A DNA stretch of 64,000 nt from Blasia pusilla (lineage: Eukaryota): positions 2,790,001 to 2,854,000 of the forward strand of contig CM114271.1 in the NCBI GenBank assembly GCA_050084515.1, read 5' to 3'. Positions 1-64,000 of the stretch are shown here, piece by piece. The notes beneath the pieces are model-generated. The model ran no database searches and had not been told where the DNA came from. It saw nothing but the letters and a program-made list of their open reading frames with translations. How positions within the stretch are numbered: position 1 is the stretch's first letter; every line of letters starts with the position of its first letter. Made by a program: the position numbers and the translations under genes.

Positions 1-471
1 TCTGGTGTATCTAAGATCCAAGATCACGATGTGATGTTTCTGTATCCCTTCTTGAGCCCGAGGATAGTATAGGAACTGGGTTTGTCAACAACCCATGAGG
101 ACAAGCCCATTTGGATGGGCTTCCATTTTGCAAGAGATCCACGTTGAAAAGAGTAGGCACACAACAAATAAATGCTATGTAATCTTGGACTAGTGTGGAA
201 AATTTTGACTCACGAAATTAATACACTATCAAATATTTGACTTATCTTTTTGTTTTAGCCTCCTTGCACTTTGGACACTTCGAAGGCATTTAATGCATCT
301 CTTCATGTTGTACTAGTATGAAAACTTTTTTATAACCCTTAAGTCTTTGGCCCTCTTGACTTAACTACTGCTTAAATTTGACAACAACCTATAAGGAGGA
401 TTTTTATAATCCCATCCTCATCCTCTTCCTCTTAGGAGCTTGTAAGTAGTAAGGCCGTCAGTAAGTTGATG

Positions 472-2397
472 TTAATTTTCACATAGAAACGCTTGGAGCT
501 TTTCCATATGAGGAGCACGCAGACATAGCGATGCATCCACGCTGCCATCTCTAGTGTGAGATGGAGTTAGGATAATGGGGCCATCCGTGGGAGCTCTTGG
601 AGATCCTACGAACACAGGAGTGCCGAATCCAAAGTCCAGCTCGTACAGTTTAAACATGACCCAGCTCGTGACAACAAGCTCGGATGGCGAATGGTGCCGA
701 TATTGGCGGGCGAATGTGACTGGATTCTTTGAGTGCAGCTTCGAAAAATCTAAGGCAGATTGCATGTACTCTTTGTCCACTCTTCTGATCGCTTTCTGCA
801 ACAGATTCACCGCGTAGGAGAGCGGTCGATCTATCAAGTCTCGGACAGTGGACTGCGCGCACGCGTGGAAGACGACATTTCCAAAGTAGTCCTCAGGAGT
901 CGGAAACCTTTTCCTTCCATTCACGGAAACTACGACTCTTGTCTTGGTGTTCCCGGCCAACCCACGAGCTTTTGTTACGGATCGCCACAGATGTCCAGTG
1001 AGGCTCTCGAAGGTTGTGTAGAAACCACTTTCCTCCGAATCCTTCATAGCCTCCGCTTTTATTTGCTGCAGATTCTCCGCACTGAAGCGAAAGCGCTTTT
1101 GAGAAGATAGATGGTCTTCAGCCTGCTCCGTTTGCGGTGGAGGGAGCGATTTCGTGTACTCGTAGTGCTGGAACGTTGGTTGGGGAGGATCTCTGGCCCT
1201 CAGGATTGATCGATCGTGAGTCGTAATTGATGAGAAATGCGACCCCTTCACGGCCCTCGCCCAGGCTTCCATGAAAGCTGCTCCGGAACAACCATCTACC
1301 ACTTGATGGTGCCGCGCTATGCCGATAGTTATGCTTCCACATGTGAACTTGGTCACCTGAACAGCACAATGTAATCCATCTAATCCAATCACTAAAGCTC
1401 CACTGCACTCGGGTGCACATAACCATGCAAGCTCTCTAATTAATCAATCGACACACACACACACACACAGAAACCTTGGCATCTAGTGAATAACTCCCGA
1501 AGTTGACTTGTACCGGGGGTCCGGGACCTGAGAACTACCCGAGAGAAAGTCAGGAGATCTTCTGTGGTAAGGCGCACGTGGCACAATACGAAGATTCAAA
1601 GTTATGTGCATGAAGGCATTGTCAGTGATCTTCGCTACCGTCCATGTCAGATTCTCAAAAGGAGTTCAGAAAATCAGATCCATCTCGCCGGAGGTTGTGG
1701 ACGCATCATTTCTTATCTGATCGCAGTTCCATTCACAATTTGAGCGAATTCTCACTCTACATACGTTCAATTTCACGAAAACGACAGCTTTATGTCATCC
1801 CGCCAGATGATCCCACGTTTTCAGGAGCTACACTCGTACAGAGTGAATTATTAGCAGGGAGCGCAGAATGCATATCTATGGTTCCCTATCGTACTGTTCG
1901 GAAAGCATCAGAAATACGGCAAGGACTCGGTTTACCATGGACGTCTCCCAGTGCATTGCGCCCGGGGCGGCTTCGTCGATAAAACAAGGAACTCACGGAG
2001 CACCAAGATGATATACCTGGACCAAGAAAATCTCCGCTGTTCCCCGACTCGGAGGCACCAACTTCAGGAGCTCGTCGCCGGGCGGAAACGGCATCAGATC
2101 CATAAGATTAACAGTGGCGTCGGCGTCGATCCATCCACACCCTTGACCGCTCAAAGCAATGACAGGACGCCCGTTCACATCCTTACCCAGCCTTCCTCCT
2201 AATTCCTGGTACTCGCCTAGCGCTTCCGAGAGGCCATTTTCCAAGACTTGCGATGAGGGAACCGGAGCCTTGAAAGCGTAAATGAGATTTATATGAAGCT
2301 CATGCATCATTAGGTCATTGTCGGACAAGGCGATTGTCCTCGCCTTGCTCGTATTACCTGCCAGTACGAACTTCTTTCTTCCTCTCTTCACGTCCAT
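472..2397 (-). CDS. BAHD acyltransferase, copy 1; exons 2397-2017 and 1356-472, ~421 aa
   Basis: HXXXD motif (HHQVVD), DFGFG variant of DFGWG, YFGN motif, RARDPPQPTF. Phase-0 GT-AG intron at the conserved BAHD position (FLVQ|VTKFTCG). The spliced frame is open to TAA. Confidence 0.93.
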
Positions 2398-3689
2398 CGC
2401 TTCTGCGGAGCGCCACCGCGTAAACCAACTCCAATCCGCAGAATCCGGTCAACTCTTCCACACCAAACCTTCCTTCATTCAACTTATCCCTCCGTTAGAA
2501 AGAATCCAAACTCTTCAGGTTCAATCCCGTTTCCTGAATAACTCCGCAGCATCCAGACTTCACTGGAGGCAATGCAAATTTGGAAGTTCGGAGCTGCTCT
2601 CTGCCTCCACAATCCCGCACCTTCCAAGTTTCCATCCGGAAGCAGTGCACTCGTCTCTGTCTCTTTCTCTTTCTCTTTCTCCGGCACGCATCGAATGGGT
2701 ACCCACTCCCGACACTTTATTATTCGCGCAGTGACGTTCGAACCTCCGGGACGATGTATATACAGTGACCCTCATGACAGATCTTCAGTCTTACGGGTGA
2801 AGGGAGAGTGAGCGTTATGACACGCACTTGCACCTATCTCGTCTCTTATTGCAAAGTCATAAATTTGAACAAACGGGCGTGCGGCCCATTTCGAAGACGG
2901 GAAGAATTCACGTGGCAAGAGCATGTGAGTGGTGAATCGACGGCGGGATCACGTGTACAAACTAGAAGAGGAAAAAGAAAATAGTTGTCTGTTAATAAGA
3001 AAGAAAAAGAGTTCTGTTGATAAGAAAAAAAAATATTGCTGTTCAAATCTAAATTTATTGTCTCCCATTTAAAGTATTTCATAAATTTTTAAAGTGTTAT
3101 TTTAAATCAATTTAGAGTTATGTTGTTGGCTTAGAAGGTGAATTGAAAGTGCCAAAGAAAATTGGCACAAGAGAAAATTATCATTTTCTCTTGTACCAAA
3201 CTCTTCTGCCAAATGGTGAGGAGAGAGGACTTTGCAAATGAGGATGTACTCTCCAATTATAATATAGATAGATAAAAAAAATGGGTGTGGGGCCTTTAAG
3301 AAAGGTGGGGAGAAAATAATTATGAAACGCATAGATAGGCTAGATGGAGAATAAATGAATAAGTGGAGAACTTGTAAGGGTTGTAATTACTATGAAAATA
3401 AACAAATTAAAAAGGCGAATTTAGAATCATTTTATAGTATGTGACGCCTATTGAACCCCTTGTCAACATCACTATATATGGTGTATGTAGGAAGCATTTG
3501 ATACACAGCCTGGTAGATGAAGGATGTAACAAATGCAAAAAGGAAAGCAAATAGAAAATGGTAACAAGATCAACGAGCAAACATGATTAAATGTTTGAAA
3601 TAATTCTGAAATGAATACTAGTATTCATTTCAGATTTATTTCAGACATATGACGACATTAGTAATCGCCAAAAATTTCTTGTGACTACT

Positions 3690-4040
3690 AGGCGTTGGAG
3701 AAGAAACGAGAAAACAAGAGTGCTCTAGAGTGGGAGGACATAGATTTGTGACATGAGTGTATAATGCATTTGATATTTGTGGACGAGGTATTATACAATG
3801 TCATGAATAAAGATTTTGAATCCAAATTGTGTGAGGAGTTAAAGAGCTTGTAGTTAATAAAGTCTCTGACAAGTCGATTGTATATGAAGTATAAATTATA
3901 AACTTTGTTCTCTGCATGAAAGAAAGCAAAAACATGATGGAGCATCTACTCGCTTTCAATTAAGTCATCAGTGAGTTTTCTCGTGTAAAGATAAAGCTAG
4001 AAGATGAAGATAAAGCCCCTTTGTTGTGGAAAGATACCGA
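3690..4040 (+). mobile_element. Degenerate Ty1/Copia gag fragment
   Basis: Broken frames read DEVLYNVM...KSLTSRLYMKYKL and MKESKNMMEHLLAFN*VISEFSRVKIKLEDEDKAPLL, resembling Tnt1-type gag. Stops and a frameshift are present. Confidence 0.7.
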
Positions 4041-5339
4041 ATAGTTAGATGAAGTGATATGGAGATCATGGTGACATTGGTGTCTAATGAAAGGAATTAG
4101 TTGTCCTCTTGATTAGTGGTGACCAGTGCAAAGATAAGTGCTTGAGCTTGATTCTCATCCTCTCGAGTGAGTGCTCTATTGGTTCTTGTACTCTTGGGGA
4201 GGAAGCTTCTTTGCTTCTCTTGTGATCTCATTTGTCAATTTTGACGATCATCTCTATATTAGCGTTTAGAAATTAAGATATTAAGCACTAGGGAAAAGAA
4301 CTCAAGAGGCTCTTATTGCTTGATGTAGGCCAATTGACCATATATTGACTGATGCCTAAGTATTGACTATAACTTTGAGAAGCCTAAAGATATCTTTTGT
4401 GATATTATATACGGATTATAGATCTTGGCGAGCAAGATGGGCAAGCACTTTGAGACCAATTGAAGGAGTTAAGGGGCATAGCCACTCAAGGAATGAGGGT
4501 GAGGCATTTGGAAATGAGGAGAATGAAATTTCCCATGTTAGCAAACTAAGGGCATGTATTTGTGGATGATTAAGATCTGTGTCAGAGAAGGTTAATGTGA
4601 CTCAACTTGATCATAGTTGAGGACCAAAAAGAATGAGAAGTGGAAAGTATATTGGAGAAGTGTCGTGTCAAGAGAGAAAGAAAATTAGTAAGTGAGCAAG
4701 TAGTTGCATAGAAACTTAGAAAGGTTTATGATCTGTGCGAACATAGGAATCATAAACTAATTTTCCTCATATTATAGAACTTCTAGACTAATTTAGATGT
4801 AGGCCATTGCGGATAAGGCTAGGCACAAGGTAGACGGTGTGATTTGGAAGTTCCAAGAATTCAAGAAGTATTCCAAGTTTGTCTTGAACGAGAAACGAGT
4901 TTTTGAATGTTTTCAATGGAATGCTTGTAATTTATGGATGTTGCATGTCCTATATATTTTTTGCATCAATGAGATTAGGTAGTTTGCTATTAGAAATAAG
5001 ATCTAAGTGTTATGTACTTAGAAATTCTAAGTTCATGACACTTAGATTGTTAGAATGATCCGACACGTCATGAATCCAATATAGAGTAGGTGGCGTAGGC
5101 CTAAATGTTTGGAGAGTGGAGTGGGCCAAAACCCAAGGCATTGGTGGACTCAACCCTAGGATTCCCTTTGGTATCCTTAAGTCCTTAGGGGATGCCCAAC
5201 TCAAGTCGATGAGGATATTGACTCAACTAATTGGGAAGGGTCAGAAAAAGCTAAGGTTATGATGCCAATCCTAGCGAGAACTTGGGAATTGAGTAATGAT
5301 AGAGGGTCAGAGGCAAAGTGATCTTCCTATGACCTATAT

Positions 5340-7110
5340 ATCACCCACCAAAGTTGAAACCTAGACTAGTTAGTTGCAAAACTATAAGGGGGGAGCACAA
5401 CGTGCCTTGGGATTAACGTTAGTCAAGATGGGCGCGCCCCTTGAGACTAATTGTAGGAATAAAGAGATGTAACCCCCTAGAGAGATGAGGGCAAGGCAAG
5501 AAAGCTACAAGACCCGTGAGTTGAGAGTCAAGTCAAGGGCAAGTAGCAAGGAAGACTAAAGTAGTTAAGAACGGGAAGACGCAATGAGGCTAATCACTAA
5601 ACACATGGGATGCCAAATGATGGAAGTCAAGACATGCGCTAGCCATAAGACACACAAAACACGGGCCAATGTTCCAACATGCATTTAAGGATTTCAATTC
5701 AAGATGGTCAGAATCTTCCAAGAAACTTCCCAAGTCATCTTGGGGGTTAACTAGTCAAGCGCATGTCACAAATACAAGAATAATGTTTGGGTTATGGGCC
5801 AAAACCAAGGGCTTAGGTTGAACGATACGAATGGTGGGTTTCCCTATAGAACCTCAATAGCATATATGGGGAGGGACCCTCTCAAGTATTGGAGTAAGGA
5901 ATTAAAAATGTTTCGTGTTTGGCCATGTTTTAGGCATGAGCCAACTTAAAGGTATTGTTCAAGATGTACCTTGAGGAATTAACCAATACGCTTCGATTTG
6001 GATGAGCAACTTGAGAGATTGGTCAAGGCTTGGGGAAGAGGCTTCTTAGAGGCTCAATCCAAGTCTTCCACTTGCGAGACTCAAGATCAAGATCTCTTCA
6101 CGGGTTAGTAAAGAGGAATAGGAGGAATTGAGGTTAAACTTTATAAGGTGTTATGAGAGTCCACCACGGAATATAGGCCATATTTAATGGGCAGTTTTTG
6201 AGAAGGCGATCACCGTGGACTTTGTAGAGTCCGTCCTCTACTTCCCTTAACTTCACCCTGAAGCACTCTCGACCTTGAGCTTTGCAAGCAAAAGACTTAG
6301 ATCAAGTCCCAAAGACTCAACTGATTACGCGTTCTATTGGTAGTTGAGAAGCCGCCAAGCGCTAATCGAGGCGAGTTTCTCCTAGTGCGTAACGTCTCCC
6401 TAAGAAGCCTCCTCCCGAGCCTTGACCAATCTCCCCAAGTTGCTCGTCTAGACTGCAGTGCGTCGATTAATTCCTCAAGATACGTCCCTTAGCTCAAACT
6501 TGAAACACGGCCAAATACACATCACGGTTATTTCTTGGTTCAAGGGTTTGAGCAAATAGAAACTGAAAGTGTCCCCTATAAGTACTTCTGAGGTCCTTTG
6601 GGGGAACCCCATCTTCCCAATTGTCCCCCTCGGGTTCTTTATTTTGGCCCTCGACCCAAACGTTGCAACCCACAGACCAATGTTTGACTAGTTATCCATC
6701 AAGATGGCTTGGTAGAGGCTTCTTGCAACTTATAGAACTCTCGAATCCCCAAAGGAATCTTGAAGCTTGGACCCACATTTCAAGTGTTTTATGGCTGGTG
6801 CCCATCTTGACTGTATGTTTGGCGTCTCATGGTTATCTTGCCGTCATTTGCATTTTGTGACTAGTCAAATGTCTCACATATCTTGACTACTTACGTGTTC
6901 CTTGCTTCTCGCCCTTAACTTCGCGGTTGACTCTAAGATCTCAAACCTTACTTGCCTTGACTTTATCCCTACGAGTAGCTACGCCCCTTTCTCTCCTAAG
7001 GCTAGTCACAAGACATGTGCACATCTCGTCAAACGTTAGTCCCAAGACTGGTTCCACCCTCCTTCCTAGTCTCGCGCCCAACTAGTCTAAGTTGCAACTT
7101 TAGCGACTCA
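5340..7110. repeat. Diverged long inverted repeat (arms ~5340-6050 and ~6400-7110, spacer ~350 bp)
   Basis: 5971-6049 (ttgaggaattaacc...ggtcaaggcttggggaagaggcttcttag) is reverse-complementary to 6400-6478. 5351 aagttgaaacctagactagtt pairs with ~7080-7100 aactagtctaagttgcaactt. Confidence 0.8.
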
Positions 7111-7885
7111 CACCCACGTCTTTTCTTCTTGGACTTGCGCTCATGACTCGCTACTCGGATCCTCACTAGTGCGGACGTCATAAACTTAGTTATTCGCAAC
7201 GTAAAGAGTCAAGACAACGACAAGCCTAGAATGAGCACAAAGAAGGTCATGGATATCAAATTGCCTCATAGGGAAGGATGATGAGGTTGGTGGAAATGAG
7301 TTGATAGGCCCCAATCTCCTATTGAATTTCAAAAATGTATTTTTGAGAGATATGACGAGGAACATAATAAAGATGACAGATTTGGGGACCAAATATCCTC
7401 TTGGCTACTCTATGGAGAAGCTCAGCTTTCAAGGGCAAGGAGGCAAGGCTAATTAAGAGAAACACCAAATTTTGTAAAAAGTAATCTTAAATCTTGAAAA
7501 GATTAAGAGATAATTAAATAAAAGGGGTAAGAGTGCATGTTAAGTTATGCAAACATCACTTTTTACACCTTTTTCACATCAAAAGTATTTTTCAAATTTC
7601 CTAATTCTTATTTTGGAATGAAATTTCTCTATGCAAAATATAGTCGAAATCTTACATTTTCAAATTTTAAGGGAAATTAAAACTTAAGGCAAATTAATTG
7701 GGATAATTTTTTAAATATATTTGATACCCTAATTTTTTTTGAAAAGTATTTTTTTAAATGAAACAGAAAAAAAAATTAAAAAGTACGGAAATTATAACTC
7801 TACTCCTAAAAGGTTTGAAATAAAAAACCCCCTTCGGCTTCTTGCTCTCCCTCCCTTCTTTTAGCCTAACTCCCTTCATCACCGC

Positions 7886-8021
7886 CCTTAATCCTAAATG
7901 GACAGATGTTGCTTGCAAACATGTCTTCAAAGAACTCCTTTGATAACTCCCCTAATCGCCCACGCTTGATCCTAAATGGACAGACGCTGCTTGCAAACGT
8001 GTCTTCAAAGGATTCCTTTGA
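7886..8021. repeat. Two-copy direct repeat, period ~78 bp
   Basis: atcctaaatggacaga(t/c)g(t/c)tgcttgcaaac(a/g)tgtcttcaaag(a/g)a(c/t)tcctttga occurs twice. Confidence 0.85.
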
Positions 8022-8641
8022 AAACATGTTTGTAAGTCCATCCTCTGGTAATAGCACAAATCTGCAGACTTTGAAAATCACAAAATCTATATTATTAACA
8101 TGAGAGTGGTTTTCAAATGACGGAATACTAGAATTCGTCCAGCATCTTTTAATCCAAAGTGTATGGCATGGCCATTCGGGTAGGGGGCATTCAAGTAACG
8201 GTGGGTTGGGCATTTAGGGTTAGGCACAATGCCCTCATGGATTCTAACTAGTAATCATACTATGAAGATATTTCGATTATTACTACAGCTGCAACACAAA
8301 ATCTTCCAGTCATATAAGAAACAAGTTGTCACAATTGGGAGGAAGTGCTTTAACATGTTGATTTTATTCCTATCGATATCTTCAATAGTTCAATATACAA
8401 TACTTCAAAGACCCTTGACATCCATAACCTCTTACATTCTATTGCTCAAGATTGCATGTAATTTGTAAGATTCTCTTCCATTTCTAAGGGAGATCCTTTA
8501 AAACCAAAGACTCCATTATCACAACACTTAAGACCAGAACCCATCCTCCTACAATTGATTGATGCATCATCATGGGATAATGTGATGTATCCTTCAAATT
8601 GAATGCATTTTCCATTCACTTCTTGGGTTCTGGTCTTAAGT

Positions 8642-8924
8642 GTTGATTCATGTGGAGAGATCAAAAGATTAAATCCACTCCTTGTTTCTTGACAGGGGTA
8701 TTCTGCCACGGAGTTGTCTTTGGCAAAATAAAGAGTGATAGATAGTCCATTTAAGTGGGTTGATATTCTCAATTGAAAGCCCTAAGGAAGTATGTTCTTA
8801 TAGACATATTTTGATAACCAATCTATAGTTGTTATCAACAGATGTCCACTAGAATGGTAGAATTCATCCCCTGTCAAGAAACAAGGAGTGGATTTAATCT
8901 TTTGATCTCTCCACATGAATCAAC
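8642..8924. repeat. Perfect 57-bp inverted repeat (8642-8698 / 8868-8924), 169-bp loop
   Basis: gttgattcatgtggagagatcaaaagattaaatccactccttgtttcttgacagggg and its exact reverse complement. Confidence 0.92.
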
Positions 8925-9565
8925 CTCCAGAATTCCTTTACACCTCACCCTTCATTATTCACACCCCTTCCGAATCTTCCCAACCTCACAATAAAGCAAC
9001 ACTCGCTTCACAGTCCGTTTCTTTCTTTCAGAAATGAGCGATGAAGAATCACAGAACCACGTCTGATAAGATCAGGTCTTTGGATTCTCTTTCGATTTGT
9101 CTCACTTTTCACCACATTCATCCTGTCATGTCAAGTTCAAGAATACAAGAGGAGACCAATGACAACTCCTCGGAACACACTGTTAAGCTGCTCTTTGGGG
9201 TAGCCGTATTTGATGGTGTTTGAGTACTTGGAAGAAGCTACATAGACCACATGATCCTATATCAATACAAAGCCTTCAAGCATTAGAATTGTTCATTGTA
9301 TGGATGCGAAAACCTCAGGTGAGTTGGCAGAACCGAAACAAGCGGAAACTGTTATGGATAGATGCCATGAAGCCATTGCTTTGAGAAGAGATTCTGGTAA
9401 GAAGTCTTCAAGGAACTCAAAAAATTGTCATCATATTACCTCTGAGTTCCGCAGTATCCTTCCATGAAGTGCTCCGAGAATTTTAGCTTCACTCTGGACA
9501 TAGAATCTGACTTGGGCAAGCAAAATTGGCCAAATGAGATCAAATCATCAATTTCCGAGTAAATG

Positions 9566-11445
9566 TTAAATTTCATAGACCATTGCTTCCAGCCTTTCCA
9601 TATCTAGCGAAAACAGACCGAGCACGACATCGATGCTTCCATCTTTGGTGTACGATGGAATCAATATGAGAAGGCCCTCAAAAGGCACCGTTGGAGGTCC
9701 AGCGAACAGAGGAGTGCCCCATCCGAAGTCGAGCTTGTACAATGGTAACTTCGCCCAGCTCGTGATAGACAAATTAGGGGACAAAATATTCCGATATTGC
9801 CTTGCAACTGGCACTGGATTCTTTCGTTGAAGTTCCACAAAATCTAGGGCAGAGAGCATGTATTGCTTATCTACTCCTTTGATTGCTTTCTGAACGATAT
9901 CTACCGCATGGGACAGAGGATTACCTATCAAATCTTCTACAGTACACTGTGAGCATGCATGGAAGATAACATTCCCAAAGTAATTCTCTGGCAGTGGAAC
10001 CTTTCTCCTTCCACTGACTGCAACGATAGCTTTGGTCTCAACCTCTCCAGCCAACCCGCGAGCTTTCGTTATGCACCTCCACAAATGTCCAGCCAGACTC
10101 TCGAAGGTGGAGTAAAAACCATTACCCTCAATATTCTTCATTGCCTCATCTTTGATCTTCTGCAACAACTCCGCACTAAAATGAAGCTTTTTGAGGCAGA
10201 GTGGAGGGTGGTGAGAAGACTGCTCTGTCACAGGTTTAGGGGGTGATTTCTTATACTCAATGTGCTCAAAAGTTGGTTGTGGAGGATCTCTGGCCCTGAG
10301 GGCAGATCGATCATGGGTCGGGATCGATGAGAAAGGCAAACCCTTCACCGCCTCAGCCCAGGCATCCATAAAAGCGGAACCAGACGAACCGTCTACCACT
10401 TGATGATGTCGTGCTATGCCCAAAGTCATGCTCCCACACGTGAACTTAGTCACCTGAACAACGAATATAATCCCAACAAATCAACCCCACGTTGCACGGA
10501 ATGCTTGTGAATTGGACAACATAGCTCCCAAAGTTATGCTGGAATTACTATACGAGATCTTTTGTAGCAGGAAAACATGAAATTGAGAGTCCATACATTG
10601 GATCATAAACTCCACTCACACTGGCACTAAAATTCTCTTTAAAAAACAAAGTACAGAGCGTCCGCTGTCAGCCCCAACCCGAAGGACCTGACTGTACTAT
10701 TCCTAAGGTAATCGTCGATCCATATCCAGGCCAACAGACAGGCCATACACATTGAAGTAATATTCTAGCTCAACTAGCAGCAATGGAGATCATATCACCC
10801 ACTAAAGACTAATGTTGTACGTTTCGAGAACTGATAATAGCTCTCAAATGAGTCCGTGCACTAGTATCACGATACACTTGGCTGGATCCCACAGATGGAT
10901 TGCTCGACTTTTTGGAGCGTCACACATTTGCAGAGGTCCAGCGAAAAATCACATCGGTTCCCAATCTTACAGAACTGGAAGCCTCTCGGACATTTCAAAC
11001 AAAAAGGTACAGGGCTGGGAATGAATTTAATGAAGAGGCTGCACATGGCACGCACCTGGATCAACAGAAGCTCCTCCGCTCCACGATTCGGAGGCAACAA
11101 CTTCAAAAGTTCGTCACCGGGCGGGAATGGCATGAGATCCTCCAACGCAACATTGGCCTCTGCATCGATCCACGCTGCTCCTTGACCATTCAAAGCGATG
11201 ACAGGCCACCCATTGACATCCTTGCTCAGCCTCCCTGCGAATTCCTGGTACTCCTCCAGCGCTTTCAGCAGTCCACCTTCCAACACTTGCGACGAGGGAA
11301 CCGGCGCCCTAAATGCGTATATGATCTCCACATGCACCGCAGGCACCAACAAATCGCAGTTGGACAGTGCCACCGACCTGACCTCGCTCAAACCATCCGC
11401 CAACCCCACCTTTATCAGCTTCTTCGTCCCTCTCTTCACCTCCAT
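9566..11445 (-). CDS. BAHD acyltransferase, copy 2; exons 11445-11056 and 10453-9566, ~425 aa
   Basis: HHQVVD and canonical DFGWG motifs, YFGN, same GT-AG intron position (LIQ|VTKFTCG). Clear paralogue of copy 1. The ATG at 11445 aligns with the copy 1 start (MEVKRG vs MDVKRG). Confidence 0.94.
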
Positions 11446-12820
11446 CACTCCCCGATCTCCGACTACACTGGATCCAACCAACGCTTCCACAACAAACCTG
11501 CGCTTATCTCCCACTGCTCAATTCCACTTCCCTTTCATATCAATTCACCACTCAATCCATCCAAGTATCTAACTATCTGGCGGGAATACACACACAATGC
11601 GGTTTTCGGTCGTCCAAACTCACTTCGTGCATTCCGAATCTGAAGGACCGCACTAAATCTCGTGTACAGCATACAGAAATGGCCTTGAGGAAAATACGCT
11701 GAAATCACAAACCACTAGCGCACACTTCCTGGGAATTTGGCTGGGATCATAAATACGCAGCCGCATCTGATTGCGCATCTCAACGAGGGGAAATAAAAGA
11801 GTTGAAGGACTGTTGAGGAGAATCGAGTTGAGGGACTGCTGAGGTTTAAAATAATTGATCAGGGATCCGTTACCTTTAACCATGACACGTGTTACGTTTT
11901 GTGCGGTTTCCAATCGTATACAATTTGGAAGGAATTCCTTAACCTAAACCAGTTACCAGTATGCGGCCCTTTGAGAGACGGTGAATTACAAGGGGAGTCC
12001 ACGTAGATGAGAAAACATGAAACCCATGACTCTGAAAGAAACTACCATGCAAGTAGTTTAGGGCGCTCGGGGGCAACCATGTTGTATTTTATTATTATTA
12101 ATTTTATAAGTTATCGTCCTTTTCTATCCATTATATTGTTTTTTATTTACACTATGCTCTTCAAAAAACTTTTATTTCCGATCCAAATCTATCCACACGT
12201 CCGACATAATTACTTTCTCACCAACCGTGTCAAGCAAATACTTCACTGGTTTGATATTTCTCTCCGGAGCCTTAGCTAGGAACCATGGGAGCCTTAGCCA
12301 GGGTCCGGGGAGTTTTTTTCTGACAACCGGTACATTTCCGGTCTCTACAAACCGGTAATTTTCGAAGTTTTCTTCATTCCAGCCAGCTAAACAGATATTA
12401 ATACAAAGGACACCCTCCCTGAACCCTCGGTTTTTGGCCGGTAAGTGACAACCTGAATCGGGAATTTTCAAATTCTTCAACACGTAACCCCGGTTCTCCC
12501 CGGACATTGGCCTTAGCAAGCCCCTATCAAACAAAAAAACAAATACTTCCGTGGAGCTACTGCATTGACGTGGCCCGTGCCCACTCTTGGCCGTAGTAAT
12601 ACATATTGGCGAGTAGGAGGTGACGTTGAGGCAAGACTCCTGCAGTAGGTGCGGAGTCACGGCGGCGGCGCGGACTCTTGGCGCTATTAATCCGGATGCC
12701 TTCTATAATATTAAATGGTATACCTTTATTATGGCCAACTCATACAACCTTTCCACATGTACTCTTCAATGCTTCATTCACAGTTTCTTCTGACACTAGG
12801 TTCTTCCCCTGTTGAATGCC

Positions 12821-12980
12821 CTCTTCAAGAGACCTCGTACAACCTATCCACGTGTAGTACACGTGGATAGGTTAGCGAACTCTCTTGAAGAGACTCAGGT
12901 GAATGGAGAGTACACGTGGATAGGTTAGCGGAGTGTCTTGAAGTGACTCAGTCACTCAGGTGAATGGGGGAGTACACGTG
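12821..12980. repeat. Palindrome plus direct subrepeats near the putative MULE left end
   Basis: aacctatccacgtgta-g-tacacgtggataggtt (12841-12873, perfect 16-bp arms) flanked by ctcttcaagaga/tctcttgaagag. ctcaggtgaatgg(a/g)gagtacacgtg occurs twice. Confidence 0.85.
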
Positions 12981-13317
12981 CCTCGCGTTAAAAACCACAC
13001 CCGCGGCATTAACTCCGCTTCGCCAGCCCGGGCCGTGTGAAGTGGACCCTTACCCTTGTTGCACGTTACGGATTTTTTTTTTCAGTTTCGGGCATGTGGC
13101 GGAGTTTCTTTTAATGGGACGGCGGGAGGAAGGACGGAGGGCGTAGGGGACGAAAAGAGACGTGTTACACTTGACGAGAGTTTCGTTTTGATCCGGACTT
13201 TGCTGCATGGTGTGAAATATTTTTATTTTTATTCATCTTTTTAGAATTTGATTCATATTAGGGTTCCAAATGTGAATATTAGGGCTTTGCTTATTGTCAT
13301 TTGGAGAAATTTCCCAA

Positions 13318-13720
13318 GATCCTACGCGGGAGGCAGTGCGAGCCCAAGTGGTGGCCCAAGGGCGAATGCTACAAGGAGCGGCGGCGGCGGTGAAGAAGAC
13401 ACATATCTACAAATCGACTACACGAGGACACATCTTCATCCCCTCGGCCATAGAGATGTATGGGGCTATGGGGAGAGGTTCGACTGCGTTCTCACGGATC
13501 GCGCCCATCATCTCCACTCGAGAAATGGGTTGTCCTTAGCTATCTGCGATCTCATTGACAGGCGGCGGGTCTCCATAGCGTTGCAGGCGTGCCCAGGCTA
13601 ATGGGATTTTGCGGCGGGCTCAGCCGTGGGAGACGCCGGCGCTAGAGGCCCACTTAGTAGTAGTCATAGCTCTCTTGTTGTTCTTTGATATTGTCTCTGC
13701 TGTTGGTGAGTTTCGTCGTT
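13318..13720 (+). mobile_element. 5'-truncated CRE-like non-LTR retrotransposon (restriction-like endonuclease C-terminus)
   Basis: Across frameshifts reads DPTR...AAAAVKKTHIY...HIFIPSAIEMYGAMG...RRRVSIALQ...AQANGILRRA, fitting the RLE pattern A...K..KY...F.P.A.E..G...R..SIA.QR. Confidence 0.7.
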
Positions 13721-14379
13721 AGGGGGAAATGCCCCCTTCTTCCTTTTCTGGTCTTGTTGTGGCCTTCGGGTTTTGACTCTTTGAGTCCCCCTCTTTTGTA
13801 CTTCCGATGGGTTTTCCATCACTCGTTTTTATCGAAGTGCATCTTCCATTTACCAGGCCGCCCGCGACGAGATAGCAGGCCGTCAGATATTGGCGCACCA
13901 CACACCCGGTAGCCGTGGCGCGATATCCTATAGCACCGAAACCCGTCTGTACATGGATGCATATTCCACCGTCTGCATATGGACCCATATTCCACCATCC
14001 ATACACCATCTGACATGGATGCTAGAGCATGCTGGATAGTGGATGGAGTATCCATACACCATCTCATATTGATATGCCCGGCCCCGTGGCATGGCGTCAT
14101 GGCGGCTTTTGAATATGAACTATATTGGGGGGGGGTCACACATATAAGTTTAGGCAGGACTACTTGGATATAATTTTAGCGAGGCCTTATTTTGGGCCAG
14201 TGAGGTCTTATTTTGGCCATTGTGCGATGTTGGTAAAGCTTTGAGTGCGGTGTTGGGCGTGTTGGTCTGGTGCTTCCTTATCGGTCCTTGGGCAGTCCTT
14301 ATCGAGGCGTTACGTGGCTTCGAGGCTTTGTGGCATCCGATTCTTGGCGGATTCTTGTGGAGGCGATTCAACTGCGTTC

Positions 14380-14970
14380 ATGGAGGATTCACAGACGGAT
14401 TTAGACGGATCCGCAGTCAATCAGATTGGAGGAGAATATGATCCGCTCCCGCTGTTGGAGTCTCCCAAGAGTGTCGTCCGTGGTGTGCACCGTTCAGTTT
14501 GGGACGGGAAGCGTAGGCGCTCTTTTAAGCTGCCACCCAAATATGAGAAGTACATATCGTGGAAGAGAGGCACGTATTGTCCTCATCCAAGGGAAAGTGA
14601 TAGATTATTAAGATGGAGTGAAGAGGAGGATGATTGCTATCTCAGAAACGTATGCATTTCGAATCTTTATAAGACCTTACTGTCAACTTTTCGGGTCATA
14701 CAAGACCTTGTTGCTTTTGATATCGGTGTTATTGAAGAAGAAGATACAATTGCCATATTCGATAAGGAGCCACTGTCTGAGCTTGCTGTTTTGTCAAGAA
14801 ATATTGAGGAGCTTAGGCATACTCATGAAAGGCGATTGAGATGCTATCCTATTCTCAATGGTGCTTCCGCATCTGCCCTTCAATCCTTTGAAGGTGACCA
14901 TGGCATTCATCCAAAGCATAGTGACAGTGCTCAGATTGTGCACAATACACATATTCCGGATGAATTGTAG
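14380..14970 (+). CDS. ORF of unknown function (~196 aa) inside the putative MULE; possibly a decayed cargo gene
   Basis: Open frame MEDSQTDLDG...HIPDEL with protein-like composition. No motif recognised. Confidence 0.35.
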   Translation: MEDSQTDLDGSAVNQIGGEYDPLPLLESPKSVVRGVHRSVWDGKRRRSFKLPPKYEKYISWKRGTYCPHPRESDRLLRWSEEEDDCYLRNVCISNLYKTLLSTFRVIQDLVAFDIGVIEEEDTIAIFDKEPLSELAVLSRNIEELRHTHERRLRCYPILNGASASALQSFEGDHGIHPKHSDSAQIVHNTHIPDEL

Positions 14971-16879
14971 GCATTACACATAAATACTTGGCAAAATTTT
15001 AGTCCTTTGCATTTGCGAAAGGGGCAGTTTAGGAGTTTTCTTATAGTCGGGAATCCTTTCGAGGCTATGGCTTATGTGTAAAGTGCGTTTGTCTTTCCGT
15101 GTACGTCCTTAATATGGCGCCCTTTACAATCCAAGATGACTGTAAGTCAATCCGGAATTTGATGGCTGTAACTTGGCTGAAATCGTGTTCATTTTTCCTG
15201 GTAAGCCTGACTCATTACCTTTGTATTCTACTTAAGATGTTTTGAAACTAGCATGAATTCATGCTGGTGTAATGGCTATAAGTTATCCTAACCTTGTAAA
15301 CATACTTACAGCAAACGCCTATCCGAACTCTCTATCATGCTCTATATTAAACTTATAACTAGCAACCAAGTTTGCACAACCAAGAGCGCAAGTACAATAC
15401 AGTCCCACACAATCACCATACTGTCACGGAAATGTACGAATGGAATGCGTCCAGGAAAATGATGAGCAATGCAATCGAAGGTGAGATGTGTGCAAGTGCA
15501 AAAATTTTGGCACACCTTGGTCATGCCAAATTATCTCAGACCATAACAGTGCCCTAACATTGAGCTATTTTGAGAATAGATCCAAAGGCTTCCATATCTC
15601 TAATGAATTGAAGAACAGCTGAACCACATTATCACAAATGAATTCACTTTTAGATGAACCTCTGAATCTATAAACCGAAATGAAACACTACCATCTGAAA
15701 AGTAGCATAATCATCATAAAATGTATGAACGGAAATTGGGACTGAAAACACTTTATTAATGGAATTGCTTCAATTTTTAGATTACAGTAAATAATCAAAC
15801 CGCCAATTTCCTACTTCTTGTGGTACTACGCATGTATCTTACTTTACACTTTCACACTTATCTCCTCCCTCGGCATCCCCACTGATCCCTCCGTATGCAT
15901 AGACCAGTACAAAAGCAAAGAGAGGCATTAGGCTTACATATGGTATATACGTCAACAGAATTTGTTGAAGTACTTATTCAAGATACTGATCACCTTACAA
16001 ATTGAGTTTTTGGAAGTGCTTTAAAAGACGGTGCCCATAAGATTAGGCTATAAGATAAGTCTTACAGAGATAACACTTCAACACCATTGGGCAGAACTGT
16101 AAACCCGGCAATGCCAAAATGTAAATCACAACATTCATGAATCAAATCCAAAATAGGAGAGTGGCGACAATGCTTCTCAGATACAACATTCACGCGAGGA
16201 CAACCAATTACAAATATTGCAGCAAATCTGGGGAGTGCAGACTTTAGGGTGCATGATAGAAAGTGAATGTCAAATTACAGACCCCCTTGCTTCTTCATAT
16301 GTTTCAAAAGAAGAAATTCAGTATGGTACTTTAGTAGTCTTCATAGGTTTGGAGGATGATCACTAACATCAACTACAAAATCGAAGTGCTTGCGGTCATA
16401 CTTTTGTTTTCTCTGCCTTTGTGACATTGAAACTCTTGAGTCATGGGTACGGGAAATGCCCACACTTGCCTCTTGCTATAATTGTGGCGTTTTGGTACAG
16501 TAGGAAATTGGGGCACTATGGCTGGGGCAATATCGTAGCATTGTGATGAATTCCTCTTTGCCCTTTGACGCAACCGCTCAACCAATGATTTTGTTCGTTT
16601 GATAGAGTTACTTGAGCCGGCTAACCCTTCAGTGTATTCTAGTAATGGCGTTTTGTGGCTCAATAACATTCCTCTTTGCTTATTCTTCTGAGCCCCTGCT
16701 AGTCAACCCACACGGTCCCTCATTAAATTCGCACCAAGCAATAGAAGTTCATGGTCATGAGCACATGTGTTCCTAAATTTAGAGAAATTTTTTGACAATT
16801 GTGCATTCACAAGACCAATACCTCCATTCTTTGCCATCACTTCATCTCCTTTGCAATCAGCAACTTCGTATGGTTGTTG

Positions 16880-19221
16880 TTAATCAGTCACTATACTTTT
16901 TGTGTTGTCTTTGTTTAATCCACATGTATTGACGCAATCGTTATCATCATATAAGAAAGCATCCGTATCATCATTTGGCTGTGACCCAAGGTCCATATCT
17001 CCGACATCTTGGTTTAGTTTCTCCATGAATAAAGCACGCATCCCACCCTGCATTGTTCCTCGCTTTGTTCCTAGCGCCCTTACAATCTCCTCTGCAACGT
17101 AGCCGCACATGAGCGAACACTTCACTTGATATTTGCATATGTTACCCTTACAGCTCCAAGGGCAATCGCATGTACAATATTGTCATTGGAAATTGTGTAC
17201 ATCATATACAATCCCTACTGTCGTCTGGCTTTTCACCATAGCCATTGTCGATGATGAGATGTCGCAATCTGAGTCAGGAATGCATCTTCCTTTCAACACT
17301 GAAGCACGAACCACTTTTTCCTCATATTCGTTATCATAAAAACCAGCATCTTTACATAATTGTATTTGGTGGTAGAATGATTCCACTTTCTGCATCAACT
17401 CATTCACCAACCAATCACAACATCGAGCTGCCAATTGGTTGTTTGTCTCCCTTAGAACAAGCTTCATATTTTCGTGATATGCTTCAATCGACGCATTCGT
17501 GTCCATGTTGGAATGATTGAAGGTGCGAACCCCTTTCACCCACATGCCTACAGAAGCATCACATTTGCGATAGATAAGAATTTTTAATTCTACCACCATG
17601 CCAAGGAGTACTGAAAAACACATGTACAAGGGAGGGTATGACAAGCATTTACCAGCTTTCTGTTGCCAAGTCGTTTCTATATAATGCATGAATTTTGCCT
17701 CTGAAGAAAAATCCGTGTATTAATCTCTGCTACTGAGCAATATGTCATGATGCAGCTTGGGCTCCATGGTTTGCCTACTTCCACTTGGCGAGCATAGCAA
17801 ATTTGAGAATGGCGATTGACACCTGCTATTCTCATTGCCTCCAACCATGGTGTAATGTCAGCTTCTTTGCAAGAGTTTGTCAAAACCCACGCTATTGGGA
17901 TGCCGTTGTGGAATTTATCATACACCATGATGATATATAAGGGGAACTGTGAAAGATCACATTACATGTCAATTTAGTACTACAAATAGGTGAACATATA
18001 TTACAGTTTGAATTTCATAAAACACACAATTCAGCATGGCAATGGAATAGACTTTAGGGCCGAAAAGTACCTTATTCTTTTTAGTTCCAAATGTGGAATC
18101 TATGCAAATGATGTTGTCATTCTCATGTTCCACCAATCGAACACATCCAATCTGACCAAAACCGAGTATGAACGGACACTCCTTGCTTTGGTAAGGTTGG
18201 TAAAAGAAAACCTCTTCCGGATACAACATCACGTAATTTGCAATCCTTTGATTCTCATTTGAATGCCAGAGCCAAGACTCCATTGCAATATCTCGTCTCA
18301 AGTTTTGGACGTCTTGGAATCGCACAAAATCATCTTTGCGAAATTCTATCAACGAGTCCGCATTTTGTCGTGTACGTACTTCTTGGCCCAACTTCCTTAC
18401 AATTGCCATATTTGTCTTCTCTTGCCATATCATGTCCAATATCTGAAGCTTCCTACCACTCGATAAGCGGGGAGCATGGCTGAATGTAGCACCCTTGCTG
18501 AATATGTCGTCTAATATGTCACAACATTCACCAAGTTTGTCTGTGTGTGCTCGCTGGATGTAGGTAATCTTCGCGCAGTGGGGAACAAGAATCTCCATTA
18601 CGCTGAAATGGCACAAACACCCCCTTTTTGTACTTTCATCTCGAGCCTTCCTATGGTGCCGAGGCCTGCTTACCTTGCCGCTTGGATCGCTCTAATATCT
18701 ACTCAACATCCACTTCACAATAAGTAAGTATACATTAGGAGAGGTTCAGGCAAGTATAGACATACTATTCAAGTGGTCCATATCATCTCAACTCCAGTGG
18801 ATGGAAAACAGTCACACCTTATATCAACTGGTTGGCGGTTTCCCCTGTAATCTTCTAGACCATAGCAACAGTGATACACTCTGTACCACCCCTCGTTACT
18901 TGCACCCCTCGCCTTATACTCTCTACGAACTTTTTCTGTCTTCCTTCGTGAGGTCCGCTCATGTGGAAAAGGTACATTCTTCACCCAGAAGTTTGTGCTT
19001 GCACACCCATCTCCATGTCCTTCCCCTTCTAAGAAATCATCGAGCCGTGCCCATGGAATGAAAACGATGTCACCCTTATCCCACGGCGCAAGATCATCGT
19101 AATTTAGCAAACCCGATGGCAAAAATTCTCTCACTGGGATCTTGGATATGGCAAGGATTTGGTTCACGATATCAAGACGGGGTTTGTCCATCATTGGGTT
19201 TTGAATACCCATTGCTAACAA
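16880..19221 (-). pseudogene. MULE-type transposase with C-terminal SWIM zinc finger; spliced, disrupted
   Basis: FIPWARLDDFLEGE, YHCCYGLEDYR, KRGCLCHF, VFFYQ...PFILG, CIDSTFGT, FPLYIIMVYDKFHNGIPIAWVL, TNASIEAYH and CDCPWSCKGNICKY (SWIM, H>Y). Resembles from memory the Arabidopsis At4g13970/At1g60560-type proteins. GT-AG introns, stops and frameshifts. Confidence 0.85.
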
Positions 19222-19699
19222 CAGGCCAAGATGTTGTTAGCAAGCCTTAATGTACATGATCTGTCCCAACACTCCTACGATTGAAACATCATCCCCACCT
19301 CAATGGTTGCAAAAAACTCAGAGTATGCACAGAACATTTAGAATGGCTCTAAGCTACATTCAAGGAGATGGCTGAGATTAGTCCAAGCCGGTGTAATATT
19401 CGGGGATTTAAACCCCACTACAAATCAGTACACGTAAAAACAAAATCAGGATAAAGGGAATGCCAGCCCCCAAACCACTTTCTAGGCCAAAGCAAAAAAA
19501 TTGAACATAAGCATTCAAATTGCTGAATGAGGAATTAACATCAACTTAAGGACTCCGTACATTTTTTATTGGACACAAGTACTCACTCTGACACTCGTCG
19601 AAACATAATATAGACCCCATGGACTTTCAAGTGTTCTTTCCATGGAATTCTGAGAAAATACCCTAAATACCCCTACTGGACGAGTACCTATAAGTACCT

Positions 19700-20130
19700 G
19701 TAAGTATGTACTAAAATACGCCCTTGGTAAACACTGAGAAATCACAAGTATCATACTTATTGTGACCCAATGTACAAAAACCCCCCTCGGTAAACATTGT
19801 GAAGTCATACTCTGTAACTATGTACTAAAAAATCCCAAATCTAACATTTGGAAATAGTACATACACACTCTATAAATATGTACTAAAAATCCGCCTTCGT
19901 GAACATACTGAATTCATAAGCATACATAAGCATAAGCATTTTTTGTACATACTCCATAAGTATGTACTAAAAATGGCCTCGATAAACATTATGAATTCAA
20001 AGGTATCAACCTTCTCCCTTACAAGTAGGTAGTACAAATCGGCCTCGGTAAACATATTGAATTCAGACGGCCCCAAACTCCCCCCTTACCAGGATGTACT
20101 ACAAATCGGCCTCGGTAAACATTGTAAATC
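19700..20130. repeat. About seven degenerate ~30-bp repeats with variable spacers upstream of the transposase
   Basis: Consensus tatgtactaaaaatc(g/c)gcctcggtaaacat near 19705, 19770, 19820, 19878, 19961, 20029 and 20095. Confidence 0.75.
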
Positions 20131-20189
20131 TATAAGCATTCAAGCCAAGGTAGTCCTGCACCTATGTTGTTGTTTCCACACTGGTCGCC

Positions 20190-22678
20190 ATTTTCAGCCT
20201 TGTTGCCTTGTGGTGTGGTGGAATTCTTTTGCTCTTCTCCACTTTGGACCCCTCTTCTTCAACTTTCCTCTTATGTAGACGTTTCTTTTTTGTAGACGAC
20301 TTCTTCCTTTCTGGGATGATTCTCTGGCGTTTAGCAAGAAAGAAATTACTAGAATCGGACTTGTAGGGAGAGTTTTCAGGAATGTCATCCTAGCATGACA
20401 CCGGTGAATTGTCAAGCTCAGTACTACTCAAAGCGGCTTGTTTTGGTTCACCCTTTTCGACCTGTGCATCGGAATTGCTGTATATCTCAGCTAGTAAATT
20501 CAATACATCGCAATGATCATTTTTCTCCATTACAACCAGCCCATCTCCCTTCCTGACACCTTTCTCTAACATATGAACCTGATTAGCCGGATCCTCTACT
20601 GAGTCTTCGTTGTTTAATATGAGTCCGGAACTCTCCTTTGTGGGCAATGGCTTCATTTCATCCGAATCCTCCCCACTGATGCAAGCTGATTTGGGATCTG
20701 CATGAACGTCTCCTCGAAGCCCTCTTACAAAAAAATTACCTTTCTTGGATCCTACAAAAGTCAATCCATTGCTTCCCTGCCTATGACCCCCTGCAAAACC
20801 TTGTTGTATATGGGATATGTGCCCTCGGATTGCTCTGGCTTACTACCGCAGTTGGGGGTGGAAATTCCATTGTGCTGAAGCTGGGAATCTGCCACCAAAC
20901 TGCCCAAGTCGCCATCTCCGTCATCCCACAGTTCATTGCCCATATTGTAGTGTGTATCAGTAGTAGAGGGCTGTACACAAAATTCGCTTCCTCCTGAATT
21001 ACCGTCTGCTCATGTGGCATTGTCTTCCCATCATCCTTCTCCATATTCTTTTCGTTATCAGATGCAATATGCTCTATATGCGGAGGCAAATTGGCAATCT
21101 GTGACCGACACAATGTACGCTCTACCAAATTGCCACTTTCTTGCTGGTCTTGGGCATGTGTGCCACTCTGCTCATGTGCTTGAGATTTCAGCCTACGATC
21201 GTGTCTGAGTTACCTCGGAGACTTAAAGCTCACGGGAGCCACTTCTACACCTTCTACACCAATGCCATTTGTACCTAAAACCTCTTGTACACCAATCCCA
21301 TTGGTCTTTGGTATGATGCACGGACTATCTCCGTTCCTAGTAGTCTTCCGAGGTGTGTTTTTTACCCTCCTTTTTGTGGAGTCTTCTCTTCGGGAACAAC
21401 TTGTATGTATTCCAGTCATAGTCGGGGAAGAAATTTTGTCATTCCAGAACTTAGTAGTGGCGTTCGTAGCTAATTGGACCTTGTCAACCTTATCCCACTC
21501 CCTCATCCAAAGATCCACGTGATGCGCAACCCAAGCCGATTTGTCCATGTACAAGGCCAAGTACATTTTTTTGTGCATGGCTGAAATGTAATCTAATGAT
21601 CTCTGTACTATATCTCTATGAAGGTGGGATGTGGAATGAAACAATCTCGAACCTTTAGGTGCCGCTGTCCAGTCTCCATTGTCATTGATGTGGACTGTCC
21701 ATGGAGTGAGGAGCTTGTTGATTGCATCGTCGTACTTCTCATCCATAGTAGTTTGGAGGATGTTGCCTACAAGTTGCATATCGTCGGCAGTGGCCTTCAC
21801 GCGGTTGTTCAGCTCCCCGAGGAGAATCGGATCTAGGATATCCTTCCAACTTGTCAATCCCATAAATTCTCGCATGTAGGACTCCATTTCCTCTATTAGA
21901 GGTGGAGGTGTGCCAACATCCCCGTCAGGTGGAAGCTCGTACTAGTCATATTTTTGAGTGAAGCGTATGCGTTGCCGCCTAAAGAATTCGGCTCGATTCT
22001 TTGCAATCCTGCAGAGCGGATCACCCACCCTGGGTGCTATTAATAATACTTTACCATTTTTGTCCAATATTCAAAGCCTTTCTCCCGGCCTTGCACTTTG
22101 GAACAACGAAATCGATCGGGCATTTGTGCATTGTCTTCAAATGAAGATTGAATCTCTCCTTGTTGGCAAGTGGAGCTGTATACCAATTTCATCGCAGGCA
22201 TTCCATTTTTTGAGTGCAGCATTACACGCATAGTAAACATTTAAGCCTCGCCACTCAGATGCATTCCCAGACGTGCAATATTTATGTACCTCGGTACGGG
22301 CATGTGCACTTGCATCTTGGGAAGGTCTTTCTGAGGCCGGTGTGCTCTTTGGAGAGGAATGCTCACAAGCCATCTGTTTCGCAACTCAAGTTCAGATGAT
22401 TGGAAGTTTTTTGGTTGTAACGTTTTGGATTGTTGTCTCTGGGCCGCATGCCTAGTAACCATAATGGGCTCGGCGAGTACAGCTGGACGACCGATTGTTG
22501 AGGAAATGCTTAATCGTTCCTTCCTACCATCTCTATTTCTGCGCATCTCCGCCCTCCTTCTTCCAAGGACCTCCCATTGGGAATCATGAATCCATTCAGA
22601 GTGGTCACTCGATGAATAATCCCATTCTCCATCGCCACCTCTAGACACTCCCTTGCCAGCAATGTTTGAAAGTGTCAT
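20190..22678 (-). pseudogene. Long disrupted ORF of unknown function (MULE cargo)
   Basis: Chain of consecutive minus-strand ORFs (22241-22678, 22137-22373, 21210-21887, 20781-21128, 20390-20764) separated by single stops or frameshifts. No recognised domain. Confidence 0.45.
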
Positions 22679-22949
22679 TGGACCACCCTAAACCGTGTGT
22701 CCCCAACCCTCTTGCAGAATTCCCTAGTTCCCCAATTCACGTCTATCTTCAGCACCTGGATGGTGCTATAGTCTCGGCGTAAGTGCAATCAATTTAAGGT
22801 TAATGTCCTAAAATTGGCCGAGAATTGTAAGGCGCAATGGAGACTTTTTCAAAATCGTAATAGGAACCTAAGAGCCATAAGTGGCATTCTAATCTTGAAA
22901 AAATTTCCTCCACCTTAGCGGCGCCAACTCAAATTGCCTTATGCTTGCA

Positions 22950-23225
22950 TGGGTCCCAATTTCCTCTCACCTTTGTCTTCCCCAACCAGCTCAATTTTCC
23001 TTATGCCTCTCAGGAGTCCTAGATTCCTCAAACGTCTAAGTTCCCCACCTACCTCAAATTTCCTTTTTCCTATCCCCCGCCTAAATTCCTCTCACGTCTA
23101 CGTTCCCCGCCCAGCTCAGATTTCCTAATGACTGTCGGGAATCCTAAATTTGCCTCACATCTATTCACCCCACCCACCTGAAATTGCCTTCTCCATGACA
23201 ATGAATCCCAAATTCCTCTCACATC
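22950..23225. repeat. ~62-bp degenerate tandem repeat, 4-5 copies
   Basis: Unit cc(t/c)aaattcctctcacgtcta...ttcccc(a/g)cccagctcaaatttcctt at ~22955, 23018, 23080, 23143 and 23208. Confidence 0.75.
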
Positions 23226-23889
23226 ACTCTTTGGCTAAAACCTGAATGCGTCACTCTTCGGCCTAACTGCAATGGATGGACCCCCTGACGCAGTTCCAAG
23301 ACAAGGCGCAATATTGACAACAAGTTGGGAACCGAGGAAGTACAAGTGGAGCAGCAACATCTACACACGCGGTGAGTCCCAAATTGCATGTAAGCGTAGT
23401 TTTTGCAGAATGTCAGTAGTTCGCGCAAGTTTTTGTAGAATGGCTGGCGGTGTTAGATTCGTTAATTCGAGGCTAAATTCGGATTTGGAATAATGGCTCC
23501 TCGAGCCGTTTTTCCTATCATCGATGAATCGGTTGGGATGGCGGCCATACATGTACTTCGTATGATCTCCGTACTTGGCCCATCTTGCAAAATACGGAGA
23601 AGCCAAAGAGCGTGGTGGCGTTTAGAAGGCCAGCACAAAGAAGTAATAAGGCGTAGGGGTTGGACATAAGTACTAAGGGTATGAGTAGTAAGGTGAGTAG
23701 GAACAAGGCAAGGTACAAAGCCAAGCCAAGGACCCTAAACCAGGGAATGCCAACAAAGAGGGCTGTTCTCCCTTCTCGTGATCCACAACCACACACACGA
23801 CTTCGGAGGGTTGTGCGATGTCGAATTCTGGTATTCTCACACTACAGTTGGTCCAAAGTCATCTCGGTGGAAGAGGCCTCTTGACTAAA

Positions 23890-24260
23890 GCGTCACTCAT
23901 GTTTGACGCAATGGATGCTGTTTATATTGCTTGTAACTCGACGTTGCCAGGTGGTAGGAAATGCAACAAGCGTTGGAACCAGATATTCTGTTCCAAGTGC
24001 GGGACACATAATCTTGATTATGCCTTCTCCTACAAGATGCGGGTATATGCTGAAGACTAGGGTTGCAGAATTCAATGCACAATGTTCCAATATCTAGGGA
24101 ATTCTTGAAAATGGAAGCAATCGTCTTCCACAGGTTGACGTTGGAGGAGGAATGCAAGGTGTTGGCACCATTGCAAGGCACTCACAGGCCCATTTCCATA
24201 TCTAAAAAAGTGACGGCTGAAGGTGAGTACCCCATTTCTTCATATATTATCGGAGGCATA
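23890..24260 (+). pseudogene. RPA70-like C-terminal OB-fold / C4 zinc-ribbon fragment
   Basis: VYIACNSTLPGGRKCNKRWNQIFCSKCGTHNLDYAFSYKMRVYAED*GCRIQCTMF fits the RPA1 pattern Y.AC...CNKK...C.KC...Y.Y....I.D..G....T.F. Stop and frameshift present. Confidence 0.7.
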
Positions 24261-25099
24261 ATGGAGGGCCAATCTGCTAGCCCTCTAACGCCATTTCCTA
24301 CCGGAGAGTATGAGCAATCTACTTTTAGTGGGGCTCTCGCCTTGTCAGATATAAGCAGGACCATGGGAAGTACAGTAGTCACAACGAGAAAATGGGTAGA
24401 TGTGGGGGTGAAGGCTATCCCAAAATCATTATTGGAAGAGGACGATAGAGGTGCAAATGTGTTCCATTTTTGTATTTGTAAAGTGACCGTGATGCAGTAC
24501 TTATGCATCATGTCATTGGTGTTGGTGAACTTGATATTGCTGAAATGCCTACTCCGGTGACAGACATAGTAGGGTATACAAAGCCAGGAAAAAGAAATTG
24601 GGTTTTGAAAGTTACTAGAAGCTTATGGATGGGCATACGGATATTGCTCAGGTTTTGGTCGGTGATATGTGCAATGGGAAGGAATGATTGGCGGATTATC
24701 CCTAAATCTTGTACAATCACACCCACTGTTGGACAATGTTGAAGAAATTCAAACTATGCCTTGCATATGGATTGTATATTTTGGATATGTTGGTTGGATT
24801 AGGCAGGATTGAAGTGTGTTCTTAAGTGAATGCTTGTTGCGGCAAGAAAATAAGCAAAAATATGATGAATTGATCTAGTACATGGATTGCTCTGGAGTTT
24901 TGGATTTCATGACTGAAGCAATGTAGGATCCTAGTTTTCTGTGTATGGGGAATGCCTCATGTACGAAGGCCAAGCAGGTTTGCAGACTCTGGGATTGGAG
25001 TCTAGCTAGGGCACATACCATAAGAAATTGTTACACCAGGCAGGTTTGTAGAGTGGATGGAAAAAATCTGGAAAGAGCACATAGCCTAAAAAAATGGAA

Positions 25100-26260
25100 A
25101 AACCAAGCAAGTTTGTACATTGTGGGGAAAAATAAACTGTGAAGGCACAATGCATATGTTGTTAAACCCTCGAAGGCTAAATATTCATCGTCACCTAAAC
25201 CCCTGAACTGTAGACATGTTGTACCGCCGATCTGTAGAAATTCATCATCATTGTGGAAAGTAGGAAATGGAAAAGTCTTGAAGGACTCCTTTGCACTATC
25301 TACATGATCTAAAGATTCAATCCAGGTCTGCCCTAAAGGGAATGTGTCATGTACCTCATAAATCTACAACTTTAGGTTTGGGGTTGTTGGAAATGGAACA
25401 GTCTAGAAGGAACCCTCTAGAATGTCTCCATGATGTGAGGATTAATTCCCTAATGTGATTCTGTACCCCATAACTTTGAAAATTGTGTAGTCCCCGATCT
25501 ATATGAATTCATCATCATTTACATCTTCCATTTGGGATTGTTGAAAATTCTTGCCCACGTGTTGTGAATCCGGGAAGGGCACTTGGCCAAAAAAAGAGGA
25601 AAAACCAAGCAGGTTTGTAGAATGTGGGGGAAAAATGTGTGTAGGAAACAATGCATATGTTGTTAAACCCCCGAAGGCTAAATATTCATCATCACCTAAA
25701 CCCGTGAACTGTAGACATGTTGTACCCCCCCATGTGTAGAAATTCATCACCATTGTGGAAAGTGGGAAATGAAAAATTCTTGAAGGACTCCTCTGGACTG
25801 TATACATGATCTGAAGATTCAATCCAGACCTGCCCTAAAGGGAATGTGTCGTGTACCCCATAACTCTAGAACTATAGGTTTGGGGTTGTGGGAAGTGGAA
25901 CAGTCCAGATGGAATCCTCTGGATTGTCTCCATGATGTGAGGATAAAATGCCTAATGTGATTCTGTACCCCATAATGTGATTATGTATCCCAGAACTTTG
26001 AAAATTGTATAGCCCCCGATCTCTACCAATTCATCATCATTTGCGGGAAGCGATTTGGGATTGTTGTAAATTCCTGCCCAAGTACTATGAATCCATTGAC
26101 AGGCTACTGAGAATGTTGGAGTGGATAAAGCTTTAGGGTTGTGGGAAATAGAACAGTCTTGAAGGATTACTCTGGACTGTCTCCAAGATGCGAGGATTGA
26201 ATCCACATTTGCCCTAAGGGGAATGTATCATGTACCCCAGAACTCAGAAGTTGTCTAGCC
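25100..26260. repeat. ~500-bp tandem duplication plus a partial third copy
   Basis: aatgcatatgttgttaaaccc..gaaggctaaatattcatc at 25149 and 25650, colinear for ~400 bp. Partial copy at ~26130-26270. Confidence 0.85.
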
Positions 26261-26628
26261 CCCGATCTCTAGAAATTGATCATGTTGTTCTGGGATGCAA
26301 TTTCAAATATCAGAGTGTTATAGAAGATATCGTGCGTGTACACATCGCTACACAATATACATCGCTATCACCAAACACACACAATCCCATGCTAACTCAT
26401 GGCATCCATACATAGAGGCAAGAAGTACCAAAATATCTCCAATTGCCCCCTAGCTGGTGGTTAGGTCCCTCTAACTCTAGATAGCCATCTATCCCTACCT
26501 ATCACGACATACATCTCTAGGACGCTAAGAGCAGAAAGACCGGGTGCTCATGTGGCCCCATCGTTAGTCGTCTTCCTATCATCCATGTGACAAAAAAACT
26601 CGGAATCGAAACCTACCCAGTATCTCCT

Positions 26629-26770
26629 CTATGTACATTGGGGACACATCCATCATCCTCGAGGAACCCTAGTGAGAGGCGGCGTCAGACATGCCATATG
26701 CCACCCTCTCGAACATCCATCATAGACTAGCATCATGGCCGCACCACGGGCAAAACCACACAACATACAA
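26629..26770 (-). pseudogene. PHD finger at the integrase C-terminus
   Basis: CMLC...LVYDGCSRGWHMACLTPPLTRVPRG*WMCPQC fits C4-H-C3, with the third Cys changed to Tyr and one internal stop. Confidence 0.88.
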
Positions 26771-27870
26771 CGCAAGCCTGCAGGAACTACTGCTAAGCTC
26801 GGATCTATTATACCATCAATGTTAGGAAGGTGACATGGCGCACAATTACGCACATGGTCCTTCCAAACCATACCATCGCGTCCCTCCAATAAGAGAACAC
26901 CAGATGGCAAAACTTCACGCACTCTCAAGATGGTGCGCCCTGCAGTCACATCCAACGTCGTGGATGACGTCTGCCGCAAGTAGACATAGTCTCCCTGATG
27001 AAACCTCCAGATAGTAGGTCGATAACCACCTCCCCGAATAGTCGCATACCTCAACGTATCCTGATGTTGCCCAATCGCCAAGTTCTCAAACGCCATGGGC
27101 ATCACTCTCCAAAACAACTCAGCCCTCTGAGAACATGCTCGCATCCATACATCCGGGTCATCAAGGTCTAGCATCTCGACCAATGGCCGCAGGTAAATCT
27201 AGCTCTCGGCCATAAAGTAGCAAGTACGATGAAAAAGACGCTAAGGATGCCTGCCTGCTGAATCTGTATCCCATCGCCAACCACGGAAACTAGAGGTCCC
27301 AATCTCCTAGGTGACCTCTCTGCAAGCCATACTTGCGTAAACCCCTCTTCACCGTTTGCACAACTCTCTCCGCTAACTCATCCGCCTCGGGATAATCTCG
27401 CAAAGTCGTGCGGTGGTCGATCATCGCCTGATCACACAAGGCCTGGAACTCACCGCGAAACTTGGTACCCTGGTCTATCAACACCTCAGCCGGTGCGCCA
27501 TAATGACTCAACACTCTGTCAAAAAAGGCATAAGTTACTCCCTCACTCGCTTTGTCAGGCAATGCAACCAACTCGATCCACTTCGAGAAGTGCTCGACCA
27601 TCACCAACACATAACGACTGTGACGCTCCATCAAAGGCAAAGGTCCTGCAAAATCCAAACTCCATCTATACCCTAAGCCCATGATCAGTAATGGATGCAA
27701 CTGTGAAGTCGGAGAATTAAACAATGCTCGGACCCGATCACACACCATGCACTTGGCAACAAACTGATGAACGTCAATCTGCATGCCTCGCCAACAATAC
27801 TGAATCTGGAGCAAGCTGTACATCCGCTTCATCCCAAAGTGACCCAACTCCTCGTGGGCATGCTGCACTA
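26771..27870 (-). pseudogene. Gypsy integrase
   Basis: HHCC finger HEELGHFG...CMVC. DDE core WSLDFAGP / VLIDQG / AERVVQT. C-terminal GDYVYL...VREV. Confidence 0.92.
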
Positions 27871-28259
27871 GTCATGCTCTCTCCAAAGGATGCGGCACTA
27901 CGCGTACTCTGCCATCCAACCAAACCCTCAAAACATGTATCCTCTCCCAACGGAACCGTCTGGCCCGTTGTAGGATCCGATCCCACTCTCAAGCACCCAC
28001 GGTGCTCGAAACGCTGCCAATACAAAGGTACTCCAAGACTACTCCATCATCATGAATATCTCGGCCACTTGTCGTCTCCTCACTGGCCTCGGGATCCAAG
28101 GACTCTCCACTAGACCTCGCCATCAAAAGTCTCCACACTCTGGCTCTCCATAGCCAACATGCCTAAATAGGCTGACGAGTGCCATCCAGGCACTAACTCC
28201 TCATCACTCTCTCCATACCATCGAGCTCCAGTCGCATCTCGCTGACTCAACCCATCTGC

Positions 28260-29600
28260 ATCCTGGACATGGGTTACGACTCAACCCATATGCATCCAGG
28301 TTGAGCATCCCAGGTCTATGTACCACCTGAAAATCATACTCCTGCAACAACAGAGCCCATCTTGCAAGCTTCCCTATAAGCTTGTCGGACTCCATCAACC
28401 ACTTCAATGGTTGATCATCAGTGATGATGGTAAAGGGGTTGCCGAATAAGTAACAGCTGAAATGCGCGACAGCCCACACTACATCCAAGCACTCACCCTC
28501 ATACGAGCTGTACTTCGCCTTTGCAGTGTTCTTCAAGCGGCTAGCGTAAGCCACCACAAACTCTCTACCCTCATCATCATGCTGGGTGAGCACCGCTCCA
28601 AGCCCCAACATGCTCCAATCTGTGTGCAACTGGAAAGGACGCCCCCTGATCGGTCTCCTCAAGATAGGCGTGGACGTCAACCTATCCTTGAGCAATTGAA
28701 ATGCTCGCTCATGCTCATCCCCCCAATGCAACTCGTGATCCACCTTGGTCAGCAAGGTTAGCGGCTTCACAATCGAACTGAATCCCTTGACGTACCGCCG
28801 ATTGAAGTTCGCCAATCCCATGAATGCGCAAACACGGCTCACATGTGTAGGGCGTGGAATGCGTGAGATAGCCTCTACCTTCGTCTGCTGAATACCAAGG
28901 CCCCCTGGGTATATCGTATGACCCAAGTACTCAATCTCGTCGTAGAAGAACTTTCACTTGCTTGGATGTAGCTTCAGCCCATGTAATTGAAATCCTCAAA
29001 ACACCTCCTCTAGATGTCTCTCATGCTCCTCAACCGACTATGATGTCATCAATATAACACCTAGCAAAATCCAGACCACCAAGATCCTATCCATGACCCT
29101 ATGAAACTCAGTTGGGGCGTTCTTTAACCCAAATGGTAAGAACCGCCACTGGTACAAACAATCCTTCCCGTGAGGATCGATGCCCCAAAATGCCGTCTTC
29201 TACCTGTCCTCCAATCTCATAGGCAGTTGATGGTATCCGGCTTGCAAATCCAATGAACTGAAGATCTTTGCGTGACCAATCGCATCAAAGATCTCCTCAG
29301 GGGTGGGCATGGCACACCTATCGAACTTCGTCTGCCGATTGATAGGTCGATAATTCCCACACATCCGCCTATCCATCCAGTTACCATGCACATCCTTCTT
29401 GGCGGGCATGATAGTGGCAGATGCAAACTCCCCATGCGGCATCTCCACTAGACCTGCTCCGACCAAGTCCTAGCTCCTACTCTGAATTAGAGCCCTCTCC
29501 ATATCATTGTACTTATAGGGTCGTCGGAAGATCGGCGTATCACTCGACAACTCAATGCGGATCCCCGGTCCCTTCAGCGTACCCAAATCCTCCATGCTAA
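28260..29600 (-). pseudogene. Gypsy reverse transcriptase and RNase H
   Basis: FRRPY, RMCGNYRPIN, FSSLDLQAGYHQ, KTAF, LPFGLKNAP, YIDDII. RNase H: LHTDWS, VAYASR, YSSYEGEC, ITDDQPL, ARWALLLQEYDF. Confidence 0.95.
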
Positions 29601-30039
29601 ACGCAAAGCAGCTCCTATAACTCCTAAGGAACTGATGTATCTGGCGTCGCTATCCTCCTGTTAACTTAGGGCCCATATCTGGCTCCCAAGTCTCCATCGT
29701 GACTACGGTAGGACTCTTTGGCGTGGTATCGGTGGTTGCTATGGTGCAACCCCGTCTCGAACAACAACACTCGGCTGCTCTCCTATAGCCAACTGAAAAA
29801 TCTGATCTCCTCCACATGCAGTGCACAGAACCACGCTGGATGTTGTGGCTATCATCTCCTGGCGTACCTGCAAAACATCCCAAGAAGTCCAAGGGTGTCT
29901 CTCCTGATCTCCCATGGTGTGTAGATCTCCTCGGGTCTCGCCCCCAGCCACTGCCTCCACCGTCTTGGTAGGCATGGGGCTCACCAACGCAACCACTATT
30001 ATCTATCGCGATCTCATACGACCCTGCTCAGCCACTCCC

Positions 30040-30990
30040 AAGCTGAGGATCCATGTCAAGCAATTCAGGTCCATCGCCTGACCCAAGACATGGCGTCGTG
30101 ATGCCTCTTACATTGACAGTACTGCCGTCACTCCTGTGGGAAATCCCATCGCTCGCTCTCTCTCGTCGGCGTTGGGCCCCACCAACCGTTGAACCAGGTC
30201 ATCCCAAACCAAGCCAGGACTGGCCTCCTTGTATGCATAGGAAGCGGGAAAACTCACAAACATCGGCAAGACTGCCCGCGGCCTGCCTACCCTATTGACC
30301 ACAGCCAACGGTGGTCGATCATCGTGCCTCACTACGTGTGATCGATGACCTGGATCCATAATGGAATCCACTAACAAATGGGAGGGGCGCTCCACTCTCG
30401 CATACGCCCTCCGTAACACCGCATGGGGCACCAAGTTGGTCCACCAAAGACGCGGGCGATGGGCTCTAGAACTTACACTCTCCGAATCCAAGAACACTGT
30501 TGGGCCAATCTAGGCACGCACCTGATGAACAGTCATCACCACCCGTGATCTAGAGTCTCCTAAGATCGGCACATTCTCCAAAATGTAGGCTGGAGAATGA
30601 GACTGGTGCTCCTGCAAGTGCCGTAAGACCCTCAACATCTCCCAAAACAATCTAGACCAAGTGTCAGCCAACCCGCTACCTCGTCCAACACTCGATTGGC
30701 CCTGATATGGCCAACCGGCAATGACCAAATCAATAATCCCTACCCACTCTAAATCCTGCGCCCCCAACAACGAAATATCCCTTGGTAGGGAACTCTCGTA
30801 CCCATGTACCGCGGACGCACACAATAAGTTGGGAAAACGTAGGCGTAATTATGCCACATGTCGTAGTGAGACGTGTCTGCAACATCATCACTCTCCACAT
30901 ACATGTATTGCTGTACTCCCACTCGTGCCTGCAAAACAGCAACTAACCCGGTGCTAATCCCTCCAAAGAGATCTAACACTCGAACACCCT
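30040..30990 (-). pseudogene. C5 cytosine DNA methyltransferase domain embedded in the Gypsy polyprotein
   Basis: Motif I VRVLDLFGG; II YVESD; III DI; IV DLVIAGWPYQGQS (PCQ>PYQ); V SRLFWE; VI YILENV; VIII AHRPRLWWTNL; IX ERERAMGFP; X RRHVLGQAM. All in canonical order. Confidence 0.9.
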
Positions 30991-31378
30991 CCTCCAAGGT
31001 ACACCACACAATGGGTGTGGTATCCAAGGGTGTCATTGTAGCACTCATTGCCACCTCGGGTTCCTCAGACCCATCACGCTCCGGTTCAAACGCCTCGCTC
31101 TACGCGGTCTGCACGTGCTCATCTGCCAATCGTCGAAGCTCCTCAGTCAAGCCCCACAGCGGCACCTCTCCTCCACATAATGATGTGGCTACCATAACAC
31201 TCCTCTCCATAGAAATGTCAGGAACGGGAGTATCCTCCGTATGGACATGTCCCTCAATCAAATCACTAGGCCAAGTGATGGCACTGCTAAATGCTGCTAA
31301 GGTCGCCATCTCTCCTGGCCGTTGCTCGATCACTACACCTATGAATCAAACGGGTAATGAGCTAAGGCGCCCATCACC

Positions 31379-31720
31379 TCACTGCCATCTTGGTCTGTAG
31401 GACGCTGACTCCTCCCAGTAATCCAGGGCAAACCTCATCGGGTATAACACTGCTCCACCAACCAAGACGTCGTAGGACTTTGCATCAATCACTATCGCCT
31501 TGGCTCGCACCACGGACTCATCTGTAGGATGTCCCGGGAAAATCCTCACCGCGACCTCATGTCGAGTGATATACTGTGTGGTACTCACTCCACCCAGGGA
31601 TGTCTGTATCCGGAATGGACAACGCTCCACATCGGCTCTCGTCAAGCCCAATCCTCTGAATGACGCTTTCCCCAACATCAAGGGTTGTGCTCTTGAATCC
31701 AACAAGACGCGCTGCAGACT
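31379..31720 (-). pseudogene. Retropepsin-like aspartic protease
   Basis: RVLLDSRAQPLMLG (DSGA variant), flap-like IQTSLGG and YDVLVG. Located between gag and pol. Confidence 0.7.
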
Positions 31721-32616
31721 AAAAGCTCTACCTCCAGGACTCACCAACTGGTAGACCTCTCCTCGGTTATCCAGCAACACAACACCAGGAGAAGCCATGG
31801 CACGCTCTATCGTGGGTCTAGCAAGCATCTTCGCCATCCTAGCAGCTGCAGTCTGCCATGAATCTGACGTGGACGGCCCGAGCATGTGCTCCAAAGGCAG
31901 GTCCATCACCTCCTCTGCAATCACCTCTGAACGTGATGGAAGAACTTCAACTCCATGCTCACATAGCGTAGCCGCCAGCCGTAAAGCCTCCGCGGGCGTA
32001 CCCCCCAACGTCATAACATCGGAAGCAGAAAATAAAGGAGCGCGGTACACAATGGTGGCCGCCCCCAACAACGTGCTCAACACATGCCCCTCATGAGCAT
32101 CAACAATAGGAGTCTTCGCACTCGCTTCTCCCATTTCCCTCCGTGCTTGCACACCAACAACATCACCAACTCTCCAGGAACTCTGATCAGGACCCATCGA
32201 TGGGGTCCTCATCGCCTTGGACAACGTGCAAGACTGAGGAAGCCTAGTCTGTTTCCTGGCTTCCTCTCGCTGTGGATCCAACTCTGCAGCTGCTCCACAT
32301 GTCACAATTGCGGCTGCCTCCATCTAGACAACCCCGCACATCCAACCAGGATCCTCCATATCTCTGGATGCTCCATATGATGTCGATGCCACGGATCCGA
32401 CATCGGGTAATCTCAATGCCATAGCGGCAATATGCTCATGTAGCTGATGTATCTGAGCAGCCATCCTAGCCTCATGCCCGGCCTCTCCCTCGACGCGTCT
32501 AGGTGATGGGACTCTATCTCCTCCACGGGAAGCTCCACCACCCTGTCGGGCAACTCCAGCTCCTCATCCCCCAACGGAACCACATGGTGTACGATCTCTA
32601 GGCCCACTCGGACCGG

Positions 32617-33740
32617 CTACTTGCTCTGGTGCCCTCTCTGGCCCTCGGTCCGGACGTAACTCAGGATGTAAAATGAAACACCTCGCGTGTATGTATGACC
32701 ATACCTATGACAATAGTCACATTGATAACCTCCTTGTGCAGCACCATCTCCTCCTCCATGCTGAGGCACACGTCCATGACCCTGACGAGTCCAATCGCGC
32801 TGATGATGGGCTCCACCACATGACCAACAAGTAATAGTAGGCGGTTGTTGTTGAGTCGCATATGAAGGCGCAGGTCTCTGTGGCACGGCCTCCCGGTATC
32901 CTCCCTGAGCTCTTGGTGCCACAGTCGACCTATCTCGGAGTCCACATTGTTGCACAGGTAGTAGGCAATCGTGACTACTCTCGCCCAGAACCAATGGTGA
33001 CTACGCTCTCCTCCGCCATGTTGTGCTCAATGTTCTTGGCAGTCCTAAAAACATCTCTCAACGTAGGGGAGGTGTTCATAAGAAGCACCCCCTCCCGCAC
33101 CCGTTTTTGCGGGGTCCGGTCCACCATCGCATACCATGACTGGATAGCCTGAGCCTTTGTCACCCCTTGAGTGACGTTGATCAACCGGCGCAAGCGAGTG
33201 TAAGCCTCACGCAAACTCTCACCCCGACGCCTCTGGAAGTCATGGATGCTCCGCATCTTCTCCATCCGTACCCCTTGGTAGCTCACCCTCAACTCAGCAA
33301 AGAAATCAACCATCGGGTTGAACTTGGGACGAACCCGACTAGACGGTGCAACTGCTCCAGGGCGAGTGACCCCTCCTAAAACATCACTAGTGGAAGAGGA
33401 AGTAGCCTCTCTTGACTTCTCTTCCTCATCTAGGAACGGCTCCGTCATTGACACATAGTGTGGGTCATAGTAGAGTCACCATGCCTCAATCTCCTAGGCA
33501 TATCTGTGGGAGAACTCATGGTTATCGTCCATGGGCACCCCCCCTAAATGTTGGAACATACCATTCCATGTTGTAAACGGGTTGAACTCTCTAGAGTTCC
33601 TGGCCCGCTGGGAGTCACACCAACTCCTAAACTCCGCAATGAAGTCATGTAGCTGTATGGTGCCTACAGCACCCAAAAACCTACGCGGTCCTCTACCCCG
33701 GTCGTCCATCTCGTACGCCAAACTCGTAGGATCACTCAAT
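32617..33740 (-). pseudogene. Gypsy gag with zinc knuckles
   Basis: FQRRRGESLREAYTRL (major-homology-region-like), CWSCGGAHHQRDW and CDYCHRYGH knuckles. Confidence 0.75.
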
Positions 33741-35538
33741 GTGTACGGTGGATCACTAACAAACTCCTCTACATGCTCCCCCTCGTCTGAAGTGACAAAG
33801 AAGGAGATCGAGGTGGTCTCTCACGTGGAGACCCTCGAAACCTCGCACCACTCCGGGTAACCCTTCTAGAGCTACTCTCAGGTTCACTACCTCGCCTCTC
33901 AAAATCTTGAAAGGACGCCGTGATGGCCCTCATGCCCCTCTCACACGATCACTCTCAACCTCGTGAGTAATCCCTCAATCACTCATCCCAAACATGTGCC
34001 ACTCGATCTACACTCTCCCTCCCCAAGACATGTAACGTGCGGCAATAAGCGGCGTGGTGCGGCAAATCGACCAAGCTATCATCTCATCGACAACCTACCC
34101 TCAACTCCAAACATCCCACACAGGTCTATGTCCCCTAAACCACATACATAAATGATGCTCTCAGCAACCACACAACCCAATATCCCCAAATAAACTACCA
34201 AAATCCCAGAATCCCTCACGCGTACAAGGTAAAGGACCAGAATGGGTAACCTGAACACATGTCGATGTTGCTCCTCAGCAACTGCAAATCTCGACCCCAA
34301 CTCGGTCATGGAGATAACTCCTCCAATCAGCAAGTCATACTCGTCCCGTACTGACGTTGCTCAAAACTCCTCGATGGACAGTGCGGTTCCAACAGAATGG
34401 TGCGGCGTTGCAGGCGGTACAAAACGGCTACGAACGACACGGCCCTCGATGGTGGGATGCAGCACTCGGCAGCATACCCTCCTCAATCAACAATAAACCC
34501 ACACTCTGCTCCAAAATGACGGTGCAGCTCCACGATTGAGAAGGTGCGGTGCGGCCACAAGTGGCACGGCGCGTTGTGGCTACGGGCGTCACGGCACGGT
34601 TCTCGATTGTTGTCGAGCAGCTACCAATCACAATATAGCAGCATGAAATCAAAACTCAAACACCATAATCGGAGGTCATCTACCATCACTGGTTGATGAT
34701 AAAACTGCGATGATGGTGGCGGCCAAACCAAAGTACGTGGTGGCGGCGCAAGTCAGAGAATCAACGGTGGTCGTGGAAGACCCTCCACTTCGTAATGGCA
34801 GCAATGGCAACCAAAGGGTGGACAACGGCCGAATGCAGCTCTGAGCAATGTTGGGCAACGGCAACGGCCGACGGTGGTCGGTGGCCGGTAGACGGTGGAC
34901 CGTTGACCGCGAAGATTGACCGTTGATGGTGACGACGGACCGTTGACGGTGACAGTGACAGTGCTCCGTGGATTACGACTCCCGTATCATGTGTCGGCTT
35001 CAGATTGACCCTTTTTGAGAGCCCCTTCAATAGTAGGGAAGGACCCACTGGCAAGAAATGTTGAAGAAATGGTGAAGGGGGGGAGGGGGGGGCGGAGTAC
35101 ACGACGTGTACTGTCTAGGGATAGGAAACACAGCCTTGGAATTTATTGCTAAACACGTACGCAATCAATTGCATCTAAACCCGAGATATCCACTAAAACC
35201 CGCGATTGGGGCCGGATTCAAGAAATGTCCTATGAACTGGATTTTGGGCATATTACCGCTAATGTTATCGGCCAGGCGTGAGGCTATGACGGGATTAACA
35301 TCATTACCACATCCTTTCCCATCACCATGACGATGATCATCACCATCATGCATCATCCATGAATCAGTGTCTATGGGTATGGTATCCGCATATCGATGCC
35401 CATATATGCCATCGACAGCCATGGCGATGCCACCCACACTTGACAATGCCGACATCACAACGCGCGCAGCTTAGGGTCTTGGTGCGAGAAAGTGCGCAAA
35501 TTGATCAGATTGATGCCTTTAGGGTGATGCTGGTTCTT

Positions 35539-36270
35539 GTTTGACGAAGGAATGACAGTCGTCCATGCGATAGAGACCACGAAACAAACGGAGAAAAAAA
35601 GAAGGTTCTTAACATTGAGCCTACAAATTTCTCCTCATGGTTGAGTAATCATCTTGATTGGCAGCAGAATGTTCAATTCTATTTCACTCATGCGTCCATA
35701 CACTTGTTTGGCACAGAGGTTGGGCGGATATTAGGGTAACTTTGCAGACGGAGAAACATTGGAGACGGCCAGGGCTACGTTGGTAAGATAGTCGTTCCTG
35801 TGTGTACGCCTTGCATTTCTAATATTTTCCTTGCATCGGGATTTTGTAGTGATCGAATTGAGCAACGTTCAAGTGCGCGAATTCATGGAATTGATAGAAT
35901 TTTGAATCTCATTGAGGCACGAGGCGTTGGATGCTGTTTGTTGTTTGACGGAGGAATGCCATGGAATGTTGTAGTAGAGACCACGAAACAAACGAAAGAA
36001 AGAAGGTGGAGCACATCAACATCATCCCCCCAAAATTTCCGCTTCATGCGTGAGGAATCGCCACAGGAATCATCCTCAATGTTTGCAGAAAGTGCAATTT
36101 TATTTCATTCCTACATCCATACACCACGGAGGTTGGGTGGATATTAGGGTAACTTTGGACACGGAGGAACATTGGAGACAACCAAGGCAAAATTGGTAAG
36201 TGAGTCGTTCATGTGTGTACGCCATGCCTGTATGAGTTTTTCCCTGTACCGGGTTCTTCCTTGCATCGTG
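35539..36270. repeat. Two-copy direct repeat, period ~400 bp
   Basis: gtttgacg.aggaatg...tagagaccacgaaacaaacg...ggatattagggtaacttt...tgtgtgtacgcc starts at ~35540 and ~35943. Confidence 0.8.
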
Positions 36271-36950
36271 TTTTCATAGTTAAAGCGTTATGGTCATCCG
36301 ATTGGCGCTAAGGGACCAGAAACACATATAAGAAATTTGGCACTCCAATATTGAACCTAAGCTTTTTCTACGCTACTTTCATGTCCTGTGATAGCCTCCA
36401 TATAACCCTCGTCATCAAATTTAAGTTATAAACGCAAGGAGAAGGGAACCATGGTAAGTTCCCCAAGGGAGCAAGCATCCAAGACTTTATGTACCCCTTG
36501 CAACCCTCTTTCAATCATTCTCGTCTTCTGCTTGTTTCCATTTTTTTGTTTTTGAAACCTAGACATTCTTTAGATTAGCGCCATAAATGCCAGGCTAGGT
36601 TTGGTTATAGCATTTGATAAGTAGGTTGGAGGCAACCAATTTTTACGTATAGGCCCATCTTATTGCGCACCAATTTCTAGTGAATGTCCGTAGCCTACAT
36701 GCCACACAGTTTCTGTATGGAGGAAGAACAGTGGTAGAGGAACATAAGGGTTTAGGGTGAAGGATCTGGAAATTGAATCTTACATGGACATGTGGAGTTG
36801 TAAATTACCGCTTACAACCTTCCAAATTGCAGGGAATGTCAGGGAAGTCTAGAGAAATCATGTTGGGCTATTCCATTTCCTACTTCCCAACCGTTTTTCA
36901 GTAGCTCGTAGTAACGTTTAGTAGCTCCCTAAATATTGTTCAATCATCTT

Positions 36951-38884
<1,934 letters not shown>

Positions 38885-40365
38885 ATATCTTCTCATTGCG
38901 ACATCTCCATCTACAAAAGCTTTTCCGTATGTATTTCTCATATTGTTGAATACAACCATTAAAAGAGTCCAAAATTTCTCATGTATACACATCTTTTGGC
39001 TTATAGAACGTGCACACATTTACAAGAGCAACTTTTGCAAAAAAAATTCATCTTTTCCCAAAAGATCTCACGATTGTCACGAGGTACATTTTTAAGCACT
39101 GATTAGTTAGACCCCACGAAACATCCTAGGTATTTTTTGAACCTAGGTTGCATTTTAATCAACGTGAAAAAACTCCATACAAAAGAAATTGGGCAGGGGA
39201 AACTTTTTTTCTGTCCAATTGCCACATGGCAACAGACAGATGTTTGCAAATTAAGAAGGCACCCTCTTGCACAATTCCGTCATCATTACGTTTCCTGTTC
39301 GTCCCATACCATCCAAAGTAGACGTGGAAAGAAGCCCAGGCCCTAAGAAGTATGATCCATAGTTCTGTCAGTGCATGTTCAACAATCGGTAGCTATCGAT
39401 ACTAGGTCTATTGCTCAACTGATGTGAGTTGGGGCAATCATGGCTTACGTCATTCCTCACTTCCAGAACGGCATACGGTGGGACATAACCCACGAATGCG
39501 GTGTGAGTTAGTCCATTACCGAGAGTTTCTCCATGTCATGGCCAGCTGCCAATCCTAGTCGTAAGTACTCTTGCGTGTCTCCGCCAACACTCACTCCAGA
39601 TCGGTGAAGGATGTACTCCGTTTCTAAAGGGAGCATGAGATTGTCTGGAGGACCACATTCTATTTCTGTGTTCAACAGATTCGTCCTGGTCTACGTGATG
39701 GGGTAATCAGAAACAATCTTGCATTTACTTATGCTTACGATACATGTGAGACTTGAAAACAGTTGGAAATGCGACTGGCATGCCTGCCGGTGAATCTGGA
39801 CAAGGTTAGCTGAGATTAGAATTAGCTGAAACAAATCCGATTTGCTAGCCACATTTGAGGACTTGAGACGATCTGGATGTAGTGGACACAACCTCTTCAA
39901 AGCAGTAGAACTTCGATCTACCTACTTGGACACAAGTTTCTCATACTAACTGCGAAAACGAATTCGTAAACTAAACAAACAACAGATTGACACAACCCCG
40001 AAGAGAAGCCAACTCATGCAATGGAAAATAAGGTAATAGTATATAATGGTAATAGTCTAAGCATGAAAATCGTTGAGCTTAATTTTCCATCCAATTCACG
40101 TGCGTGGTTCCAAGAATACACAAAACAAGAAATTTTACCATGAATGAGTGTAATTGATTAGAAATAGCTGAGACAAATTGGATTGATAAAACTTTGTGCG
40201 TCAGGACAGATTCTTCACTTTCCAGACCGCGAGTTATAACAACCACCCTGAAAGCTCTTTGACAAACTAGCCAGAGCAACACAGAGAAAGTAAGAAGTGA
40301 ATCGGGGTAGTTTCCAATGAATTTTACAGATAATTTACGGAGCCAGCCAGTTGCTGATAACTACA

Positions 40366-43300
40366 TTAAGAAGCTGCGGATGCGGCATTTATATTCTGCC
40401 TATATCTGATAGAACTACCATCGTCTCTCCCATGCTTAGACTGCCCCTGACTGTCAGAATCCTGTGCAAAGTTCTGCAACTGATACTCGGAATAGTTGCC
40501 TCCAGGTGAGCTTGAAGTGCTACTATTAGTTGGTCTCTCATTTGTTCCCCCTTTCGATCCTTCCTCCGCAAGCTTTCGCAAGATGTTCATGAATGTTGGA
40601 AGAAGCTTGCTTGTGAGACTAATGATGCCAGGCATCTGTCATGACAACACAAAAGATCAAAAAACTTTCCTATCATTTGCCCCATAAAACGAAGTCTGAC
40701 AAACTCATGGAAGAATACATCCACAGAAAACATCATGTGCAGGCATGTACATGCACAGAAGGAAAAAGACATTCAGTCAACTCACAACACCATGGCGAAA
40801 CTCAGCCGCAATGTCCAGTTGTACCCAAAGTGCCTTCCCCAGAAGGTATAGCACAAAAAAGATCAACAGGTACAATGGATTCCTGTTGAAAATAGAGCAG
40901 GTAAGATTTTCAGTTCTTCAAACAAGAGAATGCCAACACATTGACTTTCAAACCAGTTCACGCTTTGGAATAAATAAAGTATATCAAATGTGCTGAAATA
41001 AGAATACTGTATGAGCACTCCTCCAAATGTAGAGAGAAGTATCACATTCTGGTGAATACTCTATGTCAAAATAACTGTTGCAAGCCAATTATGCATCTAC
41101 TAGAAAAGATAATGGTATAATCATAACTCTGTGGCAATAGTCCTTTCGGCAAAGGGAAGCATTCCAAGCTGTGAACATAATTCTTATGCCACCATATATG
41201 AGGAAAAAAAAATAACATCAAATTCAGAAACTCCCATGCACCTTAGCAGCGCCATAAACTCATTGAAACCCAATATGATCATTGCTCCAATGGCCCATGG
41301 TGGCGGGAGCCATGAAGATGAATTCTTGTGAGCTTCCTGATAACAGATCAGCTTTCAGTGGTACGTCTTCCATGAGCTCAGTGAGATGAACATTAAGATA
41401 CCTTTCAGTAACAGTCAATCCTCCCTTGAGAGGGTCATAAACTAAATCAAGGAATAACTCCATGACAACAGCATGAGCAACAATCATGTGAAACACAACA
41501 AAATTCCCTCTAATCATTCAAACATATAAAGATCATTAAAAGTATTTCCGTAATCCTCAACAAAAATGATTTTCTAGAAACTCGCAAGAGCCCAAAAACT
41601 TCAGTTGCAAAAGCAGGGCTCCAACAGTGATATTTTGAGGTCTTCCACAGCAACGGGGCAACTCTGCAAAAGGGCCCAGATGATGCAGGGATTCATTAAG
41701 GTCTAATACCTGCGCAGCTAAGGCCTGACTGATAGTATAATCAGTTTCAGCTTTAAATTGTCTCCAAATATGTTTACACTGAACTGGCGTCAAAAGAGTA
41801 TTTTCTGGAGCAACCTGCAAACCAAACACGCTTCCGATATATTAGCTCTCTAAAGCACCTTTTTTCCATTTTTACAGATAGTGTTGACTTTTGGATCACA
41901 TTCCACCACTCTGTTATCAAGACTTAAACTTAAACTTTAGGTATCAACATAGATGGCTAGTTCCTTCTAGTTCAACAAAGAATCATGTTTGAAAGTATCA
42001 CAAGTCTGATATTACCAGCACAAAAAAATCTAGATACTACACAAATTTTGTAGAGCTTGTTGGATATTTTGCCGAAAGTTCCAATAATCAACTTCATCAA
42101 TGCCATGTGTACATACCCCATCCCAAGAGCTGGCAGCAAGGGGATTTGACACTAAAATAGATGAGCTTTCACCATCGGATGAAAAGGCTTTCGTTTGTAC
42201 TGCTGCTTCTTGTGAATCACTCAGCAAAGTAGACAAAGCTGGCTCAATACGATCTGCTATATCGTCAAGCCGGATGGCAGCCAATATGGAGAGGCCTTTC
42301 AAGGACTGCACAACAACACTCACAATTAAAGTGCTTGATGGTCTCAATAAAAATTTTCACAAGAACAGAGATTCTGAATACAAACTTTAAAAAATGAAGA
42401 AACATGAAACATAGACTACCGCTAAAATACTGAAGAAATTCCACTTGGATAGAACAAGAAGGTAGAGATTACTCCTACCATTGAACGTGCTTCTTTAGCA
42501 ATGGCCCGGACGTCATCTTTTTCAGACCAAAGCCTTGGCAACGATTCTGCATCGTGGCTAAAACTCGTAGTGAACCTGTTGGATAACAGCCAGAACACTG
42601 AGGACTATGATGAAAGAAACATCATAGACTTGCATCTCACTACTTAAGAAATGGGTTATGAGAAAACAAAATGATAGAACAAATCTTAATAGAATGTAGT
42701 TAATGAATAAGACTGTTGTGTGACCATCGAACTAAAGACACTTCATGTACCTGTCTTTCATACGCAAAAGTGCTTGTGCAGCTTCCTTCCTTGCTTGTCG
42801 TTCAACAACACCTCTCGCGAAAGATGTCAAGTTCTGAAGCATGTCCGCCCTCTCAGATTCTTCCAATTCAAACCCAGAAATGGCTGTCAATAGACTAGAC
42901 TTTGCAGCAGTAATCTCATGTGAGAGAAGCTTTCTAAGGGAAGTCCATGTGTCAGGTGTTGCGGCATCCAAAAGAGCTCCGGCTGGCTCTGAAAGGGCAT
43001 CCTCAACTCGCTTCTGTTCATTTCAGAGGTGATAATTCAGTAACATTTCAACATTGGAGTTTAAGCGACAATCGAGTACATCCACCATGCAGGAGAACTC
43101 TAGCATACTTGAGATACTATTGGCACCTCTATTGATGAGACAATTGCAGCCAGCTTGTCTGTCCGAAGGGTCATAGCATGCGCTTCAACATCCCGCTGGA
43201 GCTTATCACGAAGCTTTCCAGTCTCCCATGGGGCCTGCGACACATGTGCATCTGCATACATAAAAGCATCAACCATATCGGACTGTTAATCCAAAATACT

Positions 43301-46300
43301 TCATCTGCAATACAATGTAGTTGACCGACACTTTTGGAAGACCTTACACTTATTTTTACATCTGGTCACAACAACAAGGGAATTGGAATACAAAAGTGGT
43401 CTGCATGAAATACTTTGCACCAAAGCTCCTCCATACATACCAGCAGAGGCCTTTTCGAATTCCATTAAAGTTTGCTGAGAGCATCGGCGGACAGCAGCAG
43501 CAAAGCCTTCCTCTCCAGCTGGAGCATCAGCTACATGTTTCATTTCTTCCTTGAACTTATTCAAAGCTTCAATACGGAGATTAGCCACCACTGCTTGATA
43601 AGCAGGGTAAACAGTCTGCACATAGAACAAGAAAGAAATAAGTGAATATTCACTGTAAAGCATCTCCTCAAGTAGAAAGAACAAGGGGTTATTTCTCGTC
43701 AACTTTATCCCATACAGACTTAACACAGAAGTAGACCTTATTGATGTGCTGCACGTTCTCCTACTAAATCTAAAGATCGCAAAGTAATTAATGAACATCT
43801 GAACAAACATTGTTCTCCAAGAAGTAAAGGTCCTCTTCACAATTCATCATAAATCCTGAGTGATCTTAAATGAGGAAGACTATATTGAAATAGTGAAGAC
43901 AAACAGTGGATTTCCCCATAGCCAGTTACAAGTGCAACATTAAAAGAGGCTAAGAATGATCACTAAGTCTAAACAGAGAAGTTAGGACCAAAGAAAAAGA
44001 GCTTACTTCCAGAGCTTTGGATAACAAGTACTTCCGCTTGTTACTCCGAACATTGTCTTCAAAATATGCTGCTTCTTGATCATATCTACAAAAATTCTTT
44101 CCCTCTCTTAGTAAATTTTATGTGTAATCACTTGATCGTCCAAAATTAACACAGCAAAAATATTGTGTAGGAAAATGCACAGCTATTATACAAAGGCCAA
44201 AGGCACCCAGTTCCATACTCACTGCAGGCCAGGATGCGTACCCTGAAAGATGCATGTCCAAAAGGGCACTCAACTTCTTTCCAAAGTTTGGAACAGTACC
44301 AACCTTTGCACTGTCATCTATTTCATGCCAAACCTGTCAGAAAGTGAACTGTTCAGAGTGAGAAGCGGGGAAAACTTTTGTAGACAGTTGACAAGGAGAA
44401 GACCGCATAGGGAACACAAGATTGCACATGATCTCTTCGCAATTTCAGTCCACTCTCATGCTCAAGCCCAATGAACAGGCCACAAAATGACATGGTAATA
44501 AGAGGTAAGTACCGGGTCAGATACTAGATCTTTAAGCTTCTCGTGTGCAATTTCTTCACACCGCACTGTCGCAACCATAACCTGCAGCCAAATTGGGAGT
44601 GCAGCATGTAATTAAAAAGGTTGGATTAATCTGAAACAGCCATATCATGCATATACCCCTTTAAGTCAACCATAAAGAGACAACCACACTCCTCTTGAGT
44701 ACCAATCCTACCCTAGGAAGCTGACCCTTCATAGCACTACATTCCTGACGCCAAATATTGTCTTACAGAAAGGGCTCCCCAGAGTCCAAACCTTATGCGC
44801 TGGCAGATCCAGATCTTTGTTTTCCTTTATAATTTTCCACATTGACTTGGTGCTGAAAGGGAAACCTGTCCCTGGCACAACAGCCCTCCGATCACCTGCC
44901 AGCCCACCTGGTAAAATTGAATTGTTGAATCGCTCACGCAAATCTGCAACCTACCAGAAACATCAGCAGTCAGTATTTCCTTCCCAAAATAATTTCAATG
45001 CCTAGGAGAAAGCTTTCATGAATCTAAACTGAACTAAAATCGATAAACCATGGGTTGGATGTTTAAAGATTCATACAAATGTGTTTCATTGGTTTGAACA
45101 TCAGGGTGCAAAACTGCTACATTCAAGAGAATAGCTTGCAAAAGGTTCTAGGTTGCAGAAGAGACAAAGCCCAAGAAATTAGCGCTGGGCTTCATCAATT
45201 GGAACTCCATCCAGTGACTACCCCACAACCTACCCTTTACCAATTCTTACTTAAACCAAGCACCCATCTACAGAAGTCAGACATTGAAGACGAACTTCAT
45301 GGGGCTGAAGGACATCACAGAATTGTATTAGCCTCCTCAATGTTTTTAACACTGAAATTCCCAATAAAAGATGCTAGACAAGAGCTCCATATAACATCAA
45401 ACTAACTCAGACACATACTAAAACATTATTTACTTAATCAATCATAGTCAAACTCTAATATGAGGTATCATCAGAAGATGTACCTATGCGCTTTCTAAAA
45501 TGGTGGTTTTAGGTGTTCTTACTGCTCATGCTTTCCCCAACTAGCCATAAGCTTCTTTCAGAATCTTTATTCTAAGCCACAACTACGATTGGCCTAAGAT
45601 GGTCTGCTGATCATAATTCCCGGAAATAAAAGATTTAACTTCATAAGCAGAAACTCTTTCCCACACAAACGCTTGACTTGACTCTAGCTATAGCTAGAGT
45701 TAAGTCATTTTGCGATGACTATAAGGAACAGGTACAAGTGAGTCTGGCTATACGCTGCACTCAGGTATATATGCCAAGCTAACTCGCAGAGAGAAAAACG
45801 TTTACAAATTCTGAACTCCTGAACTCAACTGGAGATACCAGGCGGTCCACATCAAGGTTGTGATCAGAATGTTGCAATCTTTGCTTCTTTCAAACTTAAG
45901 AGGTAGAAGAGTTGGTCTGGATGCTTGTGACTTTCATCATGCAGAGACAAATCTAACTCGCATACCTGATCCTCGAAGACCTCTGGCTTTTCTTCAAAGT
46001 TGGCTAGCGCCACCACCTCAACCTGACAAACCAGACAATAAGAACTAGAGACAAATATTGTCCACTCAGCAAAAAAAAACTTGACCCTTCCTTTTCCCTT
46101 TCTCCCAAGGGAGATGCACGGATCAATCTCCCAAACAACCATGCAGTCACTTCCTCTTCTCTATAAAATCAACCACCACTCGAAAAAAAAGTTTTGGTAA
46201 CGTTTTTTCATGATAAGATGGACCTAAACTGACTGTCGATAAGATGATGCACCAAAACCATCTTCTAGTGACTATCCAAGTAAAGACTCACACAATCTTA

Positions 46301-49300
46301 TGAAAGTCGGAAAGCTCGCAGAAGGGGCCTGTCTACTAATTTGAAGAAAACTTGAAAAGGAGCCTAACATCTCATGATAACCACTTGACAGAAAATTCAC
46401 ACCTAGATTTTCCCTCCATGGTAAAATATCGACCCAACCCAGCAAGCTTATGCTGAATGATACAGCTGCTAAAACCAAAACCTGCAAGTAAAGAAGTTAC
46501 TTACATTAAAAAACTCGCTGATCGCAGTTTTCTCCAAGTGCTGAGGTTTAGGAGCACTATCCCAAATCTGAAACATAACAACAGATCATGGGATGGCATA
46601 TTATAAATGGTAATCTATATTTAAGAATGTGAAAGAGCATATTATGTGATCATCATAGTTGGCATGCCTGTGCAATACACATTAAGGAAAAAAATAATGA
46701 ATCCTCCATCCCCATTTTGAAAAACTGCCAATCGCAACCCCACTTTCTGGTCCTCTCTCCCCCAGTTCTTCATTTGGAAAATCCCCACACCCAAACCACC
46801 TCATTTTTGGGGAAAGAAAATTTCCTCTGTTTCCTCATTAGAAAAAGAAAAAAAAAACTTTCATCCACTCTATCTCTTCATCCTTAATCCCCATTCCCAA
46901 TCCCATCCACTTTTGCAACCACCGGTATGTAAAATGACACTAAAACCACAACGTTTACAAATTCTCTTGTAGTTTCTTGAAAGTCCTCCTACAATAATAA
47001 GATAAGATGGGTACCTTTTGAACATCTCCTCGCAGTATTGGCTCAAGTGTGTCCAAGGGAGTCTGCTGACAACTAAGACTGTCAGCACATGAGGATGATG
47101 TCTCAAACCCTATCCTTCATCCTAACAAAGCTAGGCTGAACACCCATGATAACTATTAACAAACTCCAAGGCAGTACAATTACAACAACTAGTAAGTCAA
47201 AAGTTCTTACACTAGAAAAAAAAAGACCATGAAATCATTCTTTCAACAAATAACAAGAAATTTTAAATGACGAAAGAGTAGAAATACGTCTTCCTGAAAA
47301 AAATCTGACAACTAATTTTGACATTTGGAAAAAGGACACGGCATCCATAGAGCATTTCACGTTTCTTCACCCTAACCCTGATAGTCGTAGAGATAGACTT
47401 TTGCAAGAATTTCTACAAACATCAAAAACTAAATGCGTGCGCTTTTCTATTGAAAGACTCAACAGAGAACCAATCCCAGTACAGAGTATTTTCAAATTCA
47501 TTACTTCACACCCTATGCTGTGAAGGTCAGAGAATAATAGAACCAAATGAAGTACCCTGGTCTTGTCCCGAATAACAAAAAGAAGTGTTGTTTTCCGTGG
47601 CGTAAACAATCGCATCATAACCTGTGTGGATTCACACCAGACAGCACAGTCATCAGAATTACCAATCCTTCAAACTGTATGTGCAAAGCTGTACAAACAA
47701 ACTAAACACAACGTGCACCTGGAGCCCACTGGAATCTTACTAAGAATAAATTTACAAAATTGACCACTGCTTGAAGACCCACAAAAGCTTCACAAACCTG
47801 AAATACAGTCTTTAGAAGTGGTTTATTTGCTGCTTGCTCACGACCAATATCATGGCACCACCTGGAGAAAAACAAAGATGATCACATAAACTTCCCTTAT
47901 ACATATAGAAGTAGGAAGCAGAAAAAAAATTCTGCATTAGGATGGAACTATCTTCACGTTTACACTGTTCTTTGCCCCAGGGATTTTAAGAGGAACAATA
48001 TTTATTCACTCTCATACTCTTACTAATCCCAACTTTCCAAACGCATTCGATCACTTTCGCTAGCAAGGTTTGTATGTCCCTAAAAGAGGGGCAGCTCTAT
48101 ATAAATTTATAAAACAACACCAATAGAGAAGCCTGTGTAGGTACATGTTAATTAGAACTATATCTGAAACAGCCAGTGCAAAAAGAGCGCTCTGCTTTTC
48201 GAAAGCAGTATCATCCTGCAATCACCATGGCAGTAGAGAGAAAATTTGTCAGTAAAATCAGTAAAGTCGGGATTCCTTACCATCAATATTGCCAAATATC
48301 GGCAGAAATCCTTCAACACCAGAATCCCAAGTAGGTAAGGCCGAGGCAAACCCCCATAAGTGCTAGGAATTCTCACTGAGAGTTGACAGCTTTCAGGGCA
48401 AAGTTTTGGTTGCTTCTGTAAACGCATACTGGATAGGATATCTGCCCCTCTAGCTAAGAACACCAATTGGAGCCAACACTAAGCAACAGAAGTAAGCTCG
48501 AGAAAGAAGACACCTTGAGCAAAACCTGGCCAAACCCTAGCAGGTCAAAGACTTCGACATGGCTTACATCACTGCACACGAGTTACCTCTCCTCTTTCTC
48601 GGCCATCTGTCCCTTCTAAATCCATGACAATAGTGCAGGGATCAATATTCTTTGCCCGTGCAATCCACACACCTTGAGTTGTTTGACTCCTGTACCCCAC
48701 CAAGCCCAACCTGAGTTAAGGCATACGAGAAAGACTAAATTCGATAGCTGTTTCTGGCCAGTTATACAACCAGAAGTACAGGTTGAATGCAAAAGTTTGA
48801 CTTTAAACACAGGCAAGAGGGGTAAGAGTAATACAATCTACAAATTCATTCAGTTGAAAACAAGGGTGCACGACAGAATTTCCTACTACAGGTTTAAACA
48901 TAGGTACAAGAATGTAACGGCAAGAGGCAGGAGACAAGTAAGAAATTGAATTCATTAGCTAACAGAGGCGCCTGATGATTTTGATGATCTCCTTGGTTGG
49001 CCTCAGCAACCCAAGGGAGAGATTGAGGAGCCTCAAAGCAGGATTTGAATGAATCTGCAGGTGCACTTCACGTGGTGAAGGGGCTGTGATCCCCCGCGTC
49101 TGTCCTCAAGGTCTAGATATAAAAGAATACTGACATGGTTTAAAGAACAAGCCTCATCGCAAGGTTTGAGTGACTTTCCTGGTGAGATTCACGAGGTCAC
49201 GGTACAGTAAACCCTTGTAACTGTTTCCAAGGTCCAAAATCAACTGCGTAGTGAATTACTGTAAAGATAGAGAACTACCGCAAGTAAGGTCACTGATAAG

Positions 49301-51092
49301 TGACCTGGGCCTTGAGACAGAAAGATGCCGTTGACATCAGAGATTCCACCATGTGAACTCTCCACGGACCAACACTTGCACAGCAATCAACTTAGGTAAA
49401 TGATTGCCTACAAGTAGTTAGGAAATTCGTATTAAGTAATGTCACCTCCTATCAATGGACTGTCAAGTATCGTTGCTGACGCATTTGTCTCATCCGTTCA
49501 TCATATCTTTACCAACAAGCACCACTCAAGTAACTCCAAAGACTGGATGATACGATCAAAAAGTCACTTAAAATTCTGAGATAGTGCGCCCCAGTGCCAG
49601 GGCACCAGGCTACCAACAGCCTAAGTGACAACTTTGGGATATCCCTGTTTGAAGATTGAATCATACCTTCCAAACTAAAAGAACGATTTACACTTTCAAT
49701 TGCTCTGGGTACGCCGGCAACCGGCAGAGGTGTAAACTCGAGTATAACCAGTTGCTCCATTAATTTTCCTCAGATGAACGAAAGGACAAGCCCCCATGTG
49801 ACACCATTCCAGCACTGGGACGAAAGTTTTTAAAGTACGTTACCCTCCAAGGAAGGAATGTGGTGTGCGAGGCCCAGATTTACAAAGTTGAAAAAATGGA
49901 ACTCTCCCTTGACCTATGGGATGGGGAATGTGAGGGTACATTCCATATTGCATCTCTACTATGCAAGAGTCAGAGGCTCATAGCGGTAAATGTCGACGCG
50001 TCTGGGTACGCCTAGTGCGTTTCTGCACTCGATCTCTACTAATTAGAATCAGGCAATCAGTAGAAGTACTACTAACCTTCCAGCGAAGGCATCCATTTCC
50101 CTGAACTTGGTTTTGAAAAGGTGATTCAGAAGTGTACTTTTACCTGCATAAAAGAAATGTGAATTAATTAACCCTCCAACAGAAACAGCACATTTGACGA
50201 CTTTGCTGAGAGGACTACCTACGAAAAAGTGAAGCGAAATGACTCACTAGGGCCCAAATCAACCCAGAGGCACAATCTGCCACCCACTCAAACTGATGAT
50301 GGACAGGTGAAAACTGTAAATAATCGGACTCACCATTCATACATTGAGCCCTTCCCTGCAGCGTATATCTAGACTAGGACTATGTTCATCGAGTAAGTAA
50401 TTCGGGATAGAGATGGCAGCAAGGCCTTCACTTCTACATGAATCGATCGACCACTAGAATAAGTCCTGCCACACTTCGATCGACCGTGGACCTCACATAC
50501 GTTGCCGAAAGCGACCCAATCATTACCACCTGCTACATCCTACATCAGAATCCATAATCTTTAAAACGACCAGGACCAATCCACACGAATTACGCAGTGG
50601 CCGGCTGTATGAGTAATTTCGCTACTTTCTTGGCTTATGCCATACCGAACAATACATGACATCCCGGGTCTCGAATTGACTCGAATCACCATCGGCTAAA
50701 CGATTCTACGAGCAAAATTCCTCCCGAGACAAATCAGAGCTAGACACAGGAGGATTTTAGAGCCTGCGCTGAAAGTTGGGCCTATTTCAGAAGTATAAAC
50801 AACCCCATTACATTTCACCACATTCAGGCCCCACTTGCCAATTCGCAAACACAGATGTAGACTAAACTGATCATAGGGTCCAATCCGCGGATACGAAAGA
50901 AGCCGTACCGCTACTTTGGGGCCCCATGATTGCCACCACGGCGTAAGAGAGCCCACACTCTGCCAGCTTGATTGCCTTGACGAAAGCATCCAAGCCTCCT
51001 TCATCAAAGACGCCTTGTCCATCGATCAGCTGCAAAGACAAATTTCCAAGGGCAGCCTCGCCTGGAACGTGCCGCTCATTCAACGCAGTCAT
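40366..51092 (-). CDS. RHD3: ROOT HAIR DEFECTIVE 3 / Sey1 atlastin-like ER-fusion GTPase, ~22 coding exons
   Basis: Exons read [30 protein letters not shown]...[67 protein letters not shown]...[26 protein letters not shown] and LPPPWAI...LGFNEFM..LRNPLYL. The intron borders checked are GT-AG. Probable 5'UTR intron at ~51143-51366. Confidence 0.96.
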
Positions 51093-51860
51093 CTTGGCGT
51101 TGAGATGAAGAGCGGAGGCAGAAAGATAAAATGCTGCTACTCTGCAAACAGATCAAGCACATGCTAAAGTGATGGAGAGATCCAGACTGCACTCCGATTT
51201 GATCACTCGTTCGCAGACCTCAAATCCAAACCCTCCACGACAACCGGCTGCAAACCAACACTGATTCTCCCTAAACACACAAGATCTGAATCAATTGCCA
51301 GAATCAGTGCAAAGCGACCGAGTAGAGAGCAGTACAGCGTTCTTTACTTGCATCACAAACCACTACCTGCCACCACAAATTCATCCGCTGATCGCTACCA
51401 AATGCGCCACAAACCCGCGGCAGCAGCAAACTCTCAACGCTTCACTTCTCCCCTCCACACTACTTCCCTCCGTCCAAGCCAAAGCCAAAACCACAGGGTA
51501 GACGCATCCCACGAGTGAGAGCCGCAGGCGCCGGAGGAGCGATCACCCGAAGCCCAGAACGAACGCACACATGTAGGGACATCCACTTTTTTGAACAGCA
51601 GTCGGGACAGACAGCGAGCGCCTTTGGGACGGCCGATTGGGATTAATTAATTACCTACAGCACTCTACACATGTAGAGTAGCAGTAGCAGCCTGTATCAC
51701 TTCATGAGTATCCGCTTGTCTCTCTTACGTTGCTCGCATTGCAATTCGTGGCAGTATGACGAGGAATGAGTGTGAGATAATGCCTTTTTTCTACATATAC
51801 CAAGTTCTTAACAAAACGATATTAGAGAGGAAAAAGAAAGCAAAGAGGACCAGTCACATA

Positions 51861-51920
51861 CCACGTGGAACAACTAACCAATGAAGAATTGCGAACTGTC
51901 TTGGTGCGCTTTCCACGTGG
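51861..51920. promoter_or_regulatory. Two G-box (CCACGTGG) elements upstream of RHD3
   Basis: ccacgtgg at 51861 and 51913, with a CCAAT between them. Function is inferred only. Confidence 0.3.
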
Positions 51921-54900
51921 TCAAAACGAAAACAAAGTGACTCGTTCGATTTGAATTATTATTTTAAACGGGCACAGGAAAAAAAAAGAATTAGTATAAC
52001 GCATGAATCGGATTGCAGTTGAGCTGCTTGTTTCTCTACGTCCGAGATTCATCATCCGCCACTATGGAGAAGTGGGAGTCGGGAACTTTTGTGTTAGGAG
52101 ACAAGATATGTAAATAAAATGATTTATTGAATATCATATTTAGTGCCCTTACATATATTCGTCTTTTTCTCTGATCAGCTAGGTTTTTTTCTCATCATCA
52201 CGTATCAATTACTTTCTCCCCTACCCCTGTGAAAGGTTTTTCAAACGTAAAGATCATTATATCAAAACTATCCTTAAAATTGAACGATTTTCGGATGCTT
52301 ATGCGAATTTTTTTATTTTAGATCATTTCATTTCATAAAATGTAAGAAGAATTAAACTAGTGGTAATTCTGCTATATATGGTGAGTAGCATCCCATATCT
52401 ATGACCTGATTAAGAATTCACAATGTGACTTTCTATGGTACAAAAGTCTCCATAGTTGTCATTGTCTTTTTCAAATGTCAAAATTATATCAGCCAGCTTT
52501 TTTCATTTAGGGTTGGATCTCATGGCCGCAATGTTTACGCAACCCGAGTGCGTCACCGAACTTCCTTCGCACGAAACTTTTGGGAGCAAGAAAAGTCCAA
52601 CATCCTAGCAACCATCTTAATCATAATGTACATTGGGTTATGTTAAATCATCCATTGGTAAGATGATTTCTTTAGTTATTTGTTTGAAAAAACTTATCAT
52701 CGTGACCCATGCAACCTTCCATGGGATCCAGCCCTTAGATTTGCTAGTGAGGTGTCCAGTCTTTTCTAATGAGTCCCATGCTTTTTTTCTTCACACTAAA
52801 ATGGGCCACCACATTTTAATGTGGAAAAATAAAGGTGACTCATTGTACTTGTGTCACATCAAAGACAAACATCAAGAAACTAAAACTCAATCCTCCTATT
52901 AATTCATATATTTTTTCTCAATGAATAAAATTTGGACATTATTTCATTTATTTTTTCTTATGTTTTTTATTTGATGAGCCTTTATAAAGTAGTTTATATT
53001 ACTACAAGAGACCTTAAGTAAAACTTAATTACAAACATTCATTTCAAAAAATTGTAGTTGAACCCTTTATTAAGCATATTTGAACATTGCTCTAAACTAA
53101 AAATGAATGGATAAAATGGAAAATTGTATCTAGGATAGAGTCCTTGGAGTTTTTCTAGTGAAACCGGTATCTTTTGGGTTCGTCATATTGGCAAATGGTA
53201 ATTGTATAACTTGTCAATGTTTGGGCATTCTGTCTATACTGTTATTTGCACAAAGGATCTTAGCAACAAACATCTCTCTATTTGACTCTTATCCTTGTTG
53301 GGTGGTTTCCAATTTTGACATTTGTGCCCTCTCATAGTTTAGTCTCATGTAACTAACATAGAGAAGGATGCAAAGTGAAGGAGGGCTTCTTTCACATGTA
53401 CGAGGCATGGGCCACAACTAGTGCAGAGAAACAAAGTACTTCCAAGCCAATTTGTCTTCACGTCGATGAGAAACAAAACGTTTTGTCGCCCGCAACATGC
53501 ATAGACATCAAACCCATGAGCCCCAATGTCCTTTGCCTTTTGAGGTCATCCAAGACCTCCCTCCCAAAATTTTCCCGCAAGAATTTTCCGTCGTAATAAA
53601 TACTCAGCTGGAAACAAATGAATTGAATTTTCATTTTTTATTTTTGTAATAAAAAAATCTCTATAAGATGTGTCTCTCCAAAAACAATTTAATCTTTAGA
53701 CTTTCATAATTGCCTCTAGGTACCCCTTTTCATCTCCATCCCTAAAACCGAGCGCATCCTAGGAGCATCAAAATTATCAGTGTGCTCAATTAGGTTATGG
53801 ATCTAGATACCTTCCATTTCAAAATATGTAGATGGAACAGGTGTCCACCAGAAAAAAAAATCACTTAGATCTTGGAACATTTTCGTCCAAGAGGAGCCCG
53901 TTTCAGGATAAAAACATTTCCCTGCTTTGCAAGTGATTCTTTTTCAAATTTTTATCGGCTCTCACCCATACCTAGACATGATAAAAACCGGTACAACTTA
54001 TGGAAAAGCCTTATGACATCCTCAAAACAAATCACAAAGAAAAAAACTACTCGCTCGCCCTCGACAGGCGCTGAGGTCATTGTGAGTTGTTTCATCAATG
54101 AATGCAGTTATTTGGTAGTACAACAATTGATTCCTGAGCGAAAAGAAGAAATGTCGGTCAAGATCAGAATAACCAGCCACGTTGGGATCATCCGAGCAAA
54201 AGCGAGGGAAGTAGTTTAGCCAACTGTCACCTTCCCTCACTGACAAGTTCTTATTCCTCTTTCCTCTGCCAAAAGCGGCGTGATTCAGTGGATCACAAGT
54301 GCTGGGTACAAACGATAAGGCCCAATACAACATCGCCACTTGGCATAGTTTTTGGAGCTTCCCTCCTTTGTAAAAGTCCAAGTTCTTTCCTGTTCTCTCG
54401 TCTTGAGAAGTAAGTAATCCCCGATGGTAGCGTTGGTACGATGTGTTAGTTTGGTGGACGTGAAAGGAAGGAGATGGACGTTTTCGTTTAGGGCCGTCTT
54501 ACGTGTCGTAGTGCCTACTTATGCGGCAGCGTGTTAGGGATGTTTGCAGGCACATATTTCGTCAGAGGCCATTTTAAAGATACATTTTATTACTGTGTAA
54601 GTTTGTTGCTTGAAATTGTGGGATTGCGACGCGTGTTCCAATTTTCGCACGTGTCAAGCCGAAGAAGGTCGAAGCAATGGTGAACTCATATTTCCATCCC
54701 TGGAAGCAGTTTCTCGAAATATTCTTTATTCACTTTTCACCAGAAAATATCGGCTCAAATAAACGAATAAATGTTGGATTTATGTAATTGGATTTCCTTC
54801 CGAAATTTTTCATTAATCAGAAAAATTTCTAAATTAGCGATCTCATTGGAAGATGATTACGGCCCTTCCCTGTTTCTAATATCTCCACGTTTTTTATATC

Positions 54901-57900
54901 CCACCCCTCTCGAATGGCCGCAGTGGGGCACCGAGAAAATATTTTAGTAACTCGGGCATCAAACAAATTTTTTATTTTCTGGGTTGATATTGCACTAGCG
55001 CGCCCATCTCGGAGAGAAGAAGGGTTTCGTGTTTTGATGGCCTGTGGAAATTTAGGGCTATTCAAACCAGGGTGCGGGGATCGAGTAGCCCTAATCGAAT
55101 CGGCGTTCGAGTCCAGATTTGGGAAAGTACAGATCCACCGCAAACGGATTGTGGACCGTCAGTGTGTCACCTTGGGATCTTGTGACGAATATGATGTCTT
55201 CAATATAACTTCCGATGTCGAGCTGCGATGCATCCGTGAAGCGAATCCCTGAATGAAGAATAGGACGCGCGTTTCCTGAAGCCTTCACCCCTCGCTTCCT
55301 GTAATTGTAGCTAGGTCCGTGAGGAATTTTGAAATGCGGGCTCCGTGTGGGGTGAGGGCAGCGTTTAGCTTTGCCGGCTCTACCCCGGCCGCTTTGTCTT
55401 GGAGTTATTCTGAGCCAGACTTCTCGGTGCTTTCTGTCACTGAGAGACAACAAGATTGGCATATCTACAATTTCGAACTGTGTGACGCCCTACGACCATG
55501 TTGTACATCATGCAGCAAGCACTTGAAATTATTCATGTGCGAAGAGTTCTATTCCTCCACGTGCCAGGAATCTCTCAGGGAAATACTCCTCCCAAAGTGG
55601 AGCAGTGGTCACATCCTCCAAGCCTTCCAAAACCATGCAGCAATTACCTCCTGCGGGCGAAAGGAAAGGCGAATGTGAAGTCGGCGTGTCATGTGAGTTG
55701 TTCACTTCGCAGTACGTGGAGTTTCGTTCTTTCCTCGTCAGGACGGGAAACCGTCCCTTACCCGGGGACACGCAAGCGGGTAAACCTCGGAAAGGTAATT
55801 TTTCTCCCGGTTTGTCCACCACAGTTTGTTAATTTTTATTGTTTTGTAGCTCACATGTCACTCCTATCGAGGAGGCTCCTGGGCTGGCCAAGGATCGCTA
55901 ACAGGACCCGTCATTGTATGGAACATCGTACAACTCTTTAAGCAAAGCCCCCCCTAATTGTTGGGCCGGATCGAAAGCAAATATCGTTGGCTCATCCGAG
56001 CTCCTTCAGTTGTGTACTCTAGCTACGAACTTCAGTATCTGAAGATTCATGCATCTGTGCCACACATACGCTAGCTAGGGTAATATCCTGGCTCATTCCA
56101 CTTTGATTATAGAAGATAGTGATCTGTTCTTAGGCCTTCCGTATTCACCGTTTGTCGATCTCTGCGACATACACTAAGAAAATGACGAGAGGTGACAATT
56201 CGATTTTTCCGGACCAAGCGGTACAGATAGTCTCTACAGCAGACTTCGAGTAGTTATCCTCCCGGGTAGTTGGTGCCTGAAAATGTAGTATCCTAGAATT
56301 AATTGTGAACTTCCTGAATCCTCGTTATTCGGGAATGATCCTTCAATGGTCACGTGAAAGGACGTTCTCTAATTTGCGGGATTCATGAGCGGGACTGCGG
56401 CAGTTTGTTCAAGGGAGTAATTTCTGCACACTTTTGTGTGCTACCGTCTTTGGGAGAATTAGACCCTTGCTTTGAGTCTATGAAATAGAAGCGAGTTCCA
56501 AGGTTCGCGAGATAAGGTACATCGAGGGTAGCACAGCACAAGCTCTCCGTGTCGAAATTTACAGGGCGACAAACCTCAGAAATGTCCTAGTTTACAAGTT
56601 ATTAAGCCTGACAGACATCAGAAGTCATCACGCTCCCAGAGGTATAATTAATGGAACCTTCTAGAACTACCACCACCGCTAATGAGCCTTGTTCCACCGG
56701 GTCCCAACAGTGGAAGCACAATAATTCCTGAAGTAAATCCGATTCTCCACTTTCAGCTAAGTAATATATCTGGAGTCTAAAATTTTGATGCATCTAGTTT
56801 CCCTGTATAACTTTACGATTGGAGTCCCTACCTTCATATGCAGAGCTGGCCACTATCAGCAAGATCAGAAATGTATTCGGGCAGATAGTCGAAGACCCTG
56901 TCGAAATTTCTACTCCAGTAAATTCTCATCACTCGGCCCGGTATAACCTGGTGACGGTAGACATTCCCCACGGCAGTCACTGCCACTAGTGAGGCAGCTA
57001 AGTTTTGCCTGATTCTTCGTTTACAGGTTGCCGTGTACCACATACCATCTTCCGACTGCAGATGGCGGAATCCTTCCCTAACAACAGAAAATGAAGCACA
57101 GCAAATGATGTGACGCTGAAAACCCAACTGCAGAGAAGTAGACCCCATACGTGGAATCCAACCTACAAGTAGAGATCTAAATCTACAACCATGTACTTTC
57201 ACTCCACAAAAAGTTAAGTTAAACTTGTTTCGAGCAAACTAACTCAGTAGAGCTTATGAGGAACTGAATGCCATAATAGCGCAGCAGCAGTTAACCCAAG
57301 CCAACTCGTATACGAGTTAGTCAGTTCTATCAATTCAACCTAATGCAGCCATAAAATCTCTACACGATTCTGGACTAAAAGCCCAAAGTTTGCTTCATAA
57401 GTTTTCATAGACAATGCATCTCAACCAGAAAAGTATGGGTGATAGCTGAGGTCTGACTTCTGAACAGATTTGTGGCTGACAGGGTCCAAAACAACAAAAT
57501 CCAAAGGAGCCCAGACTGTCGTCCAGATGTAGGATCCTTGCATGCCCTGCTTGGGTCGATTAAACATTATAATCTATCACCACACAAACTCATTAAATAA
57601 AATAGCCAGGGTTTAGTGAATTGGTGCTCCCTAGCATATCTTCCATCCGATTGCACTCAGCAACAAGAAGCTTGATGTCTGCATCATCTTACAGTAGTAG
57701 AAGATTTTTGCAGAGGATAGAGACACAAAGTTCATATTAGGGTTCAAATCCTTGCTATGTTAAGGGTGAGAGCCTGCGGTACAGCTAACCACCACAGAGT
57801 CGAGAGTTGTAATGACAATACCAAATGGCAATGACCCCGTCATTGACATTAGCAGTGAAGGAATCCTCCAATCCAAACTCTAGATGATTTCCTATCCAAA

Positions 57901-58388
57901 AGACAGACTGCGTGTGCGAGGACAATACAAGTCACTGCAGATCTTGAATGACTAAAACTGCACCAAAGATTAGTAATTGCTGTGTAGAATAAAAGGCTCA
58001 ACTTGAGTCCTAACATCTGCTGCGAGATCCCACAAACACCAGAGGGCATTCATTCCTTGAAGTCAAAAATTCATTAATAAGTGTTTATGTGACTTCCCAA
58101 AAAATTGCTCAATAGGTGATTGCTGTTAAGTCTCAAAGCTTCCATCTTAAATGAGTTATATGACATTGGCATTTCACCAAAAAATGTACATTGACTAGCC
58201 TCTCAAAAAAGTTGTAAATTTTGACCTTTACACTTGTATCCCCATTTTGACTCTTGAGTATTGAGTGATTTAGCAATTCTGGTCTTCGGAAAACTTTACA
58301 AGAAAGGATGAAGGTGGTGAAGGCACTCTGTGAAAATTCTAGGTATCAAATGGGGCATGTTTGGGGCAATTTCGTACTTCTTTTCAGC

Positions 58389-60640
58389 CTAGTATTTGGT
58401 TAACCCTGAGTGATGCACAAGTTCTCTGACTGCAGAAGCAAGTAAACCTAGGGCAGCGACCATGTTTTCACCTTGCTCCCGCCTAAGATTCCTGTTCAGC
58501 TCATTGTTTCGATCATGGCAATCTATGATTCTATCTACCATAGAAGACATGTACAGAGAAAATCGGTCAAGAGAATCCGAACCACCCTCCTGGCTCTCAT
58601 GCAATTGTTCTTCTGGCCTTTGAGCAGGTTTTTGCTCCGCTTCAGTAGCCATGACTGTCTCATGACCTACTACATTCCGGTCTGTCTCCTGACCACCTGA
58701 ACTCTGGGCTGTTCCCGGACCTCCGGCATTCCGCTTCCGCTTTCTTCGTACGGGAGCTTCATCTGTAGCCGATTGTAGGCCTGCAAAGTCAAGTACCCAA
58801 GAGCTCAACTTAAAACGCTCCTATTTTCTAAAACCCCTACGTTTCATCCACACAGCTTTTTCAGCCAGGAAGGATGATTTTCTCGTCCAATAATCAGCTG
58901 AAATTCAGAGTGCTCCCACCCAACACCCAATTCCCAATCAGACAGAAGGCCGAAAGTTTTTTTCAATCGTAGTCATGATGCGGTAAGCCTAAACCTTTGT
59001 TGCTCATGCTCCGTGATAGCAAGATGGCAGACACATAAAAGATACGCTACCACTATTTACAAAGTTGCTACATAAATCCAGAATGCAAAGCATTTTCAAC
59101 CCACTAACATCCCCAGTAGGTCTACTACGACTTCCACTACGAGCAGGTGTGGAAATCGAAGGAAGAAAAGAAATTTGGGAAGAAGAAGTTACATCTCTTC
59201 CAGGTATCTTCTTCAACGTATCTGAAGATCGACGTTCATGATATCAAAACGGCTGTAGAAATTTCAAACATCTTAAACTCTCGCTCTATGCATCCAGCGA
59301 ACTAACTTTACTCAGGAAACTGGGATGGACAAACCGACACACACTTACGGTTTTCCTCGGGAGGTACCATTACCTCCTGGGAAATAAATTTCCAGTCTTC
59401 CAGCTACGTAAACAGTTCATCACATACAAGCCATTTGATCAAAGACACTGATAAGAGTATCTCAGAACAAGATGACCTGAAACATGGACTGGCAAAGAGC
59501 TGTCCCTCCCGCCGCTAGTGTCCACTGATGACCTCATGCCCCCTTTTGTAGGGTACACAGAAGCGTTTGCTTATAAAAGCTCTAACTGCGGCTATCCACA
59601 TCATCTCAGCAGAATTCCATGCCTCCGTTACTGTGAGCAGACGTGTCCTTATAACATTCCGTGCCTGATTTAGGTTAGAGACTCTGCGTTTGCACAGGCG
59701 CGTGGACAGAGGTCTTTCTTCAGAGCTATGCGAGTCTTAACAATGTCTGAAAAATTTTTGACGAATTGAGTTACTTCCATTCCCATAGCCCGCGCCCCAA
59801 ACCGCCACCGCCACCAAGAAGCCCCAGACATGCAGACAGTTTATTTATTCTTTCTTTCTTACCATGTTGAGGCAGCGCAGCATCGTCCGGCTGTGGGAGA
59901 GTTGGTTCACTCCCTAAGGGTGGAGCTAATGGATTGTCTAACTCGGCATCGCCCAATTTAGGGTCCAATTCGATTCTCCCCGCGAGAAATGAATCCATTA
60001 CTTTCCAAATTCCTTCATCAAACCCAGCCGGTAGCCTCTTCGCCCGCAAGTCCATTCCACCCATCAACCAGTACGACTCCGCTCCATTCAGCCGCTCCCA
60101 TTCCTTAATTTTCTTATAGGCTGTCAGCAAAGTGTTCCATCGCTTCCTGCACTGGAAGCTCGTCCTCTGCACGCCATGATTGCAGCAAATCCCAGCTATT
60201 TGCTTCCATTTCGCGTCACCCCCTTTCACCGTCGAAATTGAATCCTCCTCTATCTGCTTCTTCGCTGTCACCAGCACCATACTCTCATGACTTGTCCACC
60301 TATCTCCCTTCCACCTCTTCTCCCCTTTTCCAGCCTCACTCCTCCCCTGCCCATCTCCTCCGCCACCCCCATCACCGCCACCAACTCTCTCTCCCCTCTC
60401 CTCCTCCTCCTCCATTTCCAATCGCTGCTCATGCCGCGCTCCTGCAACTCCATCTTCGGATCCGACCCTCCCTCCTCCTCCGTCGTGACGAAATTGCACA
60501 TCGCCCGGCAACTGCAAAAGCCGAGCTGGTGTCGAGTGGCCTTGCTGATGGAGAAGCAATGGCAACAGTCCGAACACAGTTTTCCCTTCGGAATCACAGT
60601 CTTCGCCCGCCCCTCTCACGTCCCTCGACGAGCCAGCCAT
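58389..60640 (-). CDS. Trihelix (Myb/SANT-like) transcription factor, ASR3/SH4-like; exons 60640-59863 and 58780-58389
   Basis: RWTSHESMVLVTAK...KWKQIAGIC...QCRKRWNTLLTAYKKIKEWE...SYWLM...LPAGFD. The GT-AG intron keeps the frame (QHG|LQSA). NLS RRKRKR and C-terminal helix LGLLASAV. Confidence 0.9.
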
Positions 60641-61570
60641 CGCCAGGGGCTGGGCCAGACTTCCAATAGCACAGTGCCAGAGCCCTGAGCCCTCGCGTCC
60701 AGCCGGTGATTCCTACGTGTTCTCCACCGCCTCCGGACACGTGTATCGCGTAACCGGAAACGGTGTCGCCAATCGCCCGCTCTTCCTTTGCCCGCCTCCT
60801 CCCCCCCACCGGCTACCGGCTCTTGAGCAGAGACACGAATATGAAACCGTGACTAACTAGCAACACCCCTTCTTGGCACTAAAACTCGCGATTAGCGCTA
60901 ATACACTCCTCGTTCTACTTCATAATTCACAACTCACTAATCCCCTACTCGCACTAAGCCTCTCTCAACAAGTGATCATCATCGGATTATAATGGTGCAA
61001 GTCCCCTTCCAAAAACCGGATTAGTCTAAACCAGCTCGACTCGTTGGTCCCCATTCCTCTTGAAGCGGAAAAAAAAACCGAAAGGAAACGATAATAATCT
61101 CCTCCACCGTCTTCCTTCAGGGACCTCATTAACCTCAGGAGTCGGTAGAGGGGATCCTAATCGTAGGCATTAACGCACCCCATGGGCATGCCCAACGCTC
61201 CCCGTAGCTCTAGGTAGGAGGAAGAGGAGGACATTGGGCGCCGATTTCCCCCTAATTGAAAGAGGCGTTTCCTGACGCTGGATGTTGGAATCGACGGTGC
61301 ACAGAGCCTTGCTAATACCTGCAATACCGCCGTCTATTGTGCGTGTTTTATTGAGAGCGACACCCGCGCAAATCGTACAGGGAGCTGGTAGCGCGCAGTA
61401 CGGGGAGACTGCCATGAAGAATGGGAGCCTCTCGTCCTCTCGAATGGAACCCGCGATACGAACCGTAGGACTTCATCACATCGGCGCCCGCAACACGATT
61501 TCGACGTCATAAGCCCTCGAAAATAATATGGCCTTAGATTGGGTTTTATTTTTTCAAAGCAATTATATAA

Positions 61571-61750
61571 TCTATATTATCATGGGAGGGTACCTATTTT
61601 ATTTGCAAACACCTATGTATGACATATGGCGAATGTGAAGAAAAAATTTTGAATTTCTGCTTAGCATGGTTAATTTCTTCCCTTCTCAAAGTATACACTA
61701 GTTCGTAAATACTCTTTTATATGCCGTGCATCGCACGGGCACCTTACTAG
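61571..61750 (+). mobile_element. Non-autonomous mini-Helitron (180 bp)
   Basis: 5' A|TCTATATTAT, 3' hairpin ccgtgc-atc-gcacgg (61724-61738), then CTAG|T. Confidence 0.75.
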
Positions 61751-62096
61751 TATATTATTATTTGAGAGTGCCCTTATAGGAGGTGCAATGCCTCCCAGTG
61801 ATACTTATCTTTTTTGGGCTGAAAATTATTTGATACAGGTCGCATTCTCCCTTTCGATTTTGAAAGGCCTCCTATCGACTTAAAAGTTATTTGACGTTGT
61901 AAGAAGGCTGATAGGGCTCGGATGCCTTTCATCCGTGTTGCACAAGGGCACCAACTAATATCCACATAGGAGCATTTTCTTCTTGGACAAATCGGACGAC
62001 TCTTCTCTGAGTGGGATCATGAAAAACCCGTTGGGATGATGGTAATTTTCCGTAAACCCACAAAAGATAGTCCTCTTCGATTCAATATTAATTTTA

Positions 62097-62134
62097 TTGC
62101 CATAAGTACTCTACTCGTAGAGTACTTATGGCAA
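62097..62134. repeat. Perfect 18-bp-arm palindrome
   Basis: ttgccataagtactctac-tc-gtagagtacttatggcaa. Confidence 0.9.
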
Positions 62135-62345
62135 GTTATTAATTTTTTTTCAAGTTGAAACTATTTATGAATCAAAGTGTGGCGTCTTGGGAGGGAAATA
62201 ATTTCCAAGGATCGACCCATTGAAAATGCTCTACTTTCTTGTTCCATCAATAGCGGTTACATGTGGAAAATTGGACGTCATTTTTTTTTCCACTCACATG
62301 TTTTATGATAATTTATTTTTTAAGTTAAAAGTATTATAAGAGAAA

Positions 62346-62512
62346 TCTATATACTGATTGGAGGATGTTGTTTATGTGACTACTCCTCCTTTTGCCATGT
62401 CAATAGATTTATGTCAAAAAGACTTTGTCACCTTAAGTGGGGTCAAAGGAAGAGAAATGAATAAAGAGAGAATATGTAAATGGGGTCCGTGCATCACAAG
62501 GGCCCTAACTAG
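62346..62512 (+). mobile_element. Second mini-Helitron (~167 bp)
   Basis: 5' A|TCTATATACT, 3' imperfect hairpin gggtccgtgcatcacaagggccc, then CTAG|T. Confidence 0.65.
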
Positions 62513-64000
62513 TTTGTTTTGATGGAGAAACCTTAATTAGAGACACTCTTACAGGCGTCTTATTTTGGGTTTGCATTCTTATGACAATTTTATTTTCATT
62601 TTTCATATATTTTGAATCACTAGAAGAAAAACATGATTTAAATAATTTGATAATAAATCATTTCTGTACAAAAGCATTCAAATTATGATTCAATTTCATT
62701 TTTATGACTTAGAAAGCCCCATAAATGCATATTTTCATGATTTATAATAATTATAAAATAATATAAATATCATTATATATTATATAAGAAAGGAATTTTT
62801 TAATGGCTTTAAAATTCATAGTATATTTCCAAAAAATTACCATAAAATATTTTTATGAGTCGTACTCAGAGGGGAATTTACTTTGAAATTTTCTTTTAAT
62901 CTCAAGTTATTGAACAAATGAAAAATGCAGTCGCTCCAATAATCTTTGCAATTATGGATTCTTTTCCAACATTAAATTTTATATTTCCTTAATAAATAAA
63001 TGCACATATCGCTAGTCCATTTATGATTTCTTTGGACATATTTTCAAAAAACTTTATTTTTATGAATTTAAGGAAGGAAAGAAGAAGAAATACTCATGAA
63101 GACTACTACCAAGGAGCTCACTATCAATATATAGCAAGACGATTTCCTTGAATCAAACTATTAGATTTATTAACCATTATCTTACTTTAATTTTAATTAA
63201 ATATGCAGTTGAATTTTCTAATTTGAACGGATTAAATCTCTCATAATTTTTTAAATTTTCTTTTTAAATGAAATTTCCATTCATTTTGATTTTCAATTTG
63301 AATTTTCAATTCTTTTAAAATATCCCTTACTTCCAATTTTTCCATATTAATCTTCACATAATTTTGATTGGAAATTGATTGCAAATATAAGTTTAGAAAG
63401 AAGAAATGTTTACTAAGACTAATTTAATGATACTTACATTACCAATTTGGTGCAAGATGCATATCTTTTTCCAATCATTTGGCTTGTAGTTTTTCACATA
63501 CCACCAAATCTATTTTTTCCTTTTGAATGGTTTAGATATTACAGGAAGTAGAATTATTCATTTTCACCATTTAAATAAAAATTATGTATAAATCAAATGA
63601 ATGAAATTTTTTTAAGAAATAAAAATATCTTATATCTTATAATTGATGATTAAATTATACATATTCTTAAAATTTATTTTTCAATCCATATACTCTTGGT
63701 CATCCAGAAGGTTATCACTATTTTTTAATAATATTTAATCATAAAGAATAATTTTAGAAAAAAATCCACCGAATGGGCTTATGCTTTTTATTAATATATT
63801 TAATGAGTTCACGTTCTACATGTGCGACTGCACAGTGTAGTGGTAGCAAGACTTACTTTGGTAAAGGTGGTTCAAATTCAAATCCTACATCCTTAAAATT
63901 CTGATAGAAGATGGAGGAAGGATGAAGATTGGGAGACGTAACAATGGATAAAGTGTACATGGATGAAAATAGATGGTAAAAGGGAAGATGGATGGAGGAT

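Follow-up and report, generated by a model that had tools for sequence, protein, structure and literature searches.

The textbook example of a transposon that reads chromatin is integration guided by chromodomains, which tether chromoviruses to H3K9me chromatin. A stretch of 64,000 nucleotides from contig CM114271.1 of Blasia pusilla, referred to here as the window, raises the question of whether a retroelement may carry another kind of histone reader at the end of its integrase and combine it with a DNA methyltransferase. A first-pass annotation, made from the sequence alone, had read an integrase in the window as ending in a C4HC3 PHD finger at 26629-26770, had supposed that the same element brings its own methyltransferase, and had suggested that integration may be targeted by histone state. 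On balance, we favour an explanation in which the window holds a remnant of a Gypsy family with a PHD-bearing integrase and a DNMT3-like methyltransferase, in whose members the PHD finger would tether the integrase to the histone H3 tail and the methyltransferase would methylate the new DNA.

A decayed Gypsy-type retrotransposon in the window

The region from ~33820 to 26328 on the minus strand is one copy of a decayed Ty3/Gypsy-type retrotransposon. Pfam and tblastn searches give the domain order gag, protease region, DNMT3-like methyltransferase (DNMT), reverse transcriptase (RT), RNase H, integrase and PHD finger (Table 1), and tblastn searches of the window with three relatives (P0023, P0018 and L007) produce co-linear matches. 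The Pfam domains of a Gypsy pol (PF00078, PF17917/PF17919, PF17921 and PF00665) occur in the expected order both in the window, where PF00078 (RT) is represented by a fragment at 29041-29199, and in the relatives. Pfam detects the PHD finger and zero chromodomains in the window and in 11 relatives, which sets the element apart from chromoviruses. A second copy of the element within the 64-kb window was not found by blastn with 24000-36500 as the query.

Table 1. Features of the Gypsy-type element in the window.
Feature	Position	Strand	Evidence and remarks
gag-like region, decayed	32620..33820	-	tblastn, L007 ORF1 residues 67-296 against 33712-33116: 25% identity, E 9e-11
Protease-region homologue	30875..32059	-	tblastn, L007 ORF1 residues 571-975: 31% identity
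DNMT3-like C5 cytosine methyltransferase, decayed	30024..31003	-	frame change near 30850; motif IV catalytic Cys replaced by Tyr
RT and RNase H	28207..29766	-	PF17917 (E 2.6e-32) and PF17919 (E 3.8e-31), both on 28207-28953
Integrase zinc-binding (HHCC) domain and catalytic core	27293..28150	-	ORF 27293-27871: PF17921 (E 3.3e-13), PF00665 (E 4.5e-12)
Integrase C-terminal (SH3-like) domain	26770..27198	-	ORF 26656-27198; aligns with the C-terminal domain of relatives
PHD finger (C4HC3), decayed	26635..26769	-	ligand 3 is Tyr; in-frame TGA at 26655-26653
Polyprotein stop TAG	26631..26629	-	one codon (Thr) past the last PHD Cys; proteins of relatives in this clade stop 1-13 residues past the finger
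3' untranslated end	26328..26628	-	terminus at ~26328, ...GCACGATA

The relative L007 is nearly intact. Its second open reading frame (ORF2) matches the window over the RT and RNase H part (residues 7-530 against 29766-28168, 56% identity in tblastn) and over the integrase (residues 524-849 against 28150-27182, 59% identity). The upstream half matches L007 at lower identity (Table 1); Pfam gave zero matches on the gag-like region of the window. The putative protease of the window is assigned by homology to the protease-containing part of the relatives' ORF1; in L007 this part holds a D-S-G motif and a weak aspartyl-protease match below the cut-off (PF13650, residues 708-757, E 2e-4). The segment 30027-29653 was also considered as a protease and rejected; the weak protease match of L007 lies upstream of the methyltransferase.

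In the tblastn comparison with L007, the reading frame of the window copy shifts five times from the protease region to the PHD finger; the copy as a whole has five or more such shifts, in addition to in-frame stops. The integrase core (ORF 27871-27293) and the C-terminal domain with the PHD finger (ORF 27198-26656) lie in different frames, unlike in the relatives, where they form a single ORF. With these frame changes and stops, the loss of the catalytic Cys of the methyltransferase and the broken PHD finger, the window copy is a dead fossil without function.

The PHD finger of the window copy

The ORF at 27198-26656 encodes 181 residues, the first 140 of which correspond to the integrase C-terminal domain and the remainder to the start of the PHD finger. 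The C-terminal domain translates on the minus strand as ...HVRNCAPCHLPNIDG..., directly before the finger, and the C-terminal domain and PHD finger of relatives map to window positions 27183-26632 (tblastn). The finger itself has the spacing C-x2-C-x11-Y-x2-C-x4-H-x2-C-x10-stop-x2-C-x2-C, followed by Thr and TAG; the residues read C-M-L-C, x11, Y-D-G-C, x4, H-M-A-C, x10, TGA, W-M-C-P-Q-C-T, TAG. Seven of the eight zinc ligands are therefore present, the third being the exception, and the TGA falls between ligands 6 and 7. The first and last Cys codons are at 26769-26767 and 26637-26635, and together with the polyprotein stop at 26631-26629 they show that the borders given in the first-pass annotation were exact.

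A search with the PF00628 profile supports the assignment for the family and leaves the window copy below the threshold. The open part of the window finger matches profile positions 1-34 of 47 with E 4.3e-4 and 20.7 bits, short of the Pfam gathering cut-off of 24 bits, whereas all ten relatives scanned score 33.7-46 bits and L007 scores 40.6 bits. Because the family fingers exceed the cut-off that the window copy fails to reach, we consider the window to hold a decayed member of PF00628. The motif at 26635-26769 is not due to chance, as judged from the relatives that the 181-residue ORF retrieves: it matches 45 longer proteins with E-values down to 1.9e-90, and 40 of these contain PF00628. A regular expression finds the intact C4HC3 pattern in 31 of the 45. 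The C4HC3 PHD finger at the integrase C-terminus is thus confirmed, in decayed form in the window and intact in relatives.

The PHD finger as a family feature

An exhaustive search of cluster representatives (50%-identity clusters) yielded 1,420 matches at E<=1e-3 and 191 at E<=1e-30; among the 150 of these 191 that were listed, nearly all extend into the finger, up to the end of the query. The integrase C-terminal domain is present in 264 of the 270 proteins collected, and an intact C4HC3 motif follows it in 229 of these 264. The count is to be read with the sampling in mind: the family was assembled from sequences similar to the integrase C-terminal domain with its PHD finger, so that presence of the finger is partly built into the sample. 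In the family the PHD finger is a 45-residue C4HC3 motif, in frame and at a fixed distance past the integrase C-terminal domain. Within the window's clade, 1-15 residues separate it from the end of the protein.

The finger is part of long uninterrupted ORFs of 1,000-3,400 residues with the order RT-RNase H-integrase-PHD or DNMT-RT-RNase H-integrase-PHD. ORF2 of L007 (1,047 residues), for instance, contains RT, RNase H, integrase and PHD finger in one frame. Single ORFs from RT to PHD place the finger in frame with the integrase at the family level, and the out-of-frame arrangement that the first-pass annotation had allowed for is not what is found. Most of the 79 loci collected from metagenome contigs are decayed; nine retain one ORF over the C-terminal domain and an intact PHD finger.

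An AlphaFold model of the relative P0002 (mean pLDDT 71.4) contains a catalytic core, a long helix, a small beta domain and a confidently predicted C-terminal finger region. The small beta domain follows the core at residues 270-320 and is the counterpart of the C-terminal domain in the window. Foldseek with this model retrieved the PFV and Ty3 integrases; among the matches listed for the whole model there were integrases only, which carry no information on the PHD finger.

Named hosts include Marchantia polymorpha (78% identity), Calypogeia fissa and Sphagnum fallax, and among chlorophytes Tetrabaena, Gonium, Volvox, Pleodorina and Astrephomene, as well as Chromochloris zofingiensis, represented by a gene model. 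As judged from these sequence matches, the family is large and belongs to the green lineage, with members in liverworts, a moss, and volvocine and other chlorophyte algae.

Several of the named matches are host gene models on decayed copies (Marchantia P0003 and P0006), and the window copy is itself non-functional, which could suggest that the PHD finger is carried along as a neutral passenger, or appears only because gene models connect a PHD exon of the host with the remains of a transposon. The genomic ORFs described above run unbroken from RT or DNMT into the finger, which argues against a joined exon. The constant distance between the finger and the integrase C-terminal domain, and the zinc ligands kept in these 229 proteins across clades at 37-78% identity, speak against a passenger. 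The sequence evidence thus largely refutes this reading, which we regard as very improbable.

The methyltransferase and its position relative to the PHD finger

The methyltransferase is recognised in the window by PF00145 (E 2.1e-8, ORF 30513-30848) and by tblastn with the DNMT regions of P0023, P0032 and L007 (34-46% identity). As in Gypsy-DNMT3 elements, the PF00145 domain of the window and of the relatives is embedded in the Gypsy coding region. Motif IV reads ...IAGWPYQG... in the window and ...IAGWPCQG... in L007; of 77 DNMT segments of the family, at least 80% retain the motif IV Cys, and the same holds for ENV and for HRxR. In the PDB, the P0023 DNMT is most similar to DNMT3B, DNMT3A and DNMT3C (E 1e-6), ahead of the bacterial HaeIII. 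A sequence search with the DNMT region of P0023 as the query gave four matches only. The supposition that the element brings its own methyltransferase is borne out, for an enzyme of the C5 type, by the PF00145 matches in the window and its relatives, with DNMT3A, DNMT3B and DNMT3C as the nearest solved structures.

Because the family was assembled from sequences that resemble the end of the integrase, its members were not selected for a methyltransferase. Of 89 proteins that span the RNase H-integrase junction, 62 have the DNMT between these two domains, three have it upstream of RT, and in 24 the ORF contains none. At the DNA level, 22 loci of the window's clade are informative, and in 20 of them the DNMT lies upstream of RT. 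In an unrooted integrase tree, a clade of 25 rows (SH-aLRT 98) holds 19 of the 24 rows that have no DNMT between RNase H and integrase, together with all five rows with DNMT upstream of RT, the window included. Given this placement and the 20 of 22 loci, most of the 24 proteins that appear to lack a DNMT are ORFs that start past it. Altogether, PHD finger and DNMT occur together in about nine of ten informative members, and the co-occurrence across the family that the first-pass annotation proposed to look for is therefore found in most members.

Two domain orders can be distinguished. The window's clade has protease-DNMT-RT-RNase H-integrase-PHD. In the second order, RT-RNase H-DNMT-integrase-PHD, a tail of another 100-360 residues lies past the finger. 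DNMTs from either order show homology to that of the window (34-38% identity). The DNMT tree has long branches and does not distinguish one origin of the DNMT positions from two. The tail after the PHD finger, seen in P0029, P0032, P0039, P0040 and others, has zero Pfam matches.

In the window's clade, the two domains are mostly encoded apart. ORF1 of L007 (1,369 codons) comprises gag, protease and DNMT and ends at a single in-frame TAG, after which ORF2 follows (L007:976-8229). Eight or nine independent protein clusters begin with a Met 4-31 residues past the corresponding boundary point, and P0023, P0177 and P0185 read straight through it. Most members of the clade thus have the DNMT in the gag-protease ORF and the PHD finger at the far end of the RT-integrase ORF. 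The first-pass annotation had described a reader plus writer in one retroelement. Both domains are indeed in the element; direct coupling is not indicated, because the two sit far apart, one towards either end of the coding region, and different ORFs encode them in most of this clade.

Element termini and surroundings

Direct repeats flanking the window copy, or long terminal repeats (LTRs), were not found by a repeat search or by blastn of 24000-36500 against the window. Homology of the 3' end to the relatives L001, L003, L004 and L006 reaches 26446 in blastn and extends to ~26332 in local alignment (score 184, against a maximum of 37 for shuffled sequences). These four copies end in ...GCACGACA or ...GCACAACA. 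The 5' end of the window copy was not found, as local alignment with the 5' end of L006 scored 31 against a shuffled mean of 33.6. A search of the window for the 17-nt terminal motif with three mismatches allowed returned one unrelated site, no better than expected by chance.

The closest relatives (L001, L003, L004, L006 and L045) define an 8,641-bp unit that starts with TGTCATG... and ends with ...GACA (for example L006:2196-10836). Their TG...CA ends and 4-bp target duplications correspond to integrase-type insertion, and a terminal repeat was not found in these relatives. A more distant subfamily (L036:1913-11264) has split direct repeats, with A1 at the 5' end and B1-A2-B2 at the 3' end; B1 forms the end of roughly half of its copies. 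Termini resembling those of DIRS and Ngaro elements on an integrase-bearing Gypsy element raise the question of how the cDNA ends are made.

About 2.5 copies of a ~500-bp tandem repeat (25065-26303, 83% identity between units) adjoin the 3' terminus of the element. On the other side of the element, a (CA/TG)n dinucleotide tract at 37192-37716 grades into a related hexamer-like repeat. Two plant-type BAHD acyltransferase genes are located on the minus strand at 475-2448 and 9569-11517 (PF02458, E 4e-62 and 4e-58). Each is divided between two ORFs, presumably by an intron or a frame break, and the pair probably arose by tandem duplication. Three consecutive minus-strand ORFs of 155-240 residues at 17186-19236 have zero Pfam matches at E<=1e-3 and may belong to another decayed mobile element. 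An ORF at 59774-60712 on the minus strand encodes a Myb/SANT-like (trihelix-type) DNA-binding domain (PF13837, E 1e-11).

Reader class of the PHD finger and its possible role in integration

A comparison of the P0002 finger with PDB structures, in which the best 60 matches were listed, gave PHD2 of CHD4 as the closest match (E 1.6e-18), with PHD1 of KDM5B at 8e-14, and KMT2C, PHF12, DPF3, PHF21A, ATXR5, KDM5A PHD1, KAT6A, UHRF1, AIRE and BAZ2A/B among the other near matches. Fingers of the ING, BPTF and TAF3 type were absent from these 60. We take the PHD fingers of CHD4, KDM5A/B (PHD1), PHF21A, AIRE and others to bind the H3 N-terminus with K4 (or R2) unmodified. Among 182 family fingers compared, 168 have Gly two positions ahead of the zinc-binding His, and 166 retain the Asp that follows Cys3; the position directly preceding the His is occupied by W, Y or F. 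The position two before the His is presumably that of the cage Trp in H3K4me3 readers. Since the finger is closest to the former reader class and lacks the cage Trp, the preferred H3 tail would most likely be unmethylated at K4. Targeting by histone state, as suggested in the first-pass annotation, is plausible because the closest solved fingers are those taken above as readers of the unmodified H3 tail.

The two clades differ in the loop between Cys2 and Cys3, which has on average 1.0 acidic residues in the window's clade and 2.29 in the other clade. The less acidic loop in the window's clade indicates that specificity may differ between clades, or that H3K4me0 may not be the ligand. Several marks are read across the class of PHD fingers, and the finger of the element could instead recognise H3K4me3, H3K9me, H3K27me or an acetyl-lysine combination and steer integration to another chromatin state. 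Besides the divergent loop, the double PHDs of DPF3 and KAT6A among the close matches, which we take to be readers of acylated H3K14, would fit such a preference. However, the PHD finger of the element is single and not a tandem DPF, the ING, BPTF and TAF3 types are missing from the best 60 matches, and Gly occupies the presumed cage-Trp position in nearly all family fingers. We therefore consider recognition of another mark quite unlikely.

We hypothesize that in active members of the family the PHD finger takes over the role of the chromodomain and would tether the complex of integrase and cDNA to nucleosomes, a proposal made by analogy with chromoviruses. Tethering would proceed through binding of the N-terminal tail of histone H3, most likely with K4 unmethylated, and new copies would land away from active promoters. 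The DNMT3-like enzyme, produced from the gag-protease ORF in the window's clade, may then methylate the new DNA, as proposed for the KnitGypsy-Dnmt3 elements discussed below. If correct, a PHD reader on an integrase together with a transposon-borne DNMT3 would offer a natural system for the study of landing-site choice and marking.

It is also conceivable that the PHD finger has no role in the choice of target sites, and instead binds a partner other than histones, contributes to assembly of the intasome or to nuclear retention, helps the element to evade silencing, or acts on its DNMT by recruitment or regulation. The targeting role is argued from the analogy with chromoviruses alone, and the accessible text of two papers on Chlamydomonas elements mentions only a possible role in chromatin remodelling (PMC9940879, PMC8557442). 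The joint occurrence of DNMT and PHD finger in about nine of ten informative members would likewise fit a functional link between the two, although their location in different ORFs in the window's clade argues against a finger that serves the DNMT. Against a finger without a targeting role in general stands its position, at the site on the integrase where chromodomains direct integration (Gao et al. 2008, cited in PMC6673714), and the closest solved relatives are histone-tail readers. We consider a role outside targeting unlikely, and retain tethering to the H3 tail as the preferred explanation.

Comparison with known systems

The closest described elements are the KnitGypsy-Dnmt3 elements of the charophyte Klebsormidium nitens, Gypsy elements with a DNMT3 (de Mendoza et al. 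2018, PMC5890265). These have the Gypsy domain set with a DIRS-like arrangement of repeats in place of ordinary LTRs; their DNMT catalytic motifs are conserved, and methylation of new copies by the enzyme was proposed (PMC5890265). The family described here resembles them in the combination of Gypsy domains with a DNMT3-related methyltransferase within the coding region, in a streptophyte host, in having relatives without LTRs or with A1...B1-A2-B2 split repeats, and in the conservation of the DNMT catalytic motifs. It differs in that it reaches liverworts, a moss and chlorophytes, and in having two DNMT positions. From this comparison, made by description, the family and KnitGypsy-Dnmt3 may belong to the same lineage. 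Klebsormidium is absent among the named family matches, names being available for part of the matches only. The term "PHD" has zero occurrences in the main text and three of the supplements of PMC5890265.

Other sources place DNMT3 within retrotransposons of streptophytes and dinoflagellates (PMC12344493), and a 2026 preprint refers to 'streptophytes (Gypsy-DNMT3)' (10.64898/2026.05.21.726589). According to a 2019 opinion paper, land plants such as tracheophytes lack transposons that encode methylases (PMC6338049), a statement that the decayed copies in bryophyte genomes narrow.

PHD fingers are a common accessory domain of transposable elements (PMC8557442, PMC6673714, 10.1101/2021.11.30.470311), and PHD and Chromo domains are often fused to RT and integrase (preprint 10.1101/2021.11.30.470311). 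The first-pass annotation was right in supposing that such fusions may already be known, as a PHD finger is part of the Gypsy polyprotein of Gypsy-7a_cRei from Chlamydomonas reinhardtii, an element with LTRs (Craig et al. 2022, PMC9940879). Its insertions are 2.6-fold in excess in intergenic regions, and targeted insertion was suggested as a possibility (PMC9940879). Compared by description, Gypsy-7a_cRei shares with the present family a green-alga Gypsy polyprotein with a PHD finger; it differs in having LTRs and, according to the figure legend, in the location of the finger between RNase H and integrase and in a domain list without DNMT. Other PHD-bearing elements of C. reinhardtii have been reported (Craig et al. 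2021, PMC8557442), including REM1 (Perez-Alegre et al. 2005, as cited). Within the literature covered, which leaves out most subscription journals, we found no report that links a C-terminal integrase PHD finger with the Gypsy-DNMT3 lineage or places this lineage in bryophytes. Both Gypsy-DNMT3 elements and Gypsy elements with a PHD finger have been published, and the combined picture of the family is only partly documented. The joint occurrence of the two domains in about nine of ten informative members, the two domain orders, the liverwort and moss hosts and the LTR-less relatives may be useful to the field of transposon-encoded methyltransferases.

With chromoviruses the family shares a small domain of the histone-reader type at the C-terminus of the integrase, after the C-terminal domain, and tethering to nucleosomes would be common to both. 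The PHD finger replaces the chromodomain, the likely ligand would be the unmodified H3K4 tail and not H3K9me, and the window element carries a DNMT, whereas we know of no chromovirus that does so. Examples of such chromodomain-bearing Ty3/Gypsy elements are MAGGY and Tf1 (Gao et al. 2008, cited in PMC6673714 and 10.1101/2021.11.30.470311).

The first-pass annotation had also drawn a parallel with animal DNMT3. Animal DNMT3 enzymes couple a PHD-like reader of H3K4me0, the ADD domain, to the methyltransferase. The parallel holds in so far as a DNMT3-type catalytic domain and a PHD finger that resembles readers of unmodified H3K4 occur in one genetic unit. It is weak as a case of coupling in a single protein, because RT, RNase H and integrase, and in most members of the window's clade also an ORF boundary, separate the finger from the DNMT, and ADD or PWWP domains were not detected in ORF1 of L007 by Pfam at E<=0.1. 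We speculate that the pair of PHD-bearing integrase and DNMT3-like enzyme predates the chlorophyte-streptophyte split, survived two placements of the DNMT, persisted into bryophytes, and reads H3K4me0 for landing while writing 5mC on its own copies, a scenario that is unlikely to hold in all its parts. If it did, the family would represent a transposon-borne, split version of the animal ADD-DNMT3 logic, in an LTR-less, integrase-dependent Gypsy lineage.

Follow-up and report, generated by a model that had tools for sequence, protein, structure and literature searches.

Does the cytosine methyltransferase domain found inside a decayed retrotransposon copy belong to the element's family, or was it picked up once, by a single copy, and what could such a domain do for a transposon? 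The role of transposon-encoded DNA methyltransferases is an open question, and neither dinoflagellates nor Klebsormidium, in which they are known, lend themselves easily to experimental manipulation. The 64-kb stretch of DNA analysed here (the window) had previously been read, from its letters, as holding a Gypsy element with its own C5 cytosine DNA methyltransferase (DNMT). This identity stands, but the sequence-only reading had missed that the DNMT belongs to the gag-protease frame, ahead of a conserved in-frame stop, that the family is without the usual pair of LTRs and that a PHD finger closes the integrase.

The copy in the window

The window contains a single, dead Ty3/Gypsy-type copy, shortened at the 3′ end, with a DNMT3-like C5-methyltransferase in its coding region. 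The element extends from ~34,900 to 26,318 on the minus strand, and its domains, identified with Pfam and tblastn, are all colinear in the order gag, protease, C5-DNMT, reverse transcriptase (RT), RNase H, integrase, PHD. Its features are as follows.

33,821–34,908 (−): 5′ terminal/untranslated region (family read depth; 5′ boundary approximate, 34,900–34,960)
32,600–33,720 (−): gag, decayed, including the zinc-knuckle region (tblastn with Marchantia protein P0125; alignment with locus L025)
31,379–32,323 (−): aspartic protease region (active-site DSG changed to DSR in LLDSRAQ, 31,705–31,685; the family has DSG)
30,021–30,988 (−): DNMT3-like C5 cytosine methyltransferase domain, inactivated (PF00145, motifs, tblastn, relatives)
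29,739–29,741 (−): in-frame TAG, then CAA CCA; boundary of the family's ORF1 and ORF2 and candidate programmed readthrough site (same stop and context at the homologous place in sister loci)
28,960–29,703 (−): reverse transcriptase, decayed (YIDD at 29,056–29,045; tblastn; RVT_1 in relatives)
28,204–28,953 (−): RNase H of Ty3/Gypsy type (PF17917, E 2.6e-32; PF17919, E 3.8e-31)
27,290–28,105 (−): integrase, H2C2 zinc domain and DDE core (PF17921, E 3.3e-13; PF00665, E 4.5e-12; tblastn)
26,653–27,198 (−): C-terminal extension of the integrase with terminal PHD finger (Cys/His pattern at 26,769–26,689)
26,318–26,452 (−): polypurine tract (PPT; 26,452–26,445) and one B-like terminal repeat (sequence; local alignment; read depth)

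The tblastn alignment with Marchantia P0125, from residue 9 of that protein onwards, begins at 33,694 in the window. Alignment of the gag-protease section of L025, a relative in which Pfam detects zf-CCHC, reveals two stops (33,496 and 33,478) as well as a change of frame near 32,990–32,626. The protease has no Pfam match in the window piece itself; in relatives L047 and L046, Asp_protease_2 is found at E 2e-4 to 2.7e-4, under the curated Pfam cut-off. The window RT is 61–73% identical to those of Marchantia P0127 and L025 (tblastn), and the PHD finger (PF00628), at E 4.3e-4 under the cut-off in the window, reaches 40.6 bits (cut-off 24) in the intact relative L047.

As neither a pair of terminal repeats nor a target duplication can be recognised in the copy, its 5′ limit is set only by read depth: family reads, RNA and DNA, number thousands in the bin 34,542–34,908 and about 14 or fewer in the bin 34,909–35,275. 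A repeat search and two self-BLASTs returned no repeat pair flanking the element, no target duplication is readable, and the likeness of the 5′ end to the A repeat of the Sphagnum type is no greater than that of shuffled sequence (score 39; shuffle maximum 42). At the 3′ end, local alignment with the PPT and B repeat of loci L050 and L058 scores 114–122 (shuffle maximum 68) and family read depth ceases near 26,340; the copy ends at this B-like repeat, and the A2-B2 part of the sister copies is absent. No tRNA genes were found within the window. The CpG ratio is 0.74 in the element and 0.66 in the rest of the window, and CpG depletion is, therefore, not distinctive as a sign of methylation.

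In the DNMT domain, all six motifs listed in the sequence-only reading were located where it had put them, on the minus strand and in the unpermuted order I-IV-VI-VIII-IX-X: LDLFGG (I; 30,976–30,959), GWPYQG (IV; 30,716–30,699), ENV (VI; 30,578–30,570), RPRLWWTN (VIII; 30,458–30,435), ERAMGFP (IX; 30,158–30,138) and LGQAMD (X; 30,086–30,069). The domain lies between protease and RT, as had been claimed, since the protease motif and the YIDD of the RT (coordinates given above) flank it. The piece 30,510–30,848(−) matches Pfam PF00145 (E 2.1e-8; 34.4 bits against a cut-off of 22), for which intact relatives score 46–51 bits. The relatives are intronless and the window domain is colinear with them (tblastn), in agreement with the claim that it has no apparent introns.

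The domain is also, as had been remarked, as decayed as its flanks, with four in-frame stops (30,851, 30,512, 30,110 and 30,005) and one frameshift (between 30,878 and 30,815), compared with seven stops in gag-protease and six to eight in RT-RNase H. In motif IV, a Tyr (codon TAT, 30,707–30,705) replaces the family's catalytic Cys, giving PYQ instead of PCQ. This residue (Cys140) is conserved, like Q141, E183 and N184, in at least 90% of 39 aligned rows, and its loss is therefore a failure of the window copy and not of the family. Because of this Tyr, the DSR in the protease, and about 20 or more in-frame stops with several frameshifts across all domains, the copy itself can perform none of the steps proposed below for intact members.

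By sequence and predicted fold, the family DNMT is closest to DNMT3A/B/C, which bears out its earlier description as DNMT3-like. In a profile search against PDB sequences, DNMT3A (3.6e-19; 72 bits), DNMT3B (1.4e-17) and DNMT3C (4.6e-17) came first, and tobacco DRM (PDB 4onj; 2.3e-9), DRM2 (5e-7), M.HhaI (1.6e-5) and DNMT1 (0.2) scored lower. With an AF2 model of the family DNMT (pLDDT 82; pTM 0.86), Foldseek retrieved DNMT3A/B/C at all ranks listed up to 50 (best E 1.2e-18; target TM 0.80–0.82). The signatures of motifs I, VIII and IX align with those of cellular DNMT3A, whereas the family DNMT departs from cellular DNMT3 in that an insert adds about 85 residues between motifs VIII and IX, in that it forms part of a Gag-protease polyprotein and in that PWWP and ADD modules are absent, neither being detected by Pfam in Marchantia P0125 or the ORF1 of L047; a PHD finger is found on the integrase instead. 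The insert, absent from DNMT3A, is partly modelled with low confidence (pLDDT 45–67 over residues about 261–300). The domain of plant DRM, in contrast, is permuted.

A family in liverworts and Sphagnum

A search with the read-through translation of the window DNMT, with X at the stops (query P0001), yielded 203 relatives with a best E of 3e-111, and the identity of the domain is therefore far beyond chance. Among the best 120 of the 203 near-length matches and 46 longer ones, the named sources are Marchantia polymorpha, M. paleacea, Riccia sorocarpa, Calypogeia fissa and Sphagnum species; thus, the named relatives are liverworts and Sphagnum mosses, consistent with the notion of a DNMT-bearing family in land plants. 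Proteins of the same layout in Marchantia, Calypogeia, Riccia and Sphagnum are 60–68% identical, and at least five named bryophyte species have proteins with this domain in this position, as do metagenome loci, 75 of which (L-numbered) formed our comparison set. A protein-cluster search returned only generic PF00145 clusters, which do not help to place the domain. In a run index, small matching shares were seen in air-metagenome and other sequencing runs, with no RNA run among the matches listed.

The layout gag-protease-DNMT-RT-RNase H-integrase-PHD is found in liverworts, Sphagnum and many environmental contigs. In Marchantia, P0125 and P0126 consist of gag, protease and DNMT, and P0127 combines PF00145 with RVT_1 and RNase H. 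In L047, ORF1 (1,369 aa) includes the protease and PF00145 and is followed by one stop, after which ORF2 (1,047 aa), in the frame of ORF1, specifies RVT_1, RNase H, integrase and PHD; L046 and L025 likewise have ORF1 and ORF2 in one frame. The sequence-only reading had asked whether sister copies keep PCQ intact and an ORF continuous with RT: the Cys is kept, but the ORF is broken ahead of RT by an in-frame stop, and resumes in the same frame. That reading would have given way to a domain lacking a PF00145 match or lacking in sister copies; the window piece passes PF00145 and the relatives carry the domain.

The sister copies do not have an ordinary LTR pair. In loci L050, L058 and L032, the arrangement is A...PPT-B-A-B with no B ahead of A1, that is, A-coding-B-A-B; their termini are of the TG...CA kind, starting with TGTCATG (TATCATG in L032) and ending with ACA, and all three loci are flanked by 4-bp target duplications (AAGG, CATA and TCTC, respectively).

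Three RNA runs provided 5,527, 5,426 and 5,858 reads over 26,100–34,900, with a strand bias of about 10–50 to 1, and family reads cover the DNMT segment without a break from the rest of the element. Since just one, three and six reads in the three runs are at least 99% alike to the window copy, the RNA reads come from sister copies. The best-supported read differences were listed; the motif IV codon and the stops are not among them. If the libraries follow the usual strand convention, the stranded reads are sense RNA of sister copies in the window's species, the source of which may be few copies or read-through transcripts.

The family DNMT is under purifying selection. Its dN/dS is 0.14 for L047/L046 and 0.19–0.21 for L025/L003 and L025/L005, ratios that are rough as dS is saturated in most comparisons; the 0.77 obtained for two close copies is expected from decay after insertion. 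Between the window DNMT and that of L003, pN is 0.22 and pS is 0.77. In a DNMT tree made of element rows, the window falls within a fully supported clade of 22 rows with Marchantia, Calypogeia and Sphagnum, and the DNMT clades agree with the element lineages. Taking identity, family membership, layout and selection together, we consider it very probable that the DNMT is a fixed, selected part of the retrotransposon family and not a one-off capture.

The methyltransferase and the stop that follows it

Intact copies probably encode an active de novo DNA C5-methyltransferase. Our tentative candidate for its main substrate is the element's own DNA: the enzyme would mark newly made DNA of the element or its new insertions, a self-marking as proposed for the algal and dinoflagellate elements, and the PHD finger of the integrase might read histone H3 tails and so guide insertion. 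It is possible, if rather unlikely, that an active enzyme acts on the host genome instead, where it would blunt or redirect host silencing or mark the neighbourhoods of insertions. As a product of ORF1, the methyltransferase is not tied to the stoichiometry of RT and integrase and would, for this reason, be abundant, which is compatible with a host target, and the text of PMC5890265 raises effects on the host epigenome as a possibility; according to the same text, however, K. nitens, which carries known elements of this kind, has an ordinary plant-like methylome.

The stop after the DNMT, which bears on both the dosage of the enzyme and the making of the ORF2 product, seems likely to be leaky, with readthrough driven by its context. 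In intact relatives, gag-protease-DNMT forms one frame closed by a conserved UAG or UAA with CAA or CAG behind it, and RT-RNase H-integrase-PHD continues in frame. TAG or TAA followed by CAA/CAG occurs at 49 of the 51 places that match our stop-search pattern (50 loci and the window). An exact fit to CAR-YYA is seen at eight of the 51, including the window (CCA), whereas at 41 the codon after CAR is YYC. Both full Marchantia gag-DNMT models stop about 100 residues past motif X, like the loci. Readthrough would mean that the methyltransferase, like Gag and protease, greatly outnumbers RT and integrase, and the protease would release it from the Gag-containing product. Leaky-stop recoding is known from tobacco mosaic virus (UAG CAA UUA) and from gag-pol of murine leukaemia virus. 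As in those viruses, CAA or CAG comes directly after an in-frame UAG, which would set the polymerase apart from an abundant product encoded upstream of it; unlike there, protease and methyltransferase lie upstream of the candidate readthrough stop, and most copies of the family depart from YYA.

We consider it unlikely that the stop is a true terminator, with RT-RNase H-integrase-PHD being made otherwise, from spliced or subgenomic RNA or by reinitiation. Such a terminator would fit the CAA CCC of most loci, the absence of a conserved RNA structure downstream of the stop (consensus energy −0.41 kcal/mol; five weak pairs) and the joints within the element seen in RNA reads from all three runs (e.g., 28,512 to 29,572). 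The joints listed do not, however, span the stop; no conserved start belonging to ORF2 itself is apparent, and ORF2 directly follows the stop, in the same frame, in lineages whose proteins share only about 49% identity, and the linker around the stop evolves fast (dN/dS 0.47), yet TAG and CAR persist at the 49 places.

That the DNMT is maintained without being a DNA methyltransferase in vivo, as a regulator or binder devoid of catalysis (the part that DNMT3L plays for DNMT3A) or as an enzyme acting on RNA or RNA:DNA hybrids, is very unlikely. The insert between motifs VIII and IX could speak for such a role, as could the one published assay of the closest known element, in which the DNMT of KnitGypsy-Dnmt3 produced no detectable methylation in yeast, an outcome called inconclusive in the text of PMC5890265. 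Nevertheless, non-decayed rows, unlike DNMT3L, show hardly any variation in the catalytic motifs PCQ, ENV and RxR and in motif I, which binds SAM, and DNMT2-type tRNA enzymes (1.8e-4) rank far below DNMT3 in the profile search. The chance that a host DNMT3 retrocopy or gene fragment was inserted into a single Gypsy copy is negligible: the window copy is decayed and offers neither terminal repeats nor a target duplication, but the recurrence of the domain at one place across bryophytes and metagenome loci, DNMT clades that match element lineages, purifying selection, and family reads that continue over the DNMT segment all stand against such an event.

The preferred reading, a family with its own methyltransferase, may be extended to a scenario which, as a whole, we find rather doubtful: a Gypsy lineage with a DNMT3, related to the elements of Klebsormidium, would have persisted onto land and still be transcribed in liverworts, mosses and the window's species, with a Gag-level methyltransferase ahead of a leaky UAG writing 5mC on newly made element DNA or on host chromatin to which the PHD finger gives access. 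If true, there would be a transposon-borne de novo methylation system, open to Marchantia genetics, in land plants, which are stated in PMC6338049 to be without transposons that encode DNA methylases. Elements of the same kind in land plants refine that statement. Since the genetic model Marchantia polymorpha has annotated, full gag-protease-DNMT frames, natural copies can be assayed and mutant methylomes compared. The layout, with the methyltransferase upstream of a conserved stop of leaky type, repeats of DIRS-like kind alongside a DDE integrase and 4-bp duplications, and a PHD finger on the integrase, provides a testable idea on dosage and timing. For annotation, bryophyte “DNA (cytosine-5)-methyltransferase” models that belong to this family, of which there are many, should not be counted as host DNMTs.

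Comparison with known elements

In print, DNMT-carrying retrotransposons are so far described just for an alga and for dinoflagellates, as far as the accessible literature goes: the occurrence in dinoflagellates and charophyte algae mentioned in the sequence-only reading corresponds to the text of PMC5890265, and in the open literature, including PMC12344493, PMC11982613, bioRxiv 363937 and PMC6338049, no such elements are reported for bryophytes or other land plants.

SymbioDIRS-Dnmt3 of dinoflagellates, as described in the text of PMC5890265, resembles the present family in having a DNMT3-type domain in a retrotransposon polyprotein and A-coding-B-A-B repeats, and in the coexistence of two domain orders within one group. 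It integrates with a tyrosine recombinase, whereas the present family combines DIRS-like repeats with a DDE integrase (PF00665) and target duplications of 4 bp. A DIRS/PAT-like identity was ruled out on account of the DDE integrase in place of a tyrosine recombinase.

The second domain order is represented by environmental polyproteins that we call class B (P0161, P0163 and 62 more), in which the DNMT comes after RNase H, in the order RT-RNase H-DNMT-integrase-PHD. They share with the window family Gypsy-type RT, RNase H and an integrase with a C-terminal PHD finger, as well as a DNMT that is 35–39% identical to that of the window and shares the insert located between motifs VIII and IX; their DNMTs, however, form a separate, fully supported clade (24 of 25 rows). 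Some class B proteins extend further at the C-terminus, and the added part weakly matches D12-class N6-adenine methyltransferases (E 0.0035, under the cut-off).

Of the known elements, the one most similar is KnitGypsy-Dnmt3, from the charophyte alga Klebsormidium nitens (de Mendoza et al. 2018; PMC5890265), compared here by its published description; there is no Klebsormidium-named protein among the relatives listed or the cluster members. By the text of that paper, both have a Gypsy-type domain set, an intronless, unpermuted DNMT3-like domain in the coding region and a streptophyte host. The DNMT is under purifying selection in both (Ka/Ks below 0.2 in the paper; 0.14–0.21 in the present family), and both have A-coding-B-A-B repeats instead of two LTRs (legends of Fig. 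1e and Fig. 4c for the algal element; sister loci for the present family, of which the window copy keeps just the PPT and one B). They appear to differ in layout: the DNMT of KnitGypsy-Dnmt3 is placed, in the words of the paper, “into the Pol polyprotein ORF”, whereas in the present family it belongs to the gag-protease frame, upstream of a conserved stop and before RT. They differ in host as well, the named relatives of the present family being land plants, namely liverworts and Sphagnum.

The window element and its decay

At ~34,900-26,318 on the minus strand lies an element of a DNMT3-bearing Gypsy-type family of land plants; the family is real, under selection and transcribed, but this copy is dead. 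Its domains, in order, are as follows.

From ~33,700, minus strand: gag, first in domain order
31,705-31,685, minus strand: aspartic protease (PR) region, DSG changed to DSR
30,021-30,976, minus strand: DNMT (span of motifs and frame), between protease and reverse transcriptase (RT)
29,056-29,045, minus strand: RT, YIDD
After RT, minus strand: Gypsy-type RNase H (PF17917, E 2.6e-32)
After RNase H, minus strand: H2C2 and DDE integrase
After integrase, minus strand: C-terminal PHD finger

All six C5-methyltransferase motifs that the sequence-only reading had listed in canonical order were recovered at 30,976-30,069, minus strand, in the normal order; the Pfam profile PF00145 matched above its cut-off (34.4 bits vs 22), and the placement of the methyltransferase between protease and RT was borne out, the order PR, DNMT, RT lying on one strand. 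Positions 30,021-30,848 form a single frame interrupted by two in-frame stops. The motif I part is encoded in a different frame (the shift falls between 30,878 and 30,815), and motif IV reads PYQ, not PCQ. Every domain is broken: gag-PR contains seven stops, the DNMT four, RT-RNase H 6-8 and the integrase 2-3, with several frame changes besides.

The window contains other repeats. At 1120-2314 and 10217-11353 are two pairs of direct repeats (244 and 300 nt, ~9.0-9.1 kb apart, 74-78% identical), which resemble degraded LTRs belonging to a different, unrelated retrotransposon. A two-unit tandem repeat (~405 nt, 71%) occupies 35526-36253, and an inverted repeat pair (36950-37406 with 38885-38455; ~457 nt, 87% identical) encloses an array of short period (37337-37722), with spacings of 8 and 12 nt.

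A methyltransferase shared by bryophyte relatives

The DNMT is a trait of the family rather than a peculiarity of the window copy, and the core interpretation of the sequence-only reading holds in this respect: the same domain occurs in named liverwort and Sphagnum relatives. Searching with a read-through translation (X at stops) returned 203 proteins similar in length and 46 longer ones; named relatives among the matches listed are Marchantia polymorpha, M. paleacea, Riccia sorocarpa, Calypogeia fissa and Sphagnum spp., at 60-68% identity. The Marchantia models of 1,248-1,278 residues read gag-CCHC-PR-DNMT with PCQ intact, one further model unites PF00145, RVT_1 and RNase H, and the window is colinear with the Marchantia models over 33,694-26,635 (tblastn). 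A scan of metagenome contigs yielded 75 loci, and by cluster membership the proteins of some of these group with Sphagnum proteins. The wider group is large, since a profile search against 1.84 billion cluster representatives gave 573 matches with E no higher than 1e-30, and many of these are polyproteins of 1,000-3,400 residues. One family member, P0042, is entered in a public database under a cyanobacteria-like MAG (Candidatus Obscuribacterales) and is nearly identical in the tree to metagenome locus L049; it is probably a plant-type retroelement contig binned wrongly.

More distant environmental polyproteins (DNMT 35-39% identical) have a second layout, RT-RNase H-DNMT-integrase-PHD. When 72 element-type DNMT domains were placed in a quick maximum-likelihood tree, 24 of the 25 rows of this layout form one fully supported clade, and the rows sharing the window's layout lie on the other side. 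The window falls inside a fully supported 22-row clade, including 10 Marchantia, two Calypogeia and three Sphagnum rows, in which rows group by host. Two relatives (P0155 and P0167) sit on long branches without placement. An extra C-terminal part is present in second-layout polyproteins (P0161, residues ~1,650-1,990, with the P0163 tail); it gives a weak match to D12-class N6-adenine DNA methyltransferases, below cut-off (E 0.0035, 17.5 bits). Were this match real, such elements would carry two DNA methyltransferases.

The DNMT3-like style noted from the motifs was confirmed at two levels: among all solved structures, the family profile scored best with DNMT3A, DNMT3B and DNMT3C (3.6e-19 to 4.6e-17), with plant DRM, M.HhaI, DNMT2 and DNMT1 well below, and the structure that AlphaFold predicts for an intact member (pLDDT 82, pTM 0.86) drew only DNMT3A/B/C in Foldseek among the ranks listed up to 50. 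Motifs VIII and IX are separated by an insert of ~85 residues with no counterpart in DNMT3A, and Pfam detected neither a PWWP nor an ADD module in the ORFs of the relatives examined. Between lineages, dN/dS of the DNMT is 0.14 (metagenome loci L047/L046) and 0.19-0.21 (L025 vs L003 and L005), close to that of the protease (0.18), and RT, RNase H and integrase are under stronger constraint (~0.03), all these values being rough because dS is saturated in most pairs. Two close copies gave 0.77, as expected from decay after insertion.

A conserved stop, and transcripts of the family

In L047, ORF1 (1,369 aa) contains the protease and PF00145, and ORF2 (1,047 aa), in the same frame after one stop, contains RVT_1, RNase H, integrase and PHD; L046 and L025 are laid out alike. 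Among 51 sites matching the search pattern at the homologous place (50 loci and the window), 49 have CAA or CAG directly after a TAG or TAA stop, the remaining two showing a C-to-T change in the codon after the stop. The window keeps TAG CAA CCA, with its stop at 29,741-29,739, minus strand. UAG-CAR-YYA is the leaky stop context of plant viruses; that of the family is similar, although the second codon after the stop is more commonly YYC (41/51) than exact YYA (8/51). No conserved RNA structure was found downstream of the stop. The linker around it evolves fast (dN/dS 0.47), yet the stop and next codon are conserved, a pattern of sequence conservation from which we infer that the stop after the DNMT is a site of programmed readthrough. 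Every translation would then yield Gag, protease and methyltransferase, and RT and integrase would come only from the readthrough fraction.

Three RNA-seq runs of the window's species gave 5,527, 5,426 and 5,858 reads of at least 85% likeness over 26,100-34,900, with depth dropping sharply at both element ends. Strand bias is strong (DNMT bin 30,138-30,504: 51.4 vs 3.0, 45.6 vs 1.3 and 76.5 vs 4.2) and, under the usual library convention, the RNA is the element's sense strand. Only 1, 3 and 6 reads are at least 99% alike to the window copy, so the RNA comes from sister copies, with none or hardly any from the window copy itself. The family is highly repeated in this species, as 196,035 contigs of one DNA run match the element, contig depth giving no copy number. 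Reads of all three RNA runs (14, 24 and 11) join 28,512 to 29,572, skipping 1,059 bases of RT; as the skipped stretch is not bounded by GT..AG on the sense strand, an expressed deletion derivative is more likely than an intron. The L025 copy (L025:321-6809) has open reading frames, yet its CpG observed/expected is just 0.28 (other copies 0.55-0.74).

Element ends and comparison with known elements

Three sister loci (L050, L058 and L032) have a single terminal repeat A (~340 nt) at the 5' end and, at the 3' end, a polypurine tract followed by a second repeat type, B (~113 nt), then A and B. They start with TGTCATG (TATCATG in L032), end in ACA and are flanked, in all three cases, by 4-bp duplications; L005 has an A pair only. 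No flanking repeat pair was found around the window copy, which retains the polypurine tract (26,452-26,445) and, as far as ~26,318, one B-like repeat; its missing A2-B2 would be accounted for by recombination of one B copy with the other. The ~502-nt tandem repeat adjoining the 3' end (25,065-26,303; ~2.4 units, 83% between the first two) has no depth from family DNA contigs and is therefore not part of the family.

At the inner B/A junction (L050:10230-10360, L058:14630-14760, L032:10370-10500), ACA, two bases and TGT (TAT in L058) follow one another, as if the two ends of the element had been linked head to tail. In DIRS-like elements, such a junction has been proposed as the template restoring the ends; by analogy, it may serve likewise here.

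The main text of de Mendoza et al. (2018; PMC5890265) places DNMT-bearing retrotransposons in Symbiodinium and Klebsormidium nitens only, and Marchantia, Sphagnum and liverworts do not come up in a text search of it. Another paper (PMC6338049) states that transposons encoding DNA methylases are lacking in land plants. Full-text literature searches, with subscription papers and supplements outside their scope, returned no bryophyte report of such elements. In the yeast assay of de Mendoza et al., dinoflagellate DIRS enzymes methylated CG de novo, and the K. nitens element KnitGypsy-Dnmt3 gave no methylation, a result its authors call inconclusive; the function of the present family's methyltransferase is putative. 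The family is of the KnitGypsy-Dnmt3 kind, in a new host range, and the published wording, which puts the DNMT in the 'Pol polyprotein ORF', points to a layout different from gag-PR-DNMT followed by RT-RNase H-integrase-PHD. The same text gives A-coding-B-A-B as typical of DIRS elements and shared by the Klebsormidium Gypsy-Dnmt3; in the present family this arrangement occurs together with a DDE integrase.
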